Virus record (IMG/VR): IMGVR_UViG_3300049180_000045 | Coordinates: 1 to 51,112 of that record | Reading direction: 5' to 3' (one strand) | Length of the DNA stretch: 51,112 nucleotides | From: a virus | Lineage: Duplodnaviria; Caudoviricetes | In this document: positions 1 through 51,112 of the stretch, one piece after another | Layout of the letters: each line of letters begins with the position of its first letter | Numbering within the stretch: position 1 is the first letter of the stretch | Program-made: the position numbers and the translations under genes | The notes under the pieces: generated by a model | The model's database searches: none | What the model was told of the DNA's origin: nothing | The model's input: only the letters and a program-made list of their open reading frames with translations

Positions 1-856
1 GGGGAGTGCCCTGGTTCTGGTTCTTCAGGTTGTTCAAGAGACCCATGTTCGACGTTTCCTCTCTTCTGAACCGCGCAGCATATTTGTTGCGCGGGCTGTT
101 CGGACACACCTTCTCGAAACTGCAACCACCGAAAGCCTTACAACTCGACTCGTTCGGTTCGACCGCGAGCGGGTTCTTCTCCCGAGCCGTCTGTCGAATC
201 GGACCGTCGATTAACTGTTCAACCTTATGCCACTGTTCCTCGACGTGTGTCAACTCCAAGACAGTCGACACGCGCTCGGCATAGAGCCTGCCCTCGGTCT
301 GGTGGTTGTGGTGGGAGAACCGAACGCGACGAGCGGTCGGGATCGAAAGCGTCGCCCACTTCGAATACACAACCGCCTGTACATCGGTCTGAAGCTCGCT
401 CGGACTCTTGCCGTAACCCACGGGCGCGAAAGCGATCTTCTTCCTAAACTTGTGATCGATGACCTCAGGAATCACCAGGTCGGGAACGATCGCGTCGGGA
501 TATCCGATGATCCTGATTCCTGCTCGTGTGATCAGGTTTGGATTTTCGAGCGAGTTCTCGATCCGGATGTCGCCCCCCCGGAAGGGTAGACGAAACACGT
601 AGGGCTCTAGCAGGTGGGCACCCGCGAGCGCGAACTTACCGCGCACGTCCTCGCCCGTCTTTGCGAAGTGCTCGATCTGGTTGTGACACTCAGAACCGAG
701 TTGCGCACCCTTACCGGGTGGCTTGCGCGGGATCTTCTGTACCTTGTCGTAATTCCAGGCACGTCGGCACAGAAGGAACGTCTCGACCTGGGAGACCGAG
801 CACCGAACGAGTTCACCGTCGACGATGCTCGGCCCTTCGTTTTTACGCTCGGTCAT
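1..856 (-). CDS. PD-(D/E)XK / Cas4-like exonuclease, 3'-truncated by window edge (not in ORF track)
   Basis: Manual translation from ATG 856: MTERKNEG...CSVSQVETFLLCRRAW...GSECH...GYPD...VIDHKF...DVQAVVY...CKAFGGCSFEKVCP. This is the RecB/Cas4-type catalytic motif plus Cys cluster. The frame stays open to base 1. Confidence 0.85.
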   Translation of the reverse strand, partial: MTERKNEGPSIVDGELVRCSVSQVETFLLCRRAWNYDKVQKIPRKPPGKGAQLGSECHNQIEHFAKTGEDVRGKFALAGAHLLEPYVFRLPFRGGDIRIENSLENPNLITRAGIRIIGYPDAIVPDLVIPEVIDHKFRKKIAFAPVGYGKSPSELQTDVQAVVYSKWATLSIPTARRVRFSHHNHQTEGRLYAERVSTVLELTHVEEQWHKVEQLIDGPIRQTAREKNPLAVEPNESSCKAFGGCSFEKVCPNSPRNKYAARFRREETSNMGLLNNLKNQNQGTP

Positions 857-865
857 TCCCAGACA

Positions 866-1273
866 CTAGCACACGGGAAGGGTTACGTCACCGAACCAGC
901 GGAGTTCAGGCCAGATCGCGCGACCGGTCGCGAGCGACTCGGCAATCGCCCCGTGTCCGATCGCGAGCAGGCTCGCGAGTTCGTTCCCGACATCGGTTCG
1001 ACGCATGACCTCGCGAACATCGAGACATTGAAGCGAGGCTTCGAGTGCTTCGAGTTCGGAACACCCGATCTCGCGCTGCGCATAGGCCGAGCACTCCTCA
1101 GTGCACCCGAGGTTATTTCCTCGCGCGTCGAACCGACATCCGGGGGCATGGACGATCGTCCCCCGGTCCGGACAGGCGTTCACGTACAGGCGCGAGATCC
1201 TCAGAGCTGAGTAAGAGAGACGCTCGTCGATACCCGCTTTCAACCAGCGAGACACGAACGAGTCGACAATCAC
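866..1273 (-). CDS. Hypothetical protein with HxxxC...CxxxC motif
   Basis: ORF tightly packed between neighbours (4-nt overlap upstream). Contains HAPGC...CTEEC. Confidence 0.65.
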   Translation of the reverse strand: MIVDSFVSRWLKAGIDERLSYSALRISRLYVNACPDRGTIVHAPGCRFDARGNNLGCTEECSAYAQREIGCSELEALEASLQCLDVREVMRRTDVGNELASLLAIGHGAIAESLATGRAIWPELRWFGDVTLPVC

Positions 1274-1446
1274 AGAATAACCTTGGCCGCGACGAGCAAC
1301 GCGGAACCGAGCGCGATCTCGATCATCATTCGAGACCAGTTATCGCGATTGTAAACCACGGGTGTACCCAGGATTCTGGCGTGATCGTACAGTGCGAGTC
1401 CAATCAGAACGACACCAACGAGAAACAGCAGAACAGACACAATCAT
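1270..1446 (-). CDS. Small two-TM membrane protein
   Basis: MIVSVLLFLVGVVLIGLALY...MIEIALGSALLVAAKVIL. ATG lies 2 nt after the upstream stop. Confidence 0.65.
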   Translation of the reverse strand: MIVSVLLFLVGVVLIGLALYDHARILGTPVVYNRDNWSRMMIEIALGSALLVAAKVIL

Positions 1447-1448
1447 GA

Positions 1449-2024
1449 TCAAACCGCCTTGAACATCGGGGGAGGCTTCGGGGCGCGCACACGCGGCTTC
1501 TTCACGGGAGTCTCGACCTTCGACTTCTCGCGAGCAGGCGCGGCAGGCTTGCTCTTGCGTCCCGTGTTCTTCTCGGCAATCGGGATTGTCTGAACGGGTT
1601 CGACCGCACGAGCAGCCGCGCGCGTGTGCTTCTGATCCAGGGCGACACGGACCGCGCCAGTAACCGCGTTGATGACCACCAGGATCAACAGGCAGTAAGC
1701 GCTGACGACCGTGATCGTCCAGTGGATTCCGTGAGGAGCGAGGGACAGAAGCTCGACGATGCCCACGAACGCGGCCCCTTCCGCCGTCGTGCCGTACGTC
1801 TTCTTCGCCCACTTGAAGACCTTGATCGAACTGAAGACCAGACAGGCGACGAGCGCGATCCAGAAATAGATCCCGGTCGGGGTCTCGAACGAGAGGGGCG
1901 CGAAGTGCGCGATCGAGAAGGAACCGATCGGGGCCGCGACCGTCAACCAGCTACCGAGGCCAGCCGCGATCCGGTTTTGCTTCTGAAGAACGGTCCTCAC
2001 CTGGTCAGTCAACGCGATTTCCAC
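1449..2024 (-). CDS. Multi-pass membrane protein with basic C-terminal tail
   Basis: About four hydrophobic segments followed by a Lys/Pro-rich tail. Own promoter at 2072-2100. Confidence 0.75.
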   Translation of the reverse strand: MEIALTDQVRTVLQKQNRIAAGLGSWLTVAAPIGSFSIAHFAPLSFETPTGIYFWIALVACLVFSSIKVFKWAKKTYGTTAEGAAFVGIVELLSLAPHGIHWTITVVSAYCLLILVVINAVTGAVRVALDQKHTRAAARAVEPVQTIPIAEKNTGRKSKPAAPAREKSKVETPVKKPRVRAPKPPPMFKAV

Positions 2025-2071
2025 ACAAATCCCCGAAGTGTTCGCGGCCGGTCATCGGCCCACGGGTTAAC

Positions 2072-2100
2072 TGTTTAGCGGAACACGGGGCGAGTGTCAA
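2072..2100 (-). promoter_or_regulatory. Sigma70-type phage promoter (TTGACA-17-TAAACA)
   Basis: TTGACActcgccccgtgttccgcTAAACA. The -35 contains the primase stop codon. Confidence 0.7.
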
Positions 2101-4769
2101 CGGGTGGACTTGAACCGGGCGATATCCGCGTTCGGTGCAGCGACGCGGGCGCGCATGTAGTCAAGATCGCCGACCTGGTGCCGCTCGGCCCACCCGAGCA
2201 ACATGGACGGCTTGATCTGGTGGAACACCCGTTGAAAATCCCCGACCTTGATCCGGAACTGCGCGGTCGACAGGTTCGATAGGGCTCGCCCGATCTTCGT
2301 GGCGCTCGGAACGTTCGCGCTAGGCACTCGCGATTTCCACTGAACCTCACCGACCATGGCCTCGGTGTTGACGAGAATTTCCCCCTCGCCCACGAGAACC
2401 AGGTTCTTCGAACTGTTCTTCGTGGTCGGGTCGACGAGATACTTCACGATCCATTCAACAACCGCGCTCGTCATCCCCGAGCCCGTCGCTAGATGCTCGT
2501 GGAACTCGCGAGCTTCACCTTCCACCAGGAAGCGCGAGGACTCGTTTACCTTGCGCGTTTCTCGAAGATAGAGCGCATGTTCGGCGATCTTGTTTTCGTT
2601 GACCCATACCGTCGTAACAGGCGGACCCCCGAGCGATTCGAGGTACTCGGCCGCGCTGTTCGGTGCGTGGATGTAGAGGAAACGCTGCGCGACCGCCGCG
2701 AGATCGTCGGCCGAGAGTTCCTCGCCCGTGTCGAAGATGCGATCATTATTCGCGGCAATGATAAGCCGAATGGCACCATCGAGATTGCAGATCGGGAGGA
2801 ACTTCCGGTTCAGGTTGCGTGAACTAGACCCGATCAGACGGCGGAGTTCAGCGGTAATGCCTCGCCTCTGAGGAAGGGACTCGTCAGCGAACAAAAGAGG
2901 GCAGTTCACTAGAACGTCATTGAACCCTTCGAGCACGCGGCCGAGTTCGCTCGGACCGCCCGGAGTCCAAAGACGCGCGAGACCGCTCGCGAGCAGACCC
3001 TTACCGACCCCCTTGATTCCCCGGATCATCAGCGCGCAAGCCTGACGATCCAAACGCATCACCGAGGCGACCCAATCAAGCAGACGCTCAGACTCCGTTC
3101 CACCGAGCAACGTTAACCAGAGATGGATCTCGGGATGGTTCCTCGGTTTGATGTTTCGGAGAGGTCGCACCGCCTCGAAGAACGTTTGCGTTCGCGCGTC
3201 ATAGTATGATCGTTGAAGCGCGAGCGAGGCTTGAACGTCGCGAGCTACCGTCGCATACCGTGAAAGAATGCCGGCCGCGCTTAGTGCGGTGTCGTTCCCT
3301 TCCTTGTCAGTGATGACGGTCGTAACGGGAGCGCGAGCGAGGTCACGCGGAAGCGAGACGGCGAGATCGTCTTTCGAGATCGGGGCCTGATATTTACCGT
3401 TGACGAAGACCCAAAACGCGCGCTTGTTCTGGATAATCCACCGACGCTCGAAGCGTTCGAGAACTTCCTCGATAGGAAGATCGATCTCTTCTTCGGTGAT
3501 GACACCCTGATCGACAGCCCAGAGGACGAGTTGAGTCTCGGAGTACCCACCCGGGAGATCGCTCGTGGTCTCTTCGTCCTCGGATGCGTCGGGGTCCGCT
3601 TCATCGGTGCCGGCCTCGACATCCGCGATCGCCTGTTCGAGACCTTCGGGCTCGGGGTCGGGTTCGTCTTCTTCGTCATCGCTCGCGAGACGAGCCTCGC
3701 GCGACAGCCGCTCGCGTACCTGACGATTCCACTCGCGACGTTGATCGTCCCGTTGCTGACGGCGATCGCGAGCGCGCTCGATCATGTCGGCCGCTTCCTC
3801 GAACCAGGTCCCCACCTCGGGAGGATCCATCTTCGAGACGCTCGGCCAGAGGATCTGAATCAGCGCGTCGATCGGAACGTCGAGCGGGAGTGAAGTAGCG
3901 AGTATCGAACAGACCTGATTCAGCGTCCCGTCACGCGCGCCGTTCGGTGCGAGAACCTCGCCCTTCAGCACGCGATCGAGTGCTTCGTGTCTCCTCTCGT
4001 CGCCTTCCTTCGAACTTCGTCCGTAAGCCAGCCGCAACGCGCGCAGCCGCTTGTACAGGGGCTCAAAGTCGACCGGACCTCCCGAGGGTGCCGGCTCGGT
4101 GCTTTCGACGGTCCTGGGGGCAACGGGGCGCGTTCCCGTGGGTGTCTTGCCGGCCTCGCCGAGTATCGCGTCGACGTTCAGACTCGCCCCGTGTGAGAAC
4201 GACGCGATCGGCTCGGGTCCCTTCTCGGGCGCGGTCGGCATGAAATACAGCCGACAGAGATCCTTGGTCTGACGATCGGCCGGAAGCTGAAGCCTCTTCT
4301 CGGCCGCTGCTCGGAACCTGTGCCATTCCGAAGCCTTGACGGGTCGCGAGACTGGAATCAGAAGTCGAAGCGCACAGTCGCTCGGGGGCTTGTGGTTGTG
4401 GGTCGAGTGGAGAATCGCCGCGAGCCCGGCTTCGTCCACGCGCGAGGCGATTCCTTCAACCTGGTCGAGCGTAACATGATCGATGTCGAACACCGCGACG
4501 TGAATCGCGGCGACGTTGTCGTTCAGTCGGTGGAACTGTCCGCCCCCACAATCATAAGCTTTCGCTCGACCGTGGTTTCGACACGTCGGGGGGCACGGGG
4601 CGAACTCGACCGGGGACCATGCCTCGCCGAACTTGTGCGAGCAATTCTTTCCCGGGCACGGGTCACAGGCGGTGCGCTTGTGCGTCGCGAGCAACTCGAT
4701 CAGGTCGGTCCACTCTGCCTGTTGGATCTCGGGCTGACCTGCTAGCGAGTTGTAGAACGCGATCAGCAT
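2097..4769 (-). CDS. Primase-polymerase / helicase (AEP-like N-terminus, SF3/NrS-1-like NTPase C-terminus)
   Basis: FDID and STHNH primase motifs, PriCT-like GARDGTL, Walker A GIKGVGKG, Walker B LFADE, motif C IIAANN. Confidence 0.85.
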   Translation of the reverse strand: MLIAFYNSLAGQPEIQQAEWTDLIELLATHKRTACDPCPGKNCSHKFGEAWSPVEFAPCPPTCRNHGRAKAYDCGGGQFHRLNDNVAAIHVAVFDIDHVTLDQVEGIASRVDEAGLAAILHSTHNHKPPSDCALRLLIPVSRPVKASEWHRFRAAAEKRLQLPADRQTKDLCRLYFMPTAPEKGPEPIASFSHGASLNVDAILGEAGKTPTGTRPVAPRTVESTEPAPSGGPVDFEPLYKRLRALRLAYGRSSKEGDERRHEALDRVLKGEVLAPNGARDGTLNQVCSILATSLPLDVPIDALIQILWPSVSKMDPPEVGTWFEEAADMIERARDRRQQRDDQRREWNRQVRERLSREARLASDDEEDEPDPEPEGLEQAIADVEAGTDEADPDASEDEETTSDLPGGYSETQLVLWAVDQGVITEEEIDLPIEEVLERFERRWIIQNKRAFWVFVNGKYQAPISKDDLAVSLPRDLARAPVTTVITDKEGNDTALSAAGILSRYATVARDVQASLALQRSYYDARTQTFFEAVRPLRNIKPRNHPEIHLWLTLLGGTESERLLDWVASVMRLDRQACALMIRGIKGVGKGLLASGLARLWTPGGPSELGRVLEGFNDVLVNCPLLFADESLPQRRGITAELRRLIGSSSRNLNRKFLPICNLDGAIRLIIAANNDRIFDTGEELSADDLAAVAQRFLYIHAPNSAAEYLESLGGPPVTTVWVNENKIAEHALYLRETRKVNESSRFLVEGEAREFHEHLATGSGMTSAVVEWIVKYLVDPTTKNSSKNLVLVGEGEILVNTEAMVGEVQWKSRVPSANVPSATKIGRALSNLSTAQFRIKVGDFQRVFHQIKPSMLLGWAERHQVGDLDYMRARVAAPNADIARFKSTR

Positions 4770-4909
4770 GGATCGCGTTCGTAACCCGGCGGGTCCGTAA
4801 CTGTCAAGCGAGCAACAGTTTTACCGGGTCGATTTGAGCGCGAGCCCTGAACGCAAACAGCCCCATCCCCTAGCACGGGAGATGGGGTCACTTCAAGGCG
4901 CGGACTTGG

Positions 4910-5344
4910 TCAGGGTGCGATTGCGCGGATCGCGGCCCAGAATGAGACGGGCTCGCCGTGGCTTCCGACAACCACCAGCTTGCCCGACTGAACGGCGAGC
5001 CAGAGATCGAGCGCTTCTCGGTAAATCTCGGCCTCGGGGACCTCGCGAGACTCAGTCCGCGTGCGCCTCGCGGCTTCGGCTTGAACGATCTCGCGCTTCG
5101 AGTTCAGGACCCGGAACGTAACATCGTCGCTTTCCCCGGGCGATGCGAGAGTCTTCACGTCGAGTGGATTCGGGCCAAGCCCCTTCTTCCACTTCGAGTA
5201 CCGTTTGTAGCACCTGACGCACAAATCGAGCGCGGCTCCCGACGTGTTCGCCTCGCGGTCACAGTCGACGATCGAGTTCGTCTCGGGGCCTCGAAGCTTT
5301 CCCTTACACCTGACGAACGGCTTCGCTTCTTGGATCATGTTCAT
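4910..5344 (-). CDS. Putative DNA-binding protein (Cys cluster + ribbon-helix-helix-like)
   Basis: C..C..CxxC followed by VTFRV...AEIYREALDLWL, an RHH-like pattern. Confidence 0.55.
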   Translation of the reverse strand: MNMIQEAKPFVRCKGKLRGPETNSIVDCDREANTSGAALDLCVRCYKRYSKWKKGLGPNPLDVKTLASPGESDDVTFRVLNSKREIVQAEAARRTRTESREVPEAEIYREALDLWLAVQSGKLVVVGSHGEPVSFWAAIRAIAP

Positions 5345-5934
5345 TGATTCCGAGCGTAGAACGAGAAAGCGAATCCGAGCGGAGTCTCGCTTCGAATGTT
5401 CGCGCGGTCGGGAGTGTTCCGTAGGGTGTGCATCTTGCTTCCCTCGGTGGGCTCAACCGGGTTGGGAGCGGGTGCGTTGAACTCACCCCAAAGACATGTA
5501 CGCTTCGTGTAAGGGTCGCCGTAATCACACGGATTGAAATACATTCTGGGGTCCCCGTACCACTTCTTCAACCGACCGATAGGATTTTCAAGAGCCCAGA
5601 ACTGAAGACAACCACGAGCATGATAGGTGAGGATTACGGACATGCACGCATCCGCGATCGACTTCGCTTCGAGAAGTTCGGTCTCGGTCATTTCTGCCCA
5701 CCAGCGGGCTCCACTCCGAGCAAACTTCGTGCAAGGTGGCGCGGCTAGAATGCCGTAGACCTCGACCGGGGGGGGCTCGAAGAGTCGCACGTCGGCGATA
5801 ACATGCTCGCGACCAGGTCGCGCTTCGGGTGGAGGTTGAAGGTCCACCGTGATAACGCGGTAACCGTTGACCCCATAGAAGAACGGCCAATTTCCGGTAC
5901 GGTCACAAAGCGAGAGGATGACCTTCTGCGACAT
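5341..5934 (-). CDS. Short C5-cytosine DNA methyltransferase
   Basis: ILSLCDRTG (motif I-like), AAPPC (catalytic motif IV), LENP (motif VI), KRTCLWG (motif VIII). Confidence 0.85.
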   Translation of the reverse strand: MSQKVILSLCDRTGNWPFFYGVNGYRVITVDLQPPPEARPGREHVIADVRLFEPPPVEVYGILAAPPCTKFARSGARWWAEMTETELLEAKSIADACMSVILTYHARGCLQFWALENPIGRLKKWYGDPRMYFNPCDYGDPYTKRTCLWGEFNAPAPNPVEPTEGSKMHTLRNTPDRANIRSETPLGFAFSFYARNQ

Positions 5935-5941
5935 GTGATGT

Positions 5942-5970
5942 CAGGTACCGGAACGCCCGTCAAGTGTCAA
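5942..5970 (-). promoter_or_regulatory. Leaderless promoter (TTGACA-17-TACCTG-7-ATG)
   Basis: Read directly. The -35 contains the stop of the upstream gene. Confidence 0.7.
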
Positions 5971-6455
5971 CCCTGATCGCCGTTCGGGAACAACTTGTTG
6001 ACCAGGGAGACCAGGGAGACATGACACGAGCGTGTCAACCCTGTCGGATGCTTCATCCCTTCCGCGAGCATCTTCACCACGGTGAACAGGGAGACGGGGA
6101 TCGCGATCTTCGCCGCGCACGGGTCCAACTTGACCGCGAGGATCGCCTTTCTGGCTTCGACCTCGTTTTCAGCCCAGACCAGTTCCACATTCAGCGCGTC
6201 GCGGTTCTCGATCGAGTTCACGACCAGGAAGAACCCGCGCGCCTCGGGCGTACGGGTTGCGTGAAGCCTCTCGATCTGGAGAGATCTCCACAACTTGTCA
6301 ACACCGACAGCGCGGCCGGAAGGGTCGCGATCAGTGTCACCGTAGAAGTCACACACGAGAGACAGGGTTTCATCCGCGATCAGATTCTTGTTCATTGGTG
6401 GCAACCTCGAAAGGCCTCGGGTAATCTTCGCCTTACGTGGGTCGGTGTCGTTCAT
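5967..6455 (-). CDS. Hypothetical protein
   Basis: ATG 6455 lies 7 nt after a -10 box. The stop lies inside the next -35 box. Confidence 0.7.
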   Translation of the reverse strand: MNDTDPRKAKITRGLSRLPPMNKNLIADETLSLVCDFYGDTDRDPSGRAVGVDKLWRSLQIERLHATRTPEARGFFLVVNSIENRDALNVELVWAENEVEARKAILAVKLDPCAAKIAIPVSLFTVVKMLAEGMKHPTGLTRSCHVSLVSLVNKLFPNGDQG

Positions 6456-6462
6456 GGTTGAG

Positions 6463-6491
6463 AACCTAGTCACTAACAGGGCGCGTGTCAA
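6463..6491 (-). promoter_or_regulatory. Leaderless promoter (TTGACA-17-TAGGTT-7-ATG)
   Basis: TTGACAcgcgccctgttagtgacTAGGTTctcaaccATG. Confidence 0.75.
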
Positions 6492-6492
6492 G

Positions 6493-6795
6493 CTACTTGA
6501 ACTGACCCCACTTCTTATCAGGCGAGCAGAACGGACAGACGCGCGCGAGGCTCCCCAGGTTCTTTATCCTGGCCTCGGTGGTAAACGGGACGTTGTTCCA
6601 CACCCTGACCAGGTAGAACGGAATTCCCGCCTTTCTGACATGGTAGAGCAGGCGGGAGCCGCGTCCTTCCTTGTGTGCGTTGACGCGGGCGATGAGGTTC
6701 TGCGTCCATCCGAGATAGTGTCTCGCCTGCTGCTTCTCGGTCCCGAACGGGCGCTCGAAATGAAACAGGTAACACGTCCCGGTCCGCGTCTTCAT
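6493..6795 (-). CDS. GIY-YIG family endonuclease
   Basis: CYLFHF...HYLGWTQNLIARVNAHKEG...E.RIK. The start is set by the promoter spacing. Confidence 0.85.
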   Translation of the reverse strand: MKTRTGTCYLFHFERPFGTEKQQARHYLGWTQNLIARVNAHKEGRGSRLLYHVRKAGIPFYLVRVWNNVPFTTEARIKNLGSLARVCPFCSPDKKWGQFK

Positions 6796-6802
6796 ACCTG
6801 GG

Positions 6803-6831
6803 AAGGTAGACGCGAACCGGGCGAGTGTCAA
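6803..6831 (-). promoter_or_regulatory. Leaderless promoter (TTGACA-17-TACCTT-7-ATG)
   Basis: TTGACActcgcccggttcgcgtcTACCTTcccaggtATG. Confidence 0.75.
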
Positions 6832-6844
6832 GGCATGCTTCGAT

Positions 6845-7378
6845 CTAGTGGGCGATCTGCGCGTCGACGTGCTCGCCCGGGAGTTTCTCCCGGACCACGA
6901 ACAGCCGAATGTGGGCCTGACCGGAAGCCGGGATCGTGATCTCCCGGTAACCCTGCCTTTGCATCAGACTTTGCAGTTCGTTGATCAACTCGACCTCGCG
7001 CTTCTCGTCATCCGTCGCGAACTCGCGAAGCTTGCGCTCGGTCTCCCTGTCGGCCTGCGGTGCGTTCGCGTTCACGGCGACGGGCTCGCCCCGGGTCGTG
7101 GTCGCCTGCGCGCCAACGCTAGCCGCGTGCGCCTCGGAACGCACGAGCACACGCGAACGTCGACCCGGTTCCTTCTCCCACACCCACCCGAGATCGTAGC
7201 GAACCGCGTCAATCGCAGACCGGGCGAGACCCGACCCGAACTTGTTCTTCACCAGGTTTTCAACGGTCCGATCGTCCAACTTCGGATCCCCGGTCAAGAG
7301 GGACTTGACGTACACCCGCTTTTGCTCCGACTCGGCCGAACGAGCCGCGCGAGCCTTTTCGAGTTCCGTATTCGCCAC
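6845..7378 (-). CDS. Hypothetical protein, possible helix-turn-helix
   Basis: GGAGG RBS upstream. LVKNKFGSGLARSAIDAVRYDLGW resembles a winged HTH. Confidence 0.65.
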   Translation of the reverse strand: MANTELEKARAARSAESEQKRVYVKSLLTGDPKLDDRTVENLVKNKFGSGLARSAIDAVRYDLGWVWEKEPGRRSRVLVRSEAHAASVGAQATTTRGEPVAVNANAPQADRETERKLREFATDDEKREVELINELQSLMQRQGYREITIPASGQAHIRLFVVREKLPGEHVDAQIAH

Positions 7379-7494
7379 GGTTGCACCCTCCTAGCGTCCC
7401 GCTGAATCGCGGGAACACGAAGAAGCTAGATCCGGCTAACTTGAACGACCATCGCCCCGAAGTATTAGACCGATGTCGAAAACTGTTCGAATCG

Positions 7495-7725
7495 TCAACT
7501 CTCGATTTTCGACACGATTTCGGATCCGAACAGCCCCACACCCCCGATCACGGTGCGTGCGAGCGCGGTCGGATTCTTGTCGAAGGTGACGTTCGACAGA
7601 GACGCGGTCGGAATATCAGCCCTGTCCAGACGAAGCGATCCGAACTTCTCGACCGTGCCTTGACCGCTCGACTCGCGAAACACGAACCGAACACGGTCGC
7701 CGATTTTGAGCGTTTCAATTTTCAT
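7495..7725 (-). CDS. Small SH3/KOW-like protein
   Basis: LKIGDRVRF...GTVEK pattern. Packed 2 nt after the upstream stop. Confidence 0.6.
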   Translation of the reverse strand: MKIETLKIGDRVRFVFRESSGQGTVEKFGSLRLDRADIPTASLSNVTFDKNPTALARTVIGGVGLFGSEIVSKIES

Positions 7726-7727
7726 GC

Positions 7728-8138
7728 CTAGTTCCAGACTTCCATTCCCTTGGATTCCATAAGTCGACGCACGCGGTCGAGAAGCTTCTCGGCGTACGCA
7801 CCCTCGATCTCTTCTTCGTCCGTGTCCCTGACCAGGTGGGTGAACTTGATCAGTGCGGCATGAACGATCCGCGCGTCTTCTTCTGTGAGAGAAAGTTTGA
7901 TTTCTTTCTTACGCGGCTTCACCTGACGCGCAGACTTGCTTCCCGCCCTAGTCATGCTCGACCCTCGCGTGTTCGCCTTGATTTCCGCTCCAAGTTCTTC
8001 GAGAACCTCGACCCCTTGTTCGAAGGTGACTCCTAGATCCTCGACATCCTCGCAGAACGGTTGCCAGAACTCCAAGAGCAGATCCGCGAACCTGTCGCGA
8101 AGTTCGGCGCGCTTCGCGGCTGTAAGTCGCCGCGACAT
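7728..8138 (-). CDS. Hypothetical protein
   Basis: 1-nt stop/start overlap with the upstream gene. Plausible composition. Confidence 0.7.
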   Translation of the reverse strand: MSRRLTAAKRAELRDRFADLLLEFWQPFCEDVEDLGVTFEQGVEVLEELGAEIKANTRGSSMTRAGSKSARQVKPRKKEIKLSLTEEDARIVHAALIKFTHLVRDTDEEEIEGAYAEKLLDRVRRLMESKGMEVWN

Positions 8139-8497
8139 CAGTTCGCGAAACCCATCCGGACCGCGCGAGCGTTCAGCCGCGAGCCCTGACGGGTGGGGAG
8201 GGGAGGCGGAACCGGGCGGTTGAAGTCCGCGACGATGTCGGCCTCGGTAATGACCAGGGTCTGCGGAAGGGGCGGGGGGACGATGACGATCGGGATCAGC
8301 ATGTCGCGGGTGACCTCGATCACGTTCTGCTCGCCGTCGACGTTCTCGTTCGCCGCGACCAGGTTCGAGGCGAGATAGGCACGAAGGGCCGCGTTCCGGC
8401 GACGAGTCTCGGCCGCCTTCTTCCCGGATGCAACGCGCTTCGGATCCTTCTGGTTCGCCCGGTTCGAGGCCTTGCGCGTCGAGTTCGTGTTCGTCAT
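8138..8497 (-). CDS. Hypothetical protein with basic helix (KRVASGKKAAETRRRN)
   Basis: ATG 8497 lies 7 nt after the -10 of a conserved promoter. Confidence 0.7.
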   Translation of the reverse strand: MTNTNSTRKASNRANQKDPKRVASGKKAAETRRRNAALRAYLASNLVAANENVDGEQNVIEVTRDMLIPIVIVPPPLPQTLVITEADIVADFNRPVPPPLPTRQGSRLNARAVRMGFAN

Positions 8498-8504
8498 GCG
8501 CAAA

Positions 8505-8533
8505 TAAGTAATCTCGAACCGGGCGAGTGTCAA
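8505..8533 (-). promoter_or_regulatory. Leaderless promoter (TTGACA-17-TACTTA-7-ATG)
   Basis: cTTGACActcgcccggttcg is identical to the 6831 copy over 20 bp. Confidence 0.75.
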
Positions 8534-8549
8534 GCGTCTAGTTCAGACG

Positions 8550-9134
8550 CTACGGCAACACGGGTACCGCTTCCTTGACGATCACGGTGACCACGATCGC
8601 GGCGATGACCGCCGTCTCGGTGGCCGTCAGGGGTTCCTTGCGTTCGAGTTTCGCCCCGAGTTCGCGGAGCTTGTCGGTCCAATCGACCTTGTTGGCCTTC
8701 CCCTTATTCACGTCAGTGGCCGCATCCATCATCATCATGAGGCCCGCGTTCATTTGACCGCCCCGAGGTTTGCACCAATCGTTGATTCCCTTCTGCGCCC
8801 ACTTCTCGGCCTTGTTGAGAGCGTTCGCGAACGCGGAATTCGCGGGAGCGTGCGCCTTGTGCTCGATGACCGCACCCATGATACCGAAGTAGATCATACA
8901 CTGGATGTCGGTGTCCTGTGCCCTGGCGCCCTGCGCGTATCCGTAACGGTCACCGTAGTTGTTCAGGGTGGTCTGCGCCAACTGGATCGCATCCTTGATC
9001 ATCTTCTCGGCCACCTCCGGCTTCATCCCCGGAATGGAATCCCCGGGTTTGACGGGAGGCGCTCCCGCGTACACGACCGTGGGAACCCACAGAACCAGAA
9101 GAAGGAGAAGACGAGCATTAGTGCCAATGCTCAT
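8550..9134 (-). CDS. Exported protein: signal peptide plus C-terminal TM anchor
   Basis: MSIGTNARLLLLLVLWVPTVVYA-G signal. C-terminal AVIAAIVVTVIV. GAGG RBS. Confidence 0.75.
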   Translation of the reverse strand: MSIGTNARLLLLLVLWVPTVVYAGAPPVKPGDSIPGMKPEVAEKMIKDAIQLAQTTLNNYGDRYGYAQGARAQDTDIQCMIYFGIMGAVIEHKAHAPANSAFANALNKAEKWAQKGINDWCKPRGGQMNAGLMMMMDAATDVNKGKANKVDWTDKLRELGAKLERKEPLTATETAVIAAIVVTVIVKEAVPVLP

Positions 9135-9181
9135 TTTGACCTCGGCTAAAGTGCGAAACACTATGCCTCGCAACACCTGAA

Positions 9182-9206
9182 GCCCGTCCCTTTGCAGGGT
9201 ACGGGC
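9182..9206. terminator. GC hairpin, putative terminator
   Basis: gcccgt-ccct-ttgc-aggg-t-acgggc between genes. Confidence 0.4.
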
Positions 9207-9230
9207 CGCGTTCGGATTCGACTACCGAGT

Positions 9231-9809
9231 TCAGATCGAATGTCCGGTCGCGTGACCGAGGCACCAGTCGCAGACAAACTTTTCGCAATGCTTACACTTA
9301 CGCAGTTTGTCGTCAGATTCGAGTTCGTCGCCGCAACCTAGACACGTTACTTCTTCGATCTCGACGTTCGGAAACGACCTCCTGAACAGATCCTCGCGAA
9401 CCATTCGACCAGTGGTTTTAACTCGTTCGTCAACCGACAGCGTTTTCGTGTACGCGAAATAAGCGTTCGCGTCAAAGGTTGGAGGAATCAGGAAGTCGAT
9501 CGGACGTTCGTCGGTGTGCATCCACGGGCGCGCGAGGTAGTAAACGAACCGGGCAGGCTTCCAGGGCTCGCCCGCGAGCGCGGCTCGACCCGAATCGGTC
9601 AGGATGTACGGGAAGTCGTGGGGCTTGTCCTCGCGCGTTCCGAGGGTCAACCCAAGCGCGTAGAGGCTCGACAACGTGTTCGTACTGAGCAGGAGTCCCG
9701 CGCCGTTCTTCGGGTGGTTGGTGAACCTGGTCGTGAGCCCGGTCGGACCAGCCGCTTCAATGACGAGAAGGGCGGTCTTCTGTTGACTGGAGAGTTTCGG
9801 GGTCTTCAT
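9231..9809 (-). CDS. Hypothetical protein: N-terminal wHTH-like, C-terminal Zn finger
   Basis: LTDSGRAAL wHTH end. CLGC...CKHC...CDWC..H. AGGA RBS. Confidence 0.7.
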   Translation of the reverse strand: MKTPKLSSQQKTALLVIEAAGPTGLTTRFTNHPKNGAGLLLSTNTLSSLYALGLTLGTREDKPHDFPYILTDSGRAALAGEPWKPARFVYYLARPWMHTDERPIDFLIPPTFDANAYFAYTKTLSVDERVKTTGRMVREDLFRRSFPNVEIEEVTCLGCGDELESDDKLRKCKHCEKFVCDWCLGHATGHSI

Positions 9810-9823
9810 GTGCGTTGTTCCTT

Positions 9824-10036
9824 TCAGGTGATGTTTCCGAGCCTCTTCGCCTCGGTGCGCTCGGCCGGGGTCGCGTTCTCCCAGGTGTTCCAGATCAGCA
9901 CATCCTGACGGAGTTCGTACTCGGCTTTGCTACACGCGCGCTCGCCGTCGAAGTGCTCGACGAACCCGAGCACAGTCCCGGCCGTGTCGTAGATAACGAA
10001 GGTGTTCAGGGTGGGGAGCTTGGTCAGGTTGGACAT
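9824..10036 (-). CDS. Hypothetical protein
   Basis: GGAAGG RBS and promoter at 10072-10100. Confidence 0.7.
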   Translation of the reverse strand: MSNLTKLPTLNTFVIYDTAGTVLGFVEHFDGERACSKAEYELRQDVLIWNTWENATPAERTEAKRLGNIT

Positions 10037-10071
10037 TGCGAGCGCCTTCCGTGTGCTGCGAGCGTGCGAAT

Positions 10072-10100
10072 GTTCTAGCCGAGTCCCGGGCGAGTGTCAA
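10072..10100 (-). promoter_or_regulatory. Conserved phage promoter (TTGACA-17-TAGAAC)
   Basis: TTGACActcgcccgggactcggcTAGAAC. The -35 contains the upstream stop. Confidence 0.7.
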
Positions 10101-10363
10101 CTCTTTCGTTTCGGGAGGAGAGCAACCGCGCCCTTCATGGTGCCAGACGTGGCCAGAACAGGAACTCGCGAACCCTCGGGGTGTGCATGCCACCAGACCG
10201 AGACCGCGCGACCGTTCGCGTCGATCGTCCACTCTTTGTAAACGTGGCCGATCAGGACGCCGTTCGTGTCCTCGACGCTGACGCACGAGCCGAATCGCCG
10301 AAACGAATCAGTCGAGGTGGGAAGCTGGAACTCAGATCGTGGCTTGTTCAGAAGAATTGGCAT
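10097..10363 (-). CDS. Hypothetical protein
   Basis: MPILLNKPRSEF... ATG lies 7 nt after TAGGGT. Confidence 0.7.
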   Translation of the reverse strand: MPILLNKPRSEFQLPTSTDSFRRFGSCVSVEDTNGVLIGHVYKEWTIDANGRAVSVWWHAHPEGSRVPVLATSGTMKGAVALLPKRKS

Positions 10364-10370
10364 GAACGAG

Positions 10371-10399
10371 ACCCTAGACTCAACCAGGGTGGGTGTCAA
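10371..10399 (-). promoter_or_regulatory. Leaderless promoter (TTGACA-17-TAGGGT-7-ATG)
   Basis: TTGACAcccaccctggttgagtcTAGGGTctcgttcATG. Confidence 0.75.
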
Positions 10400-10485
10400 G
10401 CGATATAAACGAGCCCGAAAACGCAAGACCCCCGCCCGATGAACTCGGACAGGGGTCGGGTCTCGAACTCGGTCAGGTGCGCCAC

Positions 10486-10755
10486 CTAGACGGCCGGATT
10501 GACGCGGTAGAGCTTCGGGAGAGGTCCGCGCTCGGGATCGTCGGGGCCGCGTTCCTTCTTCGGTTCCGCGAGCACGAACCCGAACTCGACCAGGTCTCGC
10601 AGGTAGTTGCGAACCGACGCGGTGCTCGATCCGGTGAACTGCTCGATCTGAGGAATGGTCGCGCACCCGCTGATGACCGCAACCAGGACTTGACCGCGCA
10701 ACTCGACCTTTTGGGTGTGCAGATAGTGGATATTCCGGATGTGGGTGTCGTTCAT
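10486..10755 (-). CDS. Winged helix-turn-helix transcriptional regulator
   Basis: ATIPQIEQFTGSSTASVRNYLRDLVEFGFV...GPLPKLYRV. Promoter TTGTCG-17-CATGAT-6-ATG. Confidence 0.8.
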   Translation of the reverse strand: MNDTHIRNIHYLHTQKVELRGQVLVAVISGCATIPQIEQFTGSSTASVRNYLRDLVEFGFVLAEPKKERGPDDPERGPLPKLYRVNPAV

Positions 10756-10781
10756 GCCGGCATCATGCCAGAGAGTCGAAT

Positions 10782-11099
10782 ACTCGACAAGTGGGTGTTA
10801 GCGGGTTTCGTGCGCCGGTTACAGCATAAGTGAGCAACCCGCTAACCTCTTGATTTCTCTATTCTTATTCTGATTATTGTTCTAGTTATTCTGTATAAAG
10901 GAGTTTAGAGAGGATCTATGTAGAGGGTAGTGATCTGGAGGTGGTATAGTGTAGGTGTGTTTAGTACAGTCTGATCAAGGTAGTGTGTAAAGGGGATCGC
11001 TCGAAACTGCTTTATACAGAATAACTAACACTTGTCGAGTTAATTCTCTAGTGATTCCGCGTGGTTACGAGGTTGCGCGGTTACAGAGTAAGTGAGCAA
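10782..11099. repeat. AT-rich non-coding region with nested inverted and direct repeats (candidate origin / packaging site)
   Basis: 18-bp perfect IR 10883-10900/11010-11027. 12-bp IR 10782-10793/11029-11040. 11-bp IR 10797-10807/10836-10846. 22-bp DR (2 mismatches) 10816-10837/11078-11099. Sits at the transcription divergence point. Confidence 0.75.
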
Positions 11100-11155
11100 G
11101 ATACTTTTCAACCCTGCTAGAAACTCTCTAAGCCTGCAACGGCTGTACTCTGCAC

Positions 11156-11184
11156 TTGACGGTCGCCCGGAACCCGGTTAGGTT
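11156..11184 (+). promoter_or_regulatory. Rightward promoter (TTGACG-17-TAGGTT)
   Basis: TTGACGgtcgcccggaacccggtTAGGTT, sharing the tcgcccgg spacer core. Confidence 0.7.
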
Positions 11185-11214
11185 GCCGCTCGAAGTCGAC
11201 GCACGGGAGACATA

Positions 11215-11610
11215 ATGTCGAACCGATTGGATGAACTGAACGCGGTAGCCTTGAAGGTGCTCGGACACTGGAAGCGGAACGAGTTCGACGAAGCGATCGA
11301 GATTCTTCAGGTCTCACATCCGCTCGTTACCGCGACCGTGTGCATGAATCTGAACGCTGATGGTCGCGGGAAGCTGATTCAGCGGATGGCCAGGATCGCG
11401 AAGAACGAGACCGAGTTCGAGTGGGTGGTCGGGATCAAGGTTGACGAGACGTGGGTCGCCGACGGGTTCAGTTTGTCCGACCCTGAGAAGGCACACGATC
11501 GCATCTATTCCGCGCTGTTACCGTATGCGCGACCTGACGAAATCGAGGTTCGCGTGATCGCAACTTCCGACGAGAAGCGCATTCGGAAGGTTCAGGGTTA
11601 TCGAGATTAG
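11215..11610 (+). CDS. Hypothetical protein
   Basis: GGAG RBS, promoter upstream. Contains VDETWVADGF. Confidence 0.75.
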   Translation: MSNRLDELNAVALKVLGHWKRNEFDEAIEILQVSHPLVTATVCMNLNADGRGKLIQRMARIAKNETEFEWVVGIKVDETWVADGFSLSDPEKAHDRIYSALLPYARPDEIEVRVIATSDEKRIRKVQGYRD

Positions 11611-11783
11611 AGGCGCGGCTCGCTTCGCGTCGCGTGGGTAGGCGCGCGTACGAGGACGGGAGCGCGACCAGGTTCAGCGGTGCCGAGCGGCTCGGGTCCT
11701 CATGGGGTCTCGGGCCGCTCGAACGTTCCAGGGCTCGTCAAGAGCGGTTGAACGAAATCCCTAACAGGTGCATAGTGCCGACC

Positions 11784-12233
11784 ATGACGGATACACAGAA
11801 CAGGACAAAGCGGGGGAACACCGACGCGGTCGAGCGCGCACTCTCGCACCTGGTCGAGCCGCAGCCGAAGCCGACCGCGAACGAGCACAGTCGCGAGGTC
11901 TGGCCTCTGGTGGTCGCGGACCTCCGAGCGGGTCACTACAAGATCGCCGGCTACAGGTTCGGAACCGTGCTCGGGGCCGACGCGCTCGCGGACCTGGGAG
12001 AAGCACGAAACCTGTTCGGTCGCTCGAAGCATGGGGTCGCACTGTCCACCGAGAACGGCCGGAACCCGCTCGTCGACGCGCTTCAAGAGTTGCTCGACGC
12101 GATCGTTTACACGCGACAGGCTTACGAAGAGACTAGCGGGCCGCTCAAGTCCGCCTGTTGGCACGTTCACCAGACCTCGATCCGCGCGTGTCTCGAACTG
12201 CTCGCGATCATGCACAACGCGGGGATCCTGTGA
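11784..12233 (+). CDS. Putative all-alpha (MazG/dUTPase-like) nucleotide pyrophosphohydrolase
   Basis: GRSKHG...NGRNPLVDALQELLDAIVY (ExxD helix). Start set by TTGAAC-17-CATAGT-7-ATG. Confidence 0.5.
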   Translation: MTDTQNRTKRGNTDAVERALSHLVEPQPKPTANEHSREVWPLVVADLRAGHYKIAGYRFGTVLGADALADLGEARNLFGRSKHGVALSTENGRNPLVDALQELLDAIVYTRQAYEETSGPLKSACWHVHQTSIRACLELLAIMHNAGIL

Positions 12234-12847
12234 CCCTTCGAATCCTACCCATTGCCAGACCTCATGATCCGGACCTGACCAGGATCGCCGACGCGGCCGA
12301 GCGCCTCGGAATGCCGTTCGTGTGTTTGGACGATCGCGTTATCCCCTTGGGTGTCAAGAGGGAAGCGACGCGAACCCAAGCTCGAGCATGGTCCGAGGAA
12401 CTTTGGAAGGCGGGCTTTGCGATCGACGGGTTCGACGAGAACGGGGTTCGGATCCGGCTTCCTGGCCTCGGTGTTCGTCTCTATCCGGTCGAGTCGCTTC
12501 GGGATGCGATCCGCGTGAACGAGGGTCTACACGGGCGCGCGGACACGTTTCGCGTTCTGCTCGTCGAAGCTGCAATTCGGCTGGATCTCGGTTCGAAGCG
12601 AGTCGAGTTCCGTTCCGAGTTCATGTGTCACCCACCGACCCGAACCTCGCGTTCGTGCTCGGGTTGTGGTTCTGATCATGTCGCCGGCCTCTGTCCTGAA
12701 CAGCCGCTCGAACACCTTCCGCAGTGTGTTCCCGAGGATGACCAGGATCGCGCGATCTACTGGCACCTGTCCGCGTTGTGCGTGAAGGGTTGCACGGTCG
12801 CGGCTCGGTGCCCGGACCGCTGCTCGTGCGAGAACGGGAGGGATTGA
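12230..12847 (+). CDS. Hypothetical protein with Cys/His-rich C-terminus
   Basis: GTGA overlap with upstream stop. CSGC..H....C and further Cys clusters. Confidence 0.6.
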   Translation: MTLRILPIARPHDPDLTRIADAAERLGMPFVCLDDRVIPLGVKREATRTQARAWSEELWKAGFAIDGFDENGVRIRLPGLGVRLYPVESLRDAIRVNEGLHGRADTFRVLLVEAAIRLDLGSKRVEFRSEFMCHPPTRTSRSCSGCGSDHVAGLCPEQPLEHLPQCVPEDDQDRAIYWHLSALCVKGCTVAARCPDRCSCENGRD

Positions 12848-12850
12848 GCC

Positions 12851-13438
12851 ATGCCGGAAGGGGGCGGTCGAGGTCGTTTCCAGAAAGGTGATTCTCGTAT
12901 CAATCGCGGGGGTCGACCGAAGAAGTTCCGAGCCATCCTCGAAGAACTGATCGGGGAGGGGGGCGAGGAAGCGTACCGCGAACTGAAAGCGATCGCGAAG
13001 GGCGAGGTCAGTTACACGAAGCTGGTTCGCGAGCCGGCCCCCCATGAAGACTCGGCGAGCGCGGCGCATATCCCGACGGTGGAAGTGTTCCCCGATTGGA
13101 AGGTCCGCGCGGACGTTTGGAAGTTCTTGATTGAGCAACTAAACGGGAAGGCGCAAAGTTCGCTCGAAGTATCCGGCTCGATTGATCACAACCACGAACA
13201 CACGATCAGCCCCGAGACGCTCGCCGGCATGTCCACCGAGCAGCTACTTCGAATCGAGCGCAACCTAGAAGCGATCGAGGCCGAGTTCGAGGTTGCCGAG
13301 AAGGGACTCGACCAGGTGCCCGCGCTTCCGGCCGTAACCGAACCCGTGTCAAGCGTGTTGACTCCCACCGTTCAACCGTCTACAGTCCCGAGCGAGGTCG
13401 CGCCCGCGCCTCGATTGAAATTCTTCAAGGGGACCTGA
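12851..13438 (+). CDS. terS: Terminase small subunit (putative)
   Basis: N-terminal GRFQKGDSRINRGGRPK and C-terminal LEVSGSIDH...MSTEQL motifs typical of phage TerS-like proteins. Upstream of TerL. Confidence 0.7.
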   Translation: MPEGGGRGRFQKGDSRINRGGRPKKFRAILEELIGEGGEEAYRELKAIAKGEVSYTKLVREPAPHEDSASAAHIPTVEVFPDWKVRADVWKFLIEQLNGKAQSSLEVSGSIDHNHEHTISPETLAGMSTEQLLRIERNLEAIEAEFEVAEKGLDQVPALPAVTEPVSSVLTPTVQPSTVPSEVAPAPRLKFFKGT

Positions 13439-13593
13439 TGACGAGTGAGAAGAAGTGCGAGACGTGCGACGGAACAGGGAAGGTAGGCTGCGACGAGTGC
13501 GGCGAATCCGGGTACGACAACTTCGATCAGGAGTGCGCGTACTGTGACGGCGAGGGTTCGTCACCTTGCTGCGACTGTGAAGAGGTGAAGTGA
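13438..13593 (+). CDS. 51-aa DnaJ-type zinc-finger miniprotein (not in ORF track)
   Basis: MTSEKKCETCDGTGKVGCDECGESG...CAYCDGEGSSPCCDC. Overlaps both neighbours' stop/start. Confidence 0.75.
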   Translation: MTSEKKCETCDGTGKVGCDECGESGYDNFDQECAYCDGEGSSPCCDCEEVK

Positions 13594-13976
13594 TGACGGA
13601 ACGAATGTCTGACATCGAGTTCGACGAGAAGCGCGCGGAAGTTCTGGCGGGATACGAACCCGATCGTTTCATCACCGAGGCCGAACGCGCACGCGAGAAC
13701 GAGCAACGTCTCGCGCGTCTGTTGAGTCACCTGCTCGGGTGCGATGACAGACCGGATGTCGGGACCGCGTTCGAGATCTGCGCGAACGCGAGCATCACCG
13801 AGGCCGACCTTCCCACCGACGAAACGACCCTCGATCTTTACAAGATGGCCGCGACCCTGATCACGAGAAACGGTTCGGGTCAAACCGAGTTGCCGCTCGA
13901 ACTCTCCCCGAGCGACGAAATCGAGAAACGTCAACGGCTGATCGAGCAGGGTCGACGGATCATTCGTGAAGCCTGA
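13590..13976 (+). CDS. Hypothetical protein
   Basis: Translationally coupled ORF with GAGG RBS. Confidence 0.7.
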   Translation: MMTERMSDIEFDEKRAEVLAGYEPDRFITEAERARENEQRLARLLSHLLGCDDRPDVGTAFEICANASITEADLPTDETTLDLYKMAATLITRNGSGQTELPLELSPSDEIEKRQRLIEQGRRIIREA

Positions 13977-14163
13977 ACAAGCAACCATGATCGCGACCGT
14001 CTCGGAACTTCTCGCCACCTGTCCACATTGCAAGGGGTCAGGTAGACACGCGCTAGTCGCTGACGTGTACTGTATTTCCTGCAATGGCGCAGGTAAGGTA
14101 ACCGCGAAGTTCGCGGCCGACTGGAAGCGTCTACTCGCGTCTATCTCGGCTACGTCATCCTAA
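13966..14163 (+). CDS. Small CxxCxGxG zinc-finger protein
   Basis: CPHCKGSG...CISCNGAG. Confidence 0.65.
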   Translation: MKPEQATMIATVSELLATCPHCKGSGRHALVADVYCISCNGAGKVTAKFAADWKRLLASISATSS

Positions 14164-14177
14164 GAGGAGAAACAGTT

Positions 14178-14369
14178 ATGAGTGAGGCGCAGATTCTGGC
14201 GATCGCGGGCACGACCGCGTCGGCGTGTTCTATGATCGGTGGTTGGCTCTCACTGAGGTTTCAGACCGCAGGCGCCTTTCTGATCGGCGTCGGTGGCGCT
14301 GTCATGCTCGCGGGCAACCTGACGGTCATTTATCGCGGTCTGTCTCGAAACGCGCGCCCGACCAGGTGA
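14178..14369 (+). CDS. Small two-TM membrane protein
   Basis: GAGGAG RBS, two hydrophobic segments. Confidence 0.7.
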   Translation: MSEAQILAIAGTTASACSMIGGWLSLRFQTAGAFLIGVGGAVMLAGNLTVIYRGLSRNARPTR

Positions 14370-14617
14370 GACCCGAGACACGCATCAGAAGGGCTCTAAA
14401 GGGCCGGGACTCGCTCAAGAATGCCGAGCGGGTCGCGGCCCTGTCCGCGCTCGACAAGCTGACTAGGGAGGCGCGGGAGAACGCGAGGGAGCTTCGTCGG
14501 CTTCAAGGTCTGCTCGCGGGTATCACCCGGAAGGGGCTCGCGGTAGAGCCCGGGAAACGGCTCGGTCATACCAGGTGGCCGAAGCGCAAGACGGGCACAG
14601 AACGCGAATCGAGGTGA
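14366..14617 (+). CDS. Small basic hypothetical protein
   Basis: GTGA overlap, fills the gap in the operon. Confidence 0.55.
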   Translation: MRPETRIRRALKGRDSLKNAERVAALSALDKLTREARENARELRRLQGLLAGITRKGLAVEPGKRLGHTRWPKRKTGTERESR

Positions 14618-14621
14618 AGTC

Positions 14622-14927
14622 GTGGCGGTGTACGTGGACGTGCTTACTGATTACGGAACGAACGGCAAGTCGGCACAGGTGCGCCGCGTCTTCAAAGACG
14701 GCTCGTGTCACATGTTCACCGACGGGCCGCTCGACGAGTTGCACGAGTTCGCGTCTCGGCTAGGGTTGCGCCGCGCGTGGTTACACGATGCGCGCGATCT
14801 GCCTCATTACGACCTGAACGCAACACGACGCGAAGCCGCTGTTCGAGCGGGCGCGATCGAGTGCGACAAGTACAAGACCGTCGAGGTGATGCGAGCGAAC
14901 CGGAAAGAGAGACTCGAACGTGAGTAA
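14622..14927 (+). CDS. DUF4031-like protein
   Basis: MAVYVD...CHMFTD..LDELHEFASRLGLRRAW...PHYDL...R..AV..GA matches the family pattern. Confidence 0.85.
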   Translation: MAVYVDVLTDYGTNGKSAQVRRVFKDGSCHMFTDGPLDELHEFASRLGLRRAWLHDARDLPHYDLNATRREAAVRAGAIECDKYKTVEVMRANRKERLERE

Positions 14928-15336
14928 CGCACTAATCGAGAAAGTTCGCTTCATTGCGCAGCCCACGGGTCGAACGTGTGGTCAAGCCTGCGTTGCTATG
15001 GTGACCGGACAAACCGTCGAGGACGTGTGTCACGGGATCGGTAATTACGGATCGACTCGATGGTTCGAGATATGCCTCGCGTTGCGCGCGGCCGGTATCG
15101 AAACGCACGTCGAGAACTTCCAGCCGATTGATTCCGTTGTCGGGTTCGTCTCACTCGCGATCGTTTCGATCCGATCGGAAGACGAACGTCGAGGCCACTT
15201 CGCGGTGTGGGTCGGGGACGCTTATCTGTGCCCTACTGCGGGACGACTAGAACCCGCGTTCGCGTGGGAACTCTGGTCAGCACACGGTTTTATCCCGCGC
15301 GACATCTTGCCGATCGAGGTGAAGTCGTGCTCTTGA
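14920..15336 (+). CDS. Papain-like cysteine peptidase (C39-like)
   Basis: Q.....CGQACVAM and GHFAV motifs. Confidence 0.75.
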   Translation: MSNALIEKVRFIAQPTGRTCGQACVAMVTGQTVEDVCHGIGNYGSTRWFEICLALRAAGIETHVENFQPIDSVVGFVSLAIVSIRSEDERRGHFAVWVGDAYLCPTAGRLEPAFAWELWSAHGFIPRDILPIEVKSCS

Positions 15337-15578
15337 AATCATTGTTCGCGCGATCCGAGGCACCGCCCGAGATCGTCGAGCCGGCCGCGCCCGCGATACC
15401 TGGTCCCGGTCGTGTCTGGATCGAGCGGCCCGACGCGGACCGGAGAAGTCGCCGACCTCGCCTCTGTGCGTTGATCGTCGAGATCACCGAGACGCGGGTT
15501 CGGTGGTCGAGCGATTCGGGGGTCGACGGCGACGATCCGCTCGACGTGTTCCTCGAAGAGTTCGAGCCGTTCGCCTAG
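15327..15578 (+). CDS. Hypothetical protein
   Basis: GAGGTG RBS. PGRVWIER...FLEEFEP. Confidence 0.55.
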   Translation: MLLKSLFARSEAPPEIVEPAAPAIPGPGRVWIERPDADRRSRRPRLCALIVEITETRVRWSSDSGVDGDDPLDVFLEEFEPFA

Positions 15579-15613
15579 ACCTTTAACAGTTCAGGTGACA
15601 ACCTCGCGGGTCT

Positions 15614-17224
15614 GTGAAGGTCCGCGATACAGACCCACGAGAAGCGCGCGAGGCGATCGAGGCGGAACTATGCCGTCGGTCATTCGTGCGCTTTGCGCGT
15701 CGTGCATGGCGCGAGATCGAGCCGAACCCGATCGTCTGGAACTGGCATATCGACGCGATCTGTCTTCACCTTCAAGCTGTTGCAGAAGGCAAGATCCGAA
15801 ACCTTCTAATTAACATCGGCCCCGGGTACGCGAAGTCGATTCTCGTCTCGGTTCTCTGGCCTGCGTGGCGATGGGCTCGACAGCCCTGGTGGCGCGTGCT
15901 GGGAGCTTCGCACGCGGAAAAACTTAGCATCCGCGACGCGACCAAAGCTCGAACCCTCATTCAAAGCGCGTGGTATCAGAAACACTTTACCATCGATCCG
16001 CGAGACCCATCGTGTCAGGAGCGCTGGCAACTTCAGGTTGATCAGAACGTTAAGACGTATTACGCGAACACCGCGCTCGGATTCCGTCAAGCTCTAAGCG
16101 TGACGGGAGGTGGAACAGGCTACCGAGGCGATACGCACATTTACGATGACCTTCTCGACGCAAGCGACGCGCGTTCGTCTAGCGCGAAGTTGACCGCTCG
16201 AAGGTGGCTGACGGAAACGATGACCTCTCGTTTCAACAAGCAAGCCACGGGCGAGAAGGTCGCGATCATGCAACGGCTCGCGGATGATGATCCGAGCGAC
16301 CTAATGCTCAGGTCTCGCGAGTACGTGCATTTGCGCATACCGAGTGAATACGAGACTCCTGATAAATGCCCGGTCAAGGAATGCGTCACCTGTCACCGAG
16401 ACGGCGGTCGAACCCCGGTCATTGATCCCGAGACCGGAGAGCGCTGGAAGGATCCACGAACCAAGGAGGGAGAACCTGCGTTCCCTGCCATGTTCGGAAA
16501 AGAAGTGCTTGAACGCGACAAGGATCCCCACTCTGGTATGGGTGCGATCGCTTACGCGGGCCAGCACCAGCAGCGACCCGTCCCCGAAATGGGAGGTCTG
16601 GTCAAACGGGAATGGTTGGGCAAGCGCTGGTTCTACCCGGGAAGCTCGAACGAGTCGGCCGGCCTGGAAGTCATCGGGCTAGAGCGTCGGCCCTACAACC
16701 CCAGGACGAGCAAGCCGAACCGCCGCTTCATCGTCACGGATGCCGCGTTTAAGAACCTGGAAGATAACGATAAGGTCGCGATCGGAGTGTTCGACCTGGT
16801 CGGCCCGGATCTCTACTTGATTGACTTCAAGTGGGATCACATGGGCCTGACCGATACCATTCAGGCGATTATCGATCTGCGCGCGAAGTGGAACGCGACC
16901 GCGTTCAAGGTCGGGAATACGCTGGTCGAGGATAAGGCGAACGGCTCGGCTGTCATCGAGGTTCTACGGAAGAAGATCCCGGGCATTCTGGAGATCGAGC
17001 CCCTCGGGTCGAAAGAGGCGCGCGTCGCGTCTGCGGCTGATTTCATGCACTCCGGGAACGTCTGGCTTCCCGAAGCGCATCACCTCATTTCCGACGCAAT
17101 CGAGGAAGCGACAAGTTTCCCGCTCGGCCGTCGAGACGACTGGATCGACATGGTCGCGTACGGTGTGCTTATCGCGTTCCTTGGTTCGGATCTCTCGACC
17201 TTGGAAGGTCTTGCTAAGTGGTGA
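15614..17224 (+). CDS. terL: Terminase large subunit
   Basis: NLLINIGPGYAKS (Walker A), IYDD (Walker B), IMQRL, QQRP, and nuclease motifs TDAA / EDKANG / DDWID. Confidence 0.95.
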   Translation: MKVRDTDPREAREAIEAELCRRSFVRFARRAWREIEPNPIVWNWHIDAICLHLQAVAEGKIRNLLINIGPGYAKSILVSVLWPAWRWARQPWWRVLGASHAEKLSIRDATKARTLIQSAWYQKHFTIDPRDPSCQERWQLQVDQNVKTYYANTALGFRQALSVTGGGTGYRGDTHIYDDLLDASDARSSSAKLTARRWLTETMTSRFNKQATGEKVAIMQRLADDDPSDLMLRSREYVHLRIPSEYETPDKCPVKECVTCHRDGGRTPVIDPETGERWKDPRTKEGEPAFPAMFGKEVLERDKDPHSGMGAIAYAGQHQQRPVPEMGGLVKREWLGKRWFYPGSSNESAGLEVIGLERRPYNPRTSKPNRRFIVTDAAFKNLEDNDKVAIGVFDLVGPDLYLIDFKWDHMGLTDTIQAIIDLRAKWNATAFKVGNTLVEDKANGSAVIEVLRKKIPGILEIEPLGSKEARVASAADFMHSGNVWLPEAHHLISDAIEEATSFPLGRRDDWIDMVAYGVLIAFLGSDLSTLEGLAKW

Positions 17225-17501
17225 GTAGATCGGGACACATTTCCCGAAGCAAACGCTCGGCACCGTATGACGAGTGATGGAAGAACACGGCCGACGAACC
17301 GAAAGCGTAGATCGACCGCCCACCTTCCGCGTTGACCGGATCGAGCCAGTAAACATGACGCTCGACCTCGTGTTCTTCGAGCCCAAGTCCGCGAGCGAGT
17401 GCGTTCAATTCATCCTCTGACCAGGTCGACGCGACGGGCTTCGTGTCCACCTTCACACCGAGCCAGTCAGCGATCGACGTTCCGAGAAGTTCAGCGGGCA
17501 T
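17214..17501 (-). CDS. Antisense-oriented accessory gene (moron) between terL and portal
   Basis: Own conserved promoter (17535-17563) and AAGGA RBS. Confidence 0.7.
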   Translation of the reverse strand: MPAELLGTSIADWLGVKVDTKPVASTWSEDELNALARGLGLEEHEVERHVYWLDPVNAEGGRSIYAFGSSAVFFHHSSYGAERLLREMCPDLLTT

Positions 17502-17534
17502 GACGTAATTCCTTCGACGACGAGTTCGCTCGGA

Positions 17535-17563
17535 AACCTAACCGCGTTCCGGTCGAGTGTCAA
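17535..17563 (-). promoter_or_regulatory. Conserved phage promoter (TTGACA-17-TAGGTT)
   Basis: TTGACActcgaccggaacgcggtTAGGTT. Confidence 0.75.
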
Positions 17564-17616
17564 GCAACCGTTTTCGGGTCTCGCGCACGCACCCGCGAGG
17601 GTGTAGGATTCTCGAC

Positions 17617-19476
17617 GTGCGTCCCGAAAATCACTTGACAGTTTCGACGGGTTCGTTTCGCCGCGACGGTTGGAAGAGTCTCTTGACCGGGATCGGCGAC
17701 ATGTACCGCGATAAGCGGATGTCAGCCGTTCAAATCGTTTACCGACTCACCCGCGAGGAACTTCGCGCGTTGTGGCTCGCTAACGACATGGGCTCAAACA
17801 TCGTCGAGAAGTTCGCGGCCGAGCAGGTTCGGAAGTGGCTCGACGTGAAGGTCGAGGGTGACAAGGAAGCCGGCGAAGCGTTCGACGCAAAGCTCGAAGA
17901 ACTCGGCGCGCAGCGCAAGTTCCAGCAAGCGCTAGAGTTCGAGCGCGCGTACGGGGGTTCCGCGATCCTGGTCGGTGTGAATGACCGCTCGGACCTCGCG
18001 GGTCTGGTCGAGCCTCTTCACGAAGATCGAATTCAGTCGGTCGATTACCTGAACGTGTTCGAGGCGCGCGATCTGCCCGCTCTTGAGTATTATGATAACC
18101 CCCTCGAAGCCAAGTACGGCGAGGTGAAGATTTTCGGATTGACCCCGCGCCTTCTCGGTTTGAGCGGCACAGGGTTGATTGCCGTTCACGAGTCCCGCCT
18201 TCTCGTGTTCGACGGTTCGCCTATCTCCCTGGAAGATAGAATCGCTAATCGCGGGTGGGGTGATTCCGTTCTGAACCGCTGTCACGGGGCGATTCGCGAT
18301 CTCGGTCTTTCGTGGGAGTCGGCCGCAGCACTCTTGCAAGACTTCGCGCAGGCGGTGTTCAAGATCAAGGGTCTGGCCGAAGCTGTCGGAAACGACCGCG
18401 ACGAACTCGTGATCAAGCGTCTGCAACTCATGGACATTTCCCGTTCGGCCCTGCGCGGGATTGCGTTGGATGCCGACGGCGAAGATTTCGAGCGGAAGCC
18501 GACCCCTATTTCGGGGCTCGCCGAGATCCTCGATCGCCTGTGTAACCGCCTTGCCGCAGCCGCGCGAATGCCTGTAACCCTTCTGATGGGTCAGTCGCCG
18601 GCCGGCCTGAATGCGACAGGCGACTCGGATATTCGGTGGTTCTATGACCTGATCGAGTCTCTACAGAAGAACCGCGTTCGTCCCCAGGTCGAGAAGTTGG
18701 TTCGTATGCTCGCGCTCGCGAAGAACGGACCGACGAACGGTGTAGAGCCCGAGAACTGGTCGATCGAGTTCCGGCCGCTTTGGCAACTCGACGCGGTTCA
18801 GGAATCCACGATCCGGTTAAATATCGCACAGGCCGACGAGAAGAATATCGCTAACGGAGTGTACACCCCCGAGGAAGCTTCGACTCATTACTCGGGAGAC
18901 AAGTTCGCGCTCGACGTTCAGCTTGACCGTAAGGCGCGCGAGCGTTTCTCGGCCGATCCTGTCGACGAGACCGAGACCCCGCGCCTCTTCAAGCCCGACC
19001 CGAACCAGGTCGACCCCGAGAACCCGTCTCCCGAGCCCGTAGACGCGACGAAGCCAGGGGTTGACCCCCTCGCCCCGAGTGCTGACGGGAAGGCGCAAGA
19101 CATCGCCCTGAACGGCGCACAGGTGACCGCCGCGCTCGAAATCGTGTCGGCCGTTGTGAACGGCGCACTTCCTCGCGACGCGGCAATCGGAATGCTGATC
19201 GAATTCTTCAACCGGACCCCAGAGGGTGCCGAACGTATTCTCGGATCGGTCGGGAAGGGTTTCGAGCCGAAGAAGCCGGATCCGCAACCCCCGCCCGATG
19301 CTACGCCGCTTCGACTCGTCAAGCAGGTTCCTGGTAACAAACAAGATGACCTGTCCTCGGACATGGTCGTTTCGATGTTCAAGTCGGGAGAGATTCAGAA
19401 GAAGACGGCGACGAACCTTCTTCTTCATTTCGTTAAGATTGACACGAACACGGCCGAGCAACTTCTCGCGGCATAG
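17617..19476 (+). CDS. Portal protein (DUF1073-type) with C-terminal extension
   Basis: RRDGW..LTGIG...DK N-terminus, R.YGG, HESRL, GWGDS, LMGQSPAGLNATGDSD, F.PLW. GTG start 7 nt after TAGGAT. Confidence 0.92.
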   Translation: MRPENHLTVSTGSFRRDGWKSLLTGIGDMYRDKRMSAVQIVYRLTREELRALWLANDMGSNIVEKFAAEQVRKWLDVKVEGDKEAGEAFDAKLEELGAQRKFQQALEFERAYGGSAILVGVNDRSDLAGLVEPLHEDRIQSVDYLNVFEARDLPALEYYDNPLEAKYGEVKIFGLTPRLLGLSGTGLIAVHESRLLVFDGSPISLEDRIANRGWGDSVLNRCHGAIRDLGLSWESAAALLQDFAQAVFKIKGLAEAVGNDRDELVIKRLQLMDISRSALRGIALDADGEDFERKPTPISGLAEILDRLCNRLAAAARMPVTLLMGQSPAGLNATGDSDIRWFYDLIESLQKNRVRPQVEKLVRMLALAKNGPTNGVEPENWSIEFRPLWQLDAVQESTIRLNIAQADEKNIANGVYTPEEASTHYSGDKFALDVQLDRKARERFSADPVDETETPRLFKPDPNQVDPENPSPEPVDATKPGVDPLAPSADGKAQDIALNGAQVTAALEIVSAVVNGALPRDAAIGMLIEFFNRTPEGAERILGSVGKGFEPKKPDPQPPPDATPLRLVKQVPGNKQDDLSSDMVVSMFKSGEIQKKTATNLLLHFVKIDTNTAEQLLAA

Positions 19477-19485
19477 GTCGAAAAC

Positions 19486-20700
19486 GTGAATCGTCAAGCG
19501 TTCGTCGGGCTGTTGCGTCGACGCGGGGTTCGGTCGATCCCGCGCCTAAAGCGTATGCAACAGCCGGACATGATCCGGCTTCGTTACTTTGAGAAGATTC
19601 GTTCGACGGTTCTCGTCGATATGTGGAATCTCGTCGAGCGCACGCTTCGCCCTGTGTTCGATCAGCGCGGCGACGGGTCGACACGTCAGGACGCAAGCAA
19701 AGACGAAGAAGCGAAGATCAAAGCCGCGCTTGAAGAGATTGCGGATAAGTGGGCCGAGAAGTGGTCGCGCGAGAAATTCGAGAAGGTGATTCAACCTTTC
19801 GCGCAAGATATCCAGCGGTTCAGCGCGGCACAACTAAACAAGGTTCTGTACGACATCGCGGGAGTTGACGTGGTCGGGGCCGAGCCCTGGTTAACGTCTC
19901 ACATCGCCGCATTCACGCGCGATAACGTTGCGCTGATTCGTTCTATTCCCTCGACATTCTTCGGCGAGGTTGAAGGGATTGTCACGAGCGACATCGCGGA
20001 CGGTGTGCGGTGGGAGGAAATGTCGACGTACCTTCACGCTCGATTCAACGTCAGTGAGTCGAAAGCCACGCTGATCGCGCGTGACCAGACCGGGAAGTTT
20101 TACGGAAAGCTTAACGAGGTTCGTCAAAAAGAACTCGGGGTCGAGGGTTACGTGTGGCGCACGATGCGAGACAATCGCGTTCGTGACGATCACGAACACC
20201 GAGACGGTCAGAAATTCGCATGGGACAAAGCGCCCCCAGGTGGTCACCCCGGCGAACCGATTCAATGCCGCTGTTACGCGGATCCTGATCTCGAACCGTT
20301 GCTTCGCGAGGCGATGTCGGACGATCCTCCGACGCAACCCCCCACGAGCACCCAACCGGAAGCGACAACTTCTCGCGGCATTCCACGCAAAGGATGGAAC
20401 CGCGAGCGTGTGTACATGGTTCCGATTTCCGAACTCGATGATATTCCCGCCAAGGAATGGGAGCCGGGTCGAGCGAAAGCAGTTGAAAAGCTGTTTCAGC
20501 AAAATGTGAAATTCTGGACTCCTTTGAAAGTCACTAGCGGTTATAACGGTTTGCGCGAGCTAGATGATGGAAATCACCGTTTATCGGTAGCGCGTCGACT
20601 CGGATTGAACATCTCTCTGCCTGTGAGATTTCTCGACGAAGACGCATCCGAGATCCGCAAGCGTCCCGCTCGTCCGAAACACTTCATGGACGAGAAGTAA
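19486..20700 (+). CDS. Minor head protein (MuF / SPP1 gp7-like) with C-terminal ParB-like domain
   Basis: IARDQTGK, W.T..D.RVR..H, HPGEPIQCRC. C-terminal LDDGNHRL...LG...LPV. Confidence 0.9.
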   Translation: MNRQAFVGLLRRRGVRSIPRLKRMQQPDMIRLRYFEKIRSTVLVDMWNLVERTLRPVFDQRGDGSTRQDASKDEEAKIKAALEEIADKWAEKWSREKFEKVIQPFAQDIQRFSAAQLNKVLYDIAGVDVVGAEPWLTSHIAAFTRDNVALIRSIPSTFFGEVEGIVTSDIADGVRWEEMSTYLHARFNVSESKATLIARDQTGKFYGKLNEVRQKELGVEGYVWRTMRDNRVRDDHEHRDGQKFAWDKAPPGGHPGEPIQCRCYADPDLEPLLREAMSDDPPTQPPTSTQPEATTSRGIPRKGWNRERVYMVPISELDDIPAKEWEPGRAKAVEKLFQQNVKFWTPLKVTSGYNGLRELDDGNHRLSVARRLGLNISLPVRFLDEDASEIRKRPARPKHFMDEK

Positions 20701-20757
20701 TTTAACAATTTCAACGACTTGCAAGTGGAACCCTCTCGTCTGTATTCTAGCGAGCAA

Positions 20758-22164
20758 ATGAGGGTTCGCCGATTCGATAGCGGTTCAACGGACCGTGCTC
20801 GTGCACAGAAGACACCCGAGGGGTTCCTTCGCGCCCCGGCCCGTCTGACACGCGTCGGGGTGTTCCCTTACCGGACCGACAAAGTCATTCGCCGCGAGCT
20901 TCGCCTTCCCGAAGAGGTTTTTCGTCCCGACTCCCTCGCGACGTTTGAGTTGATGCCGTTGACGAACGACCACCCGAAGAACCCGCTCGACGTGACGAAC
21001 GCGGGCGCGCACCAGGTCGGATCGGTGGGAGGCATTCACAGGGACAAGGAAGATCCCGACTACATGGCGGGCACCGTCCTGATCACGGAACGTCGCGCCG
21101 TTCAAGACGTGGAGTCGGGCAAGGTCGAGATCAGCAACGGGTACGCGTGCGACCTTGAAATCAAGTCCGGGATTTGGGTCGACTCTCAGGGTCGGGGGCA
21201 TCCTTACGACGCGATTCAGCGAAATATTCGCGCGAACCATATCGCGATCGTCGAGCGCGGTCGAGCCGGCCCGGGTGCGCGACTTCGTCTCGACGCGGCC
21301 GACGAAAGCGAGATCGGCGAACAGATTCGGCAAGACACGCAACTCTTGACTTACAAGGTCGGCGATCGCGTAAGGCGAACCGGAATCTATGTCGGCCCAA
21401 AAGCTTACGCGGGAGTGATCGTCGAGGTTCGCGAGACTCTTCCGGGTTACTTTGGAACGGTTTACTCGATCCTGTTCGACGGTTCGAGCGTCCCCTCGGA
21501 TTCTGAAAAGGGCGGTTTGTGGTGGTTCACAGGTGCCGAGATCGAACTCGATGATTCACACAAACAAGACGGCGCACCCGTCGATCAGAAGGGAAAAACG
21601 ATGAAGCTGCGGATGGATGGAAACGAGTTCGAGGTCGACGAGAAGCTCGCGGCTGCGATCGCGAAGGAGCGCGGCGATTCGGCCGAAATGGTGAAGACGG
21701 CGCAGGCAGCCGTGACCGAGCAACGCGCCCGCGCCGACGCGGCCGAGAACAAGGTCACGACGCTGACCAAGGAACTCGGCGAGGCGCGCGACCCGAAGAA
21801 GTTCGAGAAGGCGGTCGCCGACCGCGTTCAGCTTCATGCCGACGCGCGCGAGATTCTCGGGGCCGATACGAAGTTCGACGGACTCGACGAGACCGAGGTT
21901 CGCAAGCGTGCGATCCTGAAGCTCGACGGTTCCGCGAAGCTCGACGGCGAGACCCCCGAGTACGTCAAGGCGCGCTTCGATTCCGACCTGCGTCACTTCC
22001 GCGCGAAGAACCCCGCGAGCGAGCAGGCTCGTCAGAAGATCGACGAGCAGAAGCGCGCCGACGCGGCCGGCAGCGGTGGCGAGAAGAAGACCGACAAGGT
22101 CGACCCCCGCGCCGAGTTCGAGAAGAACATGTACGGGGCGCGCGACTTCGCGACCAAGCTGTAA
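20758..22164 (+). CDS. Prohead protease (DUF2213-type) fused to scaffold, with inserted SH3-like domain
   Basis: TPEGFL, R.GVF.Y, R.PEEVF, PLTNDHP, EISNGY, QRNIRANHIAIV.RGRAG. Coiled-coil C-terminal half with an in-frame ATG at 21601. Confidence 0.9.
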   Translation: MRVRRFDSGSTDRARAQKTPEGFLRAPARLTRVGVFPYRTDKVIRRELRLPEEVFRPDSLATFELMPLTNDHPKNPLDVTNAGAHQVGSVGGIHRDKEDPDYMAGTVLITERRAVQDVESGKVEISNGYACDLEIKSGIWVDSQGRGHPYDAIQRNIRANHIAIVERGRAGPGARLRLDAADESEIGEQIRQDTQLLTYKVGDRVRRTGIYVGPKAYAGVIVEVRETLPGYFGTVYSILFDGSSVPSDSEKGGLWWFTGAEIELDDSHKQDGAPVDQKGKTMKLRMDGNEFEVDEKLAAAIAKERGDSAEMVKTAQAAVTEQRARADAAENKVTTLTKELGEARDPKKFEKAVADRVQLHADAREILGADTKFDGLDETEVRKRAILKLDGSAKLDGETPEYVKARFDSDLRHFRAKNPASEQARQKIDEQKRADAAGSGGEKKTDKVDPRAEFEKNMYGARDFATKL

Positions 22165-22200
22165 GAGACACGCAACACGAACCGAGAAGGATCCCAAACA

Positions 22201-22719
22201 ATGCAACTCAACTACACGCTGAACCACGATCGGGCCTACCTCGGTACGTGGGCCGCGAACTCTCCGGTCGAGAAGGCGATCACGGCGAAGAACTCGAACG
22301 GCGCCGAGATTGCGTTCGGTCGCGGTGTGACGAACGCGGCTGCGCCGTCGACGCTGAACCACTTCGATTACACCCCGACCAAGCTCCCGACGGTGAACAC
22401 CGACAGGTTCGAGGGTGTCGCGGTTCACTCGATGACCTTCGAGGCCGCGCACCCGATCAGCGGGACGCGTAACGGACCGCAGGATGGTGAGGTCTACTCG
22501 CTCGCGCGCATGGGAATCGTGAACGTGTGGGTCGAGGATGCCGTCGATCCCACCTCGCCCGTGTACTGGCGCGTCGCCTCGAATGGCGCGGGCACCGCAC
22601 CTGGTCAGTTCCGCGCCACGGCCGACGGTACGAACACCGTCGCGATCACGAACGGCGCGCGGTTCCGTGGTCGCACGAGCGGTGCCGGCATCGTCGCCCT
22701 GGAAATCAACCTTCCCTAG
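22201..22719 (+). CDS. Head decoration / cement protein
   Basis: Position between scaffold and capsid. IAFGRGV, GVAVH, G.V.V, VYWR pattern. Confidence 0.8.
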   Translation: MQLNYTLNHDRAYLGTWAANSPVEKAITAKNSNGAEIAFGRGVTNAAAPSTLNHFDYTPTKLPTVNTDRFEGVAVHSMTFEAAHPISGTRNGPQDGEVYSLARMGIVNVWVEDAVDPTSPVYWRVASNGAGTAPGQFRATADGTNTVAITNGARFRGRTSGAGIVALEINLP

Positions 22720-22755
22720 CGCCCGCTAGGTTCACCAAGCAAAGGAAACGAGCAA

Positions 22756-23799
22756 ATGCCTGACATCCGAATCTTTCGGGCCGACGGGACGCAGTACCTC
22801 GCGAATCTCCCGGTCGACCCGACCCCGTTCCGTATGGACGCGGAGAACCTGAACCCGATCTTCGAGTCGTCTCTGATGCACCGCACGGACGCCGCGCCGA
22901 CGATGTTCCTCGCGCGCGCGCTCGAAGAGATCGACCCCATGATGTACGCGCGTCAGTACGCTCGCCTCGAAGCCGGCGAGCTTGTTCAGCCCCGAAGCAT
23001 GAATCCGGGCGCGAACAAGCACACCTACCGCCAGACCGACGGGAAGGGCGCGGCGGTCGTGACGACCGATTACAACGTCGAACACCCGATCGTCGAGGTC
23101 TCGAAGGAAGAGTTCTCGCAGGGTGTCGTGGGTATCCTCTCGGGCTACCGCTACAACCTTCAGGAGTTGCGCGCTGCGCTCTACGCGGGAGAGTCGCTCG
23201 ACACGGATCGCGCCCTGGTCGCCCGTCGCGTCATCGCCGAGACCACGAACCGGATCGGTCTGCTCGGGTACCCGGAGTTCGGGATCACGGGTCTGTTCAA
23301 CCAAGCGTACGCGCAGGCTTACACTCTTCCGGCCGACGGCAATCAGAACGGCGGATCCAGTTCGACGCGCTTCATTCACAAGACCACGCGCCAGATCGAG
23401 AGGGACATTCAGGGGATCCTGAACATGGTCCCCGAGACCACGGCCGAGATCGAGAAGGCGACGCGCGTCCTGATGCCGTATGCGACGCTGCGGTTCCTGG
23501 AACAGACGCGGATCGCCGACGATGTCGAGACCAAGATCCTCGACGTGATCAAGGGTGCCTTCCCGGGTGTGGAGTTCCGAGGCGCGCTGTTCCTCGAAAG
23601 CGCGGGCGCGGGCGGTTCCGGTCGGCTCGTCGCTTACAACCCCTCGCGCGAGATCGTCGAGTGGCTCGTTCCGATCGCGTTCGAGCAGTTCGCCCCCTTC
23701 CAGCCGACCTCGACCACATGGCAGATCATCATGCACGCGCGGATCGGTGGCATCGTGAACCGTCGGCCTCTGTGTATGATCTACGCGGATCACGTCTGA
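22756..23799 (+). CDS. Major capsid protein (DUF2184-type)
   Basis: Position, 347 aa, strongly biased codon use. Y.Y..QEL, G.P.FGITGLFN, R.GG....RP motifs. Confidence 0.9.
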   Translation: MPDIRIFRADGTQYLANLPVDPTPFRMDAENLNPIFESSLMHRTDAAPTMFLARALEEIDPMMYARQYARLEAGELVQPRSMNPGANKHTYRQTDGKGAAVVTTDYNVEHPIVEVSKEEFSQGVVGILSGYRYNLQELRAALYAGESLDTDRALVARRVIAETTNRIGLLGYPEFGITGLFNQAYAQAYTLPADGNQNGGSSSTRFIHKTTRQIERDIQGILNMVPETTAEIEKATRVLMPYATLRFLEQTRIADDVETKILDVIKGAFPGVEFRGALFLESAGAGGSGRLVAYNPSREIVEWLVPIAFEQFAPFQPTSTTWQIIMHARIGGIVNRRPLCMIYADHV

Positions 23800-23809
23800 T
23801 CCCCACACC

Positions 23810-23841
23810 GAACCGGCTCGGGGTGTATTCCGGGCCGGTTC
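23810..23841 (+). terminator. Hairpin after capsid gene
   Basis: gaaccggctcgg-ggtgtatt-ccgggccggttc. Confidence 0.55.
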
Positions 23842-23860
23842 ACCCTGTCGAGGAAACGCA

Positions 23861-24124
23861 ATGCAAACCGTCAAGGTTATCTTTCGTGGTCTGTCGAATC
23901 GCCGGCTCGGTTCCGACTTCACCCTCGCCCCGGGCGAGAATCACGTTCCCGTGAAGGTCTGGGATACGTGGAAGAGTCATAAGGACATCGCGCACCTGGT
24001 CGCGTCCAAGGTCATCGAGACCGAAGAGGTGAAGCCGGCCGAGACCGCGCCCGCGCCCGCGAACACGGGCGAGAACCAGAACACCCCGACGGGCGGTTCG
24101 CTGCTCGGTCGGAATCGCAGTTAG
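23861..24124 (+). CDS. Small head-associated hypothetical protein
   Basis: GAGGA RBS. L.PG.N.V....W motif is common after capsid genes. Confidence 0.75.
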   Translation: MQTVKVIFRGLSNRRLGSDFTLAPGENHVPVKVWDTWKSHKDIAHLVASKVIETEEVKPAETAPAPANTGENQNTPTGGSLLGRNRS

Positions 24125-24149
24125 TCCACGTTGTTTCGAGGGTTGCGCT

Positions 24150-24524
24150 ATGTCTGCAAGTTGGACGGTCGAGGACGTGAAGAAGATCGCGCCCGAGTTC
24201 GCGAGCTTGCCGAGCGCAACCTTCGAGTATTACATCAGCCTAGCTGATCTGTTCGTCAACGCGCGTGAACTCGGAAGCCGAGCGATCTTCGCCGGTTCTC
24301 TGATGACCGCACACCTGATGACCCTGTTCCCCGCTGTTCCGTCGACCGCGTCGAGCAAGCCGGCCGGCCCGATCTCTCAAATGACCTCGGACGGTGTCTC
24401 GGTGACATATGCCGTCACTCCGGTTGACCTGTCCCGCGTCGACGCGAGTCTCGGTCAGAGTTCGTACGGGCTGACGTTTTCGAGCATCGTTCGGAAGACC
24501 TGTCTCGGTCCTCGGGTGCTGTAA
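24150..24524 (+). CDS. Head-tail adaptor (DUF4054-like)
   Basis: PEFA, L.TAHL, GVSVTY, SSYG motifs, and position. Confidence 0.85.
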   Translation: MSASWTVEDVKKIAPEFASLPSATFEYYISLADLFVNARELGSRAIFAGSLMTAHLMTLFPAVPSTASSKPAGPISQMTSDGVSVTYAVTPVDLSRVDASLGQSSYGLTFSSIVRKTCLGPRVL

Positions 24525-25300
24525 TGGCCACGTTCGGCAAGGGGATCAAGGCGGTAATCCGCGCGCGAGGGATTACCTCGAAGATGTCGATCAAGAAAAT
24601 CGACAAGGGTCTGAAGAAGATTCAAAACGTCGTGCGCTCGATCCAGGTCGATAAGTCGTACGTCAAGGCGGGATTGCTCGGTAAAGCCGCGAAGAAGCGT
24701 CCCGTTCCTCGCTTCGAGTTGAAGACGACCGAGGAAGAGTGGGGTTTTCTCAAAGCGCAGCTTGCTGTTCATCCTGCGTTGTTGGCTGTAATCGCGTCAG
24801 AGGCGAAGAAGCGCGCCGACGCATACAATCAAAAACCGATGACGAACGTTGAACTCGGCATCATTCACGAGTTCGGAACGGGGCGAATCCCCGCGCGTCC
24901 GTTCATCGGTCCCGCGTTCGCGAAGAACCGAGCGGGCTATATCGACACCCTGAAGAAGTTGGTCAAGCTGTCGGTGTATAACGGAAAGATGTCTTACGAT
25001 CGTGCGCTCGGGATCATGGGTCTGCGCATGGCTGCGGACATGAAGAAGTACGTCACGGCCGGCCCCCCAATTCCTCCCCCGAACGCGCCGAAGTATTTTC
25101 AGGAAAAGGTCGAAAAAGGTTACTGGAAGCAAGAGAAGCGAAACCGCTCGCTTCAAAAGAAAAACAAACCAATCCCCGAGGGTCCACCGCTACCGCCTCG
25201 GACGCTCGTCGATACGGGGCGAATGGTCAACTCGATCACTCACGCTGTCGTGTTGCGTAGCACGGGCGACGAACGTTCCGAGCGCAAGGGCAAGAAATGA
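24524..25300 (+). CDS. Neck / tail completion protein
   Basis: HEFGT..IPARPF, PPNAP, LVDTGRM..SIT. Confidence 0.85.
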   Translation: MATFGKGIKAVIRARGITSKMSIKKIDKGLKKIQNVVRSIQVDKSYVKAGLLGKAAKKRPVPRFELKTTEEEWGFLKAQLAVHPALLAVIASEAKKRADAYNQKPMTNVELGIIHEFGTGRIPARPFIGPAFAKNRAGYIDTLKKLVKLSVYNGKMSYDRALGIMGLRMAADMKKYVTAGPPIPPPNAPKYFQEKVEKGYWKQEKRNRSLQKKNKPIPEGPPLPPRTLVDTGRMVNSITHAVVLRSTGDERSERKGKK

Positions 25301-26730
25301 ACCTCGATCTTTCCAATGTCATCGGCGCGTTCGCGAACCCCTCGCCCTTCACGGTCGAACGATTCAGCGCGGCCGGCTATGATAACTCGGGGCGAGCGCT
25401 GTCGAGCGAGAAGTCAACCTTCACAATCAGCGCGGTCAAGAAACCGGCGAACGGGAAAGACGTTGTTCTTTCCGTTGACGGTCAGCGAACGATCGAAACA
25501 TTCGTCATCTTGACCACGACCGAACTGCGCACGAGTGATAATCGTGACGGCACTCCGGCCGACAGGATTTTGATCGACGGTCGACCGTTTGAAATTACGT
25601 CGGGGAAAGTGTACGGGAACCTCGGGAACTATTGCCGGTACATCGCCGTTCTTCTTCCCGGGGATGCGCCACCCGTGGGAGGTCCATCAGCGGGAGCGAC
25701 GTTCTTCGCACGAGCCGTGACCGTTGAGCCTGTCCCTGAACTTGTCGCTACGAACGTTCAAGATGCGCTCGCGGAACTCCAGGCGGTTGTTTCGACGAAG
25801 GTCACACAAGACGCGCTCGACGAACTTGCAAGTGAACTCGACGACCTCGCGGGTGTCGTGGCGCTGAAGGCGAGTGCGGCAGATCTTAGCGATCTTCTTG
25901 TTAGAGTTGACGCGATCGAATCGAGCCTCGGGGACAAGGCGAGTGTGTCTGACCTCGCGTTCCACGCGAACTCGACTAACACGCACGGAGTAGCGGGAAA
26001 CGTTGTCGGAACACAAGGTGCGCAAACGCTCGCGGACAAGACGCATACGAGCACGGTTGTTGACGACGCGTCGGCAATCGCTCACGTCTTCGACACAACG
26101 AACGCGCTCAGCAATGTCGGCGCAAAGTTGGTCTCATGGCGAAACAGCGGAGTTGAGAAATGGTTCGTTGATCGCAATGGATCTATGAACATTCGAGGAG
26201 TTCTGTCGGGCGCGAACGCGATCGTCATACCGTCAGGATCTCGGGTGTTACTTGACGGCGCGTCCGGTGGGCGAGCGTTGTCCGTTACGAATGGCTTCGT
26301 GAATGTAAGCGCGTATTTCGAAGCGGAGTTGATCCGTGTAGGACGCGGTATCGGCGAGGCCAGCGCAATCACTATTCAAGACAACAACGGAGTTAATACA
26401 ACAGAGATCAGAAACAGCGATGGACTAATCTCGCGATTCGTGGCTGACACCACACTGTCACCAGGAAACGCAACGGCAAACGTCACGAGTCACGGGCTCG
26501 TTACGAAGACCTCGATTGGAAGGTCTGCCGTAGCGGCAGGTGCAACCTCAGTGACCATCACAACGGCAACCGCGAGGTCCTCTCAACTTGTGATGATCAC
26601 GCCGCGTCAGGTTGATCCGAACGTGAAAACGTTCGGGGCTTTGGTGTATGATGGCTATTTCGTGTTGACACTTGATGCAGCTCCGAGTGCGCCGTGGTCG
26701 TTTAACTGGGAACTGAAGGAAACTAAATAA
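25297..26730 (+). CDS. Head-closure protein fused to coiled-coil and fibre-like domains
   Basis: N-terminal ~120 aa head-closure-like (ADRILIDGRPFEI), then ATNVQDALAEL, a heptad region and a beta-rich C-terminus. Confidence 0.75.
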   Translation: MNLDLSNVIGAFANPSPFTVERFSAAGYDNSGRALSSEKSTFTISAVKKPANGKDVVLSVDGQRTIETFVILTTTELRTSDNRDGTPADRILIDGRPFEITSGKVYGNLGNYCRYIAVLLPGDAPPVGGPSAGATFFARAVTVEPVPELVATNVQDALAELQAVVSTKVTQDALDELASELDDLAGVVALKASAADLSDLLVRVDAIESSLGDKASVSDLAFHANSTNTHGVAGNVVGTQGAQTLADKTHTSTVVDDASAIAHVFDTTNALSNVGAKLVSWRNSGVEKWFVDRNGSMNIRGVLSGANAIVIPSGSRVLLDGASGGRALSVTNGFVNVSAYFEAELIRVGRGIGEASAITIQDNNGVNTTEIRNSDGLISRFVADTTLSPGNATANVTSHGLVTKTSIGRSAVAAGATSVTITTATARSSQLVMITPRQVDPNVKTFGALVYDGYFVLTLDAAPSAPWSFNWELKETK

Positions 26731-27092
26731 TGAGTCTGATTGAAGTCGATCCGAACGGGCCCGCGAACACGACCGCGAGTAGGACCGAATTGGAACTCTC
26801 GACCTTAGAGGTTCGACGGCAAGAGTTGTTGGAACAGAAAGCTAAGGAGGACGAGATCAAGTCCTTGGTCTCCGTTCATGTGCGTCGTCTTGCGATTCGT
26901 CTTCACAAAGGACTTTGCCCGACGAGTCACGACAATCTCGCGTGCACCTGGTACACGGATCCCCATGCCGATAACGTGAACGCGGCGGATTGGACAGAGG
27001 TTCAACACACTCGCTGGTTGGGAATAGCTCAGCTTGGCGTTGCGATTCAACGCGAGGAGCTGTGGACGGTCGAAGAGCCGTCGGGAGAGTGA
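26730..27092 (+). CDS. Hypothetical protein (His/Cys/Trp motif)
   Basis: 1-nt overlap with upstream gene. LAIRLH..LC...H...ACTW. Confidence 0.7.
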   Translation: MSLIEVDPNGPANTTASRTELELSTLEVRRQELLEQKAKEDEIKSLVSVHVRRLAIRLHKGLCPTSHDNLACTWYTDPHADNVNAADWTEVQHTRWLGIAQLGVAIQREELWTVEEPSGE

Positions 27093-27095
27093 TCC

Positions 27096-27626
27096 GTGCC
27101 TGCTGACTGGCAAGCGATCGAGAGTGTCCTACAATCCTTCGTCGCGCGTGCGTCTGGGTTACCTGGTAACACCGTCATATGGGAGATCCAGAACGGCGCG
27201 CGGCCGACCGGAACCTTCGCAACCGTTCGGATCGACGGCGACATTACCTCGGGTCTTTACGCTGAACAGACCGAGCGAGACAATCCAACCCCGACACCTG
27301 GTCACGAAATCCTGATTGAGACTCGCGAAGATGCCGAGTTCACTTTCACCGTTCAAGCTTTCTCGACGAGCGCGATCGGTAACATGTCGGCGCGAGCGAT
27401 TCTGACGCGGGTCCGAAACGCGCTGTCGAAGGAAAGCGAGCTTAACAATTTTGACAGTTTGGGTCTGGCATTCATTGACAAGAGCCCTATTCAAAGCGTC
27501 CCCGTTCTGATAGAAACGCAATACCAGGGACACGCGACGCTTGACATGCGATTCCGTGTCGCCGACGGGACCGAGGACACGACAACGTTCATTGAAACGG
27601 TCGAGTTCGAGGATTCGTTCGACTGA
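27096..27626 (+). CDS. Tail terminator / neck protein
   Basis: Position before the sheath. Q...RP...F.T and C-terminal FIETVE. Confidence 0.8.
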   Translation: MPADWQAIESVLQSFVARASGLPGNTVIWEIQNGARPTGTFATVRIDGDITSGLYAEQTERDNPTPTPGHEILIETREDAEFTFTVQAFSTSAIGNMSARAILTRVRNALSKESELNNFDSLGLAFIDKSPIQSVPVLIETQYQGHATLDMRFRVADGTEDTTTFIETVEFEDSFD

Positions 27627-27639
27627 AAGGATTCGAGAC

Positions 27640-28983
27640 ATGGCCGGAATCGGCGACATCGTCAACGTGTCGATCACAACGCAAACGAGCCCGACGAAGA
27701 GTCCGGGGTTCGGAACGGTGGTCATCGTCGGCCCTTGCTTGTGGTGGGTCGGAACCGATCGCGTCAGGTCTTACGCGAACGTCGCCGCGCTCGTGTCGAA
27801 CGGCTGTCCCGAGTCGGCTCCCGAGTATCTCGCGGCCTCTTCGCTGATGCGTCAGGAGCCGCAGCCGACCAAGTTCCTGATCGCTCGTCGCGCGAACCGG
27901 CCGACGATGAAGTTCCGCCTGACTCCTGTCGCCTACAACTCCCGCGAGTACACGCTCTACGTCAACAGCAAGACCGCGACGATTACCTCGGACGCGACCG
28001 CCACGGTCCCCGAGATCGTCGCCGCGCTGAAGACCGCGATCGATGCACTCGGTGAGCCCGTGACGACCGCGCTCGTGGGGACCTCGGGAGCCGAAACCGC
28101 GCTCGACGTGACCGCGAACACCGTCGGCGCGTTCGTCCGTCTGTGCGTCGCGGACTCCTGCCTGTCCGTTCTGAACGTCGAGCAGACACACGCGGATCCT
28201 GGTCTCGCGGCGGACCTGTCCGCTATCCTGACCGCGAACTCCGACTTCTACGGGGTCATGTTGACGACCGCGAGCAAGGCAGAGATCGCCGCGTTCGCGG
28301 CCTGGATCGAGACGAACAAGAGGTTCTCTCTTCAGGCCAGCCAAGACAGCGCGATCGTGAACACGGTCGCGAGTGGTGCGACGGACATCGCCGCGACCCT
28401 GAAGTCGAGCAGCTACGCGCGAACCGGAGTCGTCTACCATCCCGACAATGCCGCGTTTGTCGACGCTGCGTTCTTCGGTGCAACGTTCCCCTATTCGCCC
28501 GGGAAGATTGACTTCAAGTTCCGGAACCTGAAGGGTGTCGCCTCGGTTCCTCTCGACGGAACGCAGATCGACAACGCGAAAGCAAAGAACGCGAACTTCT
28601 ACACGACGTACGGCGACACCGCGATCACGGCGGAAGGGAAGAACGCGGCCGGCGAGTTCATCGACATCACGCGCGACCGTGACGCTTTCGCGGCTGCGCT
28701 TCAGGCGGACATCTTCACCCTTCGCGCGCAGACCCCTCGCCTCCCCTACACCGACAACGGGATCGCGCGGCTGAAGAGTACGACTCTCGCGGTCGGTCAG
28801 CGTTTCACCGAGACCGACAACGATCCGAACTTCCTGGTCGCCGGCTCGTTCTGGATCAACTTCCCGCGCGCGGCCTCTGTCTCGTCGACCGACAAGGGCA
28901 ACCGGAAGTACACCGCTCGGTTCGGTGGAAAGATCGCGGGCGCGATCTATGCCGTCGACATGGTCGGCGAAATCACTCTCTAA
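27640..28983 (+). CDS. Tail sheath protein (DUF3383-type)
   Basis: DIVNVSI, PEY.AA, FK.L.GV, GEFID, PYTD.GI, GAI..V. Confidence 0.9.
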   Translation: MAGIGDIVNVSITTQTSPTKSPGFGTVVIVGPCLWWVGTDRVRSYANVAALVSNGCPESAPEYLAASSLMRQEPQPTKFLIARRANRPTMKFRLTPVAYNSREYTLYVNSKTATITSDATATVPEIVAALKTAIDALGEPVTTALVGTSGAETALDVTANTVGAFVRLCVADSCLSVLNVEQTHADPGLAADLSAILTANSDFYGVMLTTASKAEIAAFAAWIETNKRFSLQASQDSAIVNTVASGATDIAATLKSSSYARTGVVYHPDNAAFVDAAFFGATFPYSPGKIDFKFRNLKGVASVPLDGTQIDNAKAKNANFYTTYGDTAITAEGKNAAGEFIDITRDRDAFAAALQADIFTLRAQTPRLPYTDNGIARLKSTTLAVGQRFTETDNDPNFLVAGSFWINFPRAASVSSTDKGNRKYTARFGGKIAGAIYAVDMVGEITL

Positions 28984-29000
28984 TCTAGAGGTCTGTTCAA

Positions 29001-29423
29001 ATGGCGGTCAAAACATACAGCCCGAAGAAGGTTGTCGTGATCTGGGGTGGGCAACCGCTGACCGGATACGTCGACGGTAGTTTCGTGAAGGTCGCGCAGG
29101 CCGGCGATGCGTTCACGAAGTATGTCGGGGCCGACGGCGAGGTTTCGCGCGTCGCTTCGGCTGACGAGACCGGACAGATCAGCGTGACGCTGAAGCAAAC
29201 GAGCGCGGCGAACGACTATCTCTCGGCCGAGCACAGGACCGATCGCCGGCTCCTGACTGGGGGCAAGCCTCTGATCGTCGAGGACACGAGCGGTCGAACC
29301 CTCCACTCGACGGCGGAAGCGTGGTTGATCAAGATGCCGGATGACGAGAAGGGCAAAGAGATCAACGGTATCGAGTGGGTGTTCGATACCGACAAGCTCG
29401 ACAGCTTCATCGGAGGAAACTAA
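29001..29423 (+). CDS. Tail tube protein
   Basis: TYSPKKV, VGADGE, LKQTS..N..LS, follows the sheath. Confidence 0.9.
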   Translation: MAVKTYSPKKVVVIWGGQPLTGYVDGSFVKVAQAGDAFTKYVGADGEVSRVASADETGQISVTLKQTSAANDYLSAEHRTDRRLLTGGKPLIVEDTSGRTLHSTAEAWLIKMPDDEKGKEINGIEWVFDTDKLDSFIGGN

Positions 29424-29428
29424 CAGCC

Positions 29429-29986
29429 ATGGCACGAGAGACGACACGACCCCGCGTCAAGAGCGCGCGAGGTGAGATCGAGATCCTTCTTCATCAGCTT
29501 CCGGGTATGCAAGCCGGGACGCTGTTCATGCACCTTGCGAGCTTGCTCGGACCTGGTTTCGCTTCGCTCGGTGTGGCGCTGTCGAACGAAGGTTCGTCGG
29601 CACAGACGGCGACCGATGTCTCGAACGCGGTCCGCGAGTTGTTCGCGAAGGTGGATCGTCGCGAGTTCGAGTCGATCGTGATCGAGCTTCTCGAAGGTTC
29701 GCGCGCGAACGTCGAGGGAGAGTTCGTCGACCTCGACAAGTCCGGGATCGATTCCCTGTTCAGGGGTCGTGTCGCGAGCCTTTACTATCTCGTGTGGCTG
29801 GCGCTTCGGGAGAACTTCGCGAGTTTTTTCGAGGATCTCGGTCTCGCGTTCAAGGGCGATTTTCAAAAGCGGTTGCTGGCAACGATCTCGAAGAGGATCG
29901 GGGAGGCGATGGGCGAGACGAAGAAGAACGAGCAGACCGAGAGGAAGCCGAACGACTCGGCCTCTTCTGGCCGGCCGAACGGCTGA
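29429..29986 (+). CDS. Tail assembly chaperone
   Basis: Between tube and tape measure. ENFASFF with slippery T-TTT-TTC at 29824-29830. Confidence 0.8.
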   Translation: MARETTRPRVKSARGEIEILLHQLPGMQAGTLFMHLASLLGPGFASLGVALSNEGSSAQTATDVSNAVRELFAKVDRREFESIVIELLEGSRANVEGEFVDLDKSGIDSLFRGRVASLYYLVWLALRENFASFFEDLGLAFKGDFQKRLLATISKRIGEAMGETKKNEQTERKPNDSASSGRPNG

Positions 29987-30120
29987 TCCTGAAGCGTATC
30001 GCCACGCTCGAAGAATTGGAGACCTGGTACAGCTTCGAGGACATCTTGAAACGAAACCGCGCGCTCGACCTCATGCAACGCGCGGAAGCCAGACAGAACA
30101 AACCACCACAACCGAAGTAA
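29830..30120 (+). CDS. Tail assembly chaperone -1 frameshift extension
   Basis: The -1 frame is open to 30120 and encodes IATLEELETWYSFEDIL..N.ALD. No ATG precedes it. Confidence 0.7.
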   Translation, partial: RGSRSRVQGRFSKAVAGNDLEEDRGGDGRDEEERADREEAERLGLFWPAERLILKRIATLEELETWYSFEDILKRNRALDLMQRAEARQNKPPQPK

Positions 30121-30127
30121 GCCAACC

Positions 30128-31735
30128 GTGATCGTCACCGAACTTGCCGCGAAACTCGGACTCGAAGTCGACGAACAAGCGTTCGATCGTATCGAGCAAG
30201 TCATGACCGGGCTTTCGAAGGGTCTCGTCGGTGTGGCTGCGGCGGTCGGCGCGGTTGTGGTGGGTGCCGCTGCGGCGGTCAAGGAAACGGTCGACGCGGC
30301 GAACGAAGCGAGCAACCTCGCGAAAACGGCCGGGGTTGGAACTGACTTCTTCCAAGGTCTCGCGTATGCCGCACGCGAGGTGAATTTCGAGGCCGACGAT
30401 CTTCGCGACATCTTCCTCGATCTGTCCGAGCGCGCGGTCGACGCGGCCGGCGGTGCGAAGGAATACGCTAAAGTATTTAGCGATCTGAAGGTCAAGCTTC
30501 ACGACGGTAACGGCAAGCTGAAAGACGGCGAGACGTTGCTTCGAGACGTTGCCGACGGCTTCGCCAAACTACCTGACGGGGTGAATAAGAGCGCGCTCGC
30601 GAGTAAACTTCTCGGCGAAACGGGCGCTCGTATGTTGCCCATCCTCGCGAGGGGTTCCAAGGAACTTGATCGTTACGCGGATGAAGCGCGAGCGATGGGA
30701 TACATCCTCGACGAGAACGTGATCGCCGCGTCGAAAGACTTCAACGCGCAGCTAGGTATGGCAACGGGATCGCTCGTCGGTCTGCGTAACGTTATCGCCG
30801 GCCCGCTGATCCCCGTCTTCCGCGACCTGATCCGAGAGTTCCGTTTCGGTGTGGTGGCGCTGACTAAGTGGACGAAGTCAAAGTTTCCCGAGTTACTCGA
30901 AAAGACGGCGCGGGGGATCGACCTGGTGAAACGGAATATGCACTTGGTCAAGCTCGCGATCGGGACCGCGATCACGCTCCTGATGTTCAAATACCTTGCC
31001 GCGCTCGCGGCGATTACCGCAGCCGAGTGGGCATGGGGATCCGCCGCGCTGATTGCTGGCGCACGAGCAGCGCTCGCGGCAACGTGGGCCGCTGCGGCTG
31101 GCGCGGCTGCTATGTTGCCGTGGGTCGCACTTGCCGCTGCTATCGTGCTCGCGGCTGATGAACTGTACCACTTCGCCACGGGAGGAAAGTCCAAACTCCG
31201 GGACCTGATCAATTGGTTCAATACGAGCGACATCAGCGATTCGCAGTTCGTCAAGAGCGTTAAGGCGCTCGGTGCGCTGATCACTGATATTACAGATTTG
31301 AAGAAGTGGAACCGTCTTCTTCGGGTGTTCGGTATCGAGCCGCTCGATCTTGAGAAGTCGGGCGCGGTCAAGCGTCTGCCTGTCAATCCAAAGACAGGCA
31401 AACCCGAGGTTCCGGCCGGGGCTTACGAGGCTACTCTCGCCGATCCCACGCTTGGGAGTCTCTTCAAGTTCCTTGGAAGTCAACTCGGGTTCAATGCAAC
31501 TCCCAACGGGCCGACCGTGCTCGGTCCTGTGAACGCGATTCCTTTCGGGGGAGGATCGTCCCCTGATGCGTCGGTCGCGTCCCAACCCCTTTGGATGCGA
31601 GGATCGAACTTCAGCGCGACGTTTGAATTCAAGGGACCCGTCGCGAACCCCGAGCAGGTAAAGCAACAGACGACCGAGGCTCTTGACGAGTGGTGGAACG
31701 GCAAGCTCGAAGAGGCTAAGGTCGCCATTCCGTAA
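30128..31735 (+). CDS. Tape measure protein
   Basis: MIVTELAAKLG start, Ala-rich helical, hydrophobic central segment, 535 aa. Confidence 0.9.
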   Translation: MIVTELAAKLGLEVDEQAFDRIEQVMTGLSKGLVGVAAAVGAVVVGAAAAVKETVDAANEASNLAKTAGVGTDFFQGLAYAAREVNFEADDLRDIFLDLSERAVDAAGGAKEYAKVFSDLKVKLHDGNGKLKDGETLLRDVADGFAKLPDGVNKSALASKLLGETGARMLPILARGSKELDRYADEARAMGYILDENVIAASKDFNAQLGMATGSLVGLRNVIAGPLIPVFRDLIREFRFGVVALTKWTKSKFPELLEKTARGIDLVKRNMHLVKLAIGTAITLLMFKYLAALAAITAAEWAWGSAALIAGARAALAATWAAAAGAAAMLPWVALAAAIVLAADELYHFATGGKSKLRDLINWFNTSDISDSQFVKSVKALGALITDITDLKKWNRLLRVFGIEPLDLEKSGAVKRLPVNPKTGKPEVPAGAYEATLADPTLGSLFKFLGSQLGFNATPNGPTVLGPVNAIPFGGGSSPDASVASQPLWMRGSNFSATFEFKGPVANPEQVKQQTTEALDEWWNGKLEEAKVAIP

Positions 31736-31744
31736 GGTGCCGAC

Positions 31745-32320
31745 ATGGCCGTTACCCTCGCCTACACCCGCGACGATAAACGTCTCGAAGTAATCAAGAT
31801 CGACACCACGATCCAACAAACGCACAGTTCCGAGGTCGCGATTACCGAGCACCCTGTCGAGACTGGCGCGAACATCACCGACAGCGTTCACGAGAAACCC
31901 GACACGATTACTCTGGAGTGTGTCGTTACAGATTACCCGTTGAAGTCGAGCGGACTTCCTGTCGAGGCCGGTCGCGCGTCGGGTATGTGGGCTGAACTGA
32001 AGCGTCTTCAGAAGGTCGGGAAGATTTTCCAAATCCGGACCACCCTCGAATTTTATGATGACATGTTGATCCGCAGTCTGTCCGCTCCCGTGACCGCAAA
32101 GGAAAAGGGTGCGGTCCGGTTCTCACTTGTCGCGAGTAAGTTGCGTTTTGCAGACACCGAAACGACTGCGATCAAGCTGACGAAACTAACCAAAGCGCAA
32201 GGCAAGAAAGACGGCGGAAAGCAGACGGGCACCGAGGCGACCGAGGCGGAAGAAAGAAAAAGCATTTTGTACCGACTCGTCGAGCAGATCAACGCGTACC
32301 AGAAGGCTCCCCCGAAATGA
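31745..32320 (+). CDS. Baseplate / tail tube initiator protein
   Basis: ITEHPVETGANITD motif after the tape measure. Confidence 0.85.
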   Translation: MAVTLAYTRDDKRLEVIKIDTTIQQTHSSEVAITEHPVETGANITDSVHEKPDTITLECVVTDYPLKSSGLPVEAGRASGMWAELKRLQKVGKIFQIRTTLEFYDDMLIRSLSAPVTAKEKGAVRFSLVASKLRFADTETTAIKLTKLTKAQGKKDGGKQTGTEATEAEERKSILYRLVEQINAYQKAPPK

Positions 32321-32658
32321 TTATCGTTCTTCCGACGCGGACTGACTATCCGTTTTATTCATTCGAGATTGAGCTCGAACAGAAAACGTTCGAGTTTGAG
32401 TTTCACTGGAACGACCGCGATCAAGCTTGGTTCTTTACGATCCGCGACGCGAATCAAACCGACCTTCTGTCAGGGCGAAAGGTTGTTCTCGGGTTGCCGT
32501 TGCTCGCCCGCTTCCGCGATCCGCGGCTGCCCTCGGGGGAAATCACGGCGATCGACACGACGGACGATGATCGCGAGCCTGGTCTCTACGAACTCGGCGA
32601 TCGCGTGAAGTTACTTCATTTCGAGTTCGCCGACATTCCGCCTGCGTTCAAGGGGTGA
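32317..32658 (+). CDS. Baseplate protein
   Basis: F.F.WN.R...W motif, position. Confidence 0.8.
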   Translation: MIIVLPTRTDYPFYSFEIELEQKTFEFEFHWNDRDQAWFFTIRDANQTDLLSGRKVVLGLPLLARFRDPRLPSGEITAIDTTDDDREPGLYELGDRVKLLHFEFADIPPAFKG

Positions 32659-32661
32659 ACC

Positions 32662-33498
32662 GTGTCTCTTGCTTTCGGCCGCGTCTGTACTGTTATCGTC
32701 GACGATGTCAAGATCGCGCGTTTACGCGTTCAGTTTTCGGTCAAGAAAGGGTTGACCATCGAGCCGAACACGGCCGAAATCAAAATCTTCAACCTTGCCG
32801 AGACCACGCGCGCACGCCTGAAGCGTAAGGGGGCGAAGGTCGTTCTCTCGGCCGGATACGAAACCGGAAACGCGGCGGTCATCTTCACAGGCGACGCGCG
32901 CAACATCGATCACGTCAAAGAATCCGAGACGCTCTGGGTCACCAAAATCAAATGTGGAGACGGCGAGCGCGCGTACCAGTTCGCCCATTTTAGTAATTCG
33001 TTTCGCGCCGGCACGCCGATCGCCGACGTGATCCTCGCGTGCGGAAATGCCGTCGGTCTCAACCTCGGGAACCTCGCCGACGAGATTCAAAAGGGTAACT
33101 TTCGCGGCGGTCTGACGCAGTTTTCACATGGATACACGGGATACGGATCGGCAATCAAACAACTTAACGACCTGTTGAAATCCGTCGGTCTGACGTTGTC
33201 GATTCAAGACGGCGCGCTTCAAGTTCTCCGAGGCGGTGCCGCAGCACCTGGTCGAGCTATTCTTCTTAGCCCTGACTCGGGTCTAATTGGCTCGCCTGAG
33301 TACATAACTCCCGAGGACAAGTCGAAACCGTCTTTGATGAAGTTTAAGAGCTTGCTTCAACCCCAGATCCGCTGCGGCGGTGTGGTGGAAATGCGAGCAA
33401 AATCAATCAAGGGACAGTTCAGACTTGAGACCGTGCAACACACGGGAGACACCGAGGGGAGCGAATGGTATAGTGTCGGGGAGGGTAAACCCCTGTGA
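32662..33498 (+). CDS. Baseplate hub protein
   Basis: PNTAEIKIFNL, L.AGY, SIQDG, GLIGSP, H.GDT...W. Confidence 0.85.
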   Translation: MSLAFGRVCTVIVDDVKIARLRVQFSVKKGLTIEPNTAEIKIFNLAETTRARLKRKGAKVVLSAGYETGNAAVIFTGDARNIDHVKESETLWVTKIKCGDGERAYQFAHFSNSFRAGTPIADVILACGNAVGLNLGNLADEIQKGNFRGGLTQFSHGYTGYGSAIKQLNDLLKSVGLTLSIQDGALQVLRGGAAAPGRAILLSPDSGLIGSPEYITPEDKSKPSLMKFKSLLQPQIRCGGVVEMRAKSIKGQFRLETVQHTGDTEGSEWYSVGEGKPL

Positions 33499-34184
33499 CC
33501 TCGCCCCGTAATACCAACCTCGCAGGACTCGTCGACCATGCCGTTACGAGACGGCTCGCGGACATGCGCGTGTCCGCACCTGGTCGCCTGGAATCGTTCG
33601 ACCCCAACACGCAACTCGCGAGCGTGAAGATACTTCTGCGCGAGACGTGGTTCGACGAAGAGGGGAAAGAACAAAGCGAGACGGTTCCGATTATCGTCGA
33701 CGTGCCTGTTCAGTTCCCGGGCGCGGGTGAATACTCACTCACGTTCCCTCCCAAAGAAGGCGATCCGGTCCTGGTTATTTTTGCCGACCGCTCGATCGAC
33801 AAGTGGCTCGATACTGGCGATGAAGTCGATCCCGTGGACCTTCGCCGGCATCACTTGACAGACGCTTTCGCCTTGCTCGGATTCCGGCCGCGTCCAAAAG
33901 CGCTGACAGGTTTCGATAACGAGAACGCGACGATCGGCCGTGACGGCGGTCCGCGAATCGTGTTCAAGCCGAACGAGATTGCACTCGGCGAGGCGAATCC
34001 TACTGACTCGGTCGCGATGAATCAAAAGGTACTCGACGCGCTGACTTCGATCGCGAATGCTTTCAACGCACACACGCACACGACCCCGAGCGGTCCGAGC
34101 GGTAACCCCACACTCGCGGCTGTTCCTACCACCATGACCGTCCCCGCGTCAGTCGGAAGCTCGACCGTGAAGGTGAAGGGTTAA
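33495..34184 (+). CDS. Baseplate central spike (gp138-like)
   Basis: VPVQFP, GD.V...F.DRSID.W, R.H.L.DA, C-terminal HTH metal-binding tip. Confidence 0.88.
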   Translation: MTSPRNTNLAGLVDHAVTRRLADMRVSAPGRLESFDPNTQLASVKILLRETWFDEEGKEQSETVPIIVDVPVQFPGAGEYSLTFPPKEGDPVLVIFADRSIDKWLDTGDEVDPVDLRRHHLTDAFALLGFRPRPKALTGFDNENATIGRDGGPRIVFKPNEIALGEANPTDSVAMNQKVLDALTSIANAFNAHTHTTPSGPSGNPTLAAVPTTMTVPASVGSSTVKVKG

Positions 34185-34187
34185 GCA

Positions 34188-34580
34188 ATGGCGATCAATC
34201 CTGGAACGGGTGTCGCTCGTGATTTGATGATCGACCTTGCGACGAGTGAACTCGTCTGGATCGACGGCGACCTCGTTCTCGTGCGTGGGATCGAGGCGAT
34301 CAAGCAAGACATTACGATTTCACTTCGGACCCACCTCGGGGAGTGCTTCCTTGATACGTCTGTCGGTGTGCCGTGGCTCGACCGTATTCTCGGGCGAGGT
34401 CACTCGAAGGATGACATTCGCGGTGTGCTGCGTCGCGCATTGCTGAAGGTTGCCGGGGTCGTGTCTGTCAACAAACTCGATTTCGATTATTCGCCGTCGA
34501 ATCGTGTTCTTCTCGTGACCTGGTCCGTGTCCACGGATCTCGGCGCGATCAGTGGCGAGACAGGAGTCGAAACCCCGTGA
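34188..34580 (+). CDS. Baseplate wedge / sheath initiator (gp25-like)
   Basis: GECFLDTSVGVPW motif. Confidence 0.85.
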   Translation: MAINPGTGVARDLMIDLATSELVWIDGDLVLVRGIEAIKQDITISLRTHLGECFLDTSVGVPWLDRILGRGHSKDDIRGVLRRALLKVAGVVSVNKLDFDYSPSNRVLLVTWSVSTDLGAISGETGVETP

Positions 34581-35941
34581 GTACCTACGGTGTCACCCCG
34601 ACAGGGTTTGTCGTCAAGCCACTCGACGCGATTCTCGGCGACCTTCAGAAACGACAGCGCGCCACGTTCGGCGAGGGAATCAACCTCGAACCGCAGTCGA
34701 ACATCAGCCAACTAAACGCGCCGTTTGCTGAAGCGGTCGCGGAAGTCTGGCAACTCGGCGAGGCGGTGTACAACGCGAGATTTCCTGACAGTTCGACGGG
34801 TGTCTCGCTCGTGAACGTGTGTTCGATCACTGGCACGGTTCCGAAAGAGCCGACGTACAGCCGCGCGACGCTGATCGCTTCCGGCAACGCGGGGACCTCT
34901 CTTCAGGTCGGGCGCGTTGTGTCCGTCGCGGGCGCGGGGACGAAGTTCCAGACCACCGAAGCGGCAACCCTCGCGCTCGTCTCGGCCCGTGCCCCCCTGA
35001 CCGTCTACGCGGCCGGCTCCTACGTCTCGAACTCGGGTCGGGTCTACGTGGCCACGACAGGCGGAACGACGCAGGCCGGGGCTGTTACGCTCGGCACAGG
35101 GCTGTCCCAAGCTGACGGCTCGGTGACGTGGCGCTTCCTGGGGAACGGCTCGGGTGTCGTGACGGTGCCCGCGCGAGCACAGGACTTCGGACCGAAAGCG
35201 GCGGTTGCCGGAACGCTGTCGGTCATCGAAACCCCCGTCGCGGGTTGGTCCGCTGTCGTGAACCTGGTCGACGCGACGCTCGGCCGCGATCTCGAAACGG
35301 ATCCCGAGTTGCGTGTTCGTCGCGAGCTTGAACTGCGCGGGCAGGGGAAAGCCGCGCTCGAAGCCGTTCGTCAAGACGTGCTCGCGGTCGAGGGGGTGTC
35401 GTCTTGCCTGATCTTCGAGAACGACACCGACGTTACAGTCGACGGTGTTCCCCCTCACTCGTTCGAGGCTCTTGTTACCGGAGGTGACGACAACGCGATT
35501 CGCGCGGCGATCTTTGCGTCGAAGGGTTGCGGAATCAGAACACATGGAAACGTATCGGGGACGGTTACTGATTCGAGTGGTCAAATCAAAACGGTTATGT
35601 TTTCTCGTCCCGTTGACGTGCCCATTTACGTATCGGTTGAGATTGCAATCAACAACGACTCGTCTCGTTTCGACGGATCGGTGTTTCCTTCCAACGGAAT
35701 CGACCAGGTGAAAGCGGCGATCGCTCAGAAGGGCGCGAGCCTCGGGATCGGTCGTAACGTTCGTCTGTCCAACTTCACTGCGCCAATCGAGAAAGTGCCG
35801 GGAGTTGTGGAGGTCTTGTCGTTCGAGCTTGGCCTTACCGCGTCGACTTCGGCCGCAAACATCACCATCGATCCACGAGAGCGCGCCTCGTTCCACGCCG
35901 ATCGGATCGCCGTAACCACCTCGATCGCGAGCGAGCAATGA
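34577..35941 (+). CDS. Baseplate J-like protein with inserted carbohydrate-binding-like module
   Basis: YGVTPTGF, G.D.ETD.ELR.R, ENDT, PPHS, FSRP. Confidence 0.9.
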   Translation: MSTYGVTPTGFVVKPLDAILGDLQKRQRATFGEGINLEPQSNISQLNAPFAEAVAEVWQLGEAVYNARFPDSSTGVSLVNVCSITGTVPKEPTYSRATLIASGNAGTSLQVGRVVSVAGAGTKFQTTEAATLALVSARAPLTVYAAGSYVSNSGRVYVATTGGTTQAGAVTLGTGLSQADGSVTWRFLGNGSGVVTVPARAQDFGPKAAVAGTLSVIETPVAGWSAVVNLVDATLGRDLETDPELRVRRELELRGQGKAALEAVRQDVLAVEGVSSCLIFENDTDVTVDGVPPHSFEALVTGGDDNAIRAAIFASKGCGIRTHGNVSGTVTDSSGQIKTVMFSRPVDVPIYVSVEIAINNDSSRFDGSVFPSNGIDQVKAAIAQKGASLGIGRNVRLSNFTAPIEKVPGVVEVLSFELGLTASTSAANITIDPRERASFHADRIAVTTSIASEQ

Positions 35942-36762
35942 TAACGAAGATTACTGATCACGTTGACCGAGCGCTTGCGCGGCTGATCGGCCAGTTCCGA
36001 CATAGTGCGTCACACCGAGGATTACTCGCGTCTTATATAGCGGAAGTGCAAGAAGTGGAAAACGCGCTGTTCGATATTCTCGTTCAGAGTTCGATCGCGG
36101 ACGCGACGGGCGCACAGCTCGACGGTCTCGGACAGATTCTCGGCGAACGACGTAACGGTCGAGAGGACGACGTATATCGTCAAGCGGTAGCGGCTCGCTT
36201 CTTTCTTAACAAAGCGTCTGGAACGATAGAGGAAGTGTTGCAACTCTTCAGGTTGATCACCGACGCAAGCCCATACCTTGACGAATACTTCCCTGCCGCA
36301 TTCGTGCTTCGCCTTGAAGATGTCCCGATCGAAGATCCAGCAAACCTCGCGTTGATGTTGCGAGCTGTCAAGGTCGCGGCGGTTCGCGCCGTACTTCACT
36401 ATCTCGCGGCCCCGCGCGCCGAAAGTCTCATCCTGGGAACACTCGTCAGTCCTTCAACCACCCTAATTTCAAGTATGGGGACGGACAGCGATGAAGCCTT
36501 TGTTTCGAGTGTCTCTCAATTCTCCATCGGTGATTTTGTAACCATTGGTTACGGATTACCGACGGCCGAAACACTACAAATTGCCTCGATCGATGCTGTG
36601 CCTGAACCTCTTCTTACACTTCAAATTCAAACGGCGCACTCACACACCGCTGGGGAGATTATACAAAACGCGACCGCACGCGTTCCCGTCTCGATGGGCG
36701 GCCTCACACTCGACGGGGTTGTTTCCACAGGATCCGCAGGTAAACTCGCAGGCGTCGTCTGA
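35938..36762 (+). CDS. Baseplate wedge / tail fibre attachment protein (DUF2612-like) with C-terminal extension
   Basis: ATGAQLDGLGQILGERR...DD.YR. Confidence 0.8.
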   Translation: MITKITDHVDRALARLIGQFRHSASHRGLLASYIAEVQEVENALFDILVQSSIADATGAQLDGLGQILGERRNGREDDVYRQAVAARFFLNKASGTIEEVLQLFRLITDASPYLDEYFPAAFVLRLEDVPIEDPANLALMLRAVKVAAVRAVLHYLAAPRAESLILGTLVSPSTTLISSMGTDSDEAFVSSVSQFSIGDFVTIGYGLPTAETLQIASIDAVPEPLLTLQIQTAHSHTAGEIIQNATARVPVSMGGLTLDGVVSTGSAGKLAGVV

Positions 36763-36775
36763 CTAGGAGAAATGA

Positions 36776-37792
36776 ATGAGCGTCTCGAAGCCATCCGTAT
36801 TGCCGCGCTGGGCAATCACGTTGTTGGGTGCCCTGTCGTCTCGCGTCGAGGAACCTCCGTCTGGCAAGAAGGACGTAGGCTGGGCCCCGGGAGACACCGT
36901 TCCAGCCGAGTGGTTGAACTGGTTGTTCGTTCACACCTACAAGTGGATCGAGTGGCTTCAGGACATCGAGAATCAGGCGATCACATGGACCGCCCGACAC
37001 ACGATGTCAAACGGTCTCGACGTTGATCAGGGTGTCACTGTTACGGGAGGCGCTACCGTCTCGGATGGTCAGACCGTCAACGGTGGTCAGGTCGTCAATG
37101 ATGGACAGACGGTCAACGGTGACAGTTCGTACGCGAACAAGCTGTCGATCGGCGACATCCTCACACTGGCGAAGAGTATCGTTTTCTCGTCTGTGTGGTC
37201 GGCCGGTTCCTATCCCGAGTTGATGTCGTGGTTTGACGGCGCGGGCGAGAGTGTGCGCCGCGTGCGTATCTATCCCGGCCCTGGTTTGCATATCACCGTA
37301 AACGCTCGACAGAGTGCGCCGAACGTGTGGGTCGCAGATAACACGAGCCAAAACTCGCACCGCATATGGATCGGGGGAGTGTTCGGGGGTCTCAACTACC
37401 ATGCCGCAAAGCAGGGGAGCGATCCCGCGTTGAACTTCGACGGGACGAATTACCTGTTCAGAGTTGACGCGCGAGGGGCTGTCACGGTTCCTCAGTACTC
37501 GGTCACGAATACAATCGGCACGGTCGAGGCCGGAAGCGCGGTCAGCGGAACCGCTCGCATCGTTGCCGGCACAAGCTCGACACGTATCAACACAACCGCA
37601 GCAAGCCTCGCGGCGCAGGCATCGTTCGCGGTCATTTCTCAGGCGACCGCTGATTCGACGGCGACCTCGCTTCGAACGGTTGTGTCGAACGGGTATCTGA
37701 CCGTCTACAGCAACGCGAACGCTACCGGGAACGTCAATTTCTCCTGGTTCATTCTCGGTAGCGGTGCGCTGAATAACCCGACCTCTACTTAG
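36776..37792 (+). CDS. Tail fibre protein
   Basis: P.W...GW.....P.AEWLNW N-terminus, (T/V)VNGG/DG hexapeptide repeats, beta-rich tip. Confidence 0.85.
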   Translation: MSVSKPSVLPRWAITLLGALSSRVEEPPSGKKDVGWAPGDTVPAEWLNWLFVHTYKWIEWLQDIENQAITWTARHTMSNGLDVDQGVTVTGGATVSDGQTVNGGQVVNDGQTVNGDSSYANKLSIGDILTLAKSIVFSSVWSAGSYPELMSWFDGAGESVRRVRIYPGPGLHITVNARQSAPNVWVADNTSQNSHRIWIGGVFGGLNYHAAKQGSDPALNFDGTNYLFRVDARGAVTVPQYSVTNTIGTVEAGSAVSGTARIVAGTSSTRINTTAASLAAQASFAVISQATADSTATSLRTVVSNGYLTVYSNANATGNVNFSWFILGSGALNNPTST

Positions 37793-38331
37793 TCACAACC
37801 CTTACCACCGAGCGCGGGAATCACCAGGTCTCGATAATAATTCGAGGCATAGTAGAACCCGCGCTCGTCCCAAAACTTATGGTCGATCGCGTCCTGCTCG
37901 CTCGTTCCGAGAACCTCGATCTCGTAATAGTGAAGCAATTCGTGGACGAGAGATCCCATATTCAACGAAACGTGAACGCTCCTGTCTCGGTGGTCGTATT
38001 TGCCGAGTGATGCGTTTAGCTCGTCCCCCACCTGGTCACCAGCGTAGACGTAGATCGTCGCGTCGGACATGTCGAACGTCGGATCGATGTAGGGGCCGAC
38101 TCTGAAAACCGATCCTCCGACAGTGCTTCCAGACCACGACATATTAAGAACTCGGCGAGCTAGCTCGACCTGTCCCTTCAGGCATTCTGTATCCCGCTTC
38201 CCTTCGACATACATCACACCGAGACCGCAGCACGTCGAGAGGTCGATCGGTGGGCCGAACTCGTGTCCGTCTTGAGTACGAGCGCAGGCAGAAACGAACG
38301 AAAGAAGCGAAACGAAAAACAGAACGCGCAT
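37789..38331 (-). CDS. Lipoprotein with HExxH zinc-metallopeptidase motif
   Basis: MRVLFFVSLLSFVSA-C lipobox. LGKY...SLVHELLHYYE...H. Confidence 0.75.
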   Translation of the reverse strand: MRVLFFVSLLSFVSACARTQDGHEFGPPIDLSTCCGLGVMYVEGKRDTECLKGQVELARRVLNMSWSGSTVGGSVFRVGPYIDPTFDMSDATIYVYAGDQVGDELNASLGKYDHRDRSVHVSLNMGSLVHELLHYYEIEVLGTSEQDAIDHKFWDERGFYYASNYYRDLVIPALGGKGCD

Positions 38332-38513
38332 GTGTGGACCTCTGGTCGGGGGTTGGTTGTGACCCGACGGGGGTCGTTTTCTACTCGGTCGGCTTCCGAA
38401 CGGCCAAGCCTAAACTGTTAAATTAACGAGTCTGTAACCGAACGTTTTCACGTCTTGTGTTTTTCCCGTTTCGAGTGCTAGTGTCCGTTAGTTTACCCTT
38501 CGATTCCGGAAAC

Positions 38514-38759
38514 ATGGACGCGATCAAAGAACTGACGGGGCTTCTCGCCTCGAACCTGAAGGAAGCACTGATCGCGGTTCAGTTCGCCGCGATCGTGTGG
38601 CTCTACAAAGACGGTCGAACGCGAGAGACCGCGCACCTGTCAACCGCCATGATGATCGCCCCGCTCGCGTCCAAGATCGTCGAGTGTGTCGGCATTCTCG
38701 AACGGGTGACGAGCGCGCTTCTCGCGAGGCGCGACTCGACCAAGGGTCCCGAGGCTTAA
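38514..38759 (+). CDS. Putative holin
   Basis: Small, TM segment ALIAVQFAAIVWLY, upstream of the endolysin. Confidence 0.55.
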   Translation: MDAIKELTGLLASNLKEALIAVQFAAIVWLYKDGRTRETAHLSTAMMIAPLASKIVECVGILERVTSALLARRDSTKGPEA

Positions 38760-38762
38760 CCC

Positions 38763-38933
38763 ATGCTCGCGCGCATCCTTGCCGTGTTCCTCAGAATCTC
38801 TCGGGTTCTCGACCCGAGGCGATACGTCGACGAGCAGAAGCAACAAATCGAGTGCGTGCTTCGCGAAACGGATCAGCGCGTCGACCTGGTTCTCGTGAAG
38901 CTTCGCGCCATTGACCCCGAGTCCCAGCCATGA
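38763..38933 (+). CDS. Small lysis-cassette protein (56 aa, not in ORF track)
   Basis: MLARILAVFLRISRVLDPRRYVDEQKQQ...; ATGA overlap with the endolysin. Confidence 0.55.
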   Translation: MLARILAVFLRISRVLDPRRYVDEQKQQIECVLRETDQRVDLVLVKLRAIDPESQP

Positions 38934-39490
38934 AGACCCGCTTCGTTTCGGCCGAGCAACTCGCGAAGATTTACGAGCGCCCCGCGAAGGTGTTCGTCGA
39001 TCTCGTCGAGCACTTGAACTCGGCCCTTTACGAGTTCGAGATCAACACCCCTCGACGAATTGCCGCGTTCCTCGCGCAAGTCGGACACGAGTCCGGCCGC
39101 TTCCGTTACCTCGAAGAGATCGCCGACGGGAGCGCGTACGAGGGGCGCGAGGATCTCGGCAATAAGAAGCCGGGGGACGGGAAGAAGTACAAGGGTCGCG
39201 GGGTTATTCAACTCACGGGGTTTGCGAACTACTTCGCGGCCGGTCGCGACCTTGATCTCGACCTGGTGAACAACCCGAGGCGCGCGGCGGATCCTGATGT
39301 CGCGTTCATGATCGCCGGTTGGTTCTGGAAGTCGCGGGATCTGAACCTGCTCGCGGACCTTGCGAGCGTGACGAACGAGGGGCTCGCCGTGTTCCGCAAG
39401 GTCACGAGCCGGATCAACGGTGGGCAGAATGGCGCGGCCGACCGCGAGGCGCTGTACGCGCGTGCGTGGGTCGTCCTGGGGGCCGCGTAA
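38930..39490 (+). CDS. Endolysin, glycoside hydrolase family 19
   Basis: AAFLAQVGHES, YKGRGVIQLTG..NY, A.WFW, INGG.NG..DR. Confidence 0.95.
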   Translation: MKTRFVSAEQLAKIYERPAKVFVDLVEHLNSALYEFEINTPRRIAAFLAQVGHESGRFRYLEEIADGSAYEGREDLGNKKPGDGKKYKGRGVIQLTGFANYFAAGRDLDLDLVNNPRRAADPDVAFMIAGWFWKSRDLNLLADLASVTNEGLAVFRKVTSRINGGQNGAADREALYARAWVVLGAA

Positions 39491-40071
39491 TGTCGACCCC
39501 TCCCGAGACCCCTGGAAACTCCCGCGTGTTGCGTACGCTCGCCCTGTGCCTCTGGAGCGGGTATCTCGGGGCGCTCGCGGGAACCTGCTCGCGGGAATCG
39601 GCCGCGCCCGTTCGCGTCGAGCTTCACGAGACCGAGCACGTCGAGCAGCGCGAGCAGGAATCCGAGCGCAAGGTCGAGCACCAGGTCGCCGACGAGAAGA
39701 AGGTCGAACGTCGCACCGTCGAGCGCACGCGGATCGCGCACCCTGACGGAACCACCGTCGAGCACCAGGTCGAGACCTTCAACGCGGACACGGAACGGCA
39801 TCAGGAGACGGCGCGCGTCGAGGTCCGCGAGATCGAGCGCGTCGTTTACCGCGACCGCGAGATCGAGAAGAAGGTCGAACTCGTGCCGCGTAACTGGCGC
39901 GCGGGTGCGCTCGTGGGGCTCGACGTAAGCCGCGCCTCGCTCGTTCCTCCGAGCCCTGGTCCGCTCGTGTTCGGCGCGCATGTCGAACGGCGCATCGCCG
40001 GCCCCGTGTGGGTGGGTGCGTGGGGTGTCACCTCGGGTGCGGTCGGGCTGTCACTCGCAGTCGAGTTCTAG
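39490..40071 (+). CDS. Putative spanin-like protein (N-terminal TM, C-terminal beta strands ending in Phe)
   Basis: 1-nt overlap with the endolysin. TM LALCLWSGYLGALAG, charged spacer, four amphipathic strands ending LSLAVEF. Confidence 0.65.
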   Translation: MSTPPETPGNSRVLRTLALCLWSGYLGALAGTCSRESAAPVRVELHETEHVEQREQESERKVEHQVADEKKVERRTVERTRIAHPDGTTVEHQVETFNADTERHQETARVEVREIERVVYRDREIEKKVELVPRNWRAGALVGLDVSRASLVPPSPGPLVFGAHVERRIAGPVWVGAWGVTSGAVGLSLAVEF

Positions 40072-40145
40072 TTCGAGGACAGGCGAGCGACCCCGAGACA
40101 TGTAGCACTCGGGGCCGCGTTGTGTTTCAATATCCGGTACTCAAC

Positions 40146-41501
40146 ATGCCGAAGCCACGTAAACCGAAAAGTTCCCACGAGACGAAGAACGCACGCGAAG
40201 AAGTCGCGCGTAAACGTCGGCTCGAAAGCGAGTTCGAGTCCCTTCGCCCCGAGGACTTCGACGTTTCGATCGGGAACGACGGTCGCCGCGACAAGACGTA
40301 CGCGAGCGAGAAACGGCAAGAGTTCAGCCGAAGCGACGGGGAATTCTACCAGCTTCTGCGCGCGAGCGGGGGTGACCCTCGCAAGATGCCGAAAGCGGAA
40401 GCGTCTCGACTCGCGTTCTTCCTCGCGGCAAAAAGCGAGCAAGAGAGACGCTTTCAGAATAAGCGCCTCGCTCGGTCGATCGCGATCGCATCCGCGAACG
40501 AAACGCTTCACCTGCGGATGTTGATGCAACTCGCGCAGGAATACTTCACGAACAAGATCAGGCCGGCCGGCTACGCGAAGAGAGTCGTCAAGCGTAACCA
40601 ATCGAGAACGGCGATCATCGTTCTAAGCGATCTTCACTTCGGCTCGGACCTTCGCGCGATCGACAACCCCGAAGCGTTCGGGGCCGAAGAGGAATCGCGA
40701 CGGTTCGCGAGCATCGTTCAACAGGTCAGCGATTACAAGAGCCAGTACCGCAACGATCAAAGGTTGCTCGTGTGTGCAAACGGCGATTTGATCGAGGGTG
40801 CGCTCGGCCATGACCAGAGAGACGGCGCACCGCTGACCGAACAGAAGGGCGCGTGTCTCCACTACTTCCAACAGGCGATCGCGCAGTGGGCTCGTGACTA
40901 TCCCTCTGTTCATATCGAGTGGCAACCGGGCAACCACGGGCGCGACAAGCTTCGTCACCCGGGGCGCGCTACGTCCTCGAAGTGGGACGGTCACGAGTGG
41001 TGGTTAGGTTACTGCCTCGCGCAAATGTGCAAGGGGCTTCCGAACGTCACCTTCTCTGTGCCGTTCCGCGCTGTCAGTTCGATCAAGGTCTATAACCACT
41101 GGTTCCTTCAAACTCACGGCGACACCGAGGTTCGACTCGGCGACCCTGACACGCAAGCGTCGCGGAACGAGAAGGAACTCGCGAAGGTGAACTCGACGCG
41201 GGTATTCGGTCACGAGTACGCGGTCGGCATCTTCGGGCACTACCACAAGCTGCGTCGTTTTCCGTGGCGCTCGATCGAGGCGATCTTTAACGGGTGCCTA
41301 GTCCCCCCGGCCGGCTATGCTCGCGCGGGTGGATACATAAACGAGCGCTGCGGACAGGTCATCTTCGAGGCTACCGAAGATTATCCCGTCGGCGATCTGC
41401 GGAACCTCTACGTCGGAGCGAGCGAGGACCGCGATCCCAAGCTGAACAAGATCGTTAGTCCGTTCCGCTTTCACGAGTCGAATCCGTTCTCGGTTCTGTA
41501 G
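40146..41501 (+). CDS. Calcineurin-like metallophosphoesterase / nuclease
   Basis: SDLH, GDLIEG, GNHG, THGD, GHYH: all five motifs. Confidence 0.88.
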   Translation: MPKPRKPKSSHETKNAREEVARKRRLESEFESLRPEDFDVSIGNDGRRDKTYASEKRQEFSRSDGEFYQLLRASGGDPRKMPKAEASRLAFFLAAKSEQERRFQNKRLARSIAIASANETLHLRMLMQLAQEYFTNKIRPAGYAKRVVKRNQSRTAIIVLSDLHFGSDLRAIDNPEAFGAEEESRRFASIVQQVSDYKSQYRNDQRLLVCANGDLIEGALGHDQRDGAPLTEQKGACLHYFQQAIAQWARDYPSVHIEWQPGNHGRDKLRHPGRATSSKWDGHEWWLGYCLAQMCKGLPNVTFSVPFRAVSSIKVYNHWFLQTHGDTEVRLGDPDTQASRNEKELAKVNSTRVFGHEYAVGIFGHYHKLRRFPWRSIEAIFNGCLVPPAGYARAGGYINERCGQVIFEATEDYPVGDLRNLYVGASEDRDPKLNKIVSPFRFHESNPFSVL

Positions 41502-41655
41502 GCTGCTCGACCAGGTGCAAAGGGACCCGACGGTTTCGCGGCTCGGGTCCCATCAGGACGGCATTACAGGACGGACAAGCTAGGAACTCGTAACCGCTGA
41601 TCGTCAGCGTGGCGCAGGGTTCAGCGGAACCCGGGCAGATTTCACCCGTCAGCAT
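41455..41655 (-). CDS. Small Zn-ribbon hypothetical protein
   Basis: CPGS...CPSC, overlaps the upstream stop. Confidence 0.4.
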   Translation of the reverse strand: MLTGEICPGSAEPCATLTISGYEFLACPSCNAVLMGPEPRNRRVPLHLVEQPTEPRTDSTRESGTD

Positions 41656-41897
41656 TCGAGCGCAGGCGAGCATACAAACACGAACGGCATCACACCCGAG
41701 GTCAGGTTCGACGCTACGGGCTCGTGTTCAGGTGCATTGATGCCGACGAGCGCCTCGCCTTTGAACCGCTCGAAGCACGCGGAACACTCGAACTCTTCAT
41801 CGAGTTTCGTCGCGCGTCGACCTGAACCCACACAAGCGAACGAAGCGTTTTCAAATGGAACAAGTCGAGCGTAGGTAACAGCCAAGATCCAGAACAT
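41649..41897 (-). CDS. Small Cys-containing hypothetical protein
   Basis: GGAGG RBS. C..SG...CSAC...H. Confidence 0.55.
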   Translation of the reverse strand: MFWILAVTYARLVPFENASFACVGSGRRATKLDEEFECSACFERFKGEALVGINAPEHEPVASNLTSGVMPFVFVCSPALEC

Positions 41898-41917
41898 GAG
41901 TCCTCCAACAAACGCGA

Positions 41918-41961
41918 ACCGCCTCCTGTAACCGGCTCGAAAGCGGGTCACAGGAGGCGGT
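41918..41961 (-). terminator. Long hairpin
   Basis: accgcctcctgtaacc...ggtcacaggaggcggt downstream of 41984-42214. Confidence 0.55.
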
Positions 41962-41983
41962 CACGTCGACCAGGTCGAGCGAA

Positions 41984-42214
41984 CTAGGTGGGCTTCGTCA
42001 GCTTCCACGCGAACTGCTTCAGGTCCTTCAGCGTCGCGTCCACGTCAGCGCCCGGGTAGTGCTTCGCGATCTCGGAGCGCATCGCGGGGAGGTTCTCCTG
42101 CGCGGTCGCCTCGGACACGAGCCGGTTCACCATGCCGCGCGCGGCCTCGCGCACCTTGGACTTGTCGATCTCGGGCTTCGTCTCGGTACCGCTTGCGGGG
42201 GTCTGGCTGGCCAT
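41984..42214 (-). CDS. Small hypothetical protein, probably highly expressed
   Basis: AAGGAAGG RBS, own promoter TTGCAA-17-TAAACA (42286-42314), hairpin downstream. Confidence 0.75.
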   Translation of the reverse strand: MASQTPASGTETKPEIDKSKVREAARGMVNRLVSEATAQENLPAMRSEIAKHYPGADVDATLKDLKQFAWKLTKPT

Positions 42215-42318
42215 CTTCGGTTTCCTTCCTTGGGTGGGTCCTCGATTCGTTCGAGGGGGTTCGGTTCGTCGACCGGAACAACTACTGTTTACCTGTGAAC
42301 TGTGAGGATTGCAAGCCC

Positions 42319-42762
42319 CTAGATCGTCTCGGGCGATTCGGCCGAGCGGAACAGGGACCCGATGAACGACGCGAACCGCGCTCCGAGCGTGGTCGGCTTC
42401 GCGGCCGGCTGCTCGTCCTGGGAGGCAGGGGGCACGGTCGCCGTGACGGTGGTCGGCTCGACGGCGGTCGCGTCACGGTAGCTGTTCACGACAAGCTCGA
42501 TCCGGCTCTTGAAGCGCTCGACGCGGTAGCCCCTCGACGCGAAAGCCACGTCGACCAGACGGTTCACGCGCTCGCTTTCCGTCCCACCTTCCACCGTGGC
42601 GAACTCGGTCTCGCGCCCGTTCACCCGCTGAACGATCGAGGTCGCACCCGGAAGGTTCTGGAAGTAGGCGGTCGGATTGCCGAGCGCCTCGCGGATCATC
42701 TTCCGACACTGGCTCTTGCTGTAGAGGTGGGCGAGGCCGGTCGAGTTCTGGTTCGTGTTCAT
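42319..42762 (-). CDS. Hypothetical protein
   Basis: ATGA overlap with the upstream HTH gene. Confidence 0.7.
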   Translation of the reverse strand: MNTNQNSTGLAHLYSKSQCRKMIREALGNPTAYFQNLPGATSIVQRVNGRETEFATVEGGTESERVNRLVDVAFASRGYRVERFKSRIELVVNSYRDATAVEPTTVTATVPPASQDEQPAAKPTTLGARFASFIGSLFRSAESPETI

Positions 42763-43064
42763 GGCTGTGCCGTGGGTTCGAGCGCGGTCTCGGTGGGCTT
42801 GCCAGTGACGGCAAACAAAGAGGCTTCAGGACCGCGCTCGCCGACCCGAGCCTCTTTGATATTCAAAACGTAACCTCGACGCGAGAGTTCGCTGATCCGC
42901 GTGTAAACGGTCGGCTTACTGCAACGCATACGGGAGGCGATCGAGCGCGCGTCGAGCCCCTCGATTCCCTCTCGTCTGAGATTGTCGAGGTCGAGTAGGG
43001 CCGCGAGCGCGCGAAGGTTTGCCTCGAACTTCGCGGCCCGCTTCTTTGGGCGAGCCTGATCCAT
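42759..43064 (-). CDS. HTH transcriptional regulator
   Basis: LDARSIASRMRCSKPTVYTRISELSRRGY. Promoter TTGACT-18-TAAGGT-6-ATG. Confidence 0.8.
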   Translation of the reverse strand: MDQARPKKRAAKFEANLRALAALLDLDNLRREGIEGLDARSIASRMRCSKPTVYTRISELSRRGYVLNIKEARVGERGPEASLFAVTGKPTETALEPTAQP

Positions 43065-43106
43065 GCCGACACCTTACCGTTAAGACAGTCGGCAAGTCAA
43101 CACGGG

Positions 43107-43748
43107 TCAGGGCTCGATAACCCTGTGTTTGTCGAAGCGACCGAGCAGCTTCAACAAGACACCGACACCGTCGAAAGTGTTATGTTCGGCGATGCCTGAA
43201 TCTTTGATGTCGACCCTCTTCGCGAGCGCTCGTCGAAGCGCTTCGATGAAGCGAACCGCGCCGTCGATCGAGGCGAGTTCGTCGGGGAGTTGTGTCAGCG
43301 ATCCGGAGTGGTAGTCGAACCCGAAGCGTTCAAGGATCGCGACCGCGTTTCCGTTGCCCGTCCTGGTTCCCTTCCATTCTCGCGGTGTGTATTTCGCAAA
43401 GTGGGTGAATCCCTTTGAACGAAGCGCACGCGCGACCGTGGCAACGGCACACGCGAGGGGGAACAAGTCGTTCTGATCTCCCTTCTGATGCGCGGCCCCG
43501 TAGACCTGGGGGAGTTCGAGCCCGACACGGCGAACGACCCACGAGCGATGTCCGAACTTCTTCTCGACCAGCAAGTCGAGGCGCTCGATAATTTCGTCGG
43601 CTTGCTGATTCCACCCGTCAGGATGCGCGAGATCCTTCTCGCGATTGCTGACGTAGAAGCCACCGATCACGCGCTCGTCATGCCCAACCCCGACCCCGAA
43701 ATTACGACCGGGGTCGAGGCCGATGTCGAGTTCGACAAGCCCGTTCAA
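43107..43748 (-). CDS. RuvC-like Holliday junction resolvase
   Basis: GLDPG, LELPQVY, TPREWKG, HNTFDGVG. TTG start inferred from overlap. Confidence 0.8.
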   Translation of the reverse strand: MNGLVELDIGLDPGRNFGVGVGHDERVIGGFYVSNREKDLAHPDGWNQQADEIIERLDLLVEKKFGHRSWVVRRVGLELPQVYGAAHQKGDQNDLFPLACAVATVARALRSKGFTHFAKYTPREWKGTRTGNGNAVAILERFGFDYHSGSLTQLPDELASIDGAVRFIEALRRALAKRVDIKDSGIAEHNTFDGVGVLLKLLGRFDKHRVIEP

Positions 43749-43846
43749 GGGCAGACACCGAGCGCGATCAGGATGAAGAGGAGCGCTGCGCCGCACGAGC
43801 GCAACAGGGCGAAGGTCAGAACGAAGGTCGTCAGGTTGCGGGTCAC
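43745..43846 (-). CDS. 33-aa membrane peptide (not in ORF track)
   Basis: MTRNLTTFVLTFALLRSCGAALLFILIALGVCP. 4-nt overlaps at both ends. Confidence 0.5.
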   Translation of the reverse strand: MTRNLTTFVLTFALLRSCGAALLFILIALGVCP

Positions 43847-44292
43847 TGGCTGATCTCCCGCCCGTCAGCGTCGCAGGGATGGGTCAACGTGGCGCACACG
43901 AGCCGCGCCGACTCGGCCATGTTCACGCACACCGAAGCGTTCTCGTCGGGGCCGGGAACGCGGACCGACACGAGACGACCCTCGACGTGAACCACCTCGC
44001 CGATCACGAACTGGATCGTGTCGCGGTCCGCGCGCGGGATCGCGAGATCGAGACGCTTCTCGCCGACCTGGTCGGTCAAGTTCTGGATCCAGTCGAGCAG
44101 CGTTCCGGCCGACTCGGCGAGTTTCGACAGCAACTCGACCGGGTTCTCGGTCGCGAACGCGGACATGACCTCGGAGTGGAGACGATGACGGTACGTCTCG
44201 TCCGTGTTCTCGCCCGTGCAAGCGTTCCGCCTCGCCTGCTCGGCCGCGAGCGCGAGCCGCTCGAAGAGTTCCTTACTCGTGCCGTTCTTCAT
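43843..44292 (-). CDS. Hypothetical protein
   Basis: MKNGTSKELF..., packed in the operon. Confidence 0.65.
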   Translation of the reverse strand: MKNGTSKELFERLALAAEQARRNACTGENTDETYRHRLHSEVMSAFATENPVELLSKLAESAGTLLDWIQNLTDQVGEKRLDLAIPRADRDTIQFVIGEVVHVEGRLVSVRVPGPDENASVCVNMAESARLVCATLTHPCDADGREISQ

Positions 44293-44296
44293 TCGC

Positions 44297-44932
44297 TTAC
44301 CCTGCCCTTTCGATACGACGCTGAAGCTCGCGGAACCTCGCGAGGAACTTCTTCTCTGACTTGCGCGGCGACCAACCGAAACGATCCCACAAGACACGCA
44401 ACCACCAGGACCGACGAAGCGGTGTCACGTCGGGCTGAAACCAATCAGGACGCGGACCGTTGCGCAGGAGTTCGCGCGCCTCGGTTACGAGCATCACGAG
44501 ATCCGCCGTCTTGATCATGTGACGGTAACCCACCACTCGACCGAGATCGAACGCTTCCATGATGACCCGTTCGAGTCTGTTCTCGGCCAGTCGATACGGC
44601 TCGAACTCGGGCGAACGCTTCACGGGCGAGGCGATGTCGGCGAGATATGCCTCGGTCCCGTCATGCAACAGACCCCACAACGCGAGTAGGGCAACGGTCA
44701 GAGGATCGAGACCGCGAGCGATCGCGAGTTGCTCGACCAACCACGACACGCGAACCGAGTGTTCACCGACACAGTAGAACCGTTTGATCGCGCCAGTGAA
44801 TCGGCAAATCATTGATTCATGGTGGGCGATGTCGTCAAGACACACGTCCTCGACGCGAGCAGCAAGAGGCCAGAACCGGCGACCCGTGAAGGTTTGAATC
44901 CACGAGCCGCGCCTCGGATCAAAAACGTGCAT
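44297..44932 (-). CDS. HD-domain 5'-deoxynucleotidase (YfbR/YfdR-like)
   Basis: IQTFTG, DIAH, CRFTG, Y.V.EHS, LLHDGTEAY..DI..P.K. Confidence 0.88.
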   Translation of the reverse strand: MHVFDPRRGSWIQTFTGRRFWPLAARVEDVCLDDIAHHESMICRFTGAIKRFYCVGEHSVRVSWLVEQLAIARGLDPLTVALLALWGLLHDGTEAYLADIASPVKRSPEFEPYRLAENRLERVIMEAFDLGRVVGYRHMIKTADLVMLVTEARELLRNGPRPDWFQPDVTPLRRSWWLRVLWDRFGWSPRKSEKKFLARFRELQRRIERAG

Positions 44933-46321
44933 TTACTTTCCCTCGGTATCCGCGAGCGCTTGTGCAACGCGAGCGCGTGTGATCGGGATGTAGTTCGGAT
45001 CCTTCTCGAATCCCACAAACTTACACCCTTCCATCAGTGCCGCGATCCCGGTCGTGCCTGAACCCGCGAACATGTCGAGCACAGTTCCGCCGCGAGGACA
45101 GACGAGCCGCACGAGCCAACGCATAAGCTCGATCGACTTCAAGGTCGGGTGAAAGTTGCGCGCCCCTCCTGTTCTTCCGGCCCCGGCTCGCGGGCTCTTG
45201 AGTCCTGCGCTTCCGTCCTCACGATCGGTCATGTGGCCGGCCGACTTCACAGGCAAGCCGTTACAGCCGTACTCGCGTTCCTTGCGGCTGACCTTGGGAG
45301 CGTAGAAGAACCGCGAGGGTCCTCCCTTCGCCGTCTTGACGGCCTGATCGTCGACCAGGTAGAGCGGGCACTCGGGGACACACGTCCCGGCCGCTTCGAG
45401 CACGTCTCGCGCCTCGGTGACGTTGCCGGACTCGGCGAGCGTGTTCGCCATTGCTTCAGCTTGATCGCGTGACGCGAGGCAGTAGAGAGAATGGGTCAGG
45501 GTGATATGCTTCGGCCATCCACCGAGCGGGTGTGACTCGTCCCTCTCAACTCGACACCCGTCAATATTCAAGCCCCCGGTCCCGTGGGTGAGCACGTTCG
45601 ACACGAGCGTTCCGGGGAATGGTTTCCTCGCGACGATCCAGTGTTCGCACGCGGGACCGAGCGCTGTTCCCCATCCTTCCCACTGTGCCGCAAGTTCGGT
45701 CGCGGGAGCGGTTAGAAGGTTGCCTGGGTTAGTTTCGCTCTCTTTAAACGTTGAACTCCCGAGGTACCCTTGTTTTTGAGAGGGGCCGACCGCGCGTGAC
45801 GTCGTTCCGATTACTTGTCGCGTTGCGCCGAGTCTCTCGTCAATGGCCTTTCCGAGACTCATAGACTTCGGAAAACCCTGTCCGAACAGGTGCAACAGGA
45901 TCGATGACGACTGACCGTCAATGATACGCCCGAGCGCGTCCCGTTGATTCACGTCGAGCGAGTCGAGAAAATTGGCGAGCGTGAAGTCGGCTGCGGCGAT
46001 ATCGTGAATACGATCGCGAATCTCGAACCCAGCATCTTCGAGCGCGGTCGCGGTCCAGTGTGAGGTACGCGGGATCGCCCACACAACCGCATAGCCCCCG
46101 GGCTTCAGGACGCGGAAGGCTTGTGTGAGGATCATCGTGAGCCACGCAACCCACGCAGCGCGGCCGCCTCGGTTTGAGTCCCATTCCTTTCCCATGAAAT
46201 CGATCCCGGCCGGGGGATCCGTAACGACCGCCTCGACACTGTTGGGGGCGAGCAGTTCTCCAAGACGTTCACTCTCACCGAAGATGACCGCTGCGCGATC
46301 GGTTTCCAGCACCGGAATCAT
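44933..46321 (-). CDS. N6-adenine/N4-cytosine DNA methyltransferase (beta class)
   Basis: VVTDPP, HPTLK, VLDMFAGSGTT. Promoter TTGACG-18-TAGGGT at 46331-46360. Confidence 0.88.
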   Translation of the reverse strand: MIPVLETDRAAVIFGESERLGELLAPNSVEAVVTDPPAGIDFMGKEWDSNRGGRAAWVAWLTMILTQAFRVLKPGGYAVVWAIPRTSHWTATALEDAGFEIRDRIHDIAAADFTLANFLDSLDVNQRDALGRIIDGQSSSILLHLFGQGFPKSMSLGKAIDERLGATRQVIGTTSRAVGPSQKQGYLGSSTFKESETNPGNLLTAPATELAAQWEGWGTALGPACEHWIVARKPFPGTLVSNVLTHGTGGLNIDGCRVERDESHPLGGWPKHITLTHSLYCLASRDQAEAMANTLAESGNVTEARDVLEAAGTCVPECPLYLVDDQAVKTAKGGPSRFFYAPKVSRKEREYGCNGLPVKSAGHMTDREDGSAGLKSPRAGAGRTGGARNFHPTLKSIELMRWLVRLVCPRGGTVLDMFAGSGTTGIAALMEGCKFVGFEKDPNYIPITRARVAQALADTEGK

Positions 46322-46356
46322 AGGAGGGACACCCTAGCCTAACTGTTAACTATCCG

Positions 46357-48489
46357 TCAAGCCGCGAGCAGAAGCGGCCGGCTATACCTGGTCCCGCTCG
46401 CGGAACACTTTTCACCCTTGCCGGTCTTGTGGGCGAACACCGAACCGTCGAAGTCGATCGGGGCGAGCTTGCCGCACGAGCCTATGCACAAGTCCTGCGG
46501 CAAGAGCAGGCCGGCCGCGTTGCGAACTGTTGCGAGATCCTTCGACAGAATGAACCCGAGCGCGGGGTCGGCTTCGATAGCTCCCGCGAGGTCCGGAGTC
46601 ACCTCGCGCATCGCTTGACGCATGATCTCGGCCATACGATCCGCCGCGTCCGTGAGTTGCCAGGGAGAGAGAAACAGCAACTCAGCGATCAGTTCGTCAT
46701 GAACCTGAAGCACGAGACGCGAACCATATAGAGGCGACCGACGGTTCGTGTACATTTCCTGTGCAACACGCCACGTTGCGAGCTTCGCACCGACCGCGCC
46801 TAAACCCTGGAACGGCGTGTTAAGCCATTGCGTGTACCCACACAAGCCGCGAAGGATGTTCGCGCCCGGGATCATCGCGTCAGTAAACGCGCCGTTTCGA
46901 GTGAGGGTTCGAGCAACCCCGAACAATTCCTTCTGTTCTGGCCACGCTTCAAGCCACAACACGCCGTACTTCTTCGACACCGCAACACACGCGGCGCAGA
47001 CCATCTTGGTTTTACCTTGCACTCTGACGGGTTGCCGCTCGACCCCACACTTCTCGGCAACTTTTGCCAAAACGCAAAACTGAACATTGTCTTTCGCTCG
47101 CGCTTGGTAAGCCATCGCGGCATCACCCATCCCCCCGCCCTTACCGAAATTAAAAATCTTAGCGAGGTTGCGGAAAGCTACGACAAGCGGATCCTTTGCT
47201 TTGTAGCGTGCGAGTGTTTCCTCGTACGACAAACCTAGGAATGTGGCAGCGGCGACGCAGTGCAAGTCCTTTTTCCCGAGTAGCGCGTCGGCCATGCGTG
47301 AGTAACCAACTTCCCATATCGCACGCTGCGCCATGGTCCGAAGCTCTAGACCTCCGTAATCGACCGAGCAGTACATACAAGACGGGCAACCGCACCACTC
47401 CCCCCGCGATCTGTGACACTCGCGGATCCCTCCTTTCTGCGGAAGCTGTTGGTAATCGGAACTGACTCGGGTTGTGGACACGAGCGGGTTAAACCGCGCG
47501 TTGATCGGAACGTGGATCCCCTGCTCAATCTTCGGAAGGTAGGTGCTGTGATACTTGTCGACCTTACCGGCTTTCGCGAGGTCTTCCAGCACAGGATCAC
47601 CCGAGTCCGCGAGCGTGTCGCGATCCGTTGCGACCTGTCCCTCGGGGTTCTTCTCGCTCGGGGGAGTGAACGGGGGATCGTTGTTATAGGCGCGAGTTAC
47701 CAGGTCACGCAGCTTCTTCGTGTCTTTGGTTCCGTCTTTGCGGAAGATCCCGAACTCTTGAAACTTCTTCCGGTTCTCGATCCACTCGCGCTCGACCTTG
47801 GAGCGCAACGCGGTAACCGCCGCTTCCTCGGTTCTCACTCCCCAAAGCGAGGCAAGCTGAAGCGCAAGGGAGGCGCGCACCTGGTCGGCTTCCGCGTGAA
47901 GGTTACCGCCGTTCGGCTCTTGCTCGGCTTGCTTCTCTTGCGCGAGGAACACGCCGATCGTGTGTCGCGCGTCGCGTCGCGGATAGTCCGCCGCTTCGGC
48001 CGGCCAGTCAGACAGAGGAACGTGTTCGAGTTCATGGTACCGCGTGCGCCATGTGTCGGGGTTCTTCTTCGAGTCTTTGATGTTGATCCCGAAGTAACGC
48101 ATGACGAGAACGTGAAGCGGGTAGTATGCACCTTCATCGTCATCCAACTTGCGACCCGTCTCGGGATCGATGCCATGGCATCCGCGAGCAATGTCGAGAA
48201 GCGCCTCGCGAATTGCGATGTCGTGAAGCCTCCCTTCATCCGCCGCGCGAAACACGTCCTCGACGATGTCGGGATCATCCGCCATCATTACGCACAGGTC
48301 GTACGCGAGGAACATCCCGACGATACGTGACTTCTTAATGTGCTCGTGAAACCACAACCGAGCCCCCTCTTTCGACAAGAGGAGTTCTGTTCCGGGTTCA
48401 GGTCTGGCAATCGAGCCGCACACGAGAGGGGGCGCGGCGATCCCTGGTTGCCTGACATGCGTTTCCGTATCGAAGCCGAACAGCAACAC
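46357..48489 (-). CDS. DNA polymerase family A with 3'-5' exonuclease domain
   Basis: FDTET, AYD, Y..RD exonuclease motifs. QQLP, DYGGLELR (A), R..AK..NFG (B), VHDEL (C). Confidence 0.93.
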   Translation of the reverse strand: MLLFGFDTETHVRQPGIAAPPLVCGSIARPEPGTELLLSKEGARLWFHEHIKKSRIVGMFLAYDLCVMMADDPDIVEDVFRAADEGRLHDIAIREALLDIARGCHGIDPETGRKLDDDEGAYYPLHVLVMRYFGINIKDSKKNPDTWRTRYHELEHVPLSDWPAEAADYPRRDARHTIGVFLAQEKQAEQEPNGGNLHAEADQVRASLALQLASLWGVRTEEAAVTALRSKVEREWIENRKKFQEFGIFRKDGTKDTKKLRDLVTRAYNNDPPFTPPSEKNPEGQVATDRDTLADSGDPVLEDLAKAGKVDKYHSTYLPKIEQGIHVPINARFNPLVSTTRVSSDYQQLPQKGGIRECHRSRGEWCGCPSCMYCSVDYGGLELRTMAQRAIWEVGYSRMADALLGKKDLHCVAAATFLGLSYEETLARYKAKDPLVVAFRNLAKIFNFGKGGGMGDAAMAYQARAKDNVQFCVLAKVAEKCGVERQPVRVQGKTKMVCAACVAVSKKYGVLWLEAWPEQKELFGVARTLTRNGAFTDAMIPGANILRGLCGYTQWLNTPFQGLGAVGAKLATWRVAQEMYTNRRSPLYGSRLVLQVHDELIAELLFLSPWQLTDAADRMAEIMRQAMREVTPDLAGAIEADPALGFILSKDLATVRNAAGLLLPQDLCIGSCGKLAPIDFDGSVFAHKTGKGEKCSASGTRYSRPLLLAA

Positions 48490-48509
48490 AGAACCTCCAA
48501 GGAACGAGC

Positions 48510-48541
48510 GAGCCCGCGCGAACGAGCATTCGCGCGGGCTC
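48510..48541 (-). terminator. GC hairpin between SSB and polymerase
   Basis: gagcccgcgcgaa-cgagca-ttcgcgcgggctc. Confidence 0.55.
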
Positions 48542-48568
48542 TATCTGACGACGCACTTCAGGACGAGT

Positions 48569-49144
48569 CTAGAACGGGATGTCGCTCGCGGGAGCGTCGA
48601 GCGCAGCGCGGTTCTTCGCGATGGACTCGGCCGTTTGACCCTCGACGTGGATCCACTTTTCGAGGATCATGATCTCGTCTTGCTTCTTCTGTTTGCGCTT
48701 GCGGTAGGTCTCCACACGCACGAGCACACCGCGCAGGGGCTGATGACGCTCGGTCGCGTCGAGGGTCATTTGAATAAATTCTTCCGACCCCTCGCCGACC
48801 TCTCCCTCGGGAGTGCCGTCAATTCCGCAAAGCATGGACTTTGCGTTACTCGGCCCCATTTCCTGACTCAACATGCACACCTTCGACACGATCGAACCGA
48901 CCGCGTTCGGCTTGATCATGTCGAAGGTCTCCCGGGGCCGCAGGAGATCGGGAGCCACGTCCACGGGCGACGCTTCGAGGATCTTGTACTCCCCGAGGAA
49001 CTTCTCGCCCTTGTGACCTCCCGAGAGTTCCATCTTCAGGACCACGCACAGGTACGAACCGTCACGGAAGTAATTCCCTCCCTGACTCCCGCGCGAGCCC
49101 GCGATCTTCTTCGCGAGTGCCTGTCTGTTCAGCGTTTGCGACAT
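48569..49144 (-). CDS. Single-stranded DNA-binding protein (putative)
   Basis: Next to the polymerase, OB-fold-like strands, C-terminal acidic tip ASDIPF. Confidence 0.7.
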   Translation of the reverse strand: MSQTLNRQALAKKIAGSRGSQGGNYFRDGSYLCVVLKMELSGGHKGEKFLGEYKILEASPVDVAPDLLRPRETFDMIKPNAVGSIVSKVCMLSQEMGPSNAKSMLCGIDGTPEGEVGEGSEEFIQMTLDATERHQPLRGVLVRVETYRKRKQKKQDEIMILEKWIHVEGQTAESIAKNRAALDAPASDIPF

Positions 49145-49203
49145 TGTCGGTTCTCGTTTCCGTCTTTCGTTTGCGAGCCCTGCGATACTGGCCAGGGTCC
49201 CGC

Positions 49204-49233
49204 GATCTAAACTGGAAACCGACCGAGTGTCAA
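49204..49233 (-). promoter_or_regulatory. Conserved phage promoter (TTGACA-18-TAGATC)
   Basis: TTGACActcggtcggtttcc...; the -35 contains the orn stop codon. Confidence 0.6.
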
Positions 49234-49835
49234 GGGCCGGACAGTTCCGGAAGAAGAGGGATGCACTCGGGCCGGAACATCAGCGCGAGCCAGTGACGAA
49301 GCTCGCGCTGCGAATGCTCCAAATCCTTGATCGTCGTGTGGTCCGCCTCGCGACCGAGATAAGGCGCTGCGGCCTCGGGTTGCCACATGGACGCGAGAAC
49401 CTTCAGCGTCGACACGTCGATCATTCTGTGCGAGACGTGCGCGAGGAACTCGGGCATGTGCCGATGGATGAACCGGCGATCGAAATGGATCGTGTTGCCG
49501 GCGAGGTAGGTCACCGACGGATTCGGGCAATGTTGACGAACGAGCGAGGTCAGCCGGAACTGCGCATGTCTGACAGGGATCCCGTAGACACGGCACCTGT
49601 CGAGCAGACCGTTACGGGTGTGCATTTCGCGCGCCTTCTCATTCATGCGCGAGATCAGCCCGTCAAGATCGTCGGGCAGAACGAGCCATTCGTCGCGCGC
49701 GATCTCGCTCAGGTGTCGATCGGTGATGATCGTTCCGACCTGAAGCACACCCTCGGTATCGGGATCGAGTCCGGTCGTTTCCGTGTCGAGCCAGACGATC
49801 CGAATCGAATCAAGCGACGGTTTCGGTGATTGCAT
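49230..49835 (-). CDS. orn: Oligoribonuclease-like DEDDh exonuclease
   Basis: VWLDTETTGLDP, IITD, MHTRNGL, LAGNTIHFDRRFI, RMIDVSTLK, H....D...S..ELR.W. Confidence 0.85.
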   Translation of the reverse strand: MQSPKPSLDSIRIVWLDTETTGLDPDTEGVLQVGTIITDRHLSEIARDEWLVLPDDLDGLISRMNEKAREMHTRNGLLDRCRVYGIPVRHAQFRLTSLVRQHCPNPSVTYLAGNTIHFDRRFIHRHMPEFLAHVSHRMIDVSTLKVLASMWQPEAAAPYLGREADHTTIKDLEHSQRELRHWLALMFRPECIPLLPELSGP

Positions 49836-51112
49836 TTGACAGCCCTTTCCAGTCAAACGTGTAGTTTCCATACAGCAACTTCTGCGGATTGCCGGTCGTC
49901 TCGTAAATATATTGAGCACGACCGCGAGCCATCAGGAAATCACCGATGACCTGTTCGGTGTGAAGATAGAACTCGGCCTCGACCTGGTCGGCATTCTGGC
50001 CGGGCCGATGGGTGCGCGCGAGAAGTTGCTCGGTCGCGGCACCGTCACTCGGGCAGTTCCCGATCAGGTTACGCGAGAACATTTGAAGGTTCTTCCCGGT
50101 TCCGTGTGCGCGAATGCTGGCAACGATCGACCGCTTGCCCTTCTCGGTGACAATCTTCGTCGACGCTTCAACCCCCGGCCCATAATGCGGAACGTTCGCC
50201 CGCTTCGCGACCTCTCGACCGAAAGCGTCGTGTTCGTACCACATGATACCGATCCCGGACTTCAGCCATTCGACAGCGTCGGCGACGAGAAAATCAGACA
50301 CCCACACCGCCTCGGTGACGGGCTGAACGCTGTCCTTCAATTCCTTCCACCGAGGCCAGAACTCGGATTCCCAGATCAGAAGAGGACCGTTACGGGTGTG
50401 CGGCGGAATGAAGATGCTCGTCTCTTGCTGCGTGCATGTCATGGCACCGCGAAGCGTGTCGATCTCTTCGAAACACAATCCCTCACACCCGGCCGTGTGT
50501 CTGTGCGGTACGAGCGTCAACTCAAAACATTCGTCGGTGTGTCTGTGTTTGTGAAAGTTGTATCCATCATGCCAGCGGATCGCCGCTTGCGTGATCAGAA
50601 GCGGGGAGTCCATGTGTTCCCGCCCGCGCTTCATTTCGAGGCGAACCTCTTTTCGGAAGTTCTTCCGCGCGTCGAGCCAGAGGTCGACCATTTGCTCGGT
50701 CTCACCTCGGGGAAATCGCCACTTGTAATAGAATCCCGAGGCGAGTTGCGTCGCCGCGTTGTGGATCTCGATGGCTTCGAGCAACTCTTCGCCGTCAGGC
50801 CGACGGTTCAGGTCGACAACCTCGCGGATCAGCCGAAGCACGTCGGCCGGCACCGTCGCGAGCTTCCTCTCGCCGAGAATCAGTGTCGTGCCGAGCGCGC
50901 TTTCTTCCGTGGCAATGACCCCGGGGGTCTCTACCAACCGATCCCTAAACCCTTCCCGGGCTGACTGACCAGGGCGACAAAGTCGTTGAAGGTGGCCAGC
51001 CGGGGCGCGTTTGTCTCCTGCGTCGAGCGCGGCTGACCACTCGTCGAGGGTGGGTTCGTGGACGGGAACGGGAGAACCTTCGCCGAGTGCGTGTCGGGCA
51101 TGGTGGCCGATT
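49810..51112 (-). CDS. SF2-like DNA helicase, 5'-truncated by window edge
   Basis: The frame is open from the window end (...TLDEWSAALD...RLVETPGV). C-terminal helicase motifs HGTGKNLQ and EQLLARTHRPGQ. Confidence 0.8.
   Translation of the reverse strand, partial: IGHHARHALGEGSPVPVHEPTLDEWSAALDAGDKRAPAGHLQRLCRPGQSAREGFRDRLVETPGVIATEESALGTTLILGERKLATVPADVLRLIREVVDLNRRPDGEELLEAIEIHNAATQLASGFYYKWRFPRGETEQMVDLWLDARKNFRKEVRLEMKRGREHMDSPLLITQAAIRWHDGYNFHKHRHTDECFELTLVPHRHTAGCEGLCFEEIDTLRGAMTCTQQETSIFIPPHTRNGPLLIWESEFWPRWKELKDSVQPVTEAVWVSDFLVADAVEWLKSGIGIMWYEHDAFGREVAKRANVPHYGPGVEASTKIVTEKGKRSIVASIRAHGTGKNLQMFSRNLIGNCPSDGAATEQLLARTHRPGQNADQVEAEFYLHTEQVIGDFLMARGRAQYIYETTGNPQKLLYGNYTFDWKGLSNAITETVA

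Follow-up and report, generated by a model that had tools for sequence, protein, structure and literature searches.

Prohead proteases such as gp21 of phage T4, gp175 of phiKZ and gp245 of SPN3US recognise x-x-Glu motifs. Those of T4 gp21 and phiKZ gp175 also mark packaged proteins, and the internal proteins IPI-III of T4 are targeted to the capsid. The MuF toxin family is described as having a variable C-terminal domain (PMC5576092).

The closest systems are found in T1-like coliphages. The mature capsid N-terminus of phage TLS, determined by Edman sequencing, is ASDMGIW (PMC11447400), which corresponds to residue 33 onward of the TLS capsid protein, directly after K-N-D. The capsid model of T1 begins at residue 27 (A27; PMC11945409), directly after K24-Q25-D26. 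The sections available from these two papers give the terminus and state no motif. In the PB1-like Pseudomonas phages (PB1 gp22, Pa193 gp24 annotated as "scaffolding protein", E217), a DUF2213-type protein adjoins the decoration and capsid genes. Their capsid models begin at residue 66 (PMC11042391, PMC10329688); in the PB1 capsid this is the second residue after A62-M63-D64, the first being a serine. The Pa193 and E217 structural papers leave the cleavage of capsid, portal and "scaffolding" proteins open and, in the sections available, name no protease (PMC11042391, PMC10329688). Literature searches returned no paper stating an Asp cleavage rule of the kind described below.

The window analysed here is the whole 51,112-nucleotide stretch of IMG/VR virus record IMGVR_UViG_3300049180_000045. 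Its head genes follow each other in the order portal, MuF, protease-scaffold, cement and capsid, as in T1 and TLS. Below, the strict motif is [RK]xD[AGS], and a slash marks the bond following the Asp. The protease-scaffold, lying between MuF and the cement and capsid genes, is laid out as follows:

20719..22164, plus strand: protease-scaffold polyprotein, 481 aa from a TTG start, with 12 strict sites
20806..21285, plus strand: protease domain (aa 30-189), match to PF09979
20971-20973, 21133-21135 and 21238-21240, plus strand: candidate catalytic residues H85, S139 and H174, from conservation
21286..21297, plus strand: RLD/A (aa 190-193), predicted cut freeing the protease domain
21295..21570, plus strand: passenger segment (aa 193-284, 92 aa), bounded by RLD192/A (also RQD206/T) and KQD284/G
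21571..22161, plus strand: helical scaffold (aa 285-481), 8 strict sites, with KQD284/G as its N-terminal boundary

The database form of this protein (P0001) starts at ATG 20758 and counts 468 aa. Its N-terminal part belongs to Pfam PF09979 (DUF2213; 129.2 bits against a cut-off of 22), and the protein matches PHROG 530, "head maturation protease" (E 2.8e-80). The protease domain is predicted by AF2 with a pLDDT of ~97. Its best Foldseek matches in the PDB are herpesvirus assemblins and T4 gp21 (probability 0.85-0.99), these fold matches being weak (E 3.5e-3 to 1e-2, TM ~0.3), and a Pfam search returned no sequence match of the protease-scaffold to the T4 gp21 or phiKZ gp175 families. Three residues, H72, S126 and H161 in P0001 numbering (H85, S139 and H174 from the TTG), are invariant in 58/58 aligned homologues. 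The enzyme is probably a serine protease of the assemblin/T4 gp21 type using these residues, and we infer that the DUF2213 domain is what cuts the motif. As with T4 gp21 and phiKZ gp175, one short motif with an acidic P1 is common to scaffold or core proteins, capsid leader and portal. In contrast to the T4, phiKZ and SPN3US systems, P1 is here Asp rather than Glu, P3 is basic, and protease and scaffold form one polypeptide.

Copies of the motif in the protease-scaffold, close variants included, are RFDS 18, RPDS 69, RLDA 190, RQDT 204, KQDG 282, RMDG 298, RGDS 318, RADA 338, HADA 373, KFDG 385, KLDG 401 and 407, RFDS 419 and RADA 446 (TTG numbering). The copies given in an earlier list, drawn up from the sequence, are all present, and RPDS 69 is one that it overlooked; its portal entries KAQD and KQDD fall outside the motif. 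The five head proteins together hold 18 strict motifs in 2043 residues, against 16 in the 12980 residues of 60 other ORFs from a home-made heuristic codon-usage caller (1.2 per 1000 residues; binomial p 6e-8). The per-residue comparison suggested earlier, with the looser form [RKH]xD[AGS], gives 20 against 23 (p 2e-7). Expectations from shuffles of each protein's own residues, with composition kept, locate this excess. The protease-scaffold has 12 strict motifs for 1.61 expected (at least 12 in 0/5000 shuffles), its residues 281-481 have 9 for 1.05 (0/10000 shuffles), and capsid residues 1-50 have 3 for 0.06 (matched in 0/10000 shuffles). By count, no excess is found in the portal (1 for 1.41) or MuF (2 for 0.93), and the cement protein has no strict motif. 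The concentration in head proteins described by the earlier note is therefore real, but these per-protein shuffles assign it to the protease-scaffold and the capsid leader, not to head proteins generally.

The same excess is found across the family. Among 120 protease-scaffold homologues the median is 8 motifs for 1.2 expected (shuffle P <= 0.01 in 99/120), and among 150 diverse representatives at 50% identity there are 1190 motifs for 207 expected (P <= 0.01 in 134/150), although such counts are not independent events because of common ancestry. In 80 IMG/VR loci the observed/expected ratio is 4.2 for the protease, 1.85 for the capsid, 1.26 for the portal and 1.42 for MuF, against 0.86 for the terminase and 0.94 for other ORFs. 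Around Asp in scaffold regions, P3 is enriched in R (x3.3), H (x2.6) and K (x2.0), P2 in F/L and P1' in G (x3.5); Glu in the same regions has no comparable context. T1 gp50 carries 11 motifs for 1.14 expected and TLS gp33 carries 12 for 1.05, whereas the other proteins of the annotated T1 genome hold 19 motifs in 13061 residues; TLS repeats the excess over background. Both have the DUF2213 domain, which is ~30-35% identical to that of the present phage. Unlike T1 and TLS, the present phage is a myovirus with a sheath, has a longer, three-site capsid leader, and harbors a domain inserted in its protease-scaffold.

The capsid provides the link with experimentally located termini:

22756..23799, plus strand: major capsid protein, 347 aa, Pfam PF09950 (139 bits)
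22756..22890, plus strand: capsid leader (aa 1-45) with sites RAD10/G, RMD28/A and RTD45/A (RADG 8, RMDA 26, RTDA 43)

Its relatives in the PDB are the Pam3 (8hdt) and T1 (9kmg) capsid proteins. Among close homologues, D45 is invariant (11/11) and D28 has a conservation of at least 90%. When IMG/VR relatives are included, the D45 column is Asp in 43/44 aligned rows, with Ala at P1' in 37; P3 is R/K in 18/43 rows and H/N in 13, so that a basic P3 is not universal. The junction RTD/AAPTM aligns with KQD/AAATM of T1, where the published capsid model starts, and the TLS Edman data support a cut after Asp. On the sequence, the predicted mature N-terminus is A46. The proposal that the DUF2213-type protease has an Asp-specific recognition motif is thus upheld by the family-wide excess, by the near-invariant capsid Asp, and by the T1 and TLS termini.

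In the portal and MuF, single conserved positions replace the excess, and both proteins end in extensions:

17659..17670, plus strand: portal RRD/G, aa 35-38 from GTG 17557 (aa 15-18 if the start is GTG 17617)
18922..19473, plus strand: portal C-terminal extension (aa 456-639), not bracketed by the motif
19684..19695, plus strand: MuF RQD/A (aa 67-70), with RGD/G (aa 61-64, 19666-19677) slightly upstream
20362..20697, plus strand: MuF C-terminal ParB_N-like domain (aa ~293-404), not bracketed by the motif

The portal column is Asp in 49/50 portals, with P1' G in 26 and S in 14, and is preceded by an unconserved leader of 5-45 aa, which is predicted to be removed at RRD/G. The MuF column is Asp in 38/38 relatives, with R at P3 in 26 and A at P1' in 25, and lies upstream of the MuF domain (PF04233, aa 162-264).

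Taken together, the cleavage motif of the prohead protease formed by the N-terminal DUF2213 domain is most likely [R/K]-[hydrophobic or small]-Asp, with Ala, Gly or Ser as the next residue. After procapsid assembly, the protease would cut after Asp and detach itself at RLD192/A, at the beginning of a stretch predicted to be disordered (AF2); this boundary Asp is invariant in 120/120 homologues and 150/150 representatives. About nine cuts would dice the helical scaffold into peptides predicted to be 6-47 residues long and able to leave the shell. The 45-residue capsid leader would be removed to expose A46, the short portal leader trimmed at RRD37/G, and MuF cut once near residue 69. Cleavage may not extend to every match: D7 and D151 (P0001 numbering), conserved within the protease domain, often miss a small P1' and are doubtful as sites. 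This architecture would, as a side effect, also release the 92-residue segment that lies between D192 and D284 as a polypeptide of its own.

This passenger segment holds a small, conserved beta-rich domain (AF2 strands, pLDDT 70-88, with disordered flanks) at a position where homologues usually have a linker of ~27 aa. P0002 and P0003 have this domain at 50% identity, and its only profile match, to DUF1918, is weak (E 0.088). Insertions recur at this position, a hotspot that runs from the invariant boundary Asp to the conserved site that follows: 16/150 representatives carry varied inserts of at least 70 aa, including Pfam HTH domains in P0074, P0091, P0107 and P0166 and DUF6900 in P0180. A further strict motif occurs in the last 30 residues of 7/16 inserts, against 10/134 short linkers (Fisher p 4e-4, uncorrected for relatedness). 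These features suggest a possible, if tentative, role as cargo: the passengers (beta-rich here; Xre-type HTH, DUF6900 and others in relatives) would be freed by the Asp cuts, stay in the head, and reach the next host together with the DNA. However, 9/16 inserts are devoid of a strict downstream motif, 55 IMG/VR relatives show no insert of at least 60 residues (the longest being 58 and 49), and the insert could act instead in assembly or protease control. The homologue survey thus bears out only part of the earlier idea of variable domains bounded by the motif.

That idea also covered the C-terminal modules of portal and MuF, and there it is not supported. Neither extension has a strict motif in the window, and relatives give 7 observed for 7.4 expected in 22 portal extensions and 1 for 2.2 in 6 MuF proteins. 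The portal extension matches no Pfam or Atlas family. The MuF C-terminal domain has no Pfam match up to E 1, and its resemblance to ParB_N in Atlas structure rows (TM 0.53-0.58) is a lead only. The likeness to T4 IPI-III and to MuF polymorphic toxins is that head proteins carry extra domains, MuF here also having a variable C-terminal domain. The passenger, however, lies inside the protease-scaffold rather than behind a targeting peptide as in IPI-III, and the MuF C-terminal domain, compared with MuF toxins, has no flanking motif.

The motif might instead be a structural feature of the scaffold (helix caps, turns, or acidic patches binding the capsid), with only the capsid D/A junction truly cut. 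The scaffold is predicted to be helical over residues 295-459, 5/12 strict sites fall in predicted helices (AF2), and K-L-D-G at helix ends resembles a turn signal. The 23 best-conserved scaffold columns include Asp columns 287, 327, 374, 396 and 408 (P0001 numbering), D327 being Asp in 119/120 homologues; such conservation speaks for cut sites but would also be expected of structural residues. Moreover, fragment 286-326 of the homologous Pa193 gp24 is reported to remain bound in the mature capsid, so the scaffold need not all be destroyed (PMC11042391). Nevertheless, the identical four-residue consensus stands at the experimentally mapped TLS capsid site, and it also occurs in disordered linkers (the invariant protease/linker boundary is one) and in unconserved portal leaders. 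Furthermore, the scaffolds of T1 and TLS show the excess as well, at less than 35% identity to the present one. A purely structural role is therefore improbable. An origin of the excess in composition or ORF calling can be rejected with near certainty: K, R, D, A and G abound in the scaffold and the other ORFs come from a home-made caller, but composition-keeping shuffles never reach the observed count, the Glu-for-Asp control [RK]xE[AGS] and the reversed motif show no enrichment in the window, and the annotated T1 and TLS genomes repeat the result.

Cleavage at the Asp motif may take different forms between clades. PB1 protease-scaffold, capsid and MuF have no strict [RK]xD[AGS], and a basic P3 thus appears clade-specific. 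The local PB1 consensus looks like A-M-D/S, present in portal, protease-scaffold and capsid; since the PB1-like capsid models begin near A-M-D/S, P1 Asp seems common to these phages too. The broadest reading, which we consider doubtful and less probable than the cargo role itself, is that DUF2213 polyproteins are a general delivery vehicle, whose linker inserts are freed inside the capsid and pass into the next host along with the genome, serving there as ready-made regulators or counter-defence factors, with P1 Asp family-wide and P3/P2 codes specific to clades. If true, P1-Asp specificity would span a protease family of more than 10,000 representative sequences (10,566 at E <= 0.001 in a 50%-identity library), with R/K-x-D used here and in T1 and A-M-D in PB1-like phages. 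Members of this very large family occur in T1-like and PB1-like phages, which are employed both in laboratory work and for phage therapy. With the R/K-x-D/A/G/S rule, the sequence alone would suffice to predict the mature termini of capsid, portal and MuF, scaffold removal would be explained, and proteins possibly packed into heads could be flagged. It provides a testable cleavage rule for a little-studied protease family, and one directly accessible to experiment in T1 or TLS.

The window is a myovirus-type contig, with primase/helicase, DNA polymerase, methyltransferase, sheath, tape measure, and baseplate genes. Its head module comprises:

15614-17224, large terminase
17557-19476, portal (PF06381)
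19486-20700, MuF (PF04233)
20719-22164, DUF2213 protein or "protease-scaffold" (PHROGs annotation: head maturation protease)
22201-22719, cement protein (PF22758)
22756-23799, major capsid protein (PF09950)

The capsid protein's cluster includes no contig longer than 51112 bases, the window's own length, so the window may be an entire contig that joins the replication and structural modules of a single phage. Even the nearest named phages are distant: the closest protease match, from Xanthomonas phage Kintu, shows 25% identity, and none of the 1069 records matched reaches 60%. The portal gene probably starts at GTG 17617 rather than at 17557, judging from an AGGA-type ribosome site upstream; the position of the portal cut site discussed below is unaffected by this choice. 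Between the terminase and portal genes, the minus strand carries an ORF of 95 residues (17214-17501) that has a positive coding score and an ATG preceded by a GAAGGA ribosome site; this ORF may be a "moron" gene inserted in the head operon. Downstream, only the first ~125 residues of a 477-residue protein (25297-26730) match PHROG 939, a family of 126-residue head proteins, the remaining 350 residues having no match in Pfam or PHROGs.

An earlier note proposed that a short motif, [RK]xD[AGS] in its strict form, is concentrated in the head proteins, is cut after the Asp (P1, preceded by P3 and P2 and followed by P1') by the DUF2213 protease, and brackets passenger domains. Every copy that it listed is found in the window, together with one that it overlooked (RPDS 69); the KAQD/KQDD that it cited in the portal do not fit the pattern. 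Among 65 ORFs called by a simple codon-usage score, the five head proteins (2043 residues) contain 18 strict motifs, against 16 in the 60 others (12980 residues; p = 6e-8). The note's wider form, [RKH]xD[AGS], occurs 20 and 23 times, respectively (p = 2e-7). Comparison with shuffled sequences locates the excess in the protease-scaffold and in the first 50 residues of the capsid protein, and does not extend it to all head proteins.

Strict motifs in head proteins of the window, with the numbers expected from shuffling each protein's own residues
Protein or part; observed; expected; shuffling result
Protease-scaffold; 12; 1.61; 0 of 5000 shuffles reach observed
Scaffold part, residues 281-481; 9; 1.05; 0 of 10000 shuffles
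Capsid, residues 1-50; 3; 0.06; 0 of 10000 shuffles
Capsid, residues 51-347; 0; 0.26; not significant, P = 1.0
Portal; 1; 1.41; not significant, P = 0.77
MuF; 2; 0.93; not significant, P = 0.24
Cement; 0; 0.15; not significant, P = 1.0

When Glu replaces Asp, or when the motif is reversed, the enrichment disappears from the window counts; these controls and the shuffles rule out chance or composition as the source of the excess.

The motif excess is family-wide. Among 752 protease-scaffold homologues, the best 120 contain a median of 8 copies against 1.2 expected, with a shuffle P ≤ 0.01 in 99 of them. When the protease domain by itself served as the query of an exhaustive search, 10,566 representatives matched at E ≤ 0.001, and the top 150 of these total 1190 copies against 207 expected (P ≤ 0.01 in 134); these sequences being related, such counts are not independent events. 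T1 gp50 and TLS gp33, from coliphages sharing only ~30-35% identity with the window over the protease domain, retain the excess (11 motifs against 1.14 expected and 12 against 1.05). In IMG/VR, where a single-protein scan found only one weak locus, a profile scan yielded 80, and their 1124 ORF products were classed by BLAST. Observed/expected ratios reach 4.2 for the protease, 1.85 for the capsid, 1.42 for MuF, 1.26 for the portal, and 0.86 for the terminase, the 900 other ORFs standing at 0.94. Around the Asp residues of the scaffold parts, P3 is enriched in R (3.3-fold), H (2.6-fold), and K (2.0-fold), P2 in F and L, and P1' in G (3.5-fold), while Glu residues of the same parts show no comparable enrichment. 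Concerning longer fused forms, a single 879-residue homologue (P0132) was found and set aside, its first 480 residues being devoid of the motif. Its ~470 extra N-terminal residues consist of Ala/Val-rich repeats, and all 9 of its motifs lie in the other 400 residues; the extra part may be genuine or may reflect an ORF called too long.

Three observations at the capsid junction bear on the position of the cut. A PDB sequence search aligns RTDAAPTM of the window's capsid (43-50) with KQDAAATM (24-31) of the 319-residue capsid chain 9kmg. In the cryo-EM structure of phage T1, the capsid protein gp47 is modelled from residue 27 of 319 (PMC11945409), and in the T1 record A27 directly follows K24-Q25-D26. 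Edman sequencing of the mature TLS capsid protein gave ASDMGIW (PMC11447400), which in the TLS record begins at residue 33, directly after K-N-D. The same paper infers the removal of 45 residues, while the peptide starts at residue 33 in record NC_009540 (capsid gene 15072-16061), a mismatch probably due to a different start codon. In the corresponding column, D45 in the window, all 11 close homologues have Asp; with the IMG/VR relatives included, 43 of 44 rows do, and the remaining row is an ORF called from the site onward. Ala occupies P1' in 37 rows; at P3, 18 rows have R/K and 13 have H/N. Upstream of this Asp the capsid alignment varies in length and content, and downstream it is conserved, as is typical of a propeptide junction. 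The T1 model start, the TLS terminus, and the D45 column thus place the cut after Asp. With the family-wide excess added, the Asp-specific cleavage put forward in the earlier note is well supported, and the strict motif is probably a cleavage motif. For Shigella phage Sf11, published mass spectrometry covers the capsid protein from residue 40 onward (39|40 being A|K), and gp41 lacks the strict motif. This case was set aside as uninformative because Sf11 seems to have another type of protease and the peptides are tryptic.

In an alignment of 58 homologues, H72, S126, and H161 of P0001, the database form of the protease-scaffold, are invariant (H85, S139, and H174 of the ORF). R49 and R169 of P0001 are invariant as well and may, conjecturally, contribute to a basic S1 pocket. 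The AF2 model derived from this alignment (mean pLDDT 85) displays a compact domain (12-178), a small β-rich domain (~200-265), and helices from 295 to 459, with disordered segments at 181-195 and 270-278. Herpesvirus assemblins and T4 gp21 are the top Foldseek matches in the PDB, with probabilities of 0.85-0.99 but E-values of 3.5e-3 to 1e-2 and a TM-score of ~0.3; the predicted fold would fit a Ser-His-His prohead protease, as a lead rather than a proof. The Asp bounding the protease domain (ORF D192) is invariant in 120 of 120 homologues and 150 of 150 representatives, and the 23 best-conserved columns of the scaffold include Asp columns 287, 327, 374, 396, and 408 (P0001 numbering). Cleavage at the 12 strict sites would yield the protease body with a single internal cut at D71, a middle piece of 92 residues (193-284), and nine scaffold peptides of 6-47 residues.

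Portal and MuF each possess a likely cut site, as suggested by column conservation. Portal D37 is Asp in 49 of 50 portals (26 with G at P1', 14 with S) and follows an unconserved leader of 5-45 residues, and MuF D69 is Asp in 38 of 38 (P3 R in 26, P1' A in 25). These sites are likely rather than firm, since the residues could also form part of the conserved blocks after them.

The proposed bracketing of passenger domains holds at an insertion hotspot of the protease-scaffold and fails for the portal and MuF extensions. The 184-residue portal and 119-residue MuF C-terminal extensions contain no strict motif, and those of relatives contain 7 against 7.4 expected in 22 portals and 1 against 2.2 in six MuF proteins. 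Neither Pfam nor Atlas assigns a family to the portal extension (18922-19473); since portal relatives measure anything between 358 and 755 residues, extensions of this kind are frequent and variable. The MuF C-terminal domain (residues ~293-404) has no Pfam match and resembles ParB_N by Atlas structure search only (TM 0.53-0.58), and the extensions of other MuF relatives are of different kinds, 218-319 residues long. In the protease-scaffold, the linker from the boundary Asp to the next conserved site usually spans ~27 residues, but reaches at least 90 in 8 of 120 homologues and at least 70 in 16 of the best 150 of the 10,566 representatives. The β-rich domain of the window is common to two homologues (P0002 and P0003) at 50% identity; Pfam gives only DUF1918 for it (E 0.088), and its single-sequence AF2 model has a pLDDT of 43. 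Other homologues harbor an Xre-type HTH (P0074, P0091, P0107, P0166) or two DUF6900 copies (P0180), and several inserts have no family match. A strict motif lies in the last 30 residues of 7 of 16 inserts and 10 of 134 short linkers (Fisher p = 4e-4, kinship ignored). Among 55 IMG/VR relatives, no insert reaches 60 residues, the longest being 58 and 49. Such varied inserts between two conserved positions define a hotspot where they would be cut free. A cargo function is a tentative and rather doubtful reading, confined to this insert, and ejection of the freed domains is speculation.

As with T4 gp21 and phiKZ gp175, one short motif is common to many head proteins. The cleavage motifs of these two proteases carry Glu, whereas the window has Asp instead, a basic P3, and a protease fused to its scaffold. 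Within a partial coverage of the literature, no publication stating an Asp cleavage motif for the DUF2213 family was found; a preprint carrying PDB code 9N01 proved unrelated to it. The T1 and TLS capsid termini are already in print, with no motif stated in the accessible parts of the two papers (PMC11945409, PMC11447400). The DUF2213 protein of Pseudomonas phage PB1 lacks the strict motif. A-M-D-S occurs in the PB1 (NC_011810) portal at 74, protease-scaffold at 398, and capsid at 62, with only one other x-M-D-[AGS] within the 7362 residues of the annotated region. The capsid models of the PB1-like phages E217 and Pa193 begin at residue 66 (PMC10329688, PMC11042391), one residue past S65, the serine next to D64 in the PB1-type capsid. 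This suggests that PB1-like phages use a clade-specific upstream code with the same P1 Asp. From the shared A-M-D-S and these model starts, Asp at P1 may be general in the DUF2213 family, the upstream positions varying by clade.

Follow-up and report, generated by a model that had tools for sequence, protein, structure and literature searches.

A survey of spanins (SpaninDB; Kongari et al. 2018) describes 58 T1-type u-spanins with a periplasmic part of about 100 aa that is predicted to be beta-rich and is nearly Cys-free, and its Table 1 gives 91 of 677 genomes, ~13% of phages of Gram-negative hosts, as having no detectable spanin (PMC6139136). In one phage without spanins, phiKT, a preprint presents gp28, a 'disruptin', as the outer-membrane breaker (bioRxiv 10.1101/515445).

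The present analysis concerns P0001, the product of a gene in a stretch of viral DNA of 51,112 nt, the whole of which is called the window below, and which a sequence-only reading had proposed to be an inverted unimolecular spanin. P0001 resembles T1 gp11 in being one polypeptide proposed to link both membranes and in being encoded by the last gene of a lysis cassette, and the likeness to the gp11 type extends to a putative periplasmic part that is also ~100 aa, beta rather than coiled coil, and nearly Cys-free. The two differ in the kind and the order of their anchors: gp11 has an N-terminal lipobox providing an outer-membrane lipid anchor and a C-terminal inner-membrane helix, whereas in P0001 the helix comes first and the chain closes with a domain of four predicted beta strands, the last residue of which is Phe; P0001 is also without sequence similarity to gp11 (no PHROG match). 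It also differs from phiKT gp28, an amphipathic, cationic peptide of small size that lacks membrane anchors (bioRxiv 10.1101/515445). With lambda Rz/Rz1 it shares the place after the endolysin, an Rz-like N-terminal helix and the presumed task, but it lacks a coiled coil, an Rz1-like lipoprotein ORF and a periplasmic Cys pair. Its C-terminal part recalls the trimeric autotransporter anchors of YadA, Hia and AtaA, each chain of which likewise ends in four amphipathic strands with an aromatic last residue, and anchors of the YadA type are encoded by phages (BFVD). Unlike these proteins, P0001 gives no profile match and has no helical linker before strand 1, and its N-terminal part is most simply placed in the periplasm rather than on the surface as a passenger. 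Finally, the putative layout of P0001 recalls TonB and TolA, in which a signal-anchor precedes a charged spacer of low complexity and set length and the C-terminal domain makes contact with the outer membrane. The C-terminal domains of TonB and TolA are, however, soluble and have barrel proteins or Pal as their partners, unlike the beta domain proposed here.

The P0001 gene and its cassette

The features of the gene and of its surroundings, all on the plus strand of the window, are the following.

38457..38759, plus strand: holin candidate, a 100-aa ORF, named from its position only; two moderately hydrophobic segments (1.59, 1.54)
38763..38933, plus strand: 56-aa ORF between holin candidate and endolysin; best hydropathy 0.89, not clearly membrane-spanning
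38930..39490, plus strand: GH19 endolysin (Pfam PF00182, 8e-12; phrog_181, 5e-59)
39490..40071, plus strand: P0001 gene (ORF translation, 193 aa)
39520..39597, plus strand: predicted N-terminal helix, residues 11-36 (AlphaFold2 H11-36)
39583..39894, plus strand: charged, beta-prone spacer, residues 32-135 (composition, family lengths)
39691..39801, plus strand: predicted two-stranded beta hairpin, residues 68-104 (AlphaFold2 E68-83/E89-104, pLDDT 76-81)
39895..40068, plus strand: C-terminal domain of four predicted amphipathic beta strands, residues 136-193 (AlphaFold2, alignment, periodicity)

The P0001 gene closes a cassette of the lysis type and is coupled in translation to the GH19 endolysin gene, the ATG of the former and the TAA of the latter sharing one base (TAATG), and a GGGGG run lies 7 nt 5' of the start. 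The coupling downstream of an endolysin that had been claimed from the sequence thus stands, both in the overlap and in the identity of the upstream ORF, which is GH19 by Pfam and by PHROG. This endolysin has no hydrophobic N-terminal (SAR) segment, its best 19-residue hydropathy being 0.85. Searches of Pfam, PHROG and NCBIfam gave no family match for the holin candidate, nor did Pfam and PHROG for the 56-aa ORF, and a promoter and terminator scan of 37600-40400 gave nothing above chance. The closest relatives of the terminase and endolysin are from phages of the diderm hosts Aeromonas, Pseudomonas, Paracoccus and Myxococcus.

Family size and spread

The P0001 family is large, restricted to phages and unannotated, and its three-part architecture is conserved, which upholds the layout drawn from the single sequence and extends it across the family. 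P0001 matches 679 cluster representatives (E<=1e-3), almost all from viral contigs; among the matches listed, lengths are 141-253 aa and nearly all are aligned to their own C-terminus. A search for longer fused forms of the C-terminal domain gave none, which is weak evidence. Family-wide statistics below rest on 154 sequences unless stated otherwise. P0001 falls into no family of Pfam (E<=0.1), PHROGs or NCBIfam, and a Pfam scan of 146 members (E<=0.01) returned no shared family, no YadA_anchor and no outer-membrane family. A sequence-profile search of the PDB had its best hit at E 0.087, on the helix and spacer, and a single-sequence search of viral contigs with P0001 gave no related locus. 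Two motif-limited probes of 185,579 bacterial species genomes found no family member, one having no match and the other a single match to a different, OMP-like protein; in viral contigs the same probes yielded 11 loci and 3 loci. Counting against the tether proposed below, one member carries the label of a Ktedonobacteraceae MAG (a 2-kb contig), a group not known to have a classical outer membrane. The literature searched holds no experimental datum on any member, though the spanin papers might list one under another label in their supplementary tables.

N-terminal helix and spacer

The hydrophobic N-terminal helix that had been read from the sequence is reproduced by AlphaFold2 at residues 11-36, with a hydrophobic core at residues 16-31 and two Arg before it, though it is weakly hydrophobic in P0001, where the best 19-residue Kyte-Doolittle mean is 1.34 against a family median of 1.94. 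Half of this segment (50%) is Gly, Ala, Ser or Thr. Across the family the uncharged run is typically 18 residues long (median; IQR 15-19), is preceded by an n-region with a median of 2 Lys/Arg, and ends with small residues at -3 and -1 (G31, 94%). The hydrophobic stretch reaches this conserved Gly without a polar c-region, and in the alignment columns the Gly is followed by R/T32, Y/F/C33 and S/T34, a junction in which R32 is conserved at 74%, Y/F33 at 50%, S/T34 at 56% and P40 at 92%, with Trp ahead of it in 89%. Run length and Gly suit both a signal-anchor and a signal peptide, so that from the alignment the helix may be either.

The spacer of ~100 residues rich in Glu, Arg, Val and Thr was likewise borne out, comprising 104 aa (E 21%, R 14%, V 14%, T 9%) with a net charge of -6. 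Its length is conserved in the family (median 101 aa, IQR 96-107) and its sequence is not, the exception being the turn of the predicted hairpin, P85-D86-G87-T88, which is nearly invariant (P 79%, D 88%, G 99%, T 74%). Conserved length with variable sequence is the pattern that a distance-spanning tether would be expected to show. Cys is absent after G31 in 140 of the 154 sequences. The AlphaFold2 model of P0001 has no helix beyond residue 36, and periplasmic coiled-coil helices of the i-spanin kind are thus not predicted.

C-terminal beta domain

The four C-terminal peptides named as strands in the sequence-only reading (136-146, 159-169, 173-181 and 184-193) coincide with strands of the full-length AlphaFold2 model (E136-144, E159-170, E173-180 and E185-191; pLDDT 89-96), and a model of the domain alone also has four strands (mean pLDDT 94). 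The C-terminus is thus predicted to be beta and not helical, and its periodicity is of the beta type: the faces of each strand have family-wide mean hydropathies of 1.9-3.1 on one side and -1.2 to 0.1 on the other, and the hydrophobic moment is larger at 170 than at 100 degrees, by a factor of 1.6-5.8. The terminal Phe that had been pointed out in P0001 is a family trait, the last residue being aromatic in 146/154 sequences (Phe 134, Trp 12), and positions 187, 189, 191 and 193 have hydropathies of 2.5-3.7 where positions 186, 188, 190 and 192 have -0.4 to -3.0. The BAM beta-signal consists of alternating hydrophobic residues with Phe or Trp at the end, and the C-terminal pattern of the family, in its alternation and terminal F/W, agrees with this definition. 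Strands 1 and 2 of the domain are joined by a long variable loop and strands 2 and 3 by a tight, conserved E-R-R-x-x-G-P turn, and the chain ends in E-F; long loops on one side with tight turns on the other are the usual arrangement of outer-membrane barrels.

Foldseek searches of the PDB with the full and domain models gave none at E<=0.001 among the matches listed, and the best-ranked, all with E of at least 0.19, were BAM-bound EspP, Hia (3 entries), AtaA and a TamAB hybrid barrel. The four-strand meander is a generic shape. In BFVD, phage YadA-anchor proteins match locally with a probability of 0.80-0.94; hhalign aligns strands 2-4 to an OMP-like DUF6268 protein (probability 88%), and a structure search of the ESM Atlas returned only viral hypothetical clusters. 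Multimer prediction with three copies of residues 105-193 reached a median score of 0.41, against a mark of 0.42 and controls at 0.00, and so weighs on neither side of the question of oligomerisation. In mean-field DCA of 175 C-terminal domains (Meff 164) the registers fit strand pairs 1-2, 2-3 and 3-4 and two 1-4 pairs, at couplings not above chance, as the maxima of column-shuffled nulls exceeded those observed in 40/40. As a lead only, a basic residue occurs at position 137 or 190 in a mutually exclusive manner (Fisher p 6e-4, phylogeny ignored).

Search for a lipobox and an o-spanin partner

LAGTC had been named as a possible lipobox of P0001, a suggestion that fails on the alignment, where the Cys33 column holds Tyr in 28% and Phe in 22% of sequences and where a loose lipobox occurs in only 9/154. 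P0001 is therefore not taken to be a lipoprotein, because the cysteine of LAGTC is not conserved.

The absence of an embedded or adjacent o-spanin holds for the ground covered, as the lipobox scan found no lipoprotein ORF inside the P0001 gene or within 400 nt 3' of it; the same scan recovered lambda Rz1 and Bor (2/2) as controls. In the whole window it gave one credible lipoprotein, a 180-aa HExxH protein on the minus strand at 37789-38331. Among 30 family loci, none had a convincing o-spanin-like lipoprotein ORF inside or within 400 nt after the family gene, the weak case being L035. Four complete family-bearing genomes held only lipoproteins of 155-180 aa without a C-terminal TMD, and G010 had no credible lipoprotein. 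Lipoproteins of 155-180 aa with HExxH are encoded close to the cassette in both the window and G008, and away from it in G004. That of the window shows no sequence relationship to the G004 and G008 proteins, nor are the lipoproteins of G000 and G008 related to each other.

Genomic context of homologues

Context was counted at 36 loci with an assessable upstream gene, which were found by motif-limited probes and are not a random sample of the family. The family gene stands directly after a known endolysin in 6/36, mostly with overlaps of 1-22 nt, and these endolysins belong to three unrelated families: GH19 in the window, CHAP in L028 and L049, and GH24 in L063/L058, L067 and L068. In a further 6/36 it follows a DUF5675 gene directly, in the order holin-like TM gene, DUF5675, family gene, small TM gene, and in three loci, with a similar cassette, an 80-aa gene precedes it; G008 has a GH24 lysozyme gene three positions upstream. 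Comparable lysis-type cassettes are thus found at 12-16 of the 36 homologue loci. A conserved small TM gene stands after the family gene in 7 loci and is absent from the window. Within G001-G010 a GH19 endolysin occurs in 0/10 records, where other enzymes are used, and no identity was found for the 248-aa ORF upstream of the family gene in L035.

In 14/36 loci the family gene lies in the replication module of large Mx1-like phages, near primase genes, with a ClpP-like gene at -1 or -2 in nine of these and a helicase at -1 in five. Two further loci follow secreted trypsin-like proteases, and the neighbours of the family gene include proteases of three kinds. A GH19 endolysin is found on the other strand, 2.4 kb away in Mx1, a Myxococcus phage whose homologue is WNM70284, and 3.9 kb away in L045. 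Synteny with endolysins, expected from the sequence-only reading, is accordingly divided: the family gene stands directly behind three unrelated endolysin families, but in 14/36 loci behind helicase or ClpP-like genes. The placement in replication modules speaks against a universal lysis role and would suit an early non-lysis role.

Discussion

We tentatively propose that P0001 works like a spanin at the outer-membrane step of lysis, as an envelope tether of one chain whose outer-membrane anchor is made of protein beta structure, a possible reading that we place somewhat short of probable. The inverted unimolecular spanin first suggested from the sequence is partly supported, in its architecture, in its beta C-terminus with terminal Phe/Trp, in the lack of a lipoprotein partner and in its recurrence directly behind endolysins. 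That the helix stays in the inner membrane, that BAM is needed, that subunits oligomerise, that the spacer zips and that the protein acts in lysis at all is inferred. The chain would be exported by Sec, with the N-terminal helix held in the inner membrane as a signal-anchor. The C-terminal domain of about 57 aa would then be put into the outer membrane by BAM as a homo-oligomeric barrel, homo-oligomeric because four strands cannot close a barrel alone, eight or more being needed for a generic BAM-assembled barrel. The ~100-aa spacer of conserved length would cross the periplasm through the mesh of the cell wall. As the co-expressed endolysin removes the wall, the spacer may zip around the PDGT hairpin and, since the two ends of the hairpin lie at the same end, zipping would draw the membrane anchors together, with the result that the outer membrane would be ruptured or fused. 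Held more tentatively again is the wider proposal that the family constitutes a third structural class of spanin, with an inner-membrane N-terminal helix, a BAM-inserted homo-oligomeric barrel, no lipid anchor and a PDGT zipper.

The evidence for the beta anchor and for the coupling to endolysin would serve equally for an outer-membrane protein with a cleaved signal, in which Sec export would be followed by a cut after the conserved Gly and an oligomeric beta anchor would leave the ~100-aa part in the periplasm, with the membranes not bridged. The length of the uncharged run (15-19 residues), the small residues that end it at -3 and -1, the n-region with its median of 2 Lys/Arg and the weakly hydrophobic helix of P0001 all agree with such a signal. 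We nevertheless consider it somewhat unlikely, as the conserved junction and the preceding Trp (89%) are unusual for a discarded signal or a mature start, there is no polar c-region ahead of the Gly, and a spacer with one free end would have no evident need for a conserved length. Processed in this way, the protein might nonetheless contribute to lysis, by binding the wall or through a weakened or perforated outer membrane. Cleavage of the signal is also part of a quite improbable reading of P0001 as a miniature trimeric autotransporter, with a 12-strand trimer barrel and the ~100-aa part exported to the cell surface. The layout of signal, passenger, four-strand anchor and terminal aromatic residue is the same, and the local structural matches that rank best include the Hia, AtaA and YadA anchors and phage YadA-anchor proteins; these fold matches are, however, all non-significant (E>=0.19), neither P0001 (E<=0.1) nor 146 members (E<=0.01) match Pfam YadA_anchor, AlphaFold2 places no helix in residues 105-135, the site of the pore-filling coiled coil, and the N-terminal junction motif is conserved.

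A non-lysis envelope protein, concerned with superinfection exclusion, receptor masking or envelope stabilisation and adjacent to endolysins through late expression or mosaic gene order, would suit the replication-type surroundings of the 14/36 loci behind helicase or ClpP-like genes and the protease neighbours of three kinds. It is unlikely given that in 12/36 loci the family gene is coupled directly, its start overlapping the preceding stop, to endolysins of three unrelated families or to DUF5675, far above the few per cent that we estimate for a random gene in a phage of 50-80 genes, and that Mx1 and L045 have a GH19 endolysin within 4 kb; large phages, moreover, commonly scatter their lysis genes, as T4 does. 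Very improbable is an i-spanin-like inner-membrane protein whose beta domain binds an outer-membrane partner of phage or host instead of inserting. It would account for the N-terminal helix and periplasmic domain, and candidates for a partner exist in the HExxH lipoproteins of the window, G008 and G004, and in the small TM gene conserved after the family gene in 7 loci. Yet no partner is conserved family-wide, the window being without the small TM gene and G010 without a credible lipoprotein, the 30 loci hold no convincing o-spanin-like ORF, no coiled coil is predicted in the periplasmic part, and the hydrophobic face and terminal F/W favour membrane insertion. Least credible of all is a canonical u-spanin of the T1 gp11 type, with LAGTC as lipobox and a C-terminal transmembrane helix (VWVGAWGVTSGAVGLSLAV). 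P0001 does have a Cys after the helix, and its last 19 residues are its most hydrophobic window (1.49), but the Thr at -1 falls outside the accepted lipobox, and this candidate was rejected on the family alignment, in which Cys33 aligns with Tyr/Phe and the loose lipobox is confined to the 9/154, and on the C-terminus, which is predicted as beta (pLDDT 94), carries conserved Gly, Pro, Arg-Arg and Glu and has a family median hydropathy of 1.06.

If the proposed third structural class proves true, P0001 would to our knowledge be the first polypeptide known in which the inner-membrane anchor is a helix and the outer-membrane anchor a barrel. Spanins are now recognised by a lipobox and a transmembrane helix, and a family anchored by protein beta structure would escape such searches. 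Those requiring a lipobox would class the phages of the P0001 family as spanin-less, and a third class of spanin, if true, would account for part of the ~13% of phages so described. It would also offer a tractable system in which one small protein is handled by Sec, periplasmic chaperones and BAM while tethered to the inner membrane, and in which BAM substrate delivery and membrane fusion by beta-rich proteins would be directly testable. Even the outcome of a plain phage outer-membrane protein would give a name to many hypothetical genes, with 679 representatives in this family.

Gene position and predicted structure of P0001

The window is a complete virus record (51,112 bp, CheckV 100%; GC 59.7%), in which tail-fibre and baseplate genes precede two short ORFs, the endolysin gene and the gene of P0001, a member of the family described here.

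Genes of the lysis-type cassette in the window
5′ of the endolysin: 100-aa ORF with two moderately hydrophobic segments, no family match
5′ of the endolysin: 56-aa ORF, no family match
38930-39490, plus strand: GH19 endolysin (PF00182, 8e-12; phrog_181, 5e-59)
39490-40071, plus strand: family gene, P0001, 193 aa (ORF translation)

The ATG of P0001 and the TAA of the endolysin ORF have one base in common, and an exonuclease gene (phrog_284) lies 62 nt downstream of the family gene, an order that makes this the last gene of a lysis-type cassette and agrees with the earlier claim that it alone is coupled downstream of the endolysin. The endolysin is 49.5% identical to that of Myxococcus phage Mx1. 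The public gene call uses a GTG at 39526 (Val13; 181 aa, P0002) instead of the ATG overlapping the endolysin stop, and the helix is retained with both starts.

An AlphaFold2 model of full-length P0001, built with 146 homologues, has an N-terminal helix at residues 11-36, a long hairpin of strands 68-83 and 89-104, and C-terminal strands at 136-144, 159-170, 173-180 and 185-191 (pLDDT 89-96), which coincide with the four peptides that the sequence-only reading had taken for strands. The C-terminal 69 residues modelled alone give the same four strands (pLDDT 94, pTM 0.70). The spacer between helix and sheet (residues 32-135) is composed of 21% Glu, 14% Arg, 14% Val and 9% Thr.

A large viral family with a constant architecture

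In an exhaustive profile-free search, 679 cluster representatives matched P0001 at E<=1e-3; the number falls to 186 at E<=1e-10 and to 2 at E<=1e-30. Among the 150 matches listed, length is 141-253 aa and the alignment reaches the match's own C-terminus in nearly all. Listed source contigs are <=158 kb. Pfam, PHROG and NCBIfam hold no family for P0001, and no family is common to 146 members. Among annotated phage genomes, a member occurs only in Mx1, labelled 'hypothetical protein'. The family looks phage-restricted, since the nearest ESM Atlas clusters, likewise labelled 'hypothetical protein', are 91-97% viral and two motif-limited probes found no member in 185,579 prokaryote species, one genome each, while recovering 11 and 3 loci in viral contigs. 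At the family edge, DUF6808 (PF20647) is matched by Foldseek with probability 0.98 and E 0.013 (BFVD row 4), and occurs in 12-24% of members of two nearby ESM Atlas clusters and in 1 of 146 family members (E 4.5e-4); it may be a sister family, and a full-text literature search found no paper mentioning it.

Conservation across 154 family sequences follows this architecture from end to end. An uncharged run (median 18 residues, IQR 15-19), preceded by Trp (89%), closes with G31 (94%), then R32 (74%), Y/F33, S/T34 and P40 (92%). The spacer is tightly kept in length (median 101 aa, IQR 96-107, range 75-120) and barely conserved in sequence, with the exception of a P-D-G-T turn (G87, 99%), and Cys is absent after the helix in 140 sequences. 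All four strands are two-faced, with a mean hydropathy of 1.9-3.1 on the hydrophobic side and of -1.2 to 0.1 on the other, where residues are polar or small. A long, gapped and variable loop joins strands 1 and 2, a conserved E-R-R-x-x-G-P turn (R168 99%, G171 97%, P172 92%) joins strands 2 and 3, and 134 sequences end in Phe and 12 in Trp. This alternation of long loop and tight turn is the layout usual in outer-membrane barrels, whose loops are long on the outside and whose turns are short on the periplasmic side, where both ends of the chain also lie.

Searches of solved structures with the full and domain models gave no match at E<=0.001. Seven of the eight best rows for the domain model, none significant, are outer-membrane barrel pieces, namely EspP bound to BAM (two entries), Hia (three), AtaA and a TamAB hybrid barrel; the remaining row is a phage portal, and YadA ranks 45. 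Local matches in BFVD (62-71 columns, probability 0.80-0.94, E 0.67-0.83) include phage proteins that carry a YadA-like anchor annotation. These matches, and the profile match given next, are resemblance rather than membership. None of 146 members matches the YadA_anchor profile, and P0001 has no predicted helix at the place of the pore-filling coiled coil of autotransporters. By hhalign, strands 2-4 of the family profile match the hairpin of an OMP-like protein from a Verrucomicrobiales MAG (88% probability, E 2.8e-6, 28 columns).

OMP-like protein of the Verrucomicrobiales MAG (locus L024)
4014-5171, plus strand: 385 aa, signal peptide, terminal Phe, borderline DUF6268 (22.9 bits, cut-off 22.8)

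A 'VERRIAGPVW' hairpin is common to this protein and the phage family.

Genomic context of the homologues

Loci were taken from viral and metagenome contigs, ten of them enlarged, and upstream genes were classed by PHROGs and Pfam and by tblastn among loci. The count base is 36 records with an assessable upstream gene; L071, whose family gene opens the contig, the fragments L019 and L020, and the non-member L024 were left out.

Gene upstream of the family gene in 36 records
Known endolysin, directly upstream, 6: GH19 in the window; CHAP in L028, L049; GH24 in L063 (and L058, same contig), L067, L068
DUF5675 in the endolysin slot, holin-like TM gene before, small TM gene after the family gene, 6: L027, L054, L056, L057, L059, L060
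80-aa phrog_6978-like gene, similar cassette, 3: L025, L061, L062
ClpP-like protease at -1 (-2 in L026), 9: Mx1 (L002), L026, L029, L030, L031, L046, L047, L050, L053
Helicase, directly upstream, 5: L034, the contig of L013/L022, L016, L018, L045
Secreted trypsin-like protease, 2: L064, L069
Other or unknown, 5: L014, L015, L032, L035, L070

Direct coupling to three unrelated endolysin families, in a sample biased by the motifs used for finding loci, is the kind of mosaicism that a lysis-cassette gene would be expected to show. In G008 (L032/L033) the third gene upstream, across the terminal repeat, encodes a GH24 lysozyme, and a GH19 endolysin is on the other strand at 2.4 kb in Mx1 and 3.9 kb in L045.

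DUF5675 (phrog_1501), labelled 'unknown function', is flanked by a holin-like TM gene and the family gene, in the slot that an endolysin occupies in other cassettes, and is a candidate new endolysin family. A conserved single-TM protein of 75-100 aa directly follows the family gene in seven loci (L054, 5520-5750; L059, 5456-5704; also L056, L057, L060, L061, L062); it is absent from the window and has no family match. The 72.8-kb contig of L058 and L063 carries the lysozyme and family-gene pair twice, about 36 kb apart, with lysozymes 93% identical, and may represent a ~36-kb genome in concatemeric form; of its two family-gene copies, one ends ...SWER, not in F or W.

In every inspected case a DnaB-like helicase gene precedes the ClpP-like gene, usually with a primase gene before that. 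The ClpP-like protease coupled to the family gene beside these genes in large Mx1-like phages has no signal sequence, and in the low-GC phages L064 and L069 a secreted trypsin-like protease replaces this neighbour.

Search for another spanin

The absence of an embedded or adjacent o-spanin, noted for the window, held on a wider scale. A lipobox scan that recovers Rz1 within lambda Rz gave four matches starting within the family gene or <=400 nt after it in 30 loci, none convincing. The best (L035, on record G010; 6476-6640, reverse strand of the locus, 54 aa) has a weak lipobox-like start, ..LAGSAC, and overlaps the family-gene 3′ end in another frame, an arrangement resembling an 'overlapped' o-spanin; it is not conserved among related loci and probably represents an off-frame ORF in GC-rich DNA. 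A separate lipobox scan, which recovered both lambda lipoproteins, Rz1 and Bor, in a 3-kb control region, covered four complete genomes carrying the family. It turned up lipoproteins of 155-180 aa, all lacking a C-terminal helix, and otherwise only short ORFs judged spurious by sequence, the 51-aa ORF of the window being the one checked in detail.

Predicted HExxH lipoproteins, 155-180 aa
Window, 37789-38331, minus strand
G004, 3429-3908, minus strand
G008, 34029-34496, minus strand
G008, 46106 onward across the terminal repeat (L033/L032)

HExxH is a zinc-protease motif. The window gene is divergent from the lysis cassette, 126 bp away, and its protein has no sequence relation to those of G004 and G008; the M10-like HExxH gene of G008 overlaps the end of the GH24 lysozyme gene by 4 nt at its start and is itself the second gene upstream of the family gene.

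A T1-type u-spanin would otherwise be a fair reading of P0001 alone, because its hydrophobicity peaks in the last 19 residues (1.49); it is excluded, as the Cys of 'LAGTC' aligns to the Y/F column and a loose lipobox occurs in only 9 of 154 sequences. A 2025 viral lytic protein survey (PMC12596118) screens u-spanins for a TM region and a lipid box, and the term 'barrel' is absent from its available text. In full-text literature searches no paper was found that describes the P0001 family or a beta-barrel-anchored spanin or lysis protein.

Model and alternatives

We propose, tentatively and at somewhat below an even chance, that the family forms an envelope-spanning, spanin-like tether. The inverted-spanin interpretation is supported in part: the architecture, the beta C-terminus, the terminal Phe or Trp and the lack of an o-spanin partner in the loci scanned stand, while the bridging of two membranes, the barrel and the role in lysis are what we infer from them. 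The main rival, which we regard as only somewhat less likely, keeps the outer-membrane anchor and has the helix cleaved after the conserved Gly as a signal peptide; the helix statistics are compatible with it and equally with a signal-anchor. A non-lysis envelope protein is more doubtful again: coupling to endolysins speaks for a lysis gene, and the Mx1-like group, behind helicase and ClpP-like genes, fits a lysis cassette less simply and may leave room for such a role. Other explanations hold smaller shares.

The tether model that most likely accounts for the family is the simplest using every conserved feature, with each step beyond the architecture conditional. The protein would be exported by Sec, its N-terminal helix remaining as a signal-anchor, and the C-terminal sheet would be inserted by BAM as a homo-oligomeric barrel; the spacer of set length would pass through the wall. 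After endolysin action the spacer would zipper around the PDGT hairpin and, because both hairpin ends lie together, the two anchors, and hence the two membranes, would be drawn closer. This parallels the collapse model proposed for Rz/Rz1 and, by analogy, for beta-rich gp11 (PMC6139136). The observation first made on a single gene is confirmed and extended to a large family.
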